From positions 1,198 through 65,197 of the forward strand of contig CALEPR010000036.1 in assembly GCA_937910665.1 (NCBI GenBank): a DNA stretch of 64,000 bases. The letters run 5' to 3'. Within the stretch, counting starts at the first letter, position 1. Every line of letters starts with the position of its first letter. Position numbers and translations under genes: made by a program. The notes beneath the pieces are model-generated. The model worked only from the letters and a program-made list of their open reading frames with translations, ran no database searches and was not told the DNA's origin. This document shows, in pieces, positions 1 to 64,000 of the stretch. The stretch comes from an uncultured Selenomonadales bacterium. Lineage in GTDB: Bacteria > Bacillota > Negativicutes > Selenomonadales > Selenomonadaceae.

Positions 1-758
1 CTTGGGCGACGGTCATCGCAAATGCAGTCAGCGCATTTATTTTATTTCGCGCCTTGCGACAATCCGCTCAACTTATTCGGTTGGATTTTGAAGAATCGGA
101 ACTCGACAAAAATTGTTTGAAAGAAATTATTCGCATCGGACTTCCTGCCGGGATTCAGGGAATGGTCTTTTCGCTTTCAAATTTGCTGATTCAAGCCGCG
201 ATAAACTCACTCGGGCCTGATGCTATGGCGGCGAGTGCGGCGGCGTTCACGATTGAAATAAATGTTTTCTGTCTGACAAGCGGATTTGGACAGGCGGCAA
301 CAACTTTTGTTAGTCAAAATTACGGCGCAGGAAATTTGCCGCGCTGCAAGGAAGCTACAAAAATTGCACTGGGATTAAATTCCTTGCTGATGATAATTTT
401 GTCTGCGTTTATACTTTTCTTCGCCGAGCCGCTTGTAACATTTTTTAATTCCGATCCGGAAGTTGTTCGGCTGGGCGTTATAAGAATTTGGTACATAATC
501 GCGCCTGAAATAATTTCGGTCGTCATGGAAATAGTTTCCGGTGCTCTGCGCGGTTATGGAATTTCTCTCGCGCCCGCGATAATAACTTTGATTTTTGTCT
601 GCGGAATCAGAATAACTTGGGTGTTCACTGTCTTTGCAAATAATCCTACTTATGAAACTTTGATGGCGGTTTACGGACTGAGTTGGTTTTTCACAATGAT
701 TTTTTTGATAATTGCGTACAGATTCTACACAAAAAATTTGAAAGTTGTTCCTGTCTGA
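1..758 (+). CDS. MATE family efflux transporter (5' end outside window)
   Basis: The frame is open from the window edge to TGA at 756-758. The protein is polytopic and hydrophobic with MATE-like segments (GLPAGIQGMVFSLSN, QNYGAGN). Confidence 0.85.
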   Translation, partial: WATVIANAVSAFILFRALRQSAQLIRLDFEESELDKNCLKEIIRIGLPAGIQGMVFSLSNLLIQAAINSLGPDAMAASAAAFTIEINVFCLTSGFGQAATTFVSQNYGAGNLPRCKEATKIALGLNSLLMIILSAFILFFAEPLVTFFNSDPEVVRLGVIRIWYIIAPEIISVVMEIVSGALRGYGISLAPAIITLIFVCGIRITWVFTVFANNPTYETLMAVYGLSWFFTMIFLIIAYRFYTKNLKVVPV

Positions 759-843
759 ATTTTGAAATGATGTAAAATTTTTTCTTGGAAACTTTCTTTC
801 AAAATAAAATTGTGGAGCGCGAAAAAAATTTTCTGTCACAAAA

Positions 844-876
844 AAAGACTCGGACATTTTCGACAGAGTCTTTTTT
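844..876. terminator. Hairpin plus T-run between convergent MATE and psd genes
   Basis: AAGACTC (844-850) pairs with GAGTCTT (865-871) and is followed by TTTTT. Confidence 0.5.
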
Positions 877-880
877 AATT

Positions 881-1510
881 TTAAAATTTAATCTTGCCGA
901 TAACAGTTTCTCCGCCACGAACTTTCTGACCTTTCTGAACAAAAACTTCAACATTTTTCGGCACAACAATTTCAGTACAGGAACCGAATCGAATCAAGCC
1001 ATAAAGTTCGCCCTTCTCAAGTTTATCATCGAGCGTAACCCAGCTGACAATTCTCCGCGCCAAAATTCCTGCAATCTGTGTGACCGTCACGCGCAATTTT
1101 TCATTTTCAATTCCGATTAAATGTCGCTCATTTTCAAAACCGACTGTATCTTTGTACGCGGGACGAAATCTGCCGCAAATATATTTTTGCAATTTAATTT
1201 CTCCGGCTATTGGACTGCGATTGACATGGACATCGAAAACCGACAAGAAGATTATAATTTTTTTGCAGGGAGACTTAACAAATTCATCGTCGTCCAAGTC
1301 AACAATATCTTGGACAGTTCCATCTGCCGGAGAAACTATCAGCGACTCATCGGCAGGAATTTTTCTTTCAGGACTGCGAAAAAAATAAATGCAATAACAA
1401 CCAATCACGGCAGGTAAAATTGCTGCGTACGGATTTATCGTCACTCCGAGAAAAAGAGCGATTATAAACGCCACGCCGGCGAAATAATATCCTTCACGAA
1501 TAATTTGCAC
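881..1510 (-). CDS. psd: Phosphatidylserine decarboxylase (short form)
   Basis: 209 aa with FDVHVNRSP and the self-cleavage-type motif IRFGSCTE. An N-terminal TM segment is present. GTG start after an aaGGTGtGAG Shine-Dalgarno (SD) sequence. Confidence 0.85.
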   Translation of the reverse strand: MQIIREGYYFAGVAFIIALFLGVTINPYAAILPAVIGCYCIYFFRSPERKIPADESLIVSPADGTVQDIVDLDDDEFVKSPCKKIIIFLSVFDVHVNRSPIAGEIKLQKYICGRFRPAYKDTVGFENERHLIGIENEKLRVTVTQIAGILARRIVSWVTLDDKLEKGELYGLIRFGSCTEIVVPKNVEVFVQKGQKVRGGETVIGKIKF

Positions 1511-1708
1511 AAGTTCTCACACCTTTTTTATTTTTAGCGTAATGAAAAAATTTTTGTCGACTTTCTACAATTTTCAAAAATTATATTCGGCGCAAGTTTT
1601 CATTATCCTTTCACTTAATTTAGAACTTGGGAATACAGCTTCTTAGATTTTATCCAAATGCCCCGGTTTTGAAAATTTCTGTTGAACACAGATTAAAATT
1701 TCTCAACT

Positions 1709-1736
1709 AAAAAGCCCTTCCAATTTTTGGAAAGGC
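1709..1736 (-). terminator. Rho-independent terminator after the anti-sigma kinase gene
   Basis: On the minus strand GCCTTTCC-aaaaatt-GGAAGGGC is followed by CTTTTT. Confidence 0.6.
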
Positions 1737-1758
1737 AAATTTTTTTTAGTCAAAGTGA

Positions 1759-2169
1759 TCAAGACAAATTTTTTGTGAGCGTCAAAATATTTTTTTCGTC
1801 GATGTAGTCGTAGGAAATTTTTTCAACCATATTTTTGACAAGATAAATTCCAAGTCCGCCAATCTGCCTTTCATCAACCGAAAGTTCAAGATTCGGATCT
1901 TCTTTTTCGAGAGGATTATATTTAACTCCGCTGTCGATAAAAAGCAAAGTTACCGCGAGAGGATCTTTTTGAATTTCGGTTCGCACTGTAACTTCACCGA
2001 CATATTCAGGATAGGAATAACTTGCAATATTTACAAAAATTTCCTCCACGATCACGCCGAGTTGCATCACAGATTTTTTTGAGCAATCAAATTCAGAAAT
2101 TGCGCGATTCACAAAATCATTCACCTTGTCGAGATTTTCCAGTCGCGCTTCGACAACTAATTCCTGCAT
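1759..2169 (-). CDS. RsbW/SpoIIAB-type anti-sigma factor serine kinase (HATPase_c)
   Basis: 136 aa with a GHKL-type N-box (EEIFVNIASYSY) and G-box (GGLGIYLVKNM). It lies 3 nt downstream of a STAS gene. Confidence 0.75.
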   Translation of the reverse strand: MQELVVEARLENLDKVNDFVNRAISEFDCSKKSVMQLGVIVEEIFVNIASYSYPEYVGEVTVRTEIQKDPLAVTLLFIDSGVKYNPLEKEDPNLELSVDERQIGGLGIYLVKNMVEKISYDYIDEKNILTLTKNLS

Positions 2170-2172
2170 AAA

Positions 2173-2478
2173 TTATTCCTCAATCTGCAAGAAGTTAATA
2201 AAGCCTGTCATATCCAAAACTTCTTTGACTTCTTCAGAAACATTTTTTATAGACATTTTGCCTTGCTTGTTCATTCTTTTCTGTGCGACGAGCAAAACTC
2301 GCAAACCTGCCGACGCAATATATTCCAATTTCGCGAAATCGAAAATTAAATTGTCCACACCGTCCAGAGAAGTTCCAAGTTCCTTTTCAAGTTGCGGAGC
2401 CGTCACCGCATCCAATCTGCCGACAAGTTCGATTGTCAAATTTTTTTCGCCGCCGTCAACTTTTTTAATAATTTCCAT
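2173..2478 (-). CDS. STAS-domain anti-sigma factor antagonist (RsbV/SpoIIAA-like)
   Basis: 101 aa with the STAS pattern FDFAKLEYIASAGLRVLL, which includes a candidate phospho-Ser. Confidence 0.8.
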   Translation of the reverse strand: MEIIKKVDGGEKNLTIELVGRLDAVTAPQLEKELGTSLDGVDNLIFDFAKLEYIASAGLRVLLVAQKRMNKQGKMSIKNVSEEVKEVLDMTGFINFLQIEE

Positions 2479-2518
2479 AAAAATCCTTCCTTTCTTGGGT
2501 TACAGAAAAATTATTTTG

Positions 2519-4039
2519 TCAACTTTCAATTGGCGGAGCAACTTTCATTTTCAAAAACATCATCACGCCGCCAAGACAAAGCAAACTGACTGCCAAACCT
2601 GCCCAGCCGTTTTGAGTTATGCCGTCAACCAAAAATCCGACAATACAGCAAGCTGAAACTGTTACAACGTAAGGAACTTGAGTTTCAACGTGTTCGAGGT
2701 GATTACACTGCGCCCCCGCCGATGCCAAAATTGTTGTATCGGAAATTGGCGAAGCATGATCGCCGCCGACCGAGCCGGACAAAATTGCCGCGACACAGAG
2801 AACTAAAAGTTGAGCCGCCTCTGCCTCAGGCAAGTTCGCAAGAATTGAAATTGAAATCGGAATCAAAATTCCAAAAGTTCCCCAGCTTGTTCCCGTTGCA
2901 AAAGCCAAACAAATTGCCACGATAAAAAATATTACAGGCAGGAAAACGGCAACATTATTATTTTCCTGAACAATTTCACCGACATAACCGCCAAGATTTA
3001 AATAGCTGTCGGAGCAAACTCCCGAAAGAGTCCAAGCCAAGCACAAAATAAAAATTGCAGGAACCATAGCTTTGAAACCTTGAGAGTAACATTCGCAGTA
3101 CTCGGAAAAGTTTATAACTTTTCTCGGCAGGTAGAGGAGCGAAATAAAAATCAGCGCGATGAACGAACCGAAAACTAAAGCCTGTGATGCGTCGCAATCT
3201 GCAAAAGCGTCAGCGATTGATTTTCCTTCGTGAATTCCTCCGGTGTACAACATTCCATAAATGCAGACAGAAATCAAAACGACCAGCGGCAAAACCAAGT
3301 CAATAATTTTTCCATTTCCGCCGACATTTTTTTCTGCCTCGACAGTGTCTTTGTATTCCTCAGGAATTTTGAAATCTTTAACATTGTCGTCAACAACTTT
3401 TCTCATCGTGGCAAAATCACGACCGCTGACAATTATAAAAGCCATAAAAACCATTGTTAAAATTGCGTAAAGATTGAAAGGAATTGTCTGCAAGAAAAGC
3501 GCAAAACCGTCGATGAAACTTCCTTCAGGCAGGGACGAGCCGACAGCCGCCGCCCAACTTGAAACTGGAGCGATAATACAAATTGGCGCAGCAGTCGAAT
3601 CGATAACGTAAGCCAATTTCGCCCGCGCGATTTTAAATTTGTCAGTGACCGGGCGCATAACAGTTCCGACAGTCAGACAGTTAAAATAGTCGTCGATAAA
3701 AATTAAAATTCCTAAAAATGCCGTAAGACCGAGCGCAGATTTTTTTCCCGAAATCACGCGACGCGCCCATTCTCCATAAGCGCGAGTTGCGCCCGACCGA
3801 GTTATCGCAGCGACCAAAATTCCCAAGATAACCAAGAACGCCAAAATATTAACGTTGCCGCCGACTTTGTTCGCCATAATTTCAAAAAAAGTCATGATAG
3901 ATTCAAAAAAATTTCCACCGGTAAAAAGCAGTGCGCCTGAAAAAATTCCAATTATCAGCGAAAAATAAACTTCCTTCGTGATAAGCGCAAGCGCGATTGT
4001 AATTATCGGCGGCAGGACTGACCAAGCAGTAGCTTCCAT
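2519..4039 (-). CDS. NhaC-family Na+/H+ antiporter-like membrane transporter
   Basis: 506 aa, highly hydrophobic. The N-terminus (SVLPPIITIALALITKEV) and overall layout resemble NhaC-family proteins. Confidence 0.65.
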   Translation of the reverse strand: MEATAWSVLPPIITIALALITKEVYFSLIIGIFSGALLFTGGNFFESIMTFFEIMANKVGGNVNILAFLVILGILVAAITRSGATRAYGEWARRVISGKKSALGLTAFLGILIFIDDYFNCLTVGTVMRPVTDKFKIARAKLAYVIDSTAAPICIIAPVSSWAAAVGSSLPEGSFIDGFALFLQTIPFNLYAILTMVFMAFIIVSGRDFATMRKVVDDNVKDFKIPEEYKDTVEAEKNVGGNGKIIDLVLPLVVLISVCIYGMLYTGGIHEGKSIADAFADCDASQALVFGSFIALIFISLLYLPRKVINFSEYCECYSQGFKAMVPAIFILCLAWTLSGVCSDSYLNLGGYVGEIVQENNNVAVFLPVIFFIVAICLAFATGTSWGTFGILIPISISILANLPEAEAAQLLVLCVAAILSGSVGGDHASPISDTTILASAGAQCNHLEHVETQVPYVVTVSACCIVGFLVDGITQNGWAGLAVSLLCLGGVMMFLKMKVAPPIES

Positions 4040-4146
4040 TTAAAATAAAACCTTCTTTCTAAAAAAATTAACGGCGATATTTTACAACAAAACCTTTATT
4101 CAAACAAGCCGTGAAAAATTTTTTCCAATCACACAGAAAAAATTTT

Positions 4147-5217
4147 TTAAATTTCTGCGGCAACTGCTTCGTCCTCTGACTGAGGTTTGCTCATAATTTG
4201 AATGTTGTAAGGATCTAAATGCAAACTTACTTCTTCGCCGACTTTTCGACCGTGAATAGATTGAACAAGCCAATCAAATCCTCCCGCCGAAACAATTATG
4301 TCGTAGGACATTCCCCAGAACCCGACGCGAGTTACAACTCCATTCAAGGCATTTTCCTGCGGCGCATCAAGCGTAATATCTTCAGGACGAATTTGAACAT
4401 CAACAGGACATTCTTCAGGAAAACCGACATCGACGCAAGGATAATCTCTTCCAAAAATTCTGACAAGTTTATCGCGAACCATAACTCCGTCAATAATATT
4501 ACTGTCACCGATGAAGTCAGCGACAAAAGCGTTTTCAGGTTCATTGTAAACATTTTCAGGCGTGCCTACCTGCTGAATATATCCTTGATTCATGACGACG
4601 ACTGTATCAGACATGGAAAGAGCTTCTTCTTGATCGTGAGTGACAAAAATAAAAGTTATTCCTGTTTCGCGATTGATTCTGACAAGTTCGTTTCTCATGG
4701 CGCGACGAAGTTTTAAATCGAGCGCGCTTAAAGGTTCGTCAAGCAATAAAACTTTCGGCTCATTGACAATGGCTCTGGCGATTGCAATTCGCTGTTGCTG
4801 ACCGCCCGAAAGTTTTGTAACGTCGTGAGTTTCATAACCGTCCAAGTTCACAAGTTTCAAAGCATATTTAATTTTTTCTTTGATGTAGTCGTCGGACTTG
4901 CCCGCGATTTTTGGACCGAAAGAAATATTTTCCTCAACATTCATGTGAGAGAAAAGAGAATATTTTTGAAAGACAGTGTTAATTGGTCTTTTGTTCGGTG
5001 GACTTTGAGTAATATCTTTGCCGTCGAAAATAATTTTTCCCGAGTCGGGCTGTTCAAAGCCTCCGATAATTCTGAGCAAAGTAGTTTTTCCGCAACCCGA
5101 AGGACCGAGCAAAGTTACAAATTCATTTTCATGAATTGTAAGATCAATTTCATCCAAGACAGTCAAACTTCCAAAAGTTTTAACAATATTTTCCAAATGA
5201 ATAAGTTCTCTTTTCAT
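4147..5217 (-). CDS. ABC importer ATP-binding protein, PotA/CysA-like with C-terminal TOBE-type domain
   Basis: Walker A GPSGCGKTT, signature LSGGQQQR, Walker B LLLDEP, and a ~110-aa C-terminal regulatory domain. Confidence 0.85.
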   Translation of the reverse strand: MKRELIHLENIVKTFGSLTVLDEIDLTIHENEFVTLLGPSGCGKTTLLRIIGGFEQPDSGKIIFDGKDITQSPPNKRPINTVFQKYSLFSHMNVEENISFGPKIAGKSDDYIKEKIKYALKLVNLDGYETHDVTKLSGGQQQRIAIARAIVNEPKVLLLDEPLSALDLKLRRAMRNELVRINRETGITFIFVTHDQEEALSMSDTVVVMNQGYIQQVGTPENVYNEPENAFVADFIGDSNIIDGVMVRDKLVRIFGRDYPCVDVGFPEECPVDVQIRPEDITLDAPQENALNGVVTRVGFWGMSYDIIVSAGGFDWLVQSIHGRKVGEEVSLHLDPYNIQIMSKPQSEDEAVAAEI

Positions 5218-5274
5218 TTCCCAGCAACCTTTCTGTTTTTTTGTAAAGTGGAATGTGCAATTATAAAAATTTTA

Positions 5275-5991
5275 TCAAACTATGTCAATTTTTTCATCAG
5301 TCTGAGCGGTCACGATGTCTTTTGTAATTTTTCCGTCCTTGACTAAAATTTGTCTGTCGGCGGCTTGAGCAATATCAGGTTCATGAGTGACCAAAATTAT
5401 TGTTGAGCCGCTTTTATGCAAGTCGCGAAAAATTTCCATGATTTCGCCTGTAGATTTTGTATCTAAATTTCCTGTCGGTTCGTCTGCCATAATGATCGAA
5501 GGTTTCATAGCTATCGCTCTGGCTATTGCTACTCTCTGCCGCTGTCCTCCGGAAAGTTCGCTCGGCAAATGTTCCGCTCTGTCCTCCAACGAAACTTTTT
5601 TCAGTGCGTCCCTTGCGAGAGACAATCTTTTTTCGGAATTTAAACCGGCATAGACTGCAGGGAGCGCGACATTTTCAAGACTGGAAAGTTTTGGCAGGAG
5701 ATTAAAATTTTGAAAAACAAAGCCGATAGTAGTGTTACGAATTTTTGCAAGTTCGTCGTCCGAAAGTCCGCTGACTTCTTTTCCCAAAAGTTTATAACTT
5801 CCTTCAGTCGGTCTGTCGAGGCATCCCAAAATATTCATCAGCGTGGATTTTCCCGAGCCGCTGGGTCCCATGAGCGCGACAAATTCTCCGGAATCAATTT
5901 TCAAATCTACTCCGTTCAGTGCGGCGACAATTTCACTACCCATCTTGTAAAGTTTTTTTACCCCGGATATTGTGACAACATTCGACACCAA
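5275..5991 (-). CDS. ABC ATP-binding protein, MacB/LolD/FtsE type
   Basis: Walker A GPSGSGKST, LSGGQRQR, IIMADEPTGNLD. The start is placed at TTG/GTG (5991/5988) just after AAGGGGGAG rather than at the ORF-track start 6012. Confidence 0.85.
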   Translation of the reverse strand: MVSNVVTISGVKKLYKMGSEIVAALNGVDLKIDSGEFVALMGPSGSGKSTLMNILGCLDRPTEGSYKLLGKEVSGLSDDELAKIRNTTIGFVFQNFNLLPKLSSLENVALPAVYAGLNSEKRLSLARDALKKVSLEDRAEHLPSELSGGQRQRVAIARAIAMKPSIIMADEPTGNLDTKSTGEIMEIFRDLHKSGSTIILVTHEPDIAQAADRQILVKDGKITKDIVTAQTDEKIDIV

Positions 5992-6338
5992 ATCACTCCC
6001 CCTTATGCACAATTTTTATAACAATTTTTTCTCCGCAAGAATCATTTACGATAGAAAAAATTGTTCAAACAAAAAGAAACATCACACTTTGAAAGTACAA
6101 ATTGTGATCCAAAAAGGTAAAATTATTTACAGCAATTTTTCTTCAGACAAAGTTCACTGCGGAAACATAAAATTTTTTGTGTAAATTATTTTGAAATTGA
6201 TCTGCAGACACAAATCGAAACTGTACTTACAAAAAAATTTCGGCACATTCCAACTAAAAAAATTGGCGACAATTTTTTTAAAAATTTTTTCTGTGCTGAG
6301 AACTGCTCCGTAAAAAAAAATTTTTGCAGGAAAAAAAT

Positions 6339-6698
6339 TTACTCCGGCATAATCTCAATCCAATATCCGTCAGGATCCTCGATGAAATAAATTCCCATCT
6401 CCTGATTTTCGTAGCAGATGCAATTCATTTTCTGATGTCGTTCGTGCGCCGCATCAAAATTTTCCGTCGTGAAGGCGATATGTGATTCATTGTCACCAAG
6501 TTCATAAGGCGTTTTCTTTTCTGCCAACCAAGTAAGTTCAAGTTTATGTTGACTTTTGAAAGAATCTCCCAAGTAAACCAAAATAAAATCTCCGTTATCC
6601 ATTCTTCCGACTTCCTGCAAGTCAAGAGCATTTTTGTAAAACTCTAAACTGCGTTCCAAATTGAAAACATTTAAATTATTGTGTGCAAACCGAAACAT
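6339..6698 (-). CDS. gloA: Glyoxalase I / VOC family protein
   Basis: 119 aa. The HNNLNV...LELTW...SHIAF...IEDPDGYWIEI pattern is typical of lactoylglutathione lyase. ATG at 6698 lies 7 nt after GGAGG. Confidence 0.75.
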   Translation of the reverse strand: MFRFAHNNLNVFNLERSLEFYKNALDLQEVGRMDNGDFILVYLGDSFKSQHKLELTWLAEKKTPYELGDNESHIAFTTENFDAAHERHQKMNCICYENQEMGIYFIEDPDGYWIEIMPE

Positions 6699-6722
6699 TT
6701 TTTTCCTCCCCAAAACTTTTTT

Positions 6723-8279
6723 TTACCAAGGCGTGAATTGCCAACGCACTTCCAATTTTTTTCTTTTGTCACGCCAACGCAAAATTGCCGTTGAACAATG
6801 CAAATCTCTGTACCAATAGTAATCGGCATCTGCTAACTTGCCGGTTTCAGTATCGAATTTCCAGCCGCAAACAATTCTGTCTTTGTCTGTCAACTTGTAA
6901 CTTATTCCTGTCTCAAATTTGTGCGAATAACTATCCAGGTCATAATCGAACAGTGAATTTTTAGAATTAAATTTGTTGTACAAGTATGCGGTATACATCG
7001 CGAACCTTTGATCAAAAGATTTTGAAATTCTGATGAGATAACTCACTCCGTCCACCTTACGTTTTGAATTTGATGCACTGACATGATCTTTTGTAATTTG
7101 ATAACTGGTGTAAAGAGCAAGTACATAATGACTTGGCAATATGATTGGATCGTGAGACAAACCAAAAACAATTTCTTGATGACGACTTGTAGCTGTCTGT
7201 TTTTTCCAATGACCGATGTCATATTCCATTCTGTAAGTTAAAGGCAGAGTCGGCAAATGTTTTCTGTAATAAAAATCCAGTGAAGGCTCTTTTTGAATCC
7301 AATTTGAATTGCTGTCGCGATAATAACCATAAAGTCCGCGAATTGAAAAATTTCTGTTGCTGTAATGAATTTCTGCGTTTGAGCGGACACCATTTTTTGT
7401 ATCTATGTGTGGATTGATATAACTTTTCACATGTTCGGAAAGAGGAAATTCAAAATTGTCCTCAACATAAACTCCGTCATCTTTATCATATCCGATGCTC
7501 GGGAAATAATTATCGTTTTCTTCGTCAATTCGCTTTTCCATGTAACCGCGAGTTCCGACGACTTTATTTTTGATCCACAACTTTGCGTTATACATTCGCA
7601 TAATTTGTTCAGGATAAATTTCTATTCTCTCCGCGCTAACGCTGTAGTCCGGAAGTTTTGCGTTGCATTTTGTTTCTCTGCCGTCGTGAATTACAACGTG
7701 GTCAGGATAAAATTCAAAACGCTTTCCGCTGACAAAATATTCTCCTGCTCTGCCCTTTGCCGCATCCATTGTGCCTGTCTTTGTGCCGTAATTGTAAACT
7801 GCGTTGTAGCCGTCCAAAGTTATTCGCGGAGCACCGGGAATAAGTTGCAGAACATGCGCCTTTCCTTCAACTTGAACTTCTTGCTTTAAAACATTTCCTG
7901 TCGCTTGTTCGCTCTGAAATCTGTATCCTTCAAGTTGAATTATATCGACCTTGCCTGTTGCGATAAATTCTCCTGTCACGGCGTTATAAATCATGTCGTC
8001 GCCTTCAAAAGCTGCAGGAACAGGTTCATCTTTTTGAATTGGTTTTGGAAGTCTTTCCTTAGCTTCCGCAATGTCCGAAAGCAATTTTCTTTGCTCGGCA
8101 GTCAAAACATTTCTGCGATCTGCGCGACGACGATTTTCAATGTAGTCAAAAATTGCCGTCCCTGTGTTCGAATAAGATCGATAAACCGCCTCCGCCTTGT
8201 CACAAAATTGAAACGGCAAGACAGAGGAAAACAAAGCTGTCGTCAGTAAAAATTTTTTTGTTTGATTAAAATTTTTCAT
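6723..8279 (-). CDS. lptD: Reduced LptD-like outer-membrane beta-barrel protein
   Basis: Signal peptide, an OstA/LptA-like N-terminal segment (DDMIYNAVTGEFIATGKVDIIQ), and a Tyr/Asn-rich barrel. An LptD-like C-terminal Cys region (YRDLHCSTAILRW) and a terminal aromatic residue (FTPW) are present. Its start overlaps the upstream gene's stop by 4 nt. Confidence 0.6.
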   Translation of the reverse strand: MKNFNQTKKFLLTTALFSSVLPFQFCDKAEAVYRSYSNTGTAIFDYIENRRRADRRNVLTAEQRKLLSDIAEAKERLPKPIQKDEPVPAAFEGDDMIYNAVTGEFIATGKVDIIQLEGYRFQSEQATGNVLKQEVQVEGKAHVLQLIPGAPRITLDGYNAVYNYGTKTGTMDAAKGRAGEYFVSGKRFEFYPDHVVIHDGRETKCNAKLPDYSVSAERIEIYPEQIMRMYNAKLWIKNKVVGTRGYMEKRIDEENDNYFPSIGYDKDDGVYVEDNFEFPLSEHVKSYINPHIDTKNGVRSNAEIHYSNRNFSIRGLYGYYRDSNSNWIQKEPSLDFYYRKHLPTLPLTYRMEYDIGHWKKQTATSRHQEIVFGLSHDPIILPSHYVLALYTSYQITKDHVSASNSKRKVDGVSYLIRISKSFDQRFAMYTAYLYNKFNSKNSLFDYDLDSYSHKFETGISYKLTDKDRIVCGWKFDTETGKLADADYYWYRDLHCSTAILRWRDKRKKLEVRWQFTPW

Positions 8280-9310
8280 TCTTCATCATCCAAGTAAAAA
8301 TCATCGTCATCTATAGTAATATTTTTTTTTCGAGTATTTTTTTTGTAAGTAGTTTTTGGAGTATCCTCCTCAACGGTCAAGGTTGAAGAAATTTTTAATG
8401 CTCCGTTGCTTGTCGACAATCCGTAAACTCCGGAAGAATTTTTTACCTGAACATAAAGTTCCGCGCCGGGTTTAATGTCAATATTTTTTCCGCGAACCAA
8501 AACTTTATTCCATTCGTCATTCAAATTCATCGCAACCAAACTTGCGCCCGCGATCATCTGCTTGTCAATCATTTCTTGCTTTGCTTCGTCTCCGACAAAA
8601 ATTTCAATCGATCTGCCCTCGAGAGTCCGAATTTCGTTAAAATCAATTTCAACTTTTCCATTTCTGCCGGTCCAACCTTTTGCCTTGCGGACGGAAGAAA
8701 CTTTTCCCGAGCCGAGCAAACCTTTAGCCAAGACCAATTTGCCGTTGATTATTACATCTTCGGCGACTTTGACGGTCACTTCGTCGCCAACTTGCAAAGT
8801 TTGCGAAGTGATCGAATCGACCAAAGAAACTTTTACCAAAGTATTTGCGGGAATTTGCACTCGCGTCAGAGGAATATTTTCTCCTCCGAAAGATGCTTTT
8901 GAAAGTGCGCGAATCCTTTCCGAAAAACTTCCTGCAGTCGGTTTACCCAAAATTTCATTCTCGAGTGAGGAAATTCTTTTTTCAAGTCCTCCGCTCGAAA
9001 CTTCTCGATTAAAATTCCATTCCAAAGCGTTGAGTTTTAAAAATATCCCGGATTTGCCGGCATTTGTATAAAGAGCATCATAGACCGCATCAATTCTGGC
9101 GTTCATGTTTCCCTGCATATTTTTTCCGCTGTAATCTTTTTCGACTTTTGCAATTCGACTCAAAATCGCGCCGATTTGTTCCGAGCCGTAAGTGTCCTGT
9201 TCAATCTGAATAAGTTTTTCGGTCGCGGAATTTGCAGCTTGAGCTATGAGCGGCGCAGAAAAAATTACTGCCGCAGTCATTCCCGCGCAAAAAATTTTTT
9301 TCCAGTTCAT
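8276..9310 (-). CDS. Secreted hypothetical protein
   Basis: ATG at 9310 follows a GGAGG SD. Signal peptide MNWKKIFCAGMTAAVIFSAPLIAQA. Helical N-terminal half with repeated L..LE..ILGK-type motifs and a beta-rich C-terminal half. Confidence 0.6.
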   Translation of the reverse strand: MNWKKIFCAGMTAAVIFSAPLIAQAANSATEKLIQIEQDTYGSEQIGAILSRIAKVEKDYSGKNMQGNMNARIDAVYDALYTNAGKSGIFLKLNALEWNFNREVSSGGLEKRISSLENEILGKPTAGSFSERIRALSKASFGGENIPLTRVQIPANTLVKVSLVDSITSQTLQVGDEVTVKVAEDVIINGKLVLAKGLLGSGKVSSVRKAKGWTGRNGKVEIDFNEIRTLEGRSIEIFVGDEAKQEMIDKQMIAGASLVAMNLNDEWNKVLVRGKNIDIKPGAELYVQVKNSSGVYGLSTSNGALKISSTLTVEEDTPKTTYKKNTRKKNITIDDDDFYLDDEE

Positions 9311-9329
9311 AATTTTTCCTCCACAAAAT

Positions 9330-10061
9330 TTATTTTTTCGACTTCTTGGACTTAGATTTTTTATCATTGTCATCGATCAACAAGTCAGTCGCATCTTTGT
9401 AAGTCGCTACAGATTTTCTGAAATTTAAAACAACCTCATCATTTAAATTTGTCGTGATGAGTTGAATAGAAATGCATCTGCCACTTTTCGTCCGGAAAAA
9501 AACTACTTCATTCTGAGTTTGGGCAACCGCAACTCCTTCAACCTCTCCGGCAGAATTTTTAACTTCAATTTCTCTCGCGGTCACGGCAAATACGCCTTTA
9601 TTTCCTTCAGAAACATCGTCGACAATCGCATCTTCATAGGCGTTGTTGATTTTCAATTTTTCAAGGTAAGCGTCCAAAGTTTTTTTCTTGGCTTTGTTAA
9701 AGTCGGGAGCGGTATTTGTGTCGAAAGCCTCGAACTGAATTTGATAGCCGTAAAGAATCGTCGCTCCGTCGTTGGCAAAGACCAGAAGTTCTCCGCGCTT
9801 TTTTGGATCGGGAAAAGGATTGACTACAACTTTCGGCTCGGCAGGACACATTATTTTAAAACCAAAAGTTTTGCTGGTGTAGTCAAAACCTACAGAATTT
9901 TCTTCAGTCGCCACCAAATTTTCTTCAACAGAATTTTTTTCAGTCGTTGCCGCTGAACTTTCCTCAACAGAATTTTTTTCAGCAGAATTTTCCTCCGCCG
10001 CAAAAGTTGTCACACAAAAAAAAGTTGCAAGCAAAAATGTTATCAAAAAAATCTTTCGCAT
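9330..10061 (-). CDS. Secreted acidic repeat protein (hypothetical)
   Basis: ATG at 10061 lies 9 nt after GGAGGA. Signal peptide MRKIFLITFLLATFFCVTTFA, followed by EENS/EKNSVEE peptide repeats and a Lys-rich tail. Confidence 0.6.
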   Translation of the reverse strand: MRKIFLITFLLATFFCVTTFAAEENSAEKNSVEESSAATTEKNSVEENLVATEENSVGFDYTSKTFGFKIMCPAEPKVVVNPFPDPKKRGELLVFANDGATILYGYQIQFEAFDTNTAPDFNKAKKKTLDAYLEKLKINNAYEDAIVDDVSEGNKGVFAVTAREIEVKNSAGEVEGVAVAQTQNEVVFFRTKSGRCISIQLITTNLNDEVVLNFRKSVATYKDATDLLIDDNDKKSKSKKSKK

Positions 10062-10313
10062 AAAAAAATTTCCTCCATTCATTTTCAAATTTATTTTACT
10101 TTAAATACAGATAAAAAAACACTCGCCGATTTTTATTTTCTGTTTGCTGATTCTTCCAACAGCGCAATTTTCCTGCAAAAAATTTTTCAAACCGCATATC
10201 TGCAGTTCTATTTTTTACTTTCTGACTTCAGTCGCCAACAGTGACAAAAAACTCCTGCAGCTAATTTTTCCACAGGAGTTTTTTTTTGCGAACTTATTCA
10301 ATCAAAAAATTTT

Positions 10314-13300
10314 TTACGCTTTGCCCGCAAGAATTTTGTAACCGTTCAATCTTTCTTCTGCATCTTTCTGCGTCTTTGCAAAAAGTTCTTCCGCTTGGTC
10401 GGGGAAATTTCTCTGGAGCGAAGAATATCTCACTTCGCCCAACAAAAATTCTTGGAATTTGCTGAAGTCAGGTTCTTTGGAATCGAGCGTGAAAGGATTT
10501 TTTCCGCTGCTGATAAGTTGAGGATTATATCTCCAGTTCGCCCAGTAACCGCACTCGACAGCCAATTTACCTTCAAGCTGACTGTTGCCCATGCCTTTTC
10601 TGATTCCGTGATTGATGCAAGGAGCGTAAGCAACGATGAGCGAAGGACCGTTATAAGCCTCAGCCTCAGTTATCGCCTTCAAAAGTTGATTTTGATCTGC
10701 ACCCATTGAAACCTGCGCGACGTAAACATAACCATAACTCATCGCCATTTTTCCGAGATCTTTTTTCTTGGTCTTTTTACCTGTCGCGGCAAATTGTGCG
10801 ATAGCCGATGCAGGAGTTGCCTTGCTAGCCTGTCCGCCGGTGTTGGAATAAACTTCTGTGTCAAAGACAAAGACATTGATATTTTCTCCGCTGGCGAGGA
10901 CGTGATCCAGTCCGCCGTAACCAATGTCATAAGCCCAGCCGTCGCCGCCGACAATCCACTGCGAACGCTTTACAAAGTAGTCGCGATTATCATAAATTTT
11001 GTTGAGAAGTTCGTCGTCGCCTTTTTCTTTTTCAAGAATCGCAGTCAATTTGTCTGCACGTTCGCGAGTATTTTCGCTAACTTTTCTATTTTCTTTCCAG
11101 TCAGCCAACGCTGCGCGAAGTTCGTGACTTCCTTTGCCTTCCTCGATAGCTTGAGTTGCAAAGTTGACAAGTGCGCCACGAATTGCGCGAACGCCCAAGA
11201 ACATTCCTAAACCATACTCGGCATTATCCTCAAAAAGCGAATTGCCCCAAGCCGGTCCATGTCCTTTGTGATTTTTTGTGTAAGGCATAGCCGGTGCAGA
11301 CGCACCCCAGATTGAGGAACAACCTGTAGCATTTGCAACCATCATTCTGTCGCCGAAAAGTTGCGTTAAAAGTTTCATGTATGGAGTTTCTCCGCAACCT
11401 GCACAAGCACCGCTGAACTCAAACAGTGGCTTTTCAAACTGACTGCCGATGACTGTAGTTTTTTTGGTCGGATTAGTTTTCGGGGAAACTTTTTTCACAT
11501 CAACGCCGTAGTCAAAATATTTCTGCTTAGATTTTTGTTCGTCGTTGAGCGAAGTCATTGTCAAAGCCTGTTTCGGACAAACTTGAGCGCAGTTTCCGCA
11601 ACCCAAGCAGTCCAAAGTTGAAACAGCGATTGTCAAATTATATGCGCCGCGAGAAATTTTTGAAGGAATTGACGGCATACCTTCAGGGGCGTTTTGAAGT
11701 TCCTCAGGCGTGGTTAAAATTGGTCTGATAGCCGCGTGCGGACAAACAAAACTGCACTGGTTACAACCGATACATTTATCTTTATCCCAGCAAGGAACTT
11801 TGATAGCAGTGCCGCGTTTTTCGTAAGCCGAACCGCCGAGAGGAAAAGTTCCGTCGACAAATCTTTGAAGTTTGCTGACAGGTAAAATTTCGCCTTCCTG
11901 CCTGTTCATAACTTCCTGGATTTCGCTGATAAATTTCGGAACATCTTGAGCCGATGAACTTTCTTTTTCGCCTTTGGCGTCAATGTCCCAGCCGCTGATG
12001 TCAACTTTGTGAAGAGCCTCGATACCTTTGTCAATCGCTCCGCAGTTCATCTCGACAATCTGCGGACCTTTTTTGCCGTAAGATTTTTCTACAGCATCTT
12101 TAAGATATTTTACAGCTTCATCGAGCGGAATAATATTTGCAAGTTTAAAAAACGCCGCCTGCATAACCATATTGAAACGTCCGCCAAGACCGAGTTCGCC
12201 GGCAATTTTTACTGCGTTGACTGTGTAAACGTTAATATCATTTTCGGCAATGTAGCGTTTCATATAGGCAGGAAGTTTTTTGCCAAGTTTTTCGTCGCTC
12301 CAGTCAGTGTTGAGGAGGAAAGTTCCGCCTTTTTTCATTCCTGCAATCAAGTTGTAGTTGTGGACATAACTTTTTTGCGAACAGGAAACAAAGTCAGGTT
12401 TTGTAATTAAGTAAGGCGAATTGATTGGCGATTTACCGAAACGCAAATGACTCATGGTAATTCCGCCGGACTTTTTGGAGTCGTAAGCAAAATAAGCCTG
12501 AGCATAAAGTTCAGTGTTGTCGCCGATGATTTTAATTGCAGATTTATTCGCTCCGACTGTTCCGTCGCTGCCAAGTCCCCAGAATTTACAAGCAGTAGTT
12601 CCTTCCGGGGTTAAATCTACATCGTGACTGTCAGCCTCCAAAGATTTGTGTGTAACGTCGTCATTGATTCCGATCGTGAAACCGTTCATAGGTTTGTCTT
12701 TGGAAAGTTCATGATAAACTGCAAGCATTTGGTCAGGCGTTGTATCTTTTCCGCCGAGACCGTAACGACCGCCGACAATTACAGGCGCATTTTCTGAATC
12801 ATAAAACGCCGCGCGAACTTCCAGGTACAAAGGTTCACCAATCGCGCCGCTTTCCTTCGTCCTGTCGAGGACAGCAATTTTCTTGACAGTTTTCGGAATC
12901 GCGTTCAAGAAATGTTTCACGCTGAAAGGTCTGAACAAATGCACACTGACAACGCCGACTTTTTCACCTTTGTCATTAAGATATTTCGCCGCCTCCTCAG
13001 CAGTTTGACAACCTGAACCGATAGCGATGATAATTCTGTCAGCATCAGGTGCGCCGTAGTAGTCGAAAATGTGATGTTCGCGACCTGTAATTTTTGAAAT
13101 TTCAGCCATCGACTCCTCGACAATGTCGGGAAGTTTGTCATAGTTGTTGTTGATAGTTTCGCGAATCTGGAAATAGACATCCGGATTAGTTGCCGTGCCG
13201 CGAATGACAGGATGGTCAGGATTTAAAGCACTGCGGCGGAAGTCGTCAATAGCTTTGTAGTCGACAATTTTTGCCAAGTCCGAATAGTCGATAGTTTCGA

Positions 13301-13847
13301 TTTTTTGAATTTCGTGCGACGTTCTGAAGCCGTCGAAGAAATTTATAAAAGGTATTCTTCCTTTAATCGCGGCAAGGTGAGCGACTGCCGACAAGTCCAT
13401 AACTTCCTGCACGCTGGACTCTGCCAACATTGCACAACCTGTCTGACGCGCCGCCATAACGTCTTGATGATCTCCAAAAATATTTAAAGTTGAAGTTGCG
13501 AGTGCTCTTGCTGAAACGTGGAAAACTCCGGGCAAAAGTTCGCCGGCAATTTTGTACAAATTTGGAATCATCAGCAAAAAACCTTGCGACGCTGTGTAAG
13601 TTGTAGTTAATGCTCCGGCTTGCAAACTGCCGTGAACTGTTCCTGCCGCGCCGCCTTCAGATTGCAATTCAACCAATTTAACTTTCTGACCAAAAATATT
13701 TTTAGTGCCTCGCGCCGCCATTTCGTCAACGCTTTCAGCCATTGGTGACGACGGAGTTATTGGATATATTGCCGCAACATCAGTAAAGGCATAAGAAATA
13801 TAAGCCGCCGCTGCGTTGCCGTCCATTGTTTTCATTTTTTTAGCCAT
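10314..13847 (-). CDS. nifJ: Pyruvate:ferredoxin (flavodoxin) oxidoreductase
   Basis: 1177 aa single-chain PFOR. It has two 4Fe-4S ferredoxin motifs (CIGCNQCSFVCP, CLGCGNCAQVCP) and a TPP-binding GDG region (IVGGDGWAYDIGYGG). Confidence 0.95.
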   Translation of the reverse strand: MAKKMKTMDGNAAAAYISYAFTDVAAIYPITPSSPMAESVDEMAARGTKNIFGQKVKLVELQSEGGAAGTVHGSLQAGALTTTYTASQGFLLMIPNLYKIAGELLPGVFHVSARALATSTLNIFGDHQDVMAARQTGCAMLAESSVQEVMDLSAVAHLAAIKGRIPFINFFDGFRTSHEIQKIETIDYSDLAKIVDYKAIDDFRRSALNPDHPVIRGTATNPDVYFQIRETINNNYDKLPDIVEESMAEISKITGREHHIFDYYGAPDADRIIIAIGSGCQTAEEAAKYLNDKGEKVGVVSVHLFRPFSVKHFLNAIPKTVKKIAVLDRTKESGAIGEPLYLEVRAAFYDSENAPVIVGGRYGLGGKDTTPDQMLAVYHELSKDKPMNGFTIGINDDVTHKSLEADSHDVDLTPEGTTACKFWGLGSDGTVGANKSAIKIIGDNTELYAQAYFAYDSKKSGGITMSHLRFGKSPINSPYLITKPDFVSCSQKSYVHNYNLIAGMKKGGTFLLNTDWSDEKLGKKLPAYMKRYIAENDINVYTVNAVKIAGELGLGGRFNMVMQAAFFKLANIIPLDEAVKYLKDAVEKSYGKKGPQIVEMNCGAIDKGIEALHKVDISGWDIDAKGEKESSSAQDVPKFISEIQEVMNRQEGEILPVSKLQRFVDGTFPLGGSAYEKRGTAIKVPCWDKDKCIGCNQCSFVCPHAAIRPILTTPEELQNAPEGMPSIPSKISRGAYNLTIAVSTLDCLGCGNCAQVCPKQALTMTSLNDEQKSKQKYFDYGVDVKKVSPKTNPTKKTTVIGSQFEKPLFEFSGACAGCGETPYMKLLTQLFGDRMMVANATGCSSIWGASAPAMPYTKNHKGHGPAWGNSLFEDNAEYGLGMFLGVRAIRGALVNFATQAIEEGKGSHELRAALADWKENRKVSENTRERADKLTAILEKEKGDDELLNKIYDNRDYFVKRSQWIVGGDGWAYDIGYGGLDHVLASGENINVFVFDTEVYSNTGGQASKATPASAIAQFAATGKKTKKKDLGKMAMSYGYVYVAQVSMGADQNQLLKAITEAEAYNGPSLIVAYAPCINHGIRKGMGNSQLEGKLAVECGYWANWRYNPQLISSGKNPFTLDSKEPDFSKFQEFLLGEVRYSSLQRNFPDQAEELFAKTQKDAEERLNGYKILAGKA

Positions 13848-14477
13848 ACGCTTTTAAAATTCTCCTCTCAATTTTTAAGTTGGGCTACGATTTAACTGAC
13901 CGAAATTTTAAAGTCACTTACCGCGACTGCTCATACAGTCATCCAACCGAATTGCCGTTTTGTTGCCTATAATTTTCCCGACAAAGTTTGAATTTAACTC
14001 GACTTGTCGAACTATTAACAGTCAAAAAAACTTTTTCCCTCGACTGCCGACAGTTCTGTCTGCCGCATCTATCCTAAAAAAATTGCACAAAAAAATTAGA
14101 AGCTACCTCCACAAAAATAAATCTCGCAAATTATATCACGCCAATTTGCAAAAGTAAAATTTCTTCAACTCAAAAATTTTTGCCACCGAATTGTAAAATT
14201 AAGTTGAACAGATAAAAAAAGCTCCACAATGAAAATCTCAAATGATAAAATGTAGTTGTGAATTAACATTTCAAGACCAGCTATGAAAAGTCAAGCTGAA
14301 ATTTGAGCAGGCACATAAGGTTTATTATTACTCCGGTGATTAAAAATAACCAAAAAAAATCTTTAAGTCTTTTCAAGCTCCCGTATATGCTCGTGATTTA
14401 GTTTTTACGACGTGGGATTTATTGATGCCAGAGTAATATTATTGCAATTTGCAATCAAAAAAAATCAATTTTTTTTC

Positions 14478-14506
14478 TTGACAAAATAAAAAAATATTTT
14501 GATAAT
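14478..14506 (+). promoter_or_regulatory. Sigma70-like promoter upstream of the flagellin gene
   Basis: TTGACA (14478-14483), 17-nt spacer, GATAAT (14501-14506). It ends about 45 nt upstream of the start codon. Confidence 0.5.
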
Positions 14507-14552
14507 CTGAATGAGGATTTTAGGAAATTTATTCAAGGAAGGAGAAATTTTT

Positions 14553-16727
14553 ATGTCGATGGTTGTCAAAAATAATTTAGAAGCCGTGAGAACCTTAAAT
14601 GTGTTGAACCAAAATTCTTCACTCCTGCAACAAAGTTTGGAAAGAGTTTCGCGCGGACAAAAAATAAATTCTGCCAAAGATGATGCTTCGGCTTATGCGA
14701 TCTCAGAAAAAATGCGCGAACAGATCCGAACTTTGACTCAAGGAAATCAAAATGTTCAGAATGGCAGTTCGTTGTTGAAAATTGCTGAGGCTGGAGTCAG
14801 TAATATTGTCGAGGAACTCAGAAACTTGAAAGAACTTGCAATCAATGCGGCGAACGACACAAATACAGATCGAGATCGCGCAACTATTCAAAAAGAATTT
14901 ACTCAAAAAGTTGAGAACATTAACGACATCGCCACTACCACAAATTATAACAAAATAACTTTGTTGGACGGCACTTGGAGCAGAAAAATTATCGATGGTT
15001 TCACTACTCCCGAAGTTCCTGCACCGAATTACACCTCGCAGAAAAAAAATGTTTCCGAACCAACAGGCACGCCGACAATAATCAATAACAATGTTTACAA
15101 CATTACCGCCGACGGTGTCTATGATCTGGTAACTGGCGCAGGAGCTGTTACCATTTCCGCGGGGGTACGAAATGTAAAATTTACTCAATCAGGCGAAGGG
15201 ACTCTTGCCGGCGTGAGTATCACAGGATCTTCCGACGGTAACGCAAACATTTGGATTGATAGTTTGAATATAAGTAACAATGCAAACAATGTTTTCAAGT
15301 TTCAAGGCAGCGGTAATGTTTTGACAGTTAAAGGCACAAATACTTTGACTGAAAGCAGTTCGACAATGGCGGCAATAAATGTCGGTGGCGGTTTGAATGT
15401 TCAAGGCGACGGAACTCACTCCTTGACGGTGAAAACTACAAGCGGTTACGGAGCGGCTATCGGTTCAAATCAAGGAGAAAATTCCACAGGCTACATAAAT
15501 CTTTACAACTTGACTTTAAGCGATGCTTATGCCCACAACGGAGCAGTTATTGGCGCAGGTGGAAGTGGTGGCTCGGTCGGAAAAATTACGATAGAAAATT
15601 CCACAATCGACGCTAAAGGACATTTCAACGCCATAATCGGCTCAGGAAACAAAAACTCTACATGCGGAGATGTTTGGATTGTAAATTCTTCACTCACGGC
15701 AGGAAAAGTTGATGGTGACGTTGGACTTGTCGATACAGGAATCGGCTCAGGTTACAGTGGATCTGTTTGCGGGGACATTTACATTTTGGATTCAACTGTC
15801 GAAGTTCATAACCAACTTAGTGCAGTCATTGGTGCGGGCGATGCAGCTAAGTGTGGAGATATTTTTGTTTCAGCTTCTACAGTCAAAGGTCAAAGCGATG
15901 TCGGTGCGTGTATCGGTTCTGGACAAGGCGGATCAACTACAGGAGATATAACTATCACAAACGCATCAGCAATTTCGCACAAGTCATCTGACGGCGCGGT
16001 TATCGGTTCAGGTGCAACCGGCAAGGTGGGAAAAATTACTGTGACAAAAACTTCGATTGATTTAATGGACGCATCAGCAGCTTACACTGATGAAACCCAT
16101 AAATATGCCGGAATTGGTCGTGGCAAAAATGGCGACGCAGGAAGTACAGAAGTTGATCTTCTGGAAATTCCGCTCTATAGATCGAATCCCTTGAAAATTC
16201 ACGGCGGTACAAAAGCTAATCAAGCTACAGGATTCTGCATTGAGGATATGCACACAAAATCACTCGGTACAGGCGATTTAATTGATTATGACGGCACGTT
16301 TATCAAAGAAAGTGACAAAGAAAGATATATTGCACTCGGACTGAGTAGTGAATCAACTTATCAAACAGATTTGCAAGCGCAATGGCTGGCAACTGTCACC
16401 GCTGCAGAAAATAAAACTTTGGACAAAATCGACGTAAAAACAAAACAAAATGCAAATGTCGCTATAAGAGTTCTGGACGGTGCGATTGATTATGCACTGG
16501 ACGAGGCGACCAACTTGGGAGCAGCACTTCAGCGACTTGACTATACCTACAGCAATATTGCAACGATGAGCGAAAATATTCAGTCATCAGAAAGTACAAT
16601 TCGCGATTCCGATATGGCGAAAGAAATGATAACTTACACAAAGAATGGTCTTCTTTTGCAAACGGCACAGTCAATGCTTGCTCAGGCAAATCAAAATTCT
16701 TCTGCAGTTTTAAGTTTGTTGCAATAA
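14553..16727 (+). CDS. fliC: Flagellin with very large internal insertion
   Basis: The N-terminal D0/D1 region (NNLEAVRTLNVLNQN, INSAKDDASAYAISEKM) and the C-terminal D1/D0 region (NLGAALQRLDYTYSN, LLLQTAQSMLAQANQ) are conserved. ATG at 14553 follows AAGGAAGGAGAA. Confidence 0.9.
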   Translation: MSMVVKNNLEAVRTLNVLNQNSSLLQQSLERVSRGQKINSAKDDASAYAISEKMREQIRTLTQGNQNVQNGSSLLKIAEAGVSNIVEELRNLKELAINAANDTNTDRDRATIQKEFTQKVENINDIATTTNYNKITLLDGTWSRKIIDGFTTPEVPAPNYTSQKKNVSEPTGTPTIINNNVYNITADGVYDLVTGAGAVTISAGVRNVKFTQSGEGTLAGVSITGSSDGNANIWIDSLNISNNANNVFKFQGSGNVLTVKGTNTLTESSSTMAAINVGGGLNVQGDGTHSLTVKTTSGYGAAIGSNQGENSTGYINLYNLTLSDAYAHNGAVIGAGGSGGSVGKITIENSTIDAKGHFNAIIGSGNKNSTCGDVWIVNSSLTAGKVDGDVGLVDTGIGSGYSGSVCGDIYILDSTVEVHNQLSAVIGAGDAAKCGDIFVSASTVKGQSDVGACIGSGQGGSTTGDITITNASAISHKSSDGAVIGSGATGKVGKITVTKTSIDLMDASAAYTDETHKYAGIGRGKNGDAGSTEVDLLEIPLYRSNPLKIHGGTKANQATGFCIEDMHTKSLGTGDLIDYDGTFIKESDKERYIALGLSSESTYQTDLQAQWLATVTAAENKTLDKIDVKTKQNANVAIRVLDGAIDYALDEATNLGAALQRLDYTYSNIATMSENIQSSESTIRDSDMAKEMITYTKNGLLLQTAQSMLAQANQNSSAVLSLLQ

Positions 16728-16796
16728 AAAAATTTTCGATAATCTTGTTGCAAGAAAAATTAACAAGTAGAAAATAAATTTTTACAAATAAAAAAA

Positions 16797-16832
16797 ATCT
16801 CGGTGCGGATTTCGTGTCGAGATAATTTTTTT
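16797..16832 (+). terminator. Rho-independent terminator after the flagellin gene
   Basis: ATCTCG (16797-16802) pairs with CGAGAT (16818-16823), followed by a T-run. Confidence 0.6.
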
Positions 16833-16880
16833 ATTCAGTTGCAAAAGTTTTTTTTCTGCAAAATTTTTCTGCAAAATTTT

Positions 16881-17948
16881 TTAGTCTGCCGAGTTCAAAA
16901 TTAAATCAATTTCCTTGAAAAGTTCTGCGACAAGTTCGGACTCGGGAACTTTGCGAATAATTTCTCCTTTGCGAAAAATAATTCCTTCGCCGCTCGCTCC
17001 CGCAATTCCAACGTCTGCGGTTCTCGCTTCGCCCGGTCCATTGACGACGCAACCCATGACGGCGACTGTAATATTTTTTTTGACGGCAGAAAGTTTTTCC
17101 TCGACCTGCGCGGCGATTTTCGGCAAATCAATTCCGGTTCGTCCACAAGTAGGACAAGCAATTAAAGTCGCGCCGTAATCTTTCAAGCCGAGAGATTTCA
17201 AAATTTCATTCGCAACTTTGACTTCGACGACAGGATCGCCTGTCAAAGAAACTCTGATCGTGTCGCCAATTCCCTCTGCCAAAAGCGCACCAATTCCAAC
17301 GGCGGATTTTATAACGCCTGTATTTTGAGTTCCCGCCTCCGTAATTCCTAAATGCAGAGGATAATTTACTTTTTCGGAAATCAATCTGTAAGCCGCCAAA
17401 GTCAAAGGAACGTCGTGCGCCTTGAGTGAAATTTTTATGTCGAAAAAATTTTCTTCCTCCAAAATTTTTATATGCTCCAGAGCGGACTCGACAAGAGCCT
17501 CTGCAGTTGCTCCTCCATATTTCTGCAAAAGTTTTCTGCTCAAAGAACCTGCGTTCACACCGATGCGGATCGGAATATTTTTTTCCTTCGCCGCCGCGAC
17601 GACTTCGCGAACATGAGCCGCACCGCCAATATTTCCCGGGTTCAATCTCAATGCTGCCACGCCCTGAGAAATTGCCTCAAGCGCAAGTTTGTAATCGAAA
17701 TGTATGTCGGCGATTATTGGAACTTCGACTGCAGAAATTATTTCAGACAAATTTTTTGCCGCAGCCATATTCGGAACAGCCAAACGAACAATATCGCAAC
17801 CTGCGTCCTGAAGTTTAAAAATTTGTTCGACAGTAGATTTTGTGTCGGTCGTCTTGGTGTTCGTCATGGATTGGACGCTGACAGGTGCGCCGCCGCCAAT
17901 TTTTATTTTGCCGACCTGAATTTGTTTTGTAATTTTTCTTTCAAACAT
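16881..17948 (-). CDS. ispG: 4-hydroxy-3-methylbut-2-enyl diphosphate synthase
   Basis: 355 aa GcpE family protein (VQSMTNT, ADIHFD, RINPGN-like LNPGNIG, C-terminal CPTCGR cluster ligands). Start taken at ATG 17948. Confidence 0.93.
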   Translation of the reverse strand: MFERKITKQIQVGKIKIGGGAPVSVQSMTNTKTTDTKSTVEQIFKLQDAGCDIVRLAVPNMAAAKNLSEIISAVEVPIIADIHFDYKLALEAISQGVAALRLNPGNIGGAAHVREVVAAAKEKNIPIRIGVNAGSLSRKLLQKYGGATAEALVESALEHIKILEEENFFDIKISLKAHDVPLTLAAYRLISEKVNYPLHLGITEAGTQNTGVIKSAVGIGALLAEGIGDTIRVSLTGDPVVEVKVANEILKSLGLKDYGATLIACPTCGRTGIDLPKIAAQVEEKLSAVKKNITVAVMGCVVNGPGEARTADVGIAGASGEGIIFRKGEIIRKVPESELVAELFKEIDLILNSAD

Positions 17949-17960
17949 TTTTCTACCCCG

Positions 17961-18140
17961 CAAAAAAATTTTACTTCAAAAAAAATTTTACTTCCAAAAA
18001 ATTTTACTTCCGAAAAAATTTTACTTCAAAAAAATTTCACTTCAAAAAAATTTCACTTCAAAAAAATTTTTACTTCCAAAAAAATTTCACTTCCAAAAAA
18101 ATTTCACTTCCAAAAAATTTTTACTTCCCCAAAAAAAATT
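17961..18140. repeat. Tandem array of ~10 units of 16-18 nt (AAAAAAATTTYACTTCC)
   Basis: Direct reading shows consecutive units with no spacers. The array fills the whole der-ispG intergenic gap. Confidence 0.9.
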
Positions 18141-18141
18141 T

Positions 18142-35443: not shown

Positions 35444-35519
35444 ATTTTTGCCTCTTTCGTTTTTGTGAGGTTTTCACAAAATTATACCCCAAATTTTGTA
35501 AATTCATTCAATACGGTCC

Positions 35520-36698
35520 TCATTCGCCGTAATTGAACGTTTTCATCTCGGTGCCCTCGACCGCCTTCTGTATCAGCGGCTCGAAATCGAAGCTGCTCTG
35601 CGCCTTTTCGATGTCCGAAAGCTGGGGCCTTACCTTGGGGTGACGCGGCGTGAACACCGTACAGCAGTCCTCATACGGGAGCACGGATGTCTCGAACGTG
35701 TCTATTTTACGAGCAATTTCGATTATCTCGGTCTTGTCCATTCCCACGCACGGGCGGAATACGGGTATGCGGCACACAGCGTCCGTACACGCGATAGCCG
35801 CCATGGTCTGGCTCGCGACCTGTCCGACGCTCTCGCCCGTGATGAGTGCAAGACAGTTGTCCTTAGCGGCAATGCGCTGTGCAATTTCCATCATGAGCCG
35901 CCTCATTATAATAGTAAAGAACTCCTCGGGGCAGTTGTCCTTGATAGCCTCCTGTATCTCCGTGAACGGCACGCAGTAGAACGCTATGCCGCCGCAGTAG
36001 TCCGTGAGCTTCCGGCAGAGCTGCTCCACCTTGAGCTGTGCGCGGTCGGAGGTGTAAGGCGGGCTGACATAGTGTATCGCCGCGATGTGAACTCCCCTTT
36101 TTGCCATCATATAGCCTGCAACAGGACTGTCGATGCCGCCCGAGAGCAGAAGCATTGCCTTGCCGCTGCTGCCGACGGGAAGTCCGCCTGCGCCCTTGAT
36201 GTTCTCTGCATGAACGTAGGCATTGGTGTCGCGTATCTCGACAGTTACCGTAATTTCGGGGTTTTTAACGTCAACGGTCAGGTGCGGGAATTTTTCGAGC
36301 AGCCTGCCGCCGAGTTCCATGCATATCTCGGGGGACTTCATCGGGAAAGCCTTGTCCGCGCGCTTGGCGTTCACCTTGAAGGTCTTGGCTCCGCCGAGAA
36401 TATCGGCAAGGTAGTCGTAGCTCCTTTCGCAGATGTCCTCGAAGTCCTTTTCGCACACGCACGCACGGCAAAGCGCGGCAATTCCGAATATCTTGCCGAC
36501 TCTGTCCACCACGTCCGCGAGGTCGGTGTCCTCATCGAGCGGCGTTATGTAGGTCGTGGACTGTGCGCTCGTGAGCTGGAAGCGCCCGAGGGGCTTCAGT
36601 CTGCGCTTGATGTTCTTTATGAGCATATCCTCAAAGGTCTTTTTGTTCAGCCCCTTGAGAGCCATTTCTCCGTATTTTACAAGTACTATCTCTTTCAT
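35520..36698 (-). CDS. thiI: tRNA 4-thiouridine(8) synthase
   Basis: 392 aa: THUMP domain plus PP-loop SGGIDSPVA. No rhodanese domain. Confidence 0.92.
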   Translation of the reverse strand: MKEIVLVKYGEMALKGLNKKTFEDMLIKNIKRRLKPLGRFQLTSAQSTTYITPLDEDTDLADVVDRVGKIFGIAALCRACVCEKDFEDICERSYDYLADILGGAKTFKVNAKRADKAFPMKSPEICMELGGRLLEKFPHLTVDVKNPEITVTVEIRDTNAYVHAENIKGAGGLPVGSSGKAMLLLSGGIDSPVAGYMMAKRGVHIAAIHYVSPPYTSDRAQLKVEQLCRKLTDYCGGIAFYCVPFTEIQEAIKDNCPEEFFTIIMRRLMMEIAQRIAAKDNCLALITGESVGQVASQTMAAIACTDAVCRIPVFRPCVGMDKTEIIEIARKIDTFETSVLPYEDCCTVFTPRHPKVRPQLSDIEKAQSSFDFEPLIQKAVEGTEMKTFNYGE

Positions 36699-36725
36699 AT
36701 TTTCCTCCTATGTTATTATGTTACA

Positions 36726-36947
36726 TCAGTCCATGCCGCCCCATTGGCTCAAATCGTATATCATGCTCCAGTAGAACACCTGTCCGAGTATCCCCGTGAC
36801 TATGTAGAATATCCTGCAAGCGGCAAGCTTCGGCTTCGTGCCGTCCTTTTCCGATCTTTTTATCCTCGATCTTGCGGAGGCAAAGCAGCAGGCGACCCAT
36901 ATCGCAGCTCCGAGAACAGAAAAGGCTATTATTCCTATCCGGTCCAT
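36726..36947 (-). CDS. Small two-TM membrane protein (hypothetical)
   Basis: 73 aa with two hydrophobic helices. The start overlaps the upstream gene's stop (TAATG). Confidence 0.5.
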   Translation of the reverse strand: MDRIGIIAFSVLGAAIWVACCFASARSRIKRSEKDGTKPKLAACRIFYIVTGILGQVFYWSMIYDLSQWGGMD

Positions 36948-37525
36948 TATCCCCTCACCTTTTTCCCCGCAGCGCGCTCATCGAGCTGCGCCACATCAAG
37001 CTTTAAATCGTATATTTGAGGCGAAGCCGAGCTTATGGTCACAAACCGCACTTTTCCGATGTATTTTTCTGCATTTGCCCCTATGCGCCAACCGTTTACA
37101 TTCTTAAATTTTTTGTTTATATTCCCCCGAAGCTTATGAAACAATTTTTCTGCGGCTTCATTCCCGTCCAAAACATCTATAACGCCGTGAACAAGGCACT
37201 TTCCGTCGGGCGTGAAGCCGCTTGGAGAAAATCTCAGCGCCGGAGCTTCATTATCCTCGGGCTTTGCCTCATAGCCTGTCGACCCGTCCCGGAATGTCTG
37301 TCCCACTATTTTTATGGGAGCAACAAGGTTCGTTACAGTAAAATTAACTGTTAAATGACTTCCTGTTGGATTAATATCGACCGAGGGAATTTCAGAAAAG
37401 GACGAATAAATTGGTATATCAGAGCTTTCATGCCAGCCGCACGGAATAAATTTGAGTTCTTCATCGGCGAAGATCTCCGACATATCACCTCTTGCGGCGA
37501 AAAAGTTCACTCTTTTTCCACGCAT
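36947..37525 (-). CDS. Hypothetical protein, no recognisable family
   Basis: 192 aa from ATG 37525, which avoids overlap with the desulfurase stop at 37531. Soluble, with no motif I can name. Confidence 0.55.
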   Translation of the reverse strand: MRGKRVNFFAARGDMSEIFADEELKFIPCGWHESSDIPIYSSFSEIPSVDINPTGSHLTVNFTVTNLVAPIKIVGQTFRDGSTGYEAKPEDNEAPALRFSPSGFTPDGKCLVHGVIDVLDGNEAAEKLFHKLRGNINKKFKNVNGWRIGANAEKYIGKVRFVTISSASPQIYDLKLDVAQLDERAAGKKVRG

Positions 37526-37530
37526 TGCGC

Positions 37531-38661
37531 TCACCCTCTCACCTTTTCCATACCCTCGCGCAGAGCCGCGCAAAGCTCATCGAGCTCCGCCTCGGTGGTC
37601 TCCGCGGTAATGCTTATGCGCAGGGCGCTGTCGGCGCGCTTGCCCGTGATACCGAACTGCCCGAGAACTCCGCTCTGCTGTCCCTTTGAGCACGCCGAGC
37701 CGCTCGAAACGCAGATACCTCGGCTTTCGAGGAAGTGCAGCATTATCTCCGAGCGCTTGCCCCCGACAGAGATATTTATGACATACGGCGAGCCGTCGTC
37801 GGGTGAATTCACCGATATACCGCCTATCTCCGCAAGTCTGCCGAGGAGGTGGGCTTTCAGCTCCTGCGCCCTCGCATAACGCTCGGAAATGGTCGGGCGG
37901 AGCTTCTGAGCCGCCGCTCCGAATGCGGCTATCAGCGGAACGCTCTCAGTCCCCGAGCGGACGCCCTTTTCCTGCTTTCCGCCCGTAACTATGGGCAGTA
38001 CGCGCACTCCCCTCCTGATGTAGAGCGCGCCCACGCCCTTTACTCCGTGTATTTTGTGCGCACTCAGAGAGATGAGGTCGGCGTGCAGCGCTGTCGCCTT
38101 TACAGGCAGCTTCATATAGCCCTGAACGCAGTCGCAGTGCGTGATGATATCGGGGAAACGCCGTTTTACCGCCGAAAACGTCTCTTTTACGGGCATGATG
38201 TACCCCGTTTCGTTGTTTACCAGCATAACGCTTATGAGACAGGTCTCGTCATCGCAGGCGGAAATGAAGTCCTCCGCATAGAATCGTCCGTCCTCGCGCG
38301 GTGAGACCCTCGTCACCTCAAAGCCGTTCTTTTCAAGCGCGGCTGCCGTCTCGTCCACGGAGGCGTGTTCTACCGCCGAAACGACTATTTTACGGCGTTT
38401 TTTTCCGTAAGCCGCCGAAGCTCCCCTAAGCGCGAGGTTATTGCTCTCGGTCGCGCCGGAGGTGAAGTAAAGTTCAGAGCTGTCCGCTCCGATAGAGGAG
38501 GCTATTATTTTCCGGGCACTGTCCATAGCGAGCTGCGCGTCAAGACCCGCCCTATGCAGGGACGAGGGGTTCCCGTAATTTTCCGTCATTGCGTCAACAG
38601 CAGCACTGACCGCCTCGGCACACGGCTTTGTAGTCGCCGCATTATCAAGATAGACCGACAT
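37531..38661 (-). CDS. Cysteine desulfurase, NifS/IscS class V aminotransferase
   Basis: 376 aa with N-terminal YLDNAATT, PLP-lysine SAHKIHG and active-site SSGSACS. Confidence 0.92.
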   Translation of the reverse strand: MSVYLDNAATTKPCAEAVSAAVDAMTENYGNPSSLHRAGLDAQLAMDSARKIIASSIGADSSELYFTSGATESNNLALRGASAAYGKKRRKIVVSAVEHASVDETAAALEKNGFEVTRVSPREDGRFYAEDFISACDDETCLISVMLVNNETGYIMPVKETFSAVKRRFPDIITHCDCVQGYMKLPVKATALHADLISLSAHKIHGVKGVGALYIRRGVRVLPIVTGGKQEKGVRSGTESVPLIAAFGAAAQKLRPTISERYARAQELKAHLLGRLAEIGGISVNSPDDGSPYVINISVGGKRSEIMLHFLESRGICVSSGSACSKGQQSGVLGQFGITGKRADSALRISITAETTEAELDELCAALREGMEKVRG

Positions 38662-38894
38662 TCTTTCATACCTTTCTTTGACAAACGTTAACTTTAATTA
38701 TACCACATTATTTAAGAAAAAACAACAAATCGCGGCTAAAAATTTTAGTCTCTTGCATTTAAAACGCGACACGGCGGCGCGGGCTCCGCGATATAAAAAG
38801 CAACCGACAGAAAGTTTTATCCTGCGATTTTCCTGAAATTTTCAGAAAACCGACATTTTTCCGCCGAAAAAAGCAGAAAATTCATTCGCAGCTG

Positions 38895-38923
38895 TTGATT
38901 TTTCAGTGGTCTTATGGTATAAT
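38895..38923 (+). promoter_or_regulatory. Sigma70-like promoter with extended -10 upstream of yfhO
   Basis: TTGATT, 17-nt spacer ending in TGg, then TATAAT (38918-38923). Confidence 0.55.
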
Positions 38924-38960
38924 AATTGTGTATATTTTCCAACAGCAGGCGGAGGTTTCA

Positions 38961-41480
38961 ATGTCAAAAAATTTACGCGGTATCTCACGTTATTCAAAAG
39001 AAAAATATCTTGCAGCTTTTCTGCTCGGCTTCGGGTGTATGCTGCTGACGCTCATACCGTTCATGATCGGTGAAAAGGGCTATTTCATCTACTACGGCGA
39101 TTACAACGCTCAGCAGATACCCTTCTACAGCCTCGCGAACAACGCTGTCCGCAGCGGCCAGACAGGCTGGAGCTGGTTCACCGACCTCGGCTCTGATTTT
39201 ATGACTTCGTATTCTTTCTATCTCTACGGGAGCCCGTTTTTCCGCCTCTCGGCGCTGCTCCCGAGAGCGTGGGTCATATACTCCATGCCGGTTCTGCTGG
39301 CGATGAAGCACGGAATGGCTTCGCTGACGGCTTATGCCTATATACGGCGGTTTGTCCGCAGTAAAAGCGCCTGTCTCGCCGGAGCTATGCTTTATGCATT
39401 TTCGGGATTCCAGGTATACAACATCTTCTTCAACCACTTTCAGGACGTAACGGCATTCTTCCCGCTCATGCTCATCGCAATGGAGGAGAATATCAACAAC
39501 CGCCGCAGGGGCGTCTTTGCCCTGACCGTAGCCTTCATGGCTGCACTGAACTACTATTTCTTCGCAGGTCAGGCGGTATTCCTCGTTTTCTACTACCTGT
39601 TCCGAATGGGGTGCAAGGACTTTGATACATCTTGGGGAAAATTTTTCGCTCTCGCGTTCGAGGCGATAGCCGGAACTATGCTCGCAGGCTTTATCCTGCT
39701 CCCCTCCGCACTGGCTATACTGGGAAATTACCGCGTCAGCGAGCATCTTTACGGGCTCGACATGGTAATTTACTCCGACAAGACGATAATTCCGAGGGTC
39801 ATTCAGTCGTTCTTTATGCCGCCCGATGCGCCCGCCTATCCGAATCTTTTCAAATCGGATTATGAAAAATGGGCTTCGATAGGCGGATATCTCCCCATAT
39901 TCTCGATGACGGGAGCTGCGGCATTCATGAAGAGCCGCAAAAAGCACTGGGCTTCGCGGCTGACTCTTTTCTGCATCATATGTGCATTCGTCCCCATACT
40001 CAACAGTATGTTTCAGGCGATGAACTCCTACTATTACGCGCGGTGGTTCTATATGCCGATACTGATAATGGCGATGATGACCGCTCACACTCTCGACGAC
40101 GAGGAAGCGGATACGCGCTTCGGCGTGCTTTTCAGCGCTGCCATGCTCGGAGCACTCGCCGTTATTGCCGCTCTGCCCGTAAAATCGGCAGACACGGAGA
40201 AGCTGAGGTTCTTCTCGCTCCCGGACGACCCCGCCTACTTCTGGCTGTGTTTCGGCGTGGCTGCGGCAGGGCTCATCTGCGCTGCGGTCATATACTCGCG
40301 GAAAAAGCGCTCGCTGCCGTTCATGAGATTTTCGGTATTTGCAGTCTCGCTCGGCTCGGTCATATGCATCTTCACGACAACTCTTTACGGCGCAAACAGC
40401 CTCACCACGGCAAAAAAATACATCTCATCGGCTATTGAGGGCAAGGCTTACGAGGAGGTATCCGAGGATAATTTCTTCCGCATAGATATCTCCGAAGACT
40501 GCGATAATTACCCGATGATATGGGAACTTCCCTCCATGCGCGCATTCCAGAGCGTAGTCACCACCTCTGTCATGGACTTCTACGATTCGGTCGGAGTAAC
40601 GCGCGATGTTGCTTCAAGAGCAGACCTTTCGCACTATACCCTGCGCGGACTTTTTTCCGTGAAGTACTACTACAAGAGGATAGCCGAGGGCTGCCGGTAC
40701 GAGGAGCTTCTCTCCGCTTCGCAGGACAGCTCCGGCTCGCCGTCCTCCTCCGGAACATCGGACGAAACCGATACCTCAGAAGCTATTATCCCGGAGGATC
40801 TGCCCGGCTTCGAGTACGCAGGCGCAAATGAGTATTTCGAGATATACGAGAATACGCTCTATATCCCCGAGGGCTTTGCGTATGACACCTATATCACGCA
40901 GGAGGAAGCCGATAAAAAAACCGCCTCCACCCGCGAAAAACTTATGATGAAGTCGCTTGTGCTGACCGAAAAACAGGCGAAAAAGTACTCCGACATACTC
41001 ACCGCCTACGATCCGACGGACTATTCGGGGCTCACCAAAAACAGCTATATCGCCTACTGCCGCGAAAAGCAGCAGAAATGCTCCTCATCGTTCACCTACG
41101 ATTCACACGGCTTCAAGTCGGTAATAGCCCTCGATAAGCCTCAGCTCGTGTTTTTCAGCGTTCCCTACAGCGACGGCTGGAGCGCCGAGGTCAACGGCAA
41201 AAAGGCAGACGTCGAGCTCGTTTCATACGGCTTCATGGCGGTAAGAGCCGAGCCGGGCGAAAACGATATCGTTTTCCGCTATGAGACACCCGGGCTCGCG
41301 GCAGGCAAAAAAATAAGCCTCGCGGGAGCGGCGCTGCTCATCATCTATGTCGGGATATCGCTTATGCTCCGCAAAAAAATCAGCATCAGCCATGCTCCTC
41401 ATACTCATTACTACGATTATGTTTCTTCACATAAATCAGCGGCTTCGCAGGAATATTGCAGAAGCTTCCGCAAAAAATAA
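38961..41480 (+). CDS. yfhO: YfhO-family membrane glycosyltransferase-like protein
   Basis: 839 aa from ATG 38961 (GGAGG SD). The N-terminal pattern YGDYNAQQIPFY...GWSWFTDLGSDF is typical of YfhO. It has many TM helices and a large C-terminal extracytoplasmic domain. Confidence 0.85.
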   Translation: MSKNLRGISRYSKEKYLAAFLLGFGCMLLTLIPFMIGEKGYFIYYGDYNAQQIPFYSLANNAVRSGQTGWSWFTDLGSDFMTSYSFYLYGSPFFRLSALLPRAWVIYSMPVLLAMKHGMASLTAYAYIRRFVRSKSACLAGAMLYAFSGFQVYNIFFNHFQDVTAFFPLMLIAMEENINNRRRGVFALTVAFMAALNYYFFAGQAVFLVFYYLFRMGCKDFDTSWGKFFALAFEAIAGTMLAGFILLPSALAILGNYRVSEHLYGLDMVIYSDKTIIPRVIQSFFMPPDAPAYPNLFKSDYEKWASIGGYLPIFSMTGAAAFMKSRKKHWASRLTLFCIICAFVPILNSMFQAMNSYYYARWFYMPILIMAMMTAHTLDDEEADTRFGVLFSAAMLGALAVIAALPVKSADTEKLRFFSLPDDPAYFWLCFGVAAAGLICAAVIYSRKKRSLPFMRFSVFAVSLGSVICIFTTTLYGANSLTTAKKYISSAIEGKAYEEVSEDNFFRIDISEDCDNYPMIWELPSMRAFQSVVTTSVMDFYDSVGVTRDVASRADLSHYTLRGLFSVKYYYKRIAEGCRYEELLSASQDSSGSPSSSGTSDETDTSEAIIPEDLPGFEYAGANEYFEIYENTLYIPEGFAYDTYITQEEADKKTASTREKLMMKSLVLTEKQAKKYSDILTAYDPTDYSGLTKNSYIAYCREKQQKCSSSFTYDSHGFKSVIALDKPQLVFFSVPYSDGWSAEVNGKKADVELVSYGFMAVRAEPGENDIVFRYETPGLAAGKKISLAGAALLIIYVGISLMLRKKISISHAPHTHYYDYVSSHKSAASQEYCRSFRKK

Positions 41481-41491
41481 CGGAGGTAAAT

Positions 41492-42028
41492 ATGCATTTA
41501 CAGGAAAAAACACTGAAAAGCGACATAATATATGAGGGACCTATCTTCACGATAACCCACGATGTCGCAGAGCTTGAAAACGGCAAAACAGCCGTCAGAG
41601 ACGTTCTTCACCACCACGGAGGCGTCTGCGTTATCCCGATCACAGACGACAACGAGATATATCTCGTTCGTCAGTTCCGCTATCCGTTCGCGGCAGTCAC
41701 GGCAGAGGTCCCTGCCGGAAAGCTCGAAAAGGGCGAGGACCATGCCGAGTGCGGCAGGCGCGAGCTGCTTGAGGAAACAGGCTGCAAATGCACCGAGTAC
41801 ATCTACCTCGGCGAAATGCTCCCCACGCCTGCTTACAACACCGAGGTAACGTATATGTATCTCGCGCGCGGACTCAGCTTCGACAAGCAGTCGCTCGATG
41901 AGGACGAATTCCTCGACGTCGAGAAGATACCGCTCGCCGAGGCAGTTCAGCTCGTCATGGACGGAAAAATACGCGACGGCAAGACTCAGCTCGCCATTCT
42001 GAAGGCGGCAAGGATACTCGGGCTGTGA
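41492..42028 (+). CDS. NUDIX hydrolase, ADP-ribose pyrophosphatase-like
   Basis: Nudix box GKLEKGEDHAECGRRELLEETG. ATG at 41492 follows a GGAGG SD. Confidence 0.85.
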   Translation: MHLQEKTLKSDIIYEGPIFTITHDVAELENGKTAVRDVLHHHGGVCVIPITDDNEIYLVRQFRYPFAAVTAEVPAGKLEKGEDHAECGRRELLEETGCKCTEYIYLGEMLPTPAYNTEVTYMYLARGLSFDKQSLDEDEFLDVEKIPLAEAVQLVMDGKIRDGKTQLAILKAARILGL

Positions 42029-42037
42029 AAAACAAAA

Positions 42038-42057
42038 GCCTGCCGTTTAAGGCAGGC
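42038..42057. terminator. Hairpin between the convergent NUDIX and spoVG genes
   Basis: GCCTGCC-gtttaa-GGCAGGC. Confidence 0.5.
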
Positions 42058-42070
42058 GAATGTATCCTTC

Positions 42071-42400
42071 TCACCCCCCGGGCTGTGGATCCGGGGCAGG
42101 GGTTTCAGCGGCAGCGGCTTCGGCAGCCTCCTCAGCCTCAGCAAGAGCAAGATGGCGTGAATATGCATCGAGGATAGTTTCCTCCATGAGCCTTCTCACT
42201 TCCGCTGAGATCGGGTGAACGATATCGCGGAAGATACCGTTTTCGTCCCTTCTGCTCGGCATTGCGACAAACAGTCTTTCATCGCCCTGAACTACCTTGA
42301 TATCGTGTATGGCAAGCATATCGTCGATAGTTATTGAGATCACCGCTCTCAACCTGCCCTCCGATATTATTTTTCTGATCTTGACATCTGTGATCTGCAT
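42071..42400 (-). CDS. spoVG: Septation/regulatory protein SpoVG
   Basis: 109 aa. MQITDVKIRKI...AVISITIDDMLAIHDIKVV.G...FVAMPSRR is near-canonical SpoVG. An acidic Ala-rich tail follows. Confidence 0.93.
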   Translation of the reverse strand: MQITDVKIRKIISEGRLRAVISITIDDMLAIHDIKVVQGDERLFVAMPSRRDENGIFRDIVHPISAEVRRLMEETILDAYSRHLALAEAEEAAEAAAAETPAPDPQPGG

Positions 42401-42495
42401 AATATTGACCTCCTTGAACGTTAAATAATATTTTGATCAAATTTGTGCTTACATGGATATTTTTACCTGAAAGCGCAAAAGATATTCATAAATCC

Positions 42496-42708
42496 CCGCG
42501 CTTCTCAGAAAATATTATAACATATTAATTTGGAAAAATCAACGGGCGCGGCGTGATATTTGCAGTTTTTTTCAACTTCGGCGCGAAGAAGGCGGCGCGG
42601 GCTCCTAACAGGAGCCGTGACCCTCTGTCAGCTGCGCTGACATCTCCCTACACAGTAGGGAGTCACCGCGCTTATAACATATTAATTTGGAAAAATCAAC
42701 GGGCGCGG
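42496..42708 (+). repeat. Two 36-nt perfect direct repeats flanking a GC-rich multi-hairpin module
   Basis: TATAACATATTAATTTGGAAAAATCAACGGGCGCGG occurs at 42516-42551 and 42673-42708. Each copy is preceded by CCGCGCTT. The region between them carries three hairpins. Confidence 0.85.
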
Positions 42709-42730
42709 ACAATATTTTTCCATACAAAGC

Positions 42731-42827
42731 TTAATGACAGCCTCAACGAGCGAAAGCAGACTATCTGTTTTGCTGAGAGTAAACGAGCTTGCGAGTGACA
42801 ACGTGGTATGCCAACGCGGGCTCCGCG
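42731..42827 (+). repeat. Dispersed intergenic repeat, copy A (upstream of murC)
   Basis: Its core (TTAATGACAG..AACGAGCGAAAGCAGACTATC..GAGAGT.AACGAGCTTGCGAGTGACAAC) recurs at 63929-64000. Diverged copies lie on the minus strand at 54785-54860 and 57641-57692. Confidence 0.8.
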
Positions 42828-42860
42828 TCGGGCTGATTCTAAACGAAAAGGTGATATAAC

Positions 42861-44288
42861 TTGGATAACAACATTTTAAACGGAAAAAAACATATTCACT
42901 TCATAGGCATAGGCGGATCGGGTATGTATCCGCTCGCCCAGATACTCCATACGAGGGGATTTTATCTGACCGGCTCGGATAACAACGAGACCGAGACCCT
43001 CGATGCGGTGCGCAAAATGGGTATCCCCGTGTTCATCGGTCAGCGCGCCGAAAATATCGAGGGTGCCGACCTTATAGTCCACACTGCCGCAATTATGGAG
43101 GATAACCCCGAGCTTATGGCGGCAAGAGCAAGCGGAGTTCCCGTCCTTGAACGTGCGGATCTCCTCGGCATTATTACAAGCGGCTACGACAACGCCGTCT
43201 GCGTTTCGGGAACTCACGGCAAGACCACCGCTACCTCGATGATAACCCAGATACTCTATACCGCAGGCATCGACCTTTCCGCATATATCGGCGGAAAACT
43301 CCCCTGCATAGGCGGAAGCGGCATTGCAGGAAAAAGCGATATCCTCGTCTGCGAATCATGTGAATTCGAGGACCACTACCTTAAACTCTCACCCGATATA
43401 TCCGTTATACTCAACATCGACGCCGATCACCTCGATTACTTCGGAACCCTCGATAATATCATCTCGTCGTTCAGAAAATTTGCACAGAACACCTCAAAGC
43501 TGCTCATTGTGAACGGCTCTGATGAAAATACCATGAAGGCTGTCAGCGGACTTGACAAGGAGATCATCACCTTCGGCGAAAACAGCTCCTGCGACTACTA
43601 TCCCGAAAACGTCCGCCGCGCAAACGGTCTGCTCACCACCTTTGACGCGATGTACAGGGGCGAAAGGCTCGGCGAGATAACGCTCCATGTGGCAGGGCTT
43701 CACAACGTCCTCAACTCACTCGCGGCTATCGCGGCGGCACGCTTCCTCGGCACGGATATGGAAAGCATTATCAAGGGTCTGGGAGAGTTCCGCGGAGCAA
43801 AACGCCGCTTTGAAAAGCTCGGTTTTGAAAAGGGCGTTACCGTCGTTGACGATTATGCCCACCACCCGACAGAGCTCGAAGCTACGCTGAATGCCGCAAT
43901 GGAGATGAACTTCAATAAGGTCTGGGCAATATTCCAGCCGTTCACCTTCTCAAGAACAAAGCTGCTGCTCGACGACTTTGCAAGAGTGCTCAGGATCCCG
44001 GATCAGGCTGTCCTGACCGACATAATGGGCAGCCGTGAAAAAAATACCTACGGCATTTTCACGCGCCACCTCGCCGAGAAGATCCCCGGCTGTATCTGGT
44101 TTGCGCAGGACGAATCGGCAGAGTGGGATGACGAGCGCAAATATGCCAATTTCTCGCAGATATGCGACTATGTATGCGAGCACGTGAGAGAGGGAGATCT
44201 GGTCATAACGCTCGGCTGCGGAGATGCATACAAGATCGCAAAAATGATCCTTAAAAAACTTTCGGAAGAGGAGAATAAATATGCTTAA
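42861..44288 (+). CDS. murC: UDP-N-acetylmuramate--L-alanine ligase
   Basis: 475 aa with HFIGIGGSGM, GTHGKTTT and the Mur ligase middle and C-terminal domains. TTG start. Confidence 0.93.
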   Translation: MDNNILNGKKHIHFIGIGGSGMYPLAQILHTRGFYLTGSDNNETETLDAVRKMGIPVFIGQRAENIEGADLIVHTAAIMEDNPELMAARASGVPVLERADLLGIITSGYDNAVCVSGTHGKTTATSMITQILYTAGIDLSAYIGGKLPCIGGSGIAGKSDILVCESCEFEDHYLKLSPDISVILNIDADHLDYFGTLDNIISSFRKFAQNTSKLLIVNGSDENTMKAVSGLDKEIITFGENSSCDYYPENVRRANGLLTTFDAMYRGERLGEITLHVAGLHNVLNSLAAIAAARFLGTDMESIIKGLGEFRGAKRRFEKLGFEKGVTVVDDYAHHPTELEATLNAAMEMNFNKVWAIFQPFTFSRTKLLLDDFARVLRIPDQAVLTDIMGSREKNTYGIFTRHLAEKIPGCIWFAQDESAEWDDERKYANFSQICDYVCEHVREGDLVITLGCGDAYKIAKMILKKLSEEENKYA

Positions 44289-44862
44289 TGATAAGGAAAT
44301 AGCTGTATTCAATTACATCAAATCAAGGATAAGCGAAGGAATATCGCCTTCTGTCAGAGAGATAATGGACGCAATGGACTTCAAGTCCACCTCGACGGCT
44401 CACAGGTATATCGGACGCCTCGTGGAGGAAGGGCTCCTCGAGAAAACAGGCAACCTCAAGCGCACGCTCAGGCTCCCGAACAGCTCTGCCGTCTCTGTTC
44501 CCATTATCGGAACGGTAACGGCAGGTCAGCCGATAACCGCTTACGAGGACATCACCGGATATATCGGCTTTGAAGCCCCGGGATCAGATCCCGAAAAGCT
44601 CTTTGCACTGAAAATACGCGGAGAGAGCATGATAAACGCAGGTATCCTCGACGGTGATATAGTCATAGTCGAAAGCACGTCATACGCAGAAAACAACGAC
44701 ATCGTTGTTGCCTTTATCGACGGCGAGGACGCTACCGTGAAGCGCTTCTTCAAGGAGAAGGGGCACTATCGCCTCCAGCCCGAGAATGACTTGATGGAGC
44801 CTATTATCCTCGACGAGGTAGAGATACTCGGAAAGGTCATAGGACTGAAGCGCTATTATTAA
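44281..44862 (+). CDS. lexA: LexA repressor
   Basis: 193 aa: winged-HTH N-terminus, an AG cleavage-site region (GTVTAGQP), and the S24 peptidase Ser (GESM) and Lys (VKRF). Confidence 0.92.
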   Translation: MLNDKEIAVFNYIKSRISEGISPSVREIMDAMDFKSTSTAHRYIGRLVEEGLLEKTGNLKRTLRLPNSSAVSVPIIGTVTAGQPITAYEDITGYIGFEAPGSDPEKLFALKIRGESMINAGILDGDIVIVESTSYAENNDIVVAFIDGEDATVKRFFKEKGHYRLQPENDLMEPIILDEVEILGKVIGLKRYY

Positions 44863-44930
44863 ATCGGCAGCTTTCGGGCATGATATCCGAACTGCAAAGC
44901 GATCCTGACCTGAAGCCTGAAATATTTTTC

Positions 44931-44959
44931 TTGCTTTATCCGGAATAATATAGTATAAT
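44931..44959 (+). promoter_or_regulatory. Sigma70-like promoter upstream of zapA
   Basis: TTGCTT, 17-nt spacer, TATAAT (44954-44959). Confidence 0.5.
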
Positions 44960-45000
44960 GTAAGGTGGCATATATTTTGCCGCAGAAAGGAAGATGCAAA

Positions 45001-45363
45001 ATGCTTAACGATGTAAAAGTAATCATCTGCGGAAAGGAATACAGGATCAAGACCGCAGAGTCACCGAATTACGTATTTTCGCTTGCAAGAGCTCTTGAGG
45101 CAAAGATAAATGAAATAACCACTACAAGCGGTCTGTCGCCGTATACAGCATCTATAATGGTCGCCCTGAGTCTCCTCGACGACCTCAACAAGGCGAATCA
45201 GCGCCTCGACAATATCCGCGACCAGACAAAGGAATATGTCGATGAGGCAGGCAGGACACGCATCGAGCGCGATGCCGCACAGAAGGAAATAGAGGTCCTC
45301 AAGTCCAAGATAACTCAGCTTGAAAATATGGTCAAGCTCAAACAGCTCAAGGACAGCATCTGA
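45001..45363 (+). CDS. zapA: Cell division protein ZapA
   Basis: 120 aa. The N-terminus VKVIICGKEYRIKTAESPNYVFSLARALEAKI fits ZapA, followed by a coiled-coil tail. Confidence 0.8.
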   Translation: MLNDVKVIICGKEYRIKTAESPNYVFSLARALEAKINEITTTSGLSPYTASIMVALSLLDDLNKANQRLDNIRDQTKEYVDEAGRTRIERDAAQKEIEVLKSKITQLENMVKLKQLKDSI

Positions 45364-47405
45364 TGAAAATACCGGAAATTCTTGCCCCTGCCGGCAGTAT
45401 GGAAACTCTCTGTGCCGCCCTGAAAAGCGGCGCTGACGCAGTCTATATCGGAGGCAAAAGGTTTTCCGCAAGAAACGGTGCAGTAAATTTCTCGGACGAT
45501 GAGCTCGCCGAAGCCGCAGGGCTCTGCCACAAATACGGCGCAAAGCTTTACATCGCCGTGAATACGATAATATCCGACGGCGAGGCGGCTGACTTCTGCG
45601 AATACATAAAGTATACAGCCTCGATAGGCGCAGATGCATATATCGTTCAGGACTGGGGCTGCGCAATGCTGATAAAAGCCTGCGTGCCGGACGCCGTCCT
45701 CCACGCCTCGACCCAGATGTCGGTGCATACCGCGTGCGGAGCGAAGCTTCTGAATGAGCTCGGCTTCGCAAGAATCGTCCCCGCCCGCGAGCTTGATAGG
45801 GATACGATCGCGCGTATCTGTGAGGTGAGTATCGAGACCGAGATATTCGTCCACGGAGCGCTGTGTATGTCGGTTTCGGGACAGTGCTATATGTCCGCCA
45901 TGATGGGCTCGCGCTCGGCAAACAGAGGCTGCTGCGGACAGGCTTGCCGCCTGCCGTTTTCCGCCAATGGGAGAAAAGGCTCAGCCGCGCTTTCCCTGAA
46001 AGACCTCTCGCTCCTGCCAAGGGCGCGCGAGCTTGCGGAAACAGGAGTAGATTCGCTGAAAATCGAGGGCCGAATGAAGCGTCCCGAGTACGTCGCCTCT
46101 GCCGTCAGCGAGCTCAGAAAGGCTCTTGACGGGCAGTCGCCCGATATGGATACCCTGCGCGGAGTTTTCTCGCGCGGAGGCTTCACTGACGGCTATTTTA
46201 CGGCAGACCGCCGCGATATGTTCGGCGTTCGTGAGCGGGACGATGTAGTCGCCGCGCGCGATATCCTCCCGAGGATACACGAGCTTTACCGCTTCGAGCG
46301 CAAGGTCGCTCCCGTGGACTTCCACGCTGTCATAGCTGCGGACAAGCCGGTCGTCATAACGGCAGGCTGCGGCGGTCTTTCGGCAAAAGCGGAGGGAGCT
46401 CCCCCCGAAGCAGCTATCAACCGCCCGACGGACGAGGCTGCGCTCATAAAACAGCTTTCAAAGCTCGGCGATACGATATTCACGCTCGGCTCGGTCACCT
46501 CCGACATCGGAAAAGGACTCGCCGTCCCCGCCGGAGAGCTCAACCGCCTCCGCCGCGAGGTCACGGAAAAGCTCACCGAGCTGATAATACATAAAAACAC
46601 CCCCGCTTACGGCATTACGGGATATGTTCCTAAGCTGCCCGAAAAGGCTGTATATCGCGGAAAGCCTCATCCGGCGGCGAGGTCGTTCTGCCGCAGCGCA
46701 GCTCAGGCTCTCGCAGCGGCGGAGCTGTCGGAATATGTCATAGTCCCCTGCGATATCATCACGCAGGAGCTGATAGAACAATGCGGCGCGGAAAAGCTCA
46801 TTATCTCGCCGCCGAGATTTATTTCCGACGAGGAAAAGCTGATCCCGCGGCTCGCTCAGCTGAAAAAGCTCGGTCTGACGAGGCTTTTATGCCACACACC
46901 CGACTGCATAGCGATCGGCAGGCGCCTCGGCTTCAGGCTGCACGGCAGCTTCACGCTCAACATTTTCAACTCCTACAGTGCGGCTTACATGAAGCGGCTC
47001 GGGCTTGAGGATATCATCGTCTCGTTCGAGGCAAAGCTTTCGCAGATAAGCGCTATGCGGACAGAGCTTCCGCTCGGAGCGGTCGTTTACGGACAGCTCC
47101 CGCTCATGCTCACGCGGAACTGTCCCATCAGGAACGAGGTCGGCTGCAAGCGCTGCACGGGTCATCTGACCGACCGCACCGGAAGAAGCTTCCCCGTCGC
47201 CTGTTCAAAGGAATACGCCGAGGTGCTCAACCCCGATACGCTGTTTATTTCCGAAAGCGAGATGAACGGCATTGATTTTGCGGCGTTTATTTTCGCCGGC
47301 GAATCCCCCCGGCAGGTAAGAGCTGCTCTCGGCGGAGCCAGACCCGAAGGCGCTGTAACGCGCGGACTTTATTACAGAGGTATTTTGAATGAAACTGATA
47401 TTTAA
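45363..47405 (+). CDS. Peptidase U32 family protein
   Basis: 680 aa. The N-terminus PEILAPAGSMETLCAALKSGADAVYIGG and the Cys-rich segment SMESGQCYMS-like (MSVSGQCYMSAMM...RGCCGQACR) are typical of U32. Confidence 0.88.
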   Translation: MKIPEILAPAGSMETLCAALKSGADAVYIGGKRFSARNGAVNFSDDELAEAAGLCHKYGAKLYIAVNTIISDGEAADFCEYIKYTASIGADAYIVQDWGCAMLIKACVPDAVLHASTQMSVHTACGAKLLNELGFARIVPARELDRDTIARICEVSIETEIFVHGALCMSVSGQCYMSAMMGSRSANRGCCGQACRLPFSANGRKGSAALSLKDLSLLPRARELAETGVDSLKIEGRMKRPEYVASAVSELRKALDGQSPDMDTLRGVFSRGGFTDGYFTADRRDMFGVRERDDVVAARDILPRIHELYRFERKVAPVDFHAVIAADKPVVITAGCGGLSAKAEGAPPEAAINRPTDEAALIKQLSKLGDTIFTLGSVTSDIGKGLAVPAGELNRLRREVTEKLTELIIHKNTPAYGITGYVPKLPEKAVYRGKPHPAARSFCRSAAQALAAAELSEYVIVPCDIITQELIEQCGAEKLIISPPRFISDEEKLIPRLAQLKKLGLTRLLCHTPDCIAIGRRLGFRLHGSFTLNIFNSYSAAYMKRLGLEDIIVSFEAKLSQISAMRTELPLGAVVYGQLPLMLTRNCPIRNEVGCKRCTGHLTDRTGRSFPVACSKEYAEVLNPDTLFISESEMNGIDFAAFIFAGESPRQVRAALGGARPEGAVTRGLYYRGILNETDI

Positions 47406-47826
47406 GAAGCTTGACCCGAGGGCAGTGATCCCGTCGCGGGCGACTGCGGGGAGCGCAGGAATGGACATCTGCGCCTGCCTCGATGAGCCTGTTGTGCTTG
47501 CTCCCGGAGAGATCAGAATGATCCCCACCGGGCTTACGGCAGAACCCGACTGTGCCGACATCGCACTGCTGATCTATCCGCGTTCGGGGCTTTCCTCGAA
47601 ATACGGCGTATCGCTTGCAAACTGCGTCGGCGTCGTTGACAGCGACTATCGCGGAGCATGGTTCGTTCCGCTAATAAACCACGGCAAACAGAGCTTCACC
47701 GTCGAACACGGTATGCGGATAGCACAGCTTATCCCGACGCGGATACTCATTCCCGAAATAGAGGTGCGCGACTCTCTCTCCGAGACCGGACGCGGCTCGG
47801 GAGGCTTCGGCTCTTCGGGAATATAA
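47389..47826 (+). CDS. dut: dUTP diphosphatase
   Basis: 145 aa with AGSAGMD, PRSGL, GVVDSDYRG and C-terminal GRGSGGFGSSG motifs. It overlaps the U32 gene by 17 nt. Confidence 0.93.
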   Translation: MKLIFKKLDPRAVIPSRATAGSAGMDICACLDEPVVLAPGEIRMIPTGLTAEPDCADIALLIYPRSGLSSKYGVSLANCVGVVDSDYRGAWFVPLINHGKQSFTVEHGMRIAQLIPTRILIPEIEVRDSLSETGRGSGGFGSSGI

Positions 47827-47973
47827 TAAATGATTTGAATTGCCTCGCACATACGCAAACTAACATTTGCTCCGTGCAGATCGGCAAACAGCAAACTCCA
47901 AAATTTTTTGCCGTTTGCCGTAACGTGTGCAGAACAAAATAACCGCCGCTCAAAGCGGCAGAAGGAGATAAAA

Positions 47974-48237
47974 ATGAAAAAAACACTCTACATGATACTG
48001 CTTCTGGCATTCGCCTGCGTTGTGGGAGGCTTCATAGGAAGTGCAGCTAAAGGTCCCGTGGCATGGCTCGGAAAATCTGCCGGCTTTTCATTCGAGCCCG
48101 GAAATTTCCTGCAAACAGACGTGCTTTCGCTGACATTCGGCATTTCCTTCAACATCAACGTGGCACAGATAATCCTCGTGATCATCGCTGTTTTTGTATA
48201 TTATAAAACTGCACCGAAGCTGATCGCGGCAAAGTGA
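47974..48237 (+). CDS. Small membrane protein (DUF4321-like) upstream of mreB
   Basis: 87 aa with two TM segments and a GAAGGAG SD. Position before mreB is typical in Clostridia; the family name is from memory. Confidence 0.55.
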
Positions 48238-48325
48238 TTTTCGCCAGTTTTTTATCACATTTCAGCCGCACTCTTTCCGGAAACCAACAAATTTGCGGCA
48301 TGGCAGAATTTCTCTTTCAAAATTC

Positions 48326-48354
48326 TTGTCTATGTCCGTCTTTGGTGATATAAT
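48326..48354 (+). promoter_or_regulatory. Sigma70-like promoter with extended -10 upstream of mreB
   Basis: TTGTCT, 17-nt spacer ending in TGa, then TATAAT (48349-48354). Confidence 0.55.
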
Positions 48355-48385
48355 ATACATAATAGAAATATTAAGGAGCTGCATA

Positions 48386-49402
48386 ATGTTTACAAAAGAT
48401 ATCGGTATCGACCTCGGAACGGCAAACACCCTCGTTTACATGAGGGGTAAGGGCATCATAATCAGAGAGCCCTCTGTCGTTGCAGTCAATACAAGAACGG
48501 ATAAATGCCGCTATGTCGGTAAGGAAGCCAAGGACGTCATCGGACGCACCCCCGGCTCTATCGTTGCGGTAAGGCCGCTCAAGGACGGCGTTATAGCCGA
48601 TTTCGACATCGCCACGACAATGCTTCAGGAGTTCATAAGAAAGGCTCTGCGCGGCACTATCTTCACAAAGGCAAATGTTATCATCTGCATTCCTTCGGGA
48701 GTTACCGCCGTTGAAAGACGTGCCGTGCGCGAATCCTGCAAAAAGGCGGGCGCAAACAACGTCCTTATCATCGAAGAGCCTATGGCAGCCGCTATCGGTG
48801 CGGGTCTGCCCACAAACGATCCCGCCGGCAGCATGATAGTTGATATCGGCGGCGGTACGAGCGAGGTCGCGGTGATCTCTCTCGGAGGCATAGTTGCCGC
48901 AAGGTCGGTCCGCTGTGCCGGCGATGAGTTTGATTCCTCCATAATCAACTACATCAAGAAAAAATACAATCTGCTCATCGGCGAGAGAACTGCCGAAAAC
49001 ATCAAGATAGAAATAGGCTCGGCTTTCCCGAGCGAAAAGGAAGAAACTCTTGAAATAAAGGGAAGAAACCTCCTTAACGGTCTGCCCGAAAATATCACGG
49101 TAAACTCCGCCGAGATACGCGATGCCCTCGTTGAACCTCTTTCAAGGGTCATCGACGCTATAAAGTCTACCCTTGAGGAAACTCCCCCGGAGCTCTCTGC
49201 CGATATCATCGACCACGGCATTACTCTCGCAGGCGGCGGAGCTTTGCTGCGCGGACTCGATAAGCTCATCAACCGCGAGACCGGTATGCCCGTCTATATC
49301 GCGGAATATCCCCTCGATTGCGTTGCCGAGGGTACGGGAAAGATACTTGAAAATATCAACGACTATCAGGACGCCCTCACCGAAAACGTCAAGTATTATT
49401 AA
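48386..49402 (+). CDS. mreB: Rod shape-determining protein MreB
   Basis: 338 aa actin-like ATPase ([27 protein letters not shown]-like [20 protein letters not shown]). ATG at 48386 follows an AAGGAG SD. Confidence 0.95.
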
Positions 49403-49416
49403 GGAGGAAGCTCTCC

Positions 49417-50277
49417 ATGCGTGATTTTTTCAAAAGCGCCAGATTCAAGATATTGCTCGCTTTCCTCGCCTTTCTTGTGGGAATAATGATCTATTCCGTC
49501 ACCAAGGGAGGCTATTCCGTTTCGGGAGAATCCTTCATCAATACGATAACCAAGCCGTTCCGCTCGGTATCAAACGGCATAAGCGTCAGGATCGAAAAAA
49601 CGCTCGATAAGCTATCAAACGCCGATGAATATTATGAGGAAAATCAGGAGCTGAAAAAGCAGATCGGCGAGCTCAACAAGCAGCTTGCCGAATACGACGC
49701 TTTGAAGGAAGAGGTCGAGGAGCTCCGCAAGTTCGTCATAATCAAGGAGGAGCATCAGGACTTCCAGCTTTCTGAGCCCGCTGACGTTCTCGGATACGTC
49801 ACAAACGACCCGTTCCGTTCATTTACTATCGACAAAGGCTCGGCAGAGGGCATAAAGCCAAACTGTCCCGTCGTCACAGCCGAAGGGCTGATCGGCATAA
49901 CAGTAGATGTCTCTGAGCACGTCTCGACCGTGAGAACTATCCTCTCGCCCGATCTTTCCGTAGCGGCGGCTTCCTCGTCATCAAGCACGGATCAGGGTAT
50001 CATCGAGGGAAACATACTCAGCGCAGAGCAAGGAAATACCCGACTTATCCATGTCAGCACCGATAACACACTCAAGGAAGGCGACCTCGTGATAACCGCA
50101 GGCTCAAGCGGCCTTTTCCCCAAGGGCTACGCCGTGGGGACCGTCAAAAGCGTCGGCTTCGATTCCAACGGACTTTCCGTATGCGCCGAAATAGAGCCAT
50201 GCGTGGACATTACACGTCTCACCTCCGTCACCGTTATAACCGATTTCAGCGGCAAAAAGGAGGATGAGGAAGATTGA
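49417..50277 (+). CDS. mreC: Rod shape-determining protein MreC
   Basis: 286 aa: N-terminal TM, coiled coil (ENQELKKQIGELNKQ), and beta-barrel domains with the SS/GLFPKG motif. Confidence 0.88.
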   Translation: MRDFFKSARFKILLAFLAFLVGIMIYSVTKGGYSVSGESFINTITKPFRSVSNGISVRIEKTLDKLSNADEYYEENQELKKQIGELNKQLAEYDALKEEVEELRKFVIIKEEHQDFQLSEPADVLGYVTNDPFRSFTIDKGSAEGIKPNCPVVTAEGLIGITVDVSEHVSTVRTILSPDLSVAAASSSSSTDQGIIEGNILSAEQGNTRLIHVSTDNTLKEGDLVITAGSSGLFPKGYAVGTVKSVGFDSNGLSVCAEIEPCVDITRLTSVTVITDFSGKKEDEED

Positions 50278-50831
50278 GGATCAGATCTACCCGCGAGCAA
50301 AGGATACTGAATATTAAAACAGCCGTCAGGTGGCTGCTTTATTACCTGATAATTTTTATCTGCTTTCTGATAATGACGTCGGGAACTTGGCTCAAGCCCA
50401 TATTGCTCGTGCCGGCTGCGCTTTGCATAGCTGTCAGCTGCAACCAGTACGCTTCCGCTTTTACAGGAGCCCTCTGCGGCTTTCTCATAGATATAAGCTG
50501 CGGAAAGCTTTTCGGCTATAATGCCGTGATACTGGCATTCTTCTGTATCGCCGCATCGCTGCTTTTCGAGCTTTATCTCAGGCACAGGTTCGTGAATTTC
50601 ATGCTGCTCAATGCCGCAGTCTCATACATACAGTGCAGGCTCGACTATAAGTTCTACTATCAGATATGGAATTACGAAAACGTAGAGAGGATATTTACCC
50701 GCGTTACCCTCAGAGTATGGGTATATACGGTGATATCGGGCATATTCATCTATCTCGTTTTCAGTCTGGTGAACCGTTTCCTTATGCCGAAAACTCACCT
50801 CACTATCGAAGAAGCTATAAAATCAAACTGA
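50274..50831 (+). CDS. mreD: Rod shape-determining protein MreD
   Basis: Polytopic small membrane protein directly after mreC, with a 4-nt overlap. TTG start is uncertain. Confidence 0.7.
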   Translation: MRIRSTREQRILNIKTAVRWLLYYLIIFICFLIMTSGTWLKPILLVPAALCIAVSCNQYASAFTGALCGFLIDISCGKLFGYNAVILAFFCIAASLLFELYLRHRFVNFMLLNAAVSYIQCRLDYKFYYQIWNYENVERIFTRVTLRVWVYTVISGIFIYLVFSLVNRFLMPKTHLTIEEAIKSN

Positions 50832-50889
50832 CCGCACATGATATCTGTGCGGTCTGTGTATTTGGATACACCCAAAAGGAGGAACAGCC

Positions 50890-53202
50890 TTGAAAGGATT
50901 GGCAGAAAATCTGAAATCCATTATAATAATCCTGCTTGTCGTGGCTCTCGCCCTTATGAGCGCCCTGAGACTTATGGAGATACAGGTCGTCGGCGACGAA
51001 AGCATAAAAACTCAGGTCTCATACGGAGAAAACGCCATAACCTACGTAAAACAGGTCAAAGCTACCAGAGGCGAGATAATCGACTACAGCGGACATACCA
51101 TCGTTACCAACGACGCCCGCTGTGACCTCGTCCTGCAAATGGCGTTCTTCCCCACCGATCTTCAGGAGGGCAACAAAACTCTCCTCGGCATATACAACGC
51201 CCTTGCCGAAAGAGGCTATAAATTCGAGGAAAGTATACCCATAACCCGCGATCGCCCCTATGTTTTCACCGCAGAAGACCCTTCTGAGGTCATCGCCGAC
51301 CTGAACCTCAATGTCTACGCTACTGCCGAAAACTGCATTGATAAGCTCATTTCCGACTATGAGATAGCGGATTCCTACTCAGACGAGGAAAAACGTATCA
51401 TCGCGGGTATGCGCTACGAGATGATCGCCAAGGACTTTGCCTACAGCAACGACCTTCTCCTCGCAGAGGACATTGACCCCGATACCGTCGTTCAGATGAA
51501 GGAGCTCGGCAACTTCTACAAGGGTATCGAGGTCGTAGAGGCTTCCGAGCGCCGTATCGAACGCGGAGATATCCTCCCCCACGAGATCGGCACGGTAGGT
51601 CCTATCTATGCCGAGGAGTACGACGAGCTCAAAAGCAAGGGCTATGCAATGAACGACTCGGTGGGAAAAAGCGGTATCGAATCCGCTATGGAGACCGAGC
51701 TGAGAGGTCAGAACGGCGAGGAGGAAGTAATAGTCGAGGACGGCTTGATAAAAAATGTCACAACTATATCCGATACGATCTCGGGCGAAACGGTAAAGCT
51801 CACCGTTGACGGCAATTATCAGCTCAGATTGCAGGGGATCCTCGAGGATTTCCTTGCAAATTTCCCCTCTATCAACCCCAAGCCCGCTGTCCTCAAAAAC
51901 GTAAGGTGCGGCGCTATCTGCGTGCTCGATGCGAAAACGGGCGCGGTAAAGGGAATGGCCACAGCTCCCACATACAATCTCAAGGATTACTCGGAAAATT
52001 ACGATTACTTTCTCAACGTTGAGGACTCTCCCCTCGTCAACCGCTGCACCTACGGACTTTACCGCCCCGGTTCGACCTTCAAGACCGTCACCGCTACGGC
52101 AGGTCTCAACGAGGGAATAGTCACGGGCAATACCACCTTCGTCTGCAACAGAAAATACGAATACCACGGCACAGACTATTCTTGTACGGGATATCACGGA
52201 AATATCGCCATAAGACACGCTATCGAGGTCTCGTGCAACTCATACTTCTACGAGCTTTCGAGTATGCTCGGCATCGACAACATCACAAAATATGCCCAGC
52301 TCTACGGGCTCGGTTCGAGCACGGGCATAGAAACAGGCGACGCTCCCGGATATCTGTGTAACCCCGAGACCTTCGCCGAGCACGGTCAGGAATGGTACAT
52401 CGGCTATGTAATACAGGCAGGTATAGGTAATCAGGACTGCGGAATGACTCCCCTGCAAATGGCTGTTGTCGCAAGTACTATCGCCAATCAGGGCGTGAGA
52501 TATCAGCCCTACCTCGTTGACAGCTACTATGAATACGGCTCGGGCGAGCTCATCTCTAAGACCCAGCCCACCGTTGCTCAGCAGATAGAGCTGAATTACG
52601 AGGATATCTACGATTATATCATCGGCGGCATGATAGACGCTTCAGCAAATGTTCCGGCAAAATATTCGCTCTCAAACCTCGGCTTTGACGTTGCCATAAA
52701 GACCGGTACTCCACAGACGGGCGCTAACCTTGAGGAGCAGAACTCGTTCTTCATAGGCTTTGCCCCTGCCGACGACCCCGAAATAGCCTTCGCAGGAGTT
52801 ATCGAGGGCGGCGAATACTCAAAATATATGATACGCGACATCATTCTCGCTTATCAGGAATGCTACGGACTCAACGGCGTAAAGCCCTCTGTGAGCGACG
52901 AGCTCCCCGAGGAGGTTCGCCCCGTGCTCACGACTACAGCCGATTCGACCACCACTGCAACGGGCACTACAACTACCGAAACTACTACTGCTTCGTCCGC
53001 CGCCGCAGCTGTCTCGGAAGCTCCGCTGACTACTGTATACTATGAGCAGCCCTCGGAAACTCAGCCTCCCACGGAAACCACTGCTCCCATAATTCCCGAG
53101 CAGCAGCCTGTTACGACTCTTCCTCCCGAGACCTCAACAGCCACCGACCCCTACAGCGACCCTGAACCCGGCGAGTATGAGGACCCGTATCCTGCTGAAT
53201 AA
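50890..53202 (+). CDS. mrdA: Penicillin-binding protein 2 (elongasome transpeptidase) with low-complexity tail
   Basis: Motifs STFK (GSTFKTVTA), SCN and KTGT. TTG start 7 nt after AGGAGG. The C-terminal ~100 aa are Thr/Pro/Glu-rich. Confidence 0.9.
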   Translation: MKGLAENLKSIIIILLVVALALMSALRLMEIQVVGDESIKTQVSYGENAITYVKQVKATRGEIIDYSGHTIVTNDARCDLVLQMAFFPTDLQEGNKTLLGIYNALAERGYKFEESIPITRDRPYVFTAEDPSEVIADLNLNVYATAENCIDKLISDYEIADSYSDEEKRIIAGMRYEMIAKDFAYSNDLLLAEDIDPDTVVQMKELGNFYKGIEVVEASERRIERGDILPHEIGTVGPIYAEEYDELKSKGYAMNDSVGKSGIESAMETELRGQNGEEEVIVEDGLIKNVTTISDTISGETVKLTVDGNYQLRLQGILEDFLANFPSINPKPAVLKNVRCGAICVLDAKTGAVKGMATAPTYNLKDYSENYDYFLNVEDSPLVNRCTYGLYRPGSTFKTVTATAGLNEGIVTGNTTFVCNRKYEYHGTDYSCTGYHGNIAIRHAIEVSCNSYFYELSSMLGIDNITKYAQLYGLGSSTGIETGDAPGYLCNPETFAEHGQEWYIGYVIQAGIGNQDCGMTPLQMAVVASTIANQGVRYQPYLVDSYYEYGSGELISKTQPTVAQQIELNYEDIYDYIIGGMIDASANVPAKYSLSNLGFDVAIKTGTPQTGANLEEQNSFFIGFAPADDPEIAFAGVIEGGEYSKYMIRDIILAYQECYGLNGVKPSVSDELPEEVRPVLTTTADSTTTATGTTTTETTTASSAAAAVSEAPLTTVYYEQPSETQPPTETTAPIIPEQQPVTTLPPETSTATDPYSDPEPGEYEDPYPAE

Positions 53203-53256
53203 TGGCATAAAATAACCGTGAACTCATATAGAAGCTAATGCGTACTGCTGAAGCTT

Positions 53257-53286
53257 GAGGGGGATCCTTTAAAAAGGGTCCCCCTC
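53257..53286. terminator. GC-rich hairpin between the convergent PBP2 and MATE genes
   Basis: GAGGGGGATCCTTT-AA-AAAGGGTCCCCCTC. Confidence 0.55.
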
Positions 53287-53336
53287 AATACGTTACGTAA
53301 AAATCCTATATAAGCATCGCGGTTATTTGCGCGGTG

Positions 53337-54710
53337 TCACTTTCTAACGCCGTGGAGATGATTGAGAGTGCCGTTTTCGGCTTTCTTCGTAACGATCCTG
53401 ACACATACGGCGCAGACGATACTGCAATAAATAGTCGCTGAGAGCCACGCAGACTGGTCTGTGAAGCATATCGCAGTAAAGCCGTATTTCGGCACAAACG
53501 TCCTGCTGACGATTATTCTGGCGAGCATTTCCAAAGCTCCCGAAAAAATGGCGACCGCCGAATATCCGAGGCCCTGAATAGTCATTCTCGTAACGTTAAG
53601 AATACCTATGAGCCAGTAGAAGAACCCGAGGCACATAAGATACTGCGCAGAAGCGTCGAGTACGGCAGCCTCTCCGCTTTTCACGAACATCATCGAGAGC
53701 ACCCTGCCGAAGAATATCAGCACTACGCCAATAAACGCTCCGTATGCAGTTCCGACGGCAACTCCGCTGAAAATGCCCTTTTTAATACGCTCGGTTTTTC
53801 CTGCGCCGAGGTTCTGGCTGCTGAAAACGGAAACTCCCGTGGCGATAGCGTCGAACGGACACATCGCGAGCTGCTTGAGCTTGCTTCCCGCCGTAAAGCC
53901 CGAGACGTAAACGCTGCCCAGACCGTTGTTGGCAGCCTGCATGACCATGCTGCCTATCGCGGTTATGGAGTATTGCAGACCCATCGGAACGCCCATTATA
54001 AACAGCTCCTTTGCCGCGTAAATGTTGAGCTTGCAATAGCGCTTTTTCAGCTTCAGGAGCGGGTATTTTTTCTGTATATAAATGAAGCACGCGATACCGC
54101 TGCACGCCTGAGCTATCACGGTCGCGAGAGCCGCTCCGGCGCAGCCGAGTCTTATGACGGCGATGAGGAGAACGTCGAGGAAGATGTTCAGAAACGCCGA
54201 TATCATGAGGAAAATGAACGGCGTGCGGCTGTCCCCTACGGCACGCATTATGCCTGCAAGCAGGTTGTAGAAAAGAGTGAAGGGTATCCCGAGGAATATG
54301 ATGAGCAGGTATATGTAAGCATCGCCGTAGATGTTTTCGGGGGTGGACATTATGTCGAGTATCTTATGGCAAAGCAGTGCGGTCGATACCGTGAGGACTG
54401 CCGCTATAGCTCCCGTCATGAGATATGCGTGAAAGACGCAGCTGCGAAGCCTGCCGAAGTGCTCTGCGCCGAAATACTTCGCGACAGGCACGCTGAAGCC
54501 CGCGCAGATACCCATACAGAAGCCGAGCACAAGAAACTGCACGCTGCTCGAAGCTCCGACTCCCGCAAGAGCTTCCGCGCCGAGCACACGCCCGACTATC
54601 GCCGCATCTATCATATTGTACATCTGCTGCAGGAAATTTCCCAGCAGCAGGGGCAGCGAGAACCGAAGTATCAGCTTTATCGGGCTGCCCTCGGTCATAT
54701 TTTCTGTCAT
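53337..54710 (-). CDS. MATE family efflux transporter
   Basis: 457 aa with 12 TM segments. The N-terminus GSPIKLILRFSLPLLLGNFLQQMYNMIDAAIVG is typical of the MATE NorM/DinF class. Confidence 0.9.
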   Translation of the reverse strand: MTENMTEGSPIKLILRFSLPLLLGNFLQQMYNMIDAAIVGRVLGAEALAGVGASSSVQFLVLGFCMGICAGFSVPVAKYFGAEHFGRLRSCVFHAYLMTGAIAAVLTVSTALLCHKILDIMSTPENIYGDAYIYLLIIFLGIPFTLFYNLLAGIMRAVGDSRTPFIFLMISAFLNIFLDVLLIAVIRLGCAGAALATVIAQACSGIACFIYIQKKYPLLKLKKRYCKLNIYAAKELFIMGVPMGLQYSITAIGSMVMQAANNGLGSVYVSGFTAGSKLKQLAMCPFDAIATGVSVFSSQNLGAGKTERIKKGIFSGVAVGTAYGAFIGVVLIFFGRVLSMMFVKSGEAAVLDASAQYLMCLGFFYWLIGILNVTRMTIQGLGYSAVAIFSGALEMLARIIVSRTFVPKYGFTAICFTDQSAWLSATIYCSIVCAVCVRIVTKKAENGTLNHLHGVRK

Positions 54711-54784
54711 ATTTTATTGCACCTCTTATTTATTTGTATGAACTCTGTCCCCACACCCCTGCAAAAGGGATATATGTCCCTTTT

Positions 54785-54860
54785 GGAGCCCATTCACGCT
54801 GACGCTCGCAAAGCTCGCTCGATCTCTGAAAAGCGGATAGTCTGATTTCGCTTGCTGAAA
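54785..54860 (-). repeat. Dispersed intergenic repeat, copy C (upstream of the MATE gene)
   Basis: The minus-strand reading CAGCAAGCGAAATCAGACTATCCGCTTTTCAGAGATCGAGCGAGCTTTGCGAGCGTCAGCGTGAATGGGCTCC aligns with copy A. Confidence 0.7.
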
Positions 54861-54998
54861 TTTATTTGAATAAAGGAATCCGCGCCTGAACTTCAAGATT
54901 CAGTCGGCACATCAATAATATACTACAACGTGGTAATTATGTCAAGAGCTATGAATAATTTCCGTTTATGTGACAAAACTATAAGCGGAGGTGTTATC

Positions 54999-55826
54999 GT
55001 GAAGAAAAATTTATTATCCGATAAAAAATACGCAAAAGGCACAAAGGGCTTTTACGCAGCCCTCGGCATAAGCGCCGTTATGATAGGCTCGGCTTGCTTT
55101 TTTGCCTATCAGCAGGGCGAAAAGCTCTCTGAGGATCATCTTACAGCAGAGAATAACGCATCTGTCTCGGACGAGGCAGTCGCTAATCAGGTAACGGACA
55201 TACCGAAGGTCACCACTCCTGCCTACAGAGTTACTACTCAGGCGCAGACCACGGCAGCTCCCGTCCTCACGACCGTTCAGGCAGCGACCATACCTGCCTC
55301 GGACATAATCGTGGACGAGCCATTTGAGGAAGCTGCGGCAGTCGTTCCCGATGAGCCTGCAGAGGGTATCGACCCCGTCAACGGCAGCGTGAGCGCAGGA
55401 GTGCAGAAGATTGAGAATCCGAAGTATCCCCTTGCCGAAGCAGCCGAGGTGCTCAACCCGTTCAGCGGAACAGACCTTGTGAAAAATGAGACCACCGGTT
55501 CGTGGCAGACCCACAACGGCACGGATATCGCCGCCGAGGTGGGCGCGGACGTTTTTGCCGTTTCAAACGGCGAGATAACCTCGGTCTCGAACGACCCGCT
55601 CTGGGGAGTTACCCTCGTGCTTGACCACAAAAACGGCTTTATGACCCGATACTGCGGACTCGGCGCCGATCTTTGCGTACAGGAAGGCGATATCGTCGTC
55701 AGCGGCGATCTCCTCGGAACAGTCGGCGGTACAGCAGATATTGAAAGCGCTCTTGCTCCTCATCTTCATATCGAAATGAAGCATAACGGCGCGTATATCG
55801 ACCCAATGAGCCAGATAAACCAATAA
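54999..55826 (+). CDS. M23/LytM family metallopeptidase, membrane anchored
   Basis: GTG at 54999 lies 5 nt after GGAGGTG. N-terminal TM and a C-terminal LytM domain (HNGTDIAA...HLHIEMK). Confidence 0.85.
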   Translation: MKKNLLSDKKYAKGTKGFYAALGISAVMIGSACFFAYQQGEKLSEDHLTAENNASVSDEAVANQVTDIPKVTTPAYRVTTQAQTTAAPVLTTVQAATIPASDIIVDEPFEEAAAVVPDEPAEGIDPVNGSVSAGVQKIENPKYPLAEAAEVLNPFSGTDLVKNETTGSWQTHNGTDIAAEVGADVFAVSNGEITSVSNDPLWGVTLVLDHKNGFMTRYCGLGADLCVQEGDIVVSGDLLGTVGGTADIESALAPHLHIEMKHNGAYIDPMSQINQ

Positions 55827-55849
55827 ACGCCGCAGTGCATATAGAAAAT

Positions 55850-55886
55850 TATAGTGAACGTCAAAAAGAATTTGACGTTCACTATA
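55850..55886. other. Perfect 15-bp inverted repeat
   Basis: TATAGTGAACGTCAA-aaagaat-TTGACGTTCACTATA. Confidence 0.8.
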
Positions 55887-55892
55887 ATAAAT

Positions 55893-55929
55893 GCAAACGC
55901 CAAAGCATTTTACCGTTTGCTATATTTTT
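55893..55929 (+). terminator. Rho-independent terminator after the M23 peptidase gene
   Basis: GCAAACG (55893-55899) pairs with CGTTTGC (55914-55920), followed by TATATTTTT. Confidence 0.55.
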
Positions 55930-55968
55930 GCAGGCTGAGGTTTTCAGTTTTTTCTTTAGAACTTGTTC

Positions 55969-56565
55969 TTAATATCCAAGCACAACGAGCTCCTCACCGC
56001 TATGGTCGTAGTCCCCTCCTCCGCTGTCGGGAGAGGTAGTAGTCTGTGTACTGCTGCCGACCGTACCGTCCGAGCCCGAATGGTAGCTCTTGATAAAATC
56101 GGCAAAGAATCCGTCAAAGTCCTCATAGCCCATAGCCGACCAGTACTTATCAAACTTCGGGTCCTGATATTTGCGGAAGTGCTCGGGAACTTCGCCCGTT
56201 TCATCATATTCGCTGATTATTGCAGTGTCGTTGTTGACAAAGTACACAAAGTCGGGCATCACCTTTACCATTATCATTACATAGAACGAAAAGATGAAGG
56301 CGGATATGAGCGATACAACTATCCCTATTATCGCAAACGCCTTGCCGCCTCTGTGTGAAGCCAGCGAGACTATCGCCATGACCACTGCGAGCGGAACTGC
56401 AATTATACTCAGCATTCCGCTGCACAGGATAAGGTTCACCAGCGCTATAACAAAAGCCGCTATCGCAAGACCTTTTCCGGAACCCTTATCCTTTCTCGGT
56501 GCAGGGGTTGGTCTCATATCATACTGACCTGCACCATACTGATCTGTGTAATACTGATTATCCAT
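55969..56565 (-). CDS. DUF4190-like membrane protein
   Basis: 198 aa: Tyr/Gln-rich N-terminus, 3-4 TM helices (GLAIAAFVIALVNLILC...), and a soluble acidic tail. Confidence 0.65.
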   Translation of the reverse strand: MDNQYYTDQYGAGQYDMRPTPAPRKDKGSGKGLAIAAFVIALVNLILCSGMLSIIAVPLAVVMAIVSLASHRGGKAFAIIGIVVSLISAFIFSFYVMIMVKVMPDFVYFVNNDTAIISEYDETGEVPEHFRKYQDPKFDKYWSAMGYEDFDGFFADFIKSYHSGSDGTVGSSTQTTTSPDSGGGDYDHSGEELVVLGY

Positions 56566-56574
56566 TTTTCCTCC

Positions 56575-57522
56575 TTAAAGACTTGTTTCCCAGAGCCAGT
56601 TGCGCACCTCAAGCTCCTCCAGATTATACGGAGTCTTCTGATAAACGCAGTAGTTGAGCCAGTTGGAAAACATAAGATTAGCCGTACACCTCCACGAAAA
56701 TACCGGAACATTATCCGGGTCATCGTTCGGAAAATAATTGTAAGGGAGCTGGATATCTATCCCCTTTTCGAGATCGCGGCGGTACTCGTTGGCAATGGTA
56801 TCGCGGTCATACTCGGAATGTCCCGTTATGAAGTACTGTCTGCCGTTCTTGTTGGCGACGATGTGGACGCCGGAAATATCCGACGAGGTAAGTATCTCAA
56901 GCTGTGGGATCCGCTCGATATCCTCGCGGCGGATCTCGGTGTTCCTTGAATGCGGCACGTAGAATATATCGTCGAAGCCTCTCAGAAGCTGACTGTTGCT
57001 GACCTCAGCCCTGTGGGGGAAAATGCCGAACATCTTACGTTCGAGCTGATACTTAGGTATCCCGTAGTGGTAGTAAAGTCCTGCCTGAGCCGCCCAGCAG
57101 ATGTAAAGGGTCGAGAAAACGTGAGTTTTTGACCATTCCATTATGCTGCATATCTCGTCCCAGTAATCGACCTCCTCGTATTCGAGCAGTTCTACGGGCG
57201 CTCCCGTGATTATCATGCCGTCGTAGCGGTTATTTTTAATCTCTGCAAAGGTCTTGTAGAACGCCTCGAGGTGGTGCTTCGAGGTATTGCGCGAGGTATG
57301 CGAAGCCATTTGCAGCAGGTCGATATCCACCTGCAAGGGGGTGTTGCTCAGCAGCCTGAGAAGCTGACTTTCCGTCTCTATCTTCTTTGGCATTATGTTG
57401 AGTATTACCACCTTAAGCGGACGGATATCCTGATGCTCCGCCCTTTCCTTTGACATTACAAATATATTTTCTTCTCCAAGCGTTTTGAATGCCGGGAGTT
57501 CAGAAGAAATACGTATTGGCAT
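56575..57522 (-). CDS. metA: Homoserine O-acyltransferase (MetA family)
   Basis: 315 aa with [10 protein letters not shown], the active-site region [13 protein letters not shown] and HSRNTE. Confidence 0.92.
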
Positions 57523-57640
57523 TTCAAATCGCTCCTTTCCGTTTAGATATTAGAGATCAGAGTTTAGATCTATGAGTCTCTGCTTCCCCCCTCATGCGGA
57601 GAGCAGCTTCCCGATTTAAAAATTCCCGCACCATATTTAC

Positions 57641-57692
57641 TCCCGCGAGCGATAGCAGACTATCTGCTTTCGCTCAACTGCACTATCATTAA
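57641..57692 (-). repeat. Dispersed intergenic repeat, copy D (in the metA leader)
   Basis: The minus strand reads TTAATGATAGTGCAGTTGAGCGAAAGCAGATAGTCTGCTATCGCTCGCGGGA. It includes a 12-bp hairpin (one mismatch): AGCGAAAGCAGA/TCTGCTATCGCT. Confidence 0.7.
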
Positions 57693-57836
57693 TGATGAAT
57701 CATTCACGCAAATAAATGCACAGGAGCGCATCTTTGCCCTTAACCTTTGCAGGGCTCTGCCCTGCACCCGCTAAAGGGGCAGTCGCCCCTTTAGCCGGGG
57801 TTCGGGGACAGCGTCCCCGGATAAACAAAATACAAA

Positions 57837-57862
57837 GAGGGCGGACTTGAAAGTCCGCCCTT
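57837..57862 (-). terminator. Rho-independent terminator after the glycyl-radical gene
   Basis: On the minus strand AGGGCGGACTT-tca-AAGTCCGCCCT is followed by CTTTGTATTTTGTTT. Confidence 0.7.
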
Positions 57863-57865
57863 GCA

Positions 57866-58105
57866 TCAGAGTGATGAGTGGAATGTTCTTGAGATAACGT
57901 CGTCCTGCTGCTCCTTGGTGAGCTTGACGAAGTTGACTGCGTAGCCCGAAACTCTTACCGTGAGCTGGGGGTACTTCTCGGGGTGAGCCTGAGCGTCGAG
58001 GAGCGTTTCCTTGGTGAAAACGTTTACGTTGAGGTGATGACCGCCCTTTTCGACATACCCGTCGATCAGTTCGATTAGGTTATCTACCTGTTTCTGATTA
58101 TCCAT
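57866..58105 (-). CDS. grcA: Stand-alone glycyl-radical domain protein (GrcA/YfiD-like; C-terminal domain of PFL)
   Basis: 79 aa. [55 protein letters not shown] matches the PFL/GrcA radical domain, including RVSGY. It has its own AGGAGG SD. Confidence 0.9.
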
Positions 58106-58120
58106 AATATAGTTCCTCCT

Positions 58121-58333
58121 TTATTCTTCGTCGCCGAATTCCTCGGTAGGCTGCATACAAGCGCCCTTTGCGCCCGAGCAGTCCGTACTTTTTACGGTCT
58201 GCACGCTTACCTGCGGGGAATTCCCGTTTACCGATATATTAACGTGTCCGCTGCCCTGAGCCATGAGCTTATCTATCAGGTCGGCGAGCTCCTCCGGGTC
58301 GTCCGGAGCTTTAATGATATCCTGCTGCGTCAT
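58121..58333 (-). CDS. Small acidic ORF between the PFL core and the radical domain
   Basis: 70 aa. ATGA overlap with the PFL core stop. The segment [21 protein letters not shown] resembles [20 protein letters not shown] of the next gene. No glycine-radical motif. Confidence 0.55.
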
Positions 58334-60393
58334 TCTTCACCTCTGAGCTTGTCGAGGTCGATATCTCCGACGAAAATGTCAGCGTCCTTGCCGAGCGCGT
58401 TGGGGATTATCGAGAAGGTATTCGAGATACCGTCCTGAGCGTGGCGGAATGGGAGCTTTGCTACGGACGAGAGCGAGGCGACTGCGCCGTGGGTATCTCT
58501 GCCGTGCATGGGGTTAGCTCCGGGAGCGAGCGGAACTCCCTGTTTTCTTCCGTCGGGAGTATTGCCGGTCTTTTTGCCGTAAACCACGTTTGAGGTGATG
58601 GTCAGTATCGACATCGTGGGAACGCCGTCGCGGTAGGTGTGGTGTTTGCGTATGCAGTCCATGAACTTGCGGACTACGGTCACGGCGATATCGTCCACGC
58701 GGTCGTCGTTGTTGCCGTATTTGGGGAAATCTCCCTCAACCTCATAGTCTGTGACGATGCCGTTCTCATCGCGTATCACCTTGACCTTTGCGTACTTTAT
58801 AGCCGAGAGTGAGTCCGCAACGACGGAAAGCCCTGCGATACCGGTCGCGAAATAGCGCTTTACATCGCGGTCGTGGAGCGCCATTTGCAGCTTCTCATAG
58901 CAGTATTTATCGTGCATATAGTGGATAACGTTGAGCGTGTTGACGTAAAGACCTGCGAGCCATTCCATCATTGCCTCGTACTTATCCCATACGTCATCAA
59001 AGTCGAGGTAATCGCCCTCAACGGGACGGAATTTCGGTCCTACCTGAACCTTCATTCTCTCGTCCACACCGCCGTTTATCGCGTAAAGCAGGCACTTGGC
59101 GAGGTTAGCACGCGCGCCGAAGAACTGCATTTCCTTGCCGACCCTCATTGAGGATACACAGCAGGCGATAGCGTAGTCGTCGCCGTGGATAACTCTCATC
59201 ATGTCATCGTTCTCGTACTGTATAGATGAAGTCCTTATCGACATTTTAGCGCAGTATTCCTTGAACTTCCTCGGGAGCTTCTGAGACCAGAGGACGGTCA
59301 TATTCGGTTCGGGAGCCGTGCCGAGGTTTTCGAGCGTATGGAGGTAGCGGAAGCTGTTTTTCGTTACGAGGTGGTGACCGTCAACATCGACTCCGCCGAT
59401 AGACTCTGTTATCCATGTGGGGTCGCCCGAGAAGAGCTCGTTATATTCGGGAGTTCGTGCGAACTTCACGATACGCAGCTTCATGATGAAGTGGTCGATG
59501 AGCTCCTGAGCCTGCTGTTCGGTGATGATGCCCTTTTCGAGGTCGCGCTGGATATAGATATCGAGGAAGGTGGAGGTGCGTCCGAGTGACATAGCCGCTC
59601 CGTTCTGCTCCTTTACAGCGGCGAGGTAGCCGAAATACAGCCACTGAACGGCTTCCTTGGCGGTTGCGGCGGGCTTTGAGATGTCGAAGCCGTAGATACT
59701 TCCGAGCTCTCTGAGCTCCTCAAGGGCGCGGACCTGTTCCGCGAGCTCCTCACGCAGACGGATATTTTTCGAGGTCATTCTGATGAGGGAGGTATCTATC
59801 TGGTGTTTTTTGTCCTCTATGAGCCTGTCCACGCCGTAGAGGGCAACGCGCCTGTAATCGCCGATTATACGTCCTCTGCCGTAGGCGTCGGGGAGTCCGG
59901 TGATGATAGCGGATTTTCTTGCAAGGCGCATTTCGGGGGTATAAGCGTCGAAAACGCCCTGATTATGGGTCTTTCTGTATTTTGTGAATATTTTTACTAT
60001 TTCGGGGTCTACCTCATAGCCGTAATTTTCACACGCCTTCTGAGCCATTCTGATACCGCCGAAGGGCTGAAGCGAACGCTTGAAGGGCTTGTCCGTCTGG
60101 AGCCCGACGATCTGTTCGAGATCTTTATTGAGATAGCCTGCAGGGTGAGAGGTTATGGTCGAGACGATCTTTGTATCCATATCGAGGACACCGCCTGCCT
60201 CGCGCTCCTGACGTGAAAGCTCCATTATCTGATCCCAGAGCTGTTTTGTTGCCTCGGTAGGAGGTTCAAGGAAGCTCTCGTCCCCGTCGTAGGGGGTATA
60301 ATTCTTCTTGATGAAGTCTCTGACGTTTACGGAGGTATTGCTCCAGCGTCCCTCGCGGAAGCCTTCCCACTCATTTGCCCATGTTTTGGTCAT
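58330..60393 (-). CDS. pflB: Pyruvate formate-lyase catalytic core lacking the glycyl-radical domain
   Basis: 687 aa. Active-site [12 protein letters not shown] is present. The sequence is collinear with PFL up to [12 protein letters not shown] and then ends after 15 unrelated residues. Confidence 0.88.
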
Positions 60394-60653
60394 GATCCCA
60401 GCACTCCTTTACAGTTAAAAATAACTTTATATAGTTATTGTTCCCGCGGTCGGCTTCTGGCTTATTGTCTGTATTGCACGGCAGCTCTTCAAGAGCTGAT
60501 CGGGGGAGCAATAAAAATGACCTTACAAATACAATGATACCACATTGTCTAATAATTGTCAATCTCCGTGTTAACTTAAGCTATCAGAAAATATCTGAAA
60601 TTTCAGCGGATAATTTGGTGATTTGTGAGAAGCCGGTGTTGAAAAGTATATGT

Positions 60654-61865
60654 TCACTTCCTTACAGACTTCTTTGAAGAAGCCGGCTTTGACTTTTTGG
60701 GCGGCTTTTTGCCGGAGCTTTTGTTTTCGGGGCGAGATTTTATCCCGAGCTCCTTCTCTTTGCTTTCGAGCTTTTCAAAGCTGAGCTTGTATATCGTCGC
60801 CGCGAGCGGAACGCCAAGAAGCATTCCCAGTATGCCGAAAAGTCCGCCGCCTACCGTTACCGCTGCGAGCACCCATAAGCTCGGAAGCCCCACAGATGAA
60901 CCGACTACCTTCGGGTATATCACATTTCCCTCGAATTGCTGGAGGATTATCAGGAAGATGATGAAGATCACCGCCTGCATCGGGTCCACAGTGAGGATAA
61001 TGAAGGCACTTATCCCCGCGCCTATGAAGGCTCCGACTATGGGGATAAGGGCGGTAATGCCGACAAGAGTCCCCGACATAGCCGCATACGGCAGCCTGAG
61101 CACCTTCATGCCGAGAAAGCAAAGCGTTCCCAGTATTATCGCCTCGATAAACTGCCCTACAAAGAAGCTACGGAAGGTATCGTTTGCTGTGTGGTATATG
61201 TGCCTGAACCTTTTGTTGAAGTCATCGCTGAAATAGGCGTTCATGCCCCTCTTGACATCAGCGCAGAGCTTATCCTTGCGCAGAAGCATATATATCGCAA
61301 AAATTATCCCGAGGACTATGTTCGTAACTGTTACGGTTATACCGCCGATGATGCCGACAGCCGAGCTCAGTATGCCTGCAAGCCCCGTGGTGAGTATGCC
61401 CGTGGCTTTTTCCGCAATGGAAGCCCAGTCGAATTCTATCTCGCTTAAGCTTTTCTGGATATCGGGGTATTCCTGAAGCTTGCCGATGACGAGGTCCCTC
61501 AGCTTTATGAACTGGGGAGGTATTTCATCGTAGAGCACCCCGAAAGCCTCGGCGACCTCGGGTATCACTATATTCAGTATCATTACGATGATAGCCGCTG
61601 TAAGTGCAAATGAAAATACAAGGCATACCGGACGGCGCGTTATCGCGGCAAAGCGCGTATCCGAAGAGGGGAAATAGTGCTTTTCAAAAAAGTTCATCAG
61701 GATATTGAAGATGTATGCGATAACGCAGCCGATGATGAAGGGCTTTACCGCGCTGAGCGCTATGGCAAACAGCTTTGATATCACAGAGAAGTTCTGTACC
61801 GTCACGCATACCGCTACTGCGAGGACGGCGATAAATATATATCGTTTTATCTCTTTTTTGTCCAT
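60654..61865 (-). CDS. AI-2E family transporter (PerM/UPF0118)
   Basis: 403 aa with 8 TM segments and the conserved late motif QQFEGNVIYPKVVGSSVGLP. Lys-rich C-terminal tail. Confidence 0.85.
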   Translation of the reverse strand: MDKKEIKRYIFIAVLAVAVCVTVQNFSVISKLFAIALSAVKPFIIGCVIAYIFNILMNFFEKHYFPSSDTRFAAITRRPVCLVFSFALTAAIIVMILNIVIPEVAEAFGVLYDEIPPQFIKLRDLVIGKLQEYPDIQKSLSEIEFDWASIAEKATGILTTGLAGILSSAVGIIGGITVTVTNIVLGIIFAIYMLLRKDKLCADVKRGMNAYFSDDFNKRFRHIYHTANDTFRSFFVGQFIEAIILGTLCFLGMKVLRLPYAAMSGTLVGITALIPIVGAFIGAGISAFIILTVDPMQAVIFIIFLIILQQFEGNVIYPKVVGSSVGLPSLWVLAAVTVGGGLFGILGMLLGVPLAATIYKLSFEKLESKEKELGIKSRPENKSSGKKPPKKSKPASSKKSVRK

Positions 61866-61974
61866 GTATAAACTAAACTACCTTTCTGAACGTCAATGAT
61901 TTCCACTTATATTATACAACACAACCTGTAGGAAATCAACAGGTCGTTCGTAAAAATTTGGTAAACAGCGAGCC

Positions 61975-62003
61975 TTGACCGTTTGTCCGGAGAATGGTAT
62001 AAT
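61975..62003 (+). promoter_or_regulatory. Sigma70-like promoter with extended -10 upstream of the GGDEF gene
   Basis: TTGACC, 17-nt spacer ending in TGg, then TATAAT (61998-62003). Confidence 0.55.
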
Positions 62004-62030
62004 ATACTAAAACGGCAAAGGAGGTCGTAC

Positions 62031-63821
62031 ATGAACGCTGCAAACGATTTTCTGAATGAACAGATGTACAGCATGGGCAGGGTCATCGTTGACAGGAGCT
62101 TTCATACCCAGAGCGCCGATGAGGCGTTTTTCAGCTACTTCGGCAACGACGTTATATACTCCATAAGGCGTACTATAGACGATGAGGATTTCCCGAGGAT
62201 ACAGGAATGCATAGACAGCATCGCGGAAGGAGAGCTGCGCCGCACGGTCATCAGGGTCAAGGGGATAAACGGCTATATCCGCTGGGCGCTCGCCTCAGTC
62301 AGGCTCACCGATAACACTCCTGACCGGCAGCTTTTCGAGATAGCCTTCAGCGATATATATTCCCTCGAAAGCCTTGCTTACGGCAAGGAGCGGCAGGTCT
62401 CGGAATACCGCTATGTCCTCAGCCTCATAAGCGACCTCGCCTTTGAGTATCGCTTCGAGACAAAGCGGATACGCATTTATATGTACGACTGCTGCCGCGA
62501 TATCGTCCTCGTTGACGCCGACCTCGAGCAATGGCGGAAAGACGCGCTCGACCGCGGCTATGTTCTCTCGCGCTATGCCGAGACCTTCAACAGCCTCTGC
62601 CGCGATATCAGCAGCGGCGTTTACCGCTTTGACTATGAATTCGAGTCATCGCTGCTCACCTCCGGCAAGACGAGAGAGATGTGCCTTTTCAGGGGTATAA
62701 CCCGCTATGACGACCCGGATTCCAAAAAGGTAACGGGCATAATCTCATCTGTCAGCTCGGGACGCAAAAGCAAGGACGTAAACCTCGCCCTCGAAGCGAA
62801 CAAGGACTCGCTCTCGGGTTTGCTCAACAAGCGCGCCATAACCTCGTTCGCTCAGCAGATACTTGCCGGAAAACCTCAGTATAACGTCAATCTGGTGATA
62901 CTCGATATCGACAACTTCACGGACATAAACAACAGCTACGGTCATCTTTTCGGCGATGAGGTCATCTACACGATAGCGCGCATAATCAAGACCGAGATAG
63001 GTACGCGCGGACTTGCCGGAAGAATAAGCGGCGGCGGATACCTCATAGTCCTCGAGGACACCCGCGATGAGACCGACCTGCGCGGTATCCTCCGCGCTAT
63101 CCGCACCAAGACTGAGTTCGCATTCAGCGACCGCTTTGAGAACTTCCGCCTGACTTGCTCTATGGGAGTTTCGACCTATCCTATAGATAGTATGGATTAC
63201 GACGAGCTTTTTATGCAGGCGGACAAGGCGCTGTATCTCGCTCAGGAAAAGGGTCAGAACCGATACGTCATCTACGATATCGCAAAGCACGGTCCCGTTG
63301 AAAAGGACATCGAGAACAAAATTGCCTTCCTCAGCGGAAAGGGGGAGGCTTCCGAGAAGCTTTCATTCGTGGGACAGCTTGCGGAATGGCTCGTGCTCGG
63401 GCGGACTCCCGACATCTCGGTGCTGCTCGAACAGATACGCCTGTGCTTCGGTATAGATGATATCTGCGTATTCGCAGGCAACGACATGAGCCTCATACTA
63501 AGCTGCGGAAACGCCGTTTCAAAAAATGCGGCTTACCTTTTATCAAATGATTATACGGGAAGATTTTCGGGCGACGGTATATTCGTCATCGACAATGTAA
63601 ACGAGCTTGAAGGGCGCGACGACAACGCTTTTGAACAGCTTACCGACCAGAATATCGGCGGCGCTGTCCAGTACCTCATTACCGAGGACAGCATTGTCAA
63701 GGGGGTCATCTCGTTCTGCTACATAGGGCGGTTCAAGAAATGGGCTGTCTCGGACATCAACTACCTCGCTATCATAGGGCGGACGGTCACGGCTCTGCTG
63801 AAAAAGCAGGCGTACATCTGA
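62031..63821 (+). CDS. GGDEF-domain protein with degenerate active site, flanked by N- and C-terminal sensor-like domains
   Basis: ATG at 62031 follows an AAAGGAGG SD. The central domain has DIDNFTDINNSYGHLFGDEV...GRISGGGYLIVL...ADKALYLAQEKGQNRY, with SGGGY in place of GGDEF. Confidence 0.8.
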   Translation: MNAANDFLNEQMYSMGRVIVDRSFHTQSADEAFFSYFGNDVIYSIRRTIDDEDFPRIQECIDSIAEGELRRTVIRVKGINGYIRWALASVRLTDNTPDRQLFEIAFSDIYSLESLAYGKERQVSEYRYVLSLISDLAFEYRFETKRIRIYMYDCCRDIVLVDADLEQWRKDALDRGYVLSRYAETFNSLCRDISSGVYRFDYEFESSLLTSGKTREMCLFRGITRYDDPDSKKVTGIISSVSSGRKSKDVNLALEANKDSLSGLLNKRAITSFAQQILAGKPQYNVNLVILDIDNFTDINNSYGHLFGDEVIYTIARIIKTEIGTRGLAGRISGGGYLIVLEDTRDETDLRGILRAIRTKTEFAFSDRFENFRLTCSMGVSTYPIDSMDYDELFMQADKALYLAQEKGQNRYVIYDIAKHGPVEKDIENKIAFLSGKGEASEKLSFVGQLAEWLVLGRTPDISVLLEQIRLCFGIDDICVFAGNDMSLILSCGNAVSKNAAYLLSNDYTGRFSGDGIFVIDNVNELEGRDDNAFEQLTDQNIGGAVQYLITEDSIVKGVISFCYIGRFKKWAVSDINYLAIIGRTVTALLKKQAYI

Positions 63822-63928
63822 CAAGCTGAGCGCGGTGTCCGCGCTGCCAATCCACGTTGCCGCGCTTACGCGCTCACTTTCACCAACGCCCTCAGTCGTA
63901 CATCGCACAACTGCACTTTAATTAATTA

Positions 63929-64000: not shown

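Follow-up and report, generated by a model that had tools for sequence, protein, structure and literature searches.

Anaerobic fermentation turns pyruvate into formate mainly by way of pyruvate formate-lyase (PFL), and formate feeds the methanogens and acetogens of the rumen and gut. In the 64-kb stretch of DNA analysed here (the window), the reading frame of a PFL ends early, and the glycyl-radical domain is encoded downstream as a small gene of its own, with another small reading frame between the two. Is this a pflB gene broken by mutation or by a sequencing error, or does it encode an enzyme that is naturally made in pieces? Our analysis favours the second answer: with a probability of about 0.82, the locus is a single operon encoding a PFL made of separate polypeptides, namely a catalytic core, a radical subunit (GrcA3) and an accessory middle protein.

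Layout of the locus and the two parts of the enzyme

All features discussed here lie on the minus strand, where the core gene (60393..58330), the middle ORF (58333..58121) and the GrcA3 gene (58105..57866) form one promoter-to-terminator unit. A sigma-70-like promoter (TTGACA-17-TATCAT, TG-extended, 60534..60562), assigned by consensus match only (11/12 positions), lies about 140 nt 5' of the core start codon, and an intrinsic terminator hairpin with a T-rich tract (57838..57861; 10 bp including 7 G-C, with 11-nt arms that are 100% complementary) starts 5 nt 3' of the GrcA3 stop codon. The core stop and the middle start overlap as ATGA, and the Shine-Dalgarno sequence of the middle gene sits within the last codons of the core tail (AGAGGTGAAGAA). 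The middle gene ends in TAA and is followed by a 15-nt spacer (58106..58120) that holds the AGGAGG ribosome-binding site for GrcA3. The reading frames, the overlap and the spacer are all as described in the first-pass annotation, which had been made from the sequence without database searches.

That annotation had read the 687-aa ORF as collinear with PFL, including the Cys-Cys active site, and this is borne out. The core (58330..60393) scores 1138.2 bits against TIGR01255, above the curated equivalog cutoff of 994.2, over model positions 1-667 of 744, and 754 bits against PF02901; its residues 5-673 align to E. coli PflB 7-680 (PDB 1h16). The adjacent active-site cysteines, Cys411 and Cys412 (AIACCVSS, codons at 59158..59163), correspond to C418/C419 of the E. 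coli enzyme in the structure alignment. The core reaches only positions 2-49 of the 106 positions of the Pfam Gly_radical model, and the C-terminal glycyl-radical domain (RVSGY), carried in cis by an ordinary PFL, is found here on the separate 79-aa protein.

GrcA3 (57866..58105) matches the second half of the same Pfam model (positions 50-106) and scores 166.4 bits against NCBIfam NF038360 (cutoff 158). Its residues 2-78 align to E. coli PflB 677-758, it is 63% identical to the C-terminus of PflB, and it also matches residues 68-127 of E. coli GrcA. It comprises a helix, the strand beta-10, the Gly loop RVSGYAV and the C-terminal helix. The predicted radical site, Gly54 (codon at 57944..57946), aligns to E. 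coli Gly734 and is invariant in 79/79 GrcA3 sequences, most other positions being likewise unchanged in all 79. These matches agree with the earlier description of the radical domain as a gene of its own with an AGGAGG Shine-Dalgarno sequence. Since the core ends at about PflB 680 and GrcA3 homology begins at PflB 677, the alignments to PflB fix the break at about PflB 677-680, a point that the first-pass annotation had left to such a comparison. Across the locus, the hallmarks of a PFL are all present (the CC site, the GGHHLNVNV strand and RVSGYAV).

The small subunit itself is not new, as a curated NCBI model and name exist for it. NCBI calls the 79-aa protein "autonomous glycyl radical cofactor GrcA3", a family name (NF038360) that describes a spare part, and relatives are so annotated in Ruminococcus, Oscillospiraceae, Beduini and other MAGs. 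Its features are different from those of E. coli GrcA. It scores 95.9 against the GrcA model TIGR04365, under the cutoff of 170, and lacks the disordered N-terminus of about 60 residues, which in E. coli GrcA helps activation; it is 79 aa long with PFL homology from residue 2, starting about 16 residues earlier in PFL numbering (677 vs 693). Nor does it back up a full-length PFL next to it: in the window, as in 79 of 80 related loci, the adjoining PFL is without a radical domain. As the partner enzyme lacks such a domain, GrcA3 is probably an obligate subunit rather than a spare part. In the accessible descriptions we found no record of a partner PFL of GrcA3 without a radical domain, or of a third small protein.

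Conservation of the split

The simplest alternative is that the core is a pseudogenised pflB, or the product of a sequencing or assembly error, and that the small gene is an ordinary GrcA-type spare part for a full-length PFL elsewhere. The NCBI family name, with its model label "rad_fix", does imply a repair role, and no activase gene adjoins the locus in the window. However, an independent assembly at 99% nucleotide identity (L090, with core P0242) shows identical stops, junctions and GrcA3 spacer, and of its 24 differences in 2528 nt only 4 change an amino acid, so the stops are not sequencing errors (an exact-sequence look-up found no contig record for P0241, a 100%-identical core). The nearest 120 core homologues are all 680-722 aa long and end at the same place. 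Among the best 80 GrcA3 loci in GTDB species genomes, 51 consist of core, middle gene and GrcA3, 28 of core and GrcA3, and one is fused, so that the split architecture is found in 79 of the 80, from several Bacillota families. A core without a radical domain lies directly upstream of GrcA3 in every one of these loci with enough upstream DNA, that is, in about 79 species, and the activase gene pflA usually comes after GrcA3. The tail that follows the break in the core is itself conserved, as detailed below.

Relative to locus L001, the core has a dN/dS of 0.064, the middle gene one of 0.20 and GrcA3 one of 0.029, and the core gave 0.03-0.09 in the pairs where it could be estimated; the ratio is usable for a few comparisons only, as synonymous sites are saturated in most pairs. 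By these ratios, selection on the three genes is purifying, and strongly so on the core. The claim that the junctions are functional rather than decayed is thus strongly supported by the L090 junctions, the 120 cores, the 79 loci and the dN/dS values, and we consider a pseudogene or an error highly improbable. On the genomic evidence, which comprises roughly 600 species loci, a split PFL is shared by hundreds of gut and rumen bacterial species.

The pieces could also be joined during translation, with a -1 frameshift at the ATGA, readthrough of the TAA, or both, the product being one full-length PFL that contains an insertion. In the window, the middle gene shares one frame with GrcA3, set apart by one TAA and 15 nt, and in one relative (L066) the PFL is indeed a fused protein of 786 aa whose linker contains Cys. 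But the junction geometry varies among relatives, with core-to-middle junctions ranging from an 11-nt overlap to a 23-nt gap and middle-to-GrcA3 spacers that are at least 12 nt and in some cases over 50 nt long, often out of frame. Each gene has its own ribosome-binding site, and neither an Rfam element nor an obvious frameshift signal was found in a scan of 57000-61000. Recoding is therefore even less probable than decay, and separate translation of the pieces remains our reading.

The core tail and the middle protein

The core continues beyond the break, after GKDAD, with what had been described as 15 unrelated residues. They are indeed unrelated to E. coli PFL; in the split-type cores examined, however, they form a conserved acidic motif, [IV]FxGD[IL]D[LV]D.., which in the window occupies 58333..58383. 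A pattern of this type was found in 49/51 three-gene and 27/28 two-gene core tails. By this conservation, the core tail is a conserved element and not filler.

The tails of the two kinds of locus differ in one respect. In 27 of the 28 two-gene loci the tail ends in a Cys pair, whereas none of the 51 three-gene core tails contains any Cys; there, the pair is found in the middle protein of all 51 (50 by strict pattern and one, L074, by eye, its pair having fallen outside the scanned window owing to a longer acidic tail). Counted over both kinds of locus, 78 of the 79 split systems have exactly one Cys pair. A naturally fragmented enzyme gene with Cys near the junction region might suggest protein trans-splicing by a split intein, which would join the pieces after translation. 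Against this, the three proteins contain no Hint/intein domain, the roughly 8 residues of GrcA3 before its homologous region and the core tail of about 17 residues are too short for intein halves, and the three-gene core tails are Cys-free. We regard trans-splicing as the least probable of the explanations weighed here, and continue with an enzyme whose pieces stay separate.

The 70-aa ORF between the core and the radical gene (58121..58333) had been mentioned only in passing. It is present as described, but it proves to be more than an incidental frame: it belongs to a conserved family related to the radical domain, making the system one of three parts. We found 155 homologues, and in a set of 1.84 billion proteins the family makes up 102 clusters (50% identity), whose members are all 34-129 aa long and never fused to PFL. 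By these counts, the middle ORF is a member of a real family of always stand-alone proteins. The protein has no family or structure match in Pfam, NCBIfam, PHROGs or the PDB; hits to the EF-hand of troponin C and to the P22 tailspike (E above 0.04) are noise. It evolves much faster than its neighbours, with 51-62% identity where the cores share 88-94%.

In its N-terminal half, the middle protein shares homology with the glycyl-radical domain, namely with the first helix and barrel strand (beta-10 equivalent) of that domain. Residues 8-36 (58226..58312), a helix and a strand, align to this domain by hhalign over 29 columns with a probability of 94.5%, E = 8e-8 and a score of 39.9; reversed controls scored 9.1-9.4, and 60 column shuffles gave a mean of 9.6 and a maximum of 13.6. 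The strand hallmark G-x-G-H-x-N is retained, without the radical glycine. The RVSGY loop and the C-terminal helix are absent as well, and Pfam, including PF01228, gives no match. Residues 51-64 (58142..58183) hold the conserved Cys-pair motif, C-x(2-7)-C-x(1-3)-P-[TNS], with the cysteines here at positions 52 and 59; an acidic end follows it. An AF2 model of the protein alone (mean pLDDT 69) has a helix at 13-25 and a strand at 28-35 in a beta-alpha-beta-beta arrangement, with a disordered Cys/acidic tail. Foldseek matched this model to no PDB entry with E below 0.09; given that and the pLDDT, we reject a fold assignment from AF2 and Foldseek. A RiPP or SCIFF-type peptide is also unlikely, as there are two cysteines only, a dedicated maturase is missing, and two-gene systems carry the motif within the enzyme itself.

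What might the middle protein do? We suggest, with low confidence, that it could be a recognition or clamp element for GrcA3, or a placeholder that occupies the vacant strand slot when GrcA3 is absent from the core. The former would resemble residues 696-733 of oxygen-cleaved E. coli PFL, a retained but displaced segment required for YfiD binding (PMC8683613). Comparison of the 79 GrcA3 sequences gave no clear signature that separates three-gene from two-gene systems, and so lent no support to a specific contact of GrcA3 with the middle protein. Alternatively, it may be a regulator that keeps the core off until anoxia, either as a redox or metal switch with its Cys pair or as an inhibitor that rivals GrcA3 for the strand slot. 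With the strand residues kept and the radical glycine missing, the protein could fill the same slot without being activatable; the conservation of the Cys pair in every system and the fast evolution of the protein compared with its neighbours also fit a regulator. But two-gene systems have the Cys motif covalently in the core and no helix-strand part, so any competing role cannot be essential; with the middle protein absent from 28 of the 80 systems, its helix-strand part must be dispensable. The moderate AF2 model and the lack of a significant Foldseek match also weigh against this reading, and we regard a regulatory role as doubtful. In the preferred scheme, the middle protein would be a third, accessory component that combines a copy of the radical-domain helix and strand with the Cys-pair/acidic motif.

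Activation, assembly and related systems

A PFL requires its activase to be active, and the first-pass annotation had noted that no pflA gene is adjacent. This holds for the whole window: no ORF of at least 150 aa with the radical-SAM motif CxxxCxxC resembles pflA. The motif scan gave two chance-looking matches, one of them in a 166-aa ORF (identified by motif scan alone), and the nearer large ORFs that were scanned have unrelated Pfam domains. Among the relatives, pflA lies within 5 kb in 24/51 three-gene and 26/28 two-gene loci. One of them (L077), from a relative of C. phytofermentans, has the three-gene operon together with pflA; C. phytofermentans makes formate, and its pfl and activase are listed as Cphy_2823 and cphy2820 (PMC3561251, PMC9765743). 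Its formate production lends indirect support to PFL catalysis by this type of operon; going by the numbering of the locus tags, the 70-aa product would probably be Cphy_2822 in strain ISDg.

By analogy with ordinary PFL, the enzyme would work as follows. The core would provide the catalytic barrel and the Cys-Cys loop, ending where the glycyl-radical domain of an ordinary PFL starts, and GrcA3 would give the entire radical domain in trans. A PFL activase encoded elsewhere in the genome would put the radical on Gly54 of GrcA3, and the complex of GrcA3 and core would turn pyruvate and CoA into acetyl-CoA and formate via the glycyl radical. Spent radical subunits could then be swapped and the 77-kDa core kept: because the oxygen-sensitive part is a cheap, separate protein of 79 residues, damaged radical subunits could be exchanged without making a new core. 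The replaceable radical fuse proposed in the first-pass annotation is plausible. AF2 run on the concatenated core, middle protein and GrcA3 with core rows only was uninformative (mean pLDDT 41, pTM 0.37), the alignment being too shallow because the core homologues are all at least 90% identical; consequently, it is by homology that GrcA3 is docked and the middle protein positioned.

The closest known system is that of E. coli PflB with GrcA/YfiD (and Y06I of phage T4), in which, likewise, a small homologue of the PFL C-terminus with a radical glycine completes a PFL that is without a working radical domain. In E. coli, however, PflB has its full length of 759 aa and GrcA is a genetically unlinked back-up, used after oxygen cleavage, whereas the present core is always without a radical domain, and the small protein is co-transcribed with it and presumably obligatory. 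The present systems also add the acidic tail, the Cys pair and, in many cases, a third protein.

An enzyme of essentially this two-piece layout has been made artificially: when E. coli PFL(1-695) is combined with truncated YfiD(61-127), the pair is, once activated, as active as the wild type (PMC8683613), which agrees with the fuse idea. ITC detected no binding of YfiD to this truncated PFL, which was also poorly activated, residues 696-733 of PFL being the recognition element for YfiD (Andorfer et al. 2021, PMC8683613). As the truncated E. coli core binds YfiD poorly, tight assembly here would have to depend on further features. The natural break lies about 15 residues earlier than that of the engineered PFL, and the extra tail, the Cys pair and the middle protein, which resembles the recognition segment, may solve the binding problem.

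Other glycyl radical enzymes, such as benzylsuccinate synthase and 4-hydroxyphenylacetate decarboxylase, also pair the large subunit with additional small ones, of which some are rich in Cys and bind metal, and gene-split ribonucleotide reductases are a precedent for natural gene fission of a radical enzyme. Those multi-subunit enzymes keep the radical glycine on the large subunit, whereas here the radical domain is the separate small subunit. No similarity in sequence to those small subunits was detected.

We found no description of a split PFL in the open-access literature, though absence there is not proof, and a 2026 review restricts the known spare parts to formate lyases and makes no mention of an enzyme that is obligately split (PMC13450708). 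If PFL consists of two or three polypeptides in Ruminococcus and many Oscillospiraceae, Lachnospiraceae and Erysipelotrichaceae, then the textbook picture of a radical domain in cis, with spare parts for emergencies only, is incomplete. Nature would already have got past the weak binding and poor activation of the engineered pair, with the tail, the Cys pair and the middle protein as obvious candidates, and the exit of the radical domain from the barrel to the activase could be tested directly with separable natural components. We speculate further, and quite tentatively, that a large share of the gut and rumen Bacillota could use the split form as their standard PFL. GrcA3 might then be a consumable cofactor activated off the enzyme by PflA, and the acidic tail and Cys pair (carried on the 70-aa protein in three-gene systems) a hitherto unrecognised loading, latching or redox-/metal-sensing device that governs how the radical subunit is inserted and released; the glycine-less mimic might, for instance, sit in the non-radical protomer of a half-of-sites dimer. 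Annotation pipelines now label the core as a complete formate C-acetyltransferase, the radical subunit as a repair factor and the middle gene as hypothetical.

The best-scoring solved structures for the core are two PDB entries, 38la (687 aa) and 38lb (739 aa), both named "Formate acetyltransferase". They come from other lineages, sharing 72-81% identity with any fetched locus across the final ~140 residues. A PDB search with GrcA3 finds neither of them, so neither chain seems to hold a radical domain, and the entries apparently contain no GrcA3-like or middle-like chain. The tail of 38lb (GKSGNVMFGECDMCEM) aligns with the core tail in the window and itself includes a Cys pair. These two structures of truncated PFL suggest that others are working on split PFL.

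Operon anatomy and integrity of the split

The pyruvate formate-lyase (PFL) locus consists of three consecutive ORFs on the minus strand: a 687-aa PFL core (60393..58330), a 70-aa middle ORF (58333..58121), whose ATG overlaps the core TGA as ATGA, and the 79-aa glycyl-radical subunit GrcA3 (58105..57866), which is preceded by a TAA and a 15-nt spacer containing AGGAGG. This junction geometry is as the first-pass annotation had described it on sequence. The core, which had been proposed to be a PFL with its Cys-Cys site, scores 1138 bits on the curated equivalog model TIGR01255 (cutoff 994), covering only model positions 1-667 of 744; it carries the site AIACCVSS and aligns to E. coli PflB 7-680. 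The missing radical domain indeed lies in the separate 79-aa gene with its AGGAGG, as this protein matches positions 50-106 of 106 of Pfam Gly_radical (the second half of the domain) and PflB 677-758, with the radical loop RVSGYAV intact. Since the core ends at about PflB 680 and the 79-aa protein starts at about 677, the break point falls at about PflB residue 677-680. The structured part of E. coli GrcA/YfiD comprises residues 61-127, equivalent to PflB 693-759 (PMC8683613). Alignment to PflB thus places the break approximately 16 residues upstream of it, in agreement with the earlier claim of a break just upstream of the GrcA/YfiD-supplied region.

About 140 nt ahead of the core is a promoter-like site (TTGACA-17-TATCAT, 11/12 matches), a strong hairpin terminator follows 5 nt past the GrcA3 stop, and a scan for promoters between the genes returned a single weak match, inside the core coding sequence. 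Judging from these signals, the core, middle gene and GrcA3 look like a single transcription unit. The last codons of the core tail double as the ribosome-binding site for the middle gene. As the first-pass annotation had noted, no gene for the PFL activase (pflA) is adjacent: the 64-kb window contains no pflA-like ORF (at least 150 aa with a radical-SAM CxxxCxxC), only two chance-looking motif matches. Domain scans of nearer large ORFs gave unrelated assignments (AI-2E transporter, GGDEF, homoserine O-succinyltransferase and cell-wall genes). In related Ruminococcus (L001-L003 and L090) the operon keeps synteny with the upstream AI-2E family transporter gene, and in the nearest relative, L090, with the GGDEF protein gene as well (both in window 60654-63821); genes downstream of GrcA3 vary among these genomes. 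Directly past the terminator and before the homoserine O-succinyltransferase gene is a cluster of GC-rich imperfect hairpins (57737-57825; e.g., arms CCCGCTAAAGGGGC/GCCCCTTTAGCCGG and TTTAGCCGGGG/CCCCGGATAAA), whose 45-nt core has no second copy in the window and no Rfam match.

Decay or sequencing error could also produce a broken PFL, but this explanation is rejected by three observations. L090, an independent ENA assembly, is 99.05% identical across 2528 nt with both junctions the same; 22 of the 24 differences are in the core, only 4 of them altering an amino acid, and each small gene has one synonymous difference. All 120 nearest core homologues in a 5.8-billion-protein collection are likewise short (680-722 aa), and those named by NCBI are all 'formate C-acetyltransferase'. 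Finally, where synonymous sites are unsaturated, the only comparisons for which dN/dS was used, all three genes are under purifying selection (0.064 for the core, 0.20 for the middle gene and 0.029 for the radical subunit against L001). The initial reading of a functional natural split is thus supported.

Distribution and architectures of GrcA3 loci

The 79-aa protein passes the NCBIfam model NF038360, 'autonomous glycyl radical cofactor GrcA3' (166.4 bits, cutoff 158), a name already borne by many relatives. Across GTDB, sampled at one genome per species, at least 588 loci encode a GrcA3 relative; the best 80 of these, all at least 80% identical, were analyzed. A survey of relatives had been suggested as a check, and 79 of these best 80 loci are split, in several families. 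They include Ruminococcus (R. callidus ATCC 27760 and R. flavefaciens MAGs), Oscillospiraceae, Acutalibacteraceae, Lachnospiraceae (Lachnoclostridium phytofermentans, Faecalimonas and Tyzzerella), Erysipelotrichaceae (Beduini massiliensis), Ruminiclostridium, and one MAG each labelled Gastranaerophilales and Treponemataceae. Wherever upstream DNA sufficed, a PFL core without radical domain lies directly upstream of GrcA3. Among the same best 80 loci, 51 have the three-gene architecture of the window, 28 have core and GrcA3 without the middle gene (gap 6-119 nt, the interrupted L089 excepted), and one is fused. A pflA lies within 5 kb in 26/28 two-gene and 24/51 three-gene loci; in the two-gene loci it is almost always the next gene after GrcA3, and the R. 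flavefaciens-like group, including the window, is without an adjacent pflA. GrcA3 itself is extraordinarily conserved, with most positions invariant in 79/79 sequences, among which no clear signature parts two-gene from three-gene forms.

The fused locus (L066:2880-5240) encodes a PFL in one piece (786 aa), which shares 81% identity with the window core and has a C-terminus resembling GrcA3; between ALGKD and the radical domain it has a Cys-containing linker (..GNCMSCD..; Cys pair ..SMKNYGNCMSCDTATIMAAP..). The fused form is either ancestral-like or the product of a secondary re-fusion, and horizontal transfer or misbinning could explain the Treponemataceae label of its MAG. On a neighbour-joining core tree, which carries no support values, two-gene systems occur at no fewer than four separate places among three-gene ones. 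This scatter suggests repeated conversion between the two forms, in one direction or the other.

Three further loci deserve mention. L089 (2867-4963) has the sole broken core among the best 80 loci, in 591-aa and 73-aa pieces, and may be a pseudogene or an assembly frameshift. L047, a Candidatus Gastranaerophilales MAG of a non-photosynthetic cyanobacterial lineage and hence outside Bacillota if binning is right, pairs GrcA3 with a split-type core whose tail is very short and Cys-rich (..DCGCATCQV). In a Lachnoclostridium MAG, the split-PFL operon is followed immediately by the gene for another glycyl radical enzyme (L050:6153-9484; 841 aa), distantly related to the core (25% identity) and accompanied by an activase of its own.

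The middle protein and the cysteine pair

The first-pass annotation rightly recognized a separate radical subunit but missed that the 70-aa ORF is a conserved third protein family. It has 155 homologues, and searching 1.84 billion representative proteins with a profile yielded 102 clusters, whose members span 34-129 aa and are never fused to another protein; no match was found in Pfam, NCBIfam, PHROG or PDB. Family members share the consensus M-x(8-12)-[DE]EL[AV]xxIDxLMxxGxGHxNV...VxTxxSxDC-x(2-5)-GACxQPTE and then end in an acidic stretch. In its N-terminal half the protein is homologous to part of the glycyl-radical domain, namely the first helix and barrel strand, residues 8-36 aligning with GrcA3 2-30 through the common hallmark G-x-G-H-x-N-[IV]-x-V (hhalign probability 94.5%, E = 8e-8, score 39.9, against 9.1-9.4 for reversed profiles and a mean of 9.6 and maximum of 13.6 for 60 column shuffles). 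The radical glycine loop and C-terminal helix are absent. AF2 modeled the protein alone, with moderate confidence (mean pLDDT 69), as beta-alpha-beta-beta plus a disordered Cys/acidic tail, for which Foldseek returned no significant match. Outside its two motifs the protein diverges very fast: the window copy (58121-58333) is 51-60% identical to those of L010, L012, L017, L019, L021 and L022, with cores 92-94% and GrcA3 91-99% identical.

The 15 residues after the break in the core, initially called unrelated, proved to be a conserved acidic tail, [IV]FxGD[IL]D[LV]D..., present in split cores of all sampled lineages. The solved PDB structure 38lb has a related tail, GKSGNVMFGECDMCEM, containing two Cys. 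The Cys-pair motif at the C-terminus of the middle protein in three-gene systems recurs in two-gene systems, where it ends the core tail (...GDIEVDLDCSNGACASPTLFEGLDAE in two-gene core tails vs. ...ACQVPTLHEGLDGKE at the ends of divergent middle proteins). It occurs exactly once per system in 78 of the 79 split loci from the best 80: in the middle protein of 51/51 three-gene loci (50 by strict pattern, L074 by eye), whose core tails have none (0/51), and in the core tail of 27/28 two-gene loci. The two-gene loci include L036, L041, L042, L046, L049, L050, L052, L054, L060, L061, L064, L065, L070, L071, L075, L078, L079, L080, L082, L083, L087 and L088.

Predicted mechanism and relation to known systems

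GrcA3 would dock into the core exactly like the cis radical domain of E. coli PFL, bringing the tenth barrel strand, the Gly finger facing the Cys-Cys loop and the C-terminal helix; PflA would then generate the radical on Gly54, the predicted radical site of GrcA3, and the complex would carry out the PFL reaction. For the radical subunit this mechanism is well supported by homology. What the analysis demonstrates is the complementary homology of the pieces, their operon organization, deep conservation under purifying selection and pflA co-occurrence in relatives. AF2 on the concatenated chains gave a mean pLDDT of 41. PFL with GrcA/YfiD works in a similar way, but ordinary PFL has its own radical domain whereas the split core has none, and GrcA, unlike GrcA3, has a disordered N-terminus and partners a full-length enzyme instead of a truncated core. 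Work in E. coli backs the predicted mechanism: engineered PFL(1-695) with truncated YfiD(61-127) adopts wild-type architecture and, once activated, has wild-type activity; yet YfiD binding to the truncated core was undetectable and activation poor. In oxygen-cleaved PFL, residues 696-733 serve as a recognition element for YfiD (PMC8683613). By analogy, the natural split system probably needs further binding determinants, the candidates being the conserved tail, the Cys pair and, in three-gene systems, the middle protein. The middle protein can be seen as the displaced 681-733 segment in free-standing form; it could clamp or recruit GrcA3, or be a glycine-less mimic filling the strand slot of GrcA3-free cores. 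A 'replaceable fuse' advantage is plausible, in which only the 79-residue protein would be replaced after oxygen cleavage and could be activated off the enzyme.

Part of this system is already known, GrcA3 having been modelled and named by NCBI curators. We found no description of a split PFL or GrcA3 in open-access papers and bioRxiv, and a June 2026 review of glycyl radical enzymes treats spare parts only as repair factors, split PFLs being absent (PMC13450708). Others are probably already studying split-type PFLs, given the PDB 'Formate acetyltransferase' chains 38la (687 aa) and 38lb (739 aa), seemingly without glycyl-radical domain; no GrcA3-like or middle-like chain was found in our PDB copy. 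Least expected were the middle protein and the universal conservation of the Cys pair.

The formate producer C. phytofermentans lends indirect support to function: the listed genes are Cphy_2823 for PFL and cphy2820 for the activase, and formate yield and cphy2820 transcription rose together (PMC3561251, PMC9765743). One further gene with a pfl annotation, Cphy_1174, codes for a propanediol dehydratase of a microcompartment (PMC3557285). Going by numbering, the four consecutive locus tags would fit the order core-middle-GrcA3-pflA seen in L077 (strain KNHs2131).

Follow-up and report, generated by a model that had tools for sequence, protein, structure and literature searches.

The minus strand of the 64,000-nt stretch of DNA analysed here (the window) carries a split PFL locus. 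Judged from the sequence, the interval from a promoter-like site to a strong terminator-like hairpin is one unit of three genes, encoding a 687-aa PFL catalytic core, a 70-aa protein referred to as ORF2, and GrcA3, a 79-aa stand-alone glycyl-radical subunit (Table 1). The core scores 1138.2 bits against TIGR01255 (cut-off 994.2), where it aligns to model positions 1-667 of 744, and it covers profile positions 2-49 of PF01228 and no more. The chain ends 18 residues past ALGK, and the RVSGY loop is missing from it; since this loop is not on the same chain, the protein is a split PFL core. GrcA3 exceeds the cut-off of NF038360 (166.4 bits versus 158) and matches PF01228 model positions 50-106 of 106 and TIGR01255 positions 662-744. 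Together, the core and GrcA3 make up a complete PFL, and ORF2 is therefore an extra component.

Table 1. Features of the split PFL unit, listed in the direction of reading (window positions)
Feature	Position	Strand	Remarks
Promoter-like site, 5' of the PFL core gene	60534..60562	-	TTGACA, 17 nt, TG-TATCAT; 11/12; consensus match only
PFL catalytic core, 687 aa	58330..60393	-	TIGR01255 and PF02901; Cys-Cys active-site motif, without glycyl-radical loop
Acidic C-terminal extension of the core	58333..58386	-	Among the loci examined, only in cores with ORF2 or a fused Cys module
SD-like AGAGGTG, 4 nt 5' of the ORF2 ATG, within the last codons of the core	58338..58344	-	
ORF2, 70 aa, pI 4.1, net charge -9	58121..58333	-	Proposed third subunit
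ORF2 residues 7-37, helix and G-x-G-H-x-N-hydrophobic strand, proposed docking handle	58223..58315	-	Probably paralogous to the first 31 residues of GrcA3
ORF2 residues 49-64, Cys module (S-T-D-C ... G-A-C-x-Q-P-T-E)	58142..58189	-	Most constrained segment
ORF2 acidic tail	58124..58141	-	Sequence variable, D/E-rich composition kept
AGGAGG Shine-Dalgarno (SD) of the GrcA3 gene, directly 3' of the ORF2 stop, 9 nt from the ATG	58115..58120	-	
GrcA3, 79 aa, stand-alone glycyl-radical subunit	57866..58105	-	NF038360, PF01228
RVSGY of GrcA3, residues 51-55	57941-57955	-	Radical Gly54 codon 57944-57946
Intrinsic-terminator-like hairpin, just past the GrcA3 stop	57838..57861	-	10 pairs, 7 G-C, then T-run

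The start codon of ORF2 overlaps the TGA of the core gene (ATGA). As described in the first-pass annotation of this DNA, ORF2 has a Cys-containing acidic tail and no RVSGY, and both the core and ORF2 end in EE. With regard to known families, ORF2 matches none in Pfam at E<=1 (PF01228 included); against NCBIfam, it gives a spurious sub-threshold 13-bit match alone, with the GrcA3, GrcA2 and GrcA models (NF038360, NF008341 and TIGR04365) unmatched at E<=1, and a search of the ESM Atlas returned nothing useful. The activatable Gly of the R-V-S-G-Y loop is absent from ORF2 of the window and from all aligned members of its family, in which a G-A-C-(C/M)-Q-P-T loop occupies the collinear position in place of the radical Gly loop. 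The C-terminal helix of GrcA3 is also missing from ORF2.

Homologues of ORF2 are numerous, and a total of 155 (64-81 aa) were collected. A pattern scan of one genome per species yielded 142 loci, nearly all of them from the Ruminococcus flavefaciens group, and 80 loci were examined closely (76 of 80 fetched, three loci from relatives, and the window itself). According to the first-pass annotation, its interpretation would be refuted if the open frame of ORF2 were not kept in relatives sharing the split. For relatives with the three-gene layout, the interpretation withstands this check: ORF2 is open in 80/80 of these loci, with a length of 65-76 aa where both ends are visible, and in each of them it is flanked by a truncated core and a glycyl-radical gene (79 aa in most). 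Its start falls between 8 nt inside and 3 nt beyond the core stop in 77/78 loci, and an SD-like motif precedes it in 75/78. Overall, about 120 related loci, belonging to Ruminococcus, Lachnospiraceae, Beduini and others, have an open ORF2 at this position.

Codon-level comparison, which the same annotation had suggested as a check, indicates purifying selection on ORF2, with a pairwise dN/dS of about 0.19 versus 0.04 for both the core and GrcA3 (dS being saturated in these comparisons). The constraint is distributed unevenly along the protein: pN/pS is 0.78 in the first 11 residues, 0.22 in the helix-strand segment (residues 13-36), 0.44 in the hairpin, 0.13 in the Cys module, which is the most constrained part, and 0.54 in the acidic tail. 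Family members are strongly acidic, with a median pI of 4.2 and a net charge of -9. Cys59 is invariant, and a second Cys is present in approximately 80% of members, usually 5-7 residues upstream; most Ruminococcus members have three Cys residues, and the window copy has two. The window ORF2 itself matches its own family profile with 95 bits (E 4e-27). Taken together, ORF2 is almost certainly a real gene; a search for protein-level detection of ORF2 or its orthologues found none.

A profile search of 1.84 billion representative proteins recovered 100 clusters, all consisting of small stand-alone proteins, with no full-length PFL among them. Members that are 27-43% identical to the window ORF2 lie in the order core (682-715 aa), ORF2 homologue, radical protein (77-85 aa) and PFL-AE, and their named sources include Lachnoclostridium phytofermentans, Clostridium sp. 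Marseille-P299 and a Lachnospiraceae isolate. Loci found by using GrcA3 as the seed, in Beduini and in a Ruminiclostridium MAG, contain the same middle gene, which scores approximately 70 bits on the ORF2 HMM. ORF2 has thus been retained across at least three orders of Bacillota. The three proteins diverge at very different rates between Ruminococcus and Lachnospiraceae, where split cores are 82-86% and GrcA3 proteins 86-89% identical versus 27-36% (about a third) for ORF2; identity between split cores and full-length PFLs is 58-66%. Within the R. flavefaciens genus, GrcA3 is found above cut-off in 137/161 genomes and ORF2 in 136/161. None of the GrcA3-negative genomes among those listed has an ORF2 match, and one genome with a full-length 760-aa PFL has no ORF2. 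A 111-aa GrcA3-like match (P0271) was considered as a possible fusion and rejected as an assembly duplication.

The taxonomic placement of the window requires caution. Its contig has a GC content of 45.9%, compared with 40.6 +/- 2.0% for the assembly, and is a tetranucleotide outlier. Second copies of murC, mreB-pbp2 and metA are present elsewhere in the assembly, and a search of the assembly for a bona fide PFL-activating enzyme (PFL-AE) found none. In the sampled genus and class of the bin, no other genome showed ORF2, and searches of the assigned genus, family and class turned up no split PFL. Ruminococcus contigs share synteny with the window around an AI-2E transporter gene, an indication that the DNA comes from Ruminococcus. 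From these sequence features, the contig is probably mis-binned, and the lack of ORF2 in the assigned genus, family and class would be explained by this mis-binning rather than by absence from the true relatives. The only other match in the same family (L006) was discarded as a chimeric contig joining ORF2 to a GlmM fragment.

The proposal that ORF2 parallels the start of the next gene is borne out beyond chance by several approaches. Pairwise BLASTP of ORF2 against GrcA3 gives a weak match (8/20 identities, 14/20 positives, E 3e-4), and comparison of narrow family profiles is likewise weak (probability 19%, P 0.0012). With broad family profiles, hhalign aligns ORF2 residues 7-37 with GrcA3 residues 1-31 at a score of 37.4 (probability 93%, P 3e-7), compared with a maximum of 15.6 in 200 column shuffles, 13.6 for the reversed profile, and 12.1 for the final 500 columns of the PFL core, a region with many helix-strand motifs. 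By this profile-profile match, ORF2 contains the helix and beta10 strand pattern (L-x-x-L-I-D-G-Y ... G-G-H-H-L-N-V-N-V) that lies ahead of the loop. In addition, a six-frame scan of 161 Ruminococcus genomes with the ORF2-family HMM produced exactly two matches in most genomes; one of them is ORF2, and among the matches listed the second one per genome is the N-terminus of GrcA3 (approximately 31 bits, E about 1e-7 per genome). A profile search of the PDB with ORF2 retrieved generic helix-strand proteins only, with no PFL or GrcA chain; as this sequence-to-profile search gave no PFL, the case for homology consists of the profile-profile comparison, the genome scans and the adjacency of the two genes. 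On this sequence evidence, the ORF2 handle is very probably homologous to the radical domain, which supports the view of ORF2 as a diverged partial paralogue of the start of that domain (helix and beta10-like strand) without the radical glycine.

Variation in the architecture of split PFLs provides further information about ORF2. Fifty GrcA3-seeded loci were inspected from the order containing Beduini, comprising the best-scoring 30 and 20 lower-scoring ones. The core, ORF2 and GrcA3 are all visible in 26 of the best 30, and one more is cut at the core side with ORF2 and GrcA3 visible; two loci have GrcA3 alone with no core in view, one of them near a contig end. The remaining locus (L187) is a two-gene split in which the core ends in an acidic D-L-D-I-D-L stretch that runs directly into a fused Cys module. 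This module corresponds to ORF2 HMM positions 45-68, without the handle, and the 9-mer GDTACKIPN occurs both here and in another locus (L168), where ORF2 is a separate gene and contains it. The 20 lower-scoring loci include 6 orphan GrcA genes and 14 minimal two-gene splits, whose cores stop 1-4 residues past ALGK and which have no tail, ORF2 or Cys module. Given that these 14 splits do without ORF2, a split PFL does not depend on it, and its part is that of an accessory.

The acidic extension of the core follows the same division. Across the 136 loci with both a split core and a radical gene visible, it is present in 120/122 with ORF2 or a fused Cys module versus 0/14 minimal splits (the genomes being related, these counts are descriptive). 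Together, these architectures suggest that the Cys module is the conserved functional part and that it acts at the C-terminal end of the core, to which it is covalently attached in one lineage. Most simply, the helix-strand segment of ORF2 would be a handle that brings a separately translated Cys module to this end of the core.

Among the closest known systems is that of E. coli, in which PflB and GrcA (YfiD) resemble the arrangement described here in that a stand-alone radical module serves a PFL body with no radical domain or a dead one. E. coli PFL 1-695 is competent once the radical is present, but its binding of YfiD is too weak to detect and it acquires 32-fold less radical (PMC8683613). 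The stub formed by residues 696-733, which consists of the beta10 strand and half of the Gly loop, acts as the recognition element, and free YfiD is a poor activase substrate (PMC8683613). GrcA also rescues the radical-dead PflB G734A in vivo (PMC12338860). YfiD duplicates the beta10 strand, as the handle shared by ORF2 and GrcA3 appears to do here, and without the radical-less stub binding and activation are inefficient; ORF2 is proposed to fill the role of this stub. In such a comparison, the core of the window is the equivalent of the truncated E. coli body, and GrcA3 that of YfiD. In contrast to E. coli, the split described here is constitutive and genetically fixed, its stub-like element is a separate protein with a Cys loop and an acidic tail, and GrcA3 lacks the disordered 60-residue N-terminus of YfiD.

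Small subunits of other glycyl radical enzymes (GREs) offer a second comparison. According to a 2026 review, GRE small subunits are named for HPAD, BSS and MASS only, and spare parts for formate lyases only, where they appear solely as a means of repairing an intact PFL (PMC13450708). The beta and gamma subunits of BSS, the gamma subunit of HPAD, and the beta, gamma and delta subunits of MASS resemble ORF2 in being small Cys proteins that are encoded beside the catalytic subunit and believed to influence the radical domain or the way it is activated or protected. However, they are metalloproteins of a four-Cys HiPIP-like or rubredoxin-like type and have no relationship to the radical domain, whereas ORF2 appears to be derived from that domain and has one invariant Cys, rather than the four Cys (or three Cys and one His) expected of this class. 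The literature search found no paper on a split PFL, on GrcA3 or on an ORF2-type middle gene. The description that suits ORF2 best is that of a lineage-specific third subunit, not described before, in a PFL that is split by nature, and of a variant of both spare-part modules and GRE small subunits.

The reading favoured here, with a probability of roughly 0.6, is that ORF2 is translated and conserved and serves a naturally split PFL as an accessory, third subunit docked onto the core. Among the roles suggested for ORF2 in the first-pass annotation (a docking or chaperone piece, a decoy, or a remnant of duplication), a docking piece fits best, whereas a functionless remnant is rejected by the purifying selection. 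The 687-aa core stops just ahead of the radical domain, the radical glycine is carried by GrcA3, and ORF2 is translationally coupled to the core. In its handle, ORF2 very probably repeats, in degenerate form, the initial ~30 residues of the radical subunit, namely the helix and beta10-like strand whose counterparts enter the barrel in YfiD and E. coli PFL. Such a handle could dock ORF2 onto the core at or beside the site of the radical domain, close to the acidic tail of the core itself, and a core-docking subunit is somewhat favoured. Indirect evidence for an association with the core comes from the translational coupling, the fused form in L187 and the co-occurrence with the core tail. The Cys module would then sit where the fused tail would, near the entry point of GrcA3, and its most likely task there would be to control how the exchangeable radical subunit is loaded, activated by PFL-AE or protected.

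ORF2 would in this way do in trans what residues 696-733 do in E. coli PFL after cleavage by oxygen, where they are the element by which YfiD is recognised. Likened to this radical-less stub with a Cys loop added, it may thus dock on the core and control loading, activation or protection, although a specific role in loading or activation, drawn from the E. coli analogy, is put forward only tentatively. Counted from the strand, the invariant Cys most often lies 27 residues away (range 23-35), versus 28 for the radical Gly; this collinearity is suggestive only.

Structure prediction contributed little to the question of docking. An ESMFold2 complex of the core and GrcA3 with ORF2 as the partner received a score of 0.00, with a partner pLDDT of 33-40, which argues neither for nor against an interaction. 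An AF2 model of ORF2 alone (22-row alignment) reached a pLDDT of 61.6, with a beta-alpha-beta-beta arrangement and a disordered Cys tail; a Foldseek search of the PDB with this low-confidence model gave nothing at E<=0.001 and no PFL match. The natural in-frame core and ORF2 of a relative (L023) were also modelled by AF2 as a read-through product, with TAA as Gly and 61 rows, giving a mean pLDDT of 52.9. The C-terminal region of this core has a pLDDT <30, and the model is therefore unusable for docking. Counting against a docking subunit, the helix-strand segment of GrcA3 may itself fill the beta10 slot, in which case the binding place of the ORF2 copy would be in question. The minimal splits without ORF2, its fast evolution and the lack of a PFL match in sequence-to-profile searches count against it as well.

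Several other explanations have to be weighed against a docking third subunit. The first-pass annotation pointed out that ORF2 and GrcA3 share a reading frame, separated by TAA and five sense codons, such that stop-codon read-through would yield a protein of about 155 aa. In the window these codons are AGG AGG AAC TAT ATT, followed by the ATG, and the fused product would be GrcA-like. The shared frame holds for the window but not as a conserved feature: ORF2 and the radical gene are in frame in 30/80 loci, against a chance level of one third, and their spacing varies from a 20-nt overlap to a 245-nt gap, so the arrangement in the window is a coincidence. GrcA3 also has its own strong AGGAGG SD, and the ORF2 HMM does not resemble the first 60 residues of GrcA from E. 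coli (-2.7 bits), with just the strand GGQHLNVNV matching weakly. Read-through is thus not borne out, and a fusion protein is hardly credible.

Slightly less improbable, but still very hard to sustain, is the idea that ORF2 is a non-functional remnant of duplication or that its translation alone matters, as pure coupling. It would account for the far faster evolution of ORF2 in comparison with its neighbours and for the minimal splits that lack it. However, the invariant residues and the contrast in pN/pS between the Cys module (0.13) and the N-terminal 11 residues (0.78) reveal constraint on the amino acids themselves, the gene persists in three or more Bacillota orders, and the Cys module is kept even when fused to the core. 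A metal- or Fe-S-binding small subunit, comparable to BSS beta/gamma, HPAD gamma or MASS delta, would suit a small Cys protein beside a glycyl radical enzyme, as in the known GRE small subunits (PMC13450708), and the three Cys residues of most Ruminococcus members; yet only one Cys is invariant, the second occurs in ~80% of members and the window copy has two. The four-Cys motif is also missing, and HiPIP or rubredoxin matches are absent from the Pfam, PDB and Foldseek searches, which leaves this explanation improbable.

The most serious rival, though an unlikely one, is that ORF2 acts as a competitive placeholder or decoy whose helix-strand takes the place of GrcA3 in the beta10/radical-domain slot of the core. 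The empty core would thereby stay folded, with its Cys-Cys site protected, up to the arrival of an activatable GrcA3 that displaces ORF2; alternatively, ORF2 would serve as a negative regulator. The handle is a probable paralogue of the exact GrcA3 segment that must enter the barrel, coupling to core translation suggests synthesis at about 1:1, the invariant Cys lies at almost the same distance from the strand as the radical Gly (27 as the mode versus 28), and E. coli GrcA is able to displace the radical-dead domain in PflB G734A (PMC12338860). On the other hand, the strand-to-Cys distance ranges from 23 to 35 across the family, the complex prediction gives no support, and in L187 the Cys module is covalently attached to the core without a handle and must coexist with bound GrcA3. 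A further possibility, which is more doubtful still, is that the invariant Cys lies against the Gly-radical/Cys-Cys site and acts as a radical switch, either by reversible quenching or by gating the hand-over between PFL-AE and the core. The quenching version would amount to a dedicated "deactivase", a safety catch that spares GrcA3 from oxygen cleavage, and if true it would represent a new kind of GRE regulatory subunit built from a radical-dead copy of the radical domain.

The significance of ORF2 as a docking third subunit follows from the importance of the enzyme to which it belongs. Among glycyl radical enzymes, PFL has the widest distribution, and it occupies a central position in anaerobic fermentation. 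In the rumen fibre degraders of the R. flavefaciens group, the main PFL is permanently split, with the same layout in some Lachnospiraceae and in Beduini, an exchangeable radical subunit, and a conserved third protein that is probably derived from the radical domain. Such a locus would provide a natural system for an open question about YfiD, namely how a PFL body without a radical recognises a free radical module and how that module is then loaded onto it and activated, and it may show how oxygen damage is limited.

A particularly useful member of the ORF2 family is present in C. phytofermentans. This organism makes formate, so its split enzyme works, and it is genetically tractable, which makes the proposed role of ORF2 directly testable. 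The orthologue in strain ISDg is Cphy_2822 (ABX43182, 67 aa), in the cluster of P0249/P0263, and it lies between Cphy_2823 (the core) and Cphy_2821 (annotated GrcA), followed by Cphy_2820 (PFL-AE). This Lachnospiraceae branch differs from the window in that its members are only about a third identical to the window ORF2, the gene is separated from the core by a short gap instead of an overlap, and the cluster includes PFL-AE. Cphy_2823 has been entered as pfl (PMC3561251), Cphy_2821 is GrcA by annotation, and Cphy_2820 is the PFL-activating enzyme (PMC9765743). Cphy_2822 itself has an RNA-seq baseMean of 605 and is co-regulated with Cphy_2823 and Cphy_2821 (PMC4230839 supplement), an operon Cphy_2823-2822 has been predicted (PMC5171806 supplement), and its transcript, at percentile 66, has been tabulated as "rnr-pfl superfamily" without comment (PMC4452783 S7). 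Otherwise it is annotated as "hypothetical protein", with no functional study in the C. phytofermentans papers. No RNA run was found that contains the DNA of the window itself. Metatranscriptome contigs from relatives cover the core and GrcA3, and one contig bridges both genes across ~360 diverged letters, which weakly suggests their co-transcription.

In PFL cores (the catalytic body of the enzyme, devoid of the radical loop) that are accompanied by ORF2, the 70-aa middle gene proposed to encode a third subunit, the ALGK motif near the C-terminus is followed by a conserved acidic stretch of the type x-F-x-G-D-L-D-L-D-x-L. In full-length PFLs the collinear segment is I-R-I-K-N-L-T-A-L-L-D, so that the extension amounts to a third, partial version of the junction helix. 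It is also a candidate docking partner for ORF2.

Features at and near the split PFL operon of the window
Feature	Position	Strand	Remarks
Acidic extension of core, after ALGK	58333-58386		conserved; also at core 3' ends in loci L002-L086 and L139-L187
64-aa ORF	58244-58438	+	spans core/ORF2 junction, antisense to it
AI-2E family transporter gene	60654-61865	-	immediately upstream of PFL operon

Several observations bear on the origin of the contig carrying this operon (C36 of assembly G000), which looks mis-binned. Its GC content is 45.9% versus 40.6 +/- 2.0% for the assembly, it ranks 7 among the 90 long contigs by tetranucleotide distance, and murC, mreB-pbp2 and metA are each present a second time elsewhere in the assembly. 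The split PFL is otherwise absent from the genus, family and class of the bin, and Ruminococcus contigs share the gene order of the window contig, with the position of the AI-2E transporter gene conserved in R. flavefaciens-type contigs (L002-L004). No PFL-activating enzyme above the TIGR02493 cut-off was detected in the whole assembly, the top match reaching 70 bits. Four genomes of the R. flavefaciens group (L102-L105) have pflA (about 300 bits) and the PFL triad of core, ORF2 and the glycyl-radical subunit gene GrcA3 on separate contigs; in Lachnospiraceae and Beduini, pflA lies immediately 3' of GrcA3.

Two full triads occur in several Ruminococcus genomes (L045/L053, L032/L054 and L057/L071; G302, G303, G335 and G383), and the three genes therefore appear to duplicate together as one unit. 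GrcA3-type genes with no PFL core in the 1.5 to about 3 kb of upstream sequence retrieved were found at L171, L188, L190, L201 and L204-L206, and likewise at L162, near a contig end. Some genomes holding such orphans also possess the split operon, and the orphans may represent genuine spare copies of the radical subunit.

Other arrangements were also identified. In two-gene minimal splits (L189, L191-L200, L202, L203 and L207), which lack the core tail, ORF2 and any Cys module, the core stops 1-4 residues past ALGK and the radical gene begins immediately, its product scoring 156.8-158.2 bits, right at the GrcA3 cut-off. A conventional full-length PFL of 760 aa, 63-66% identical to the split cores, is encoded at L152 (G407:C160) in one genome assigned to the R. 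flavefaciens genus and lacking ORF2; it could represent a separate PFL lineage, or the contig could be foreign. At L006 (G083:C215), on a short contig that also contains frameshifted core pieces, an ORF2-like sequence is joined in frame to a GlmM-like C-terminal fragment; chimeric assembly is the most likely explanation. The opposite-strand 64-aa ORF of the window shows no sign of being a gene and probably just shadows the coding strand.
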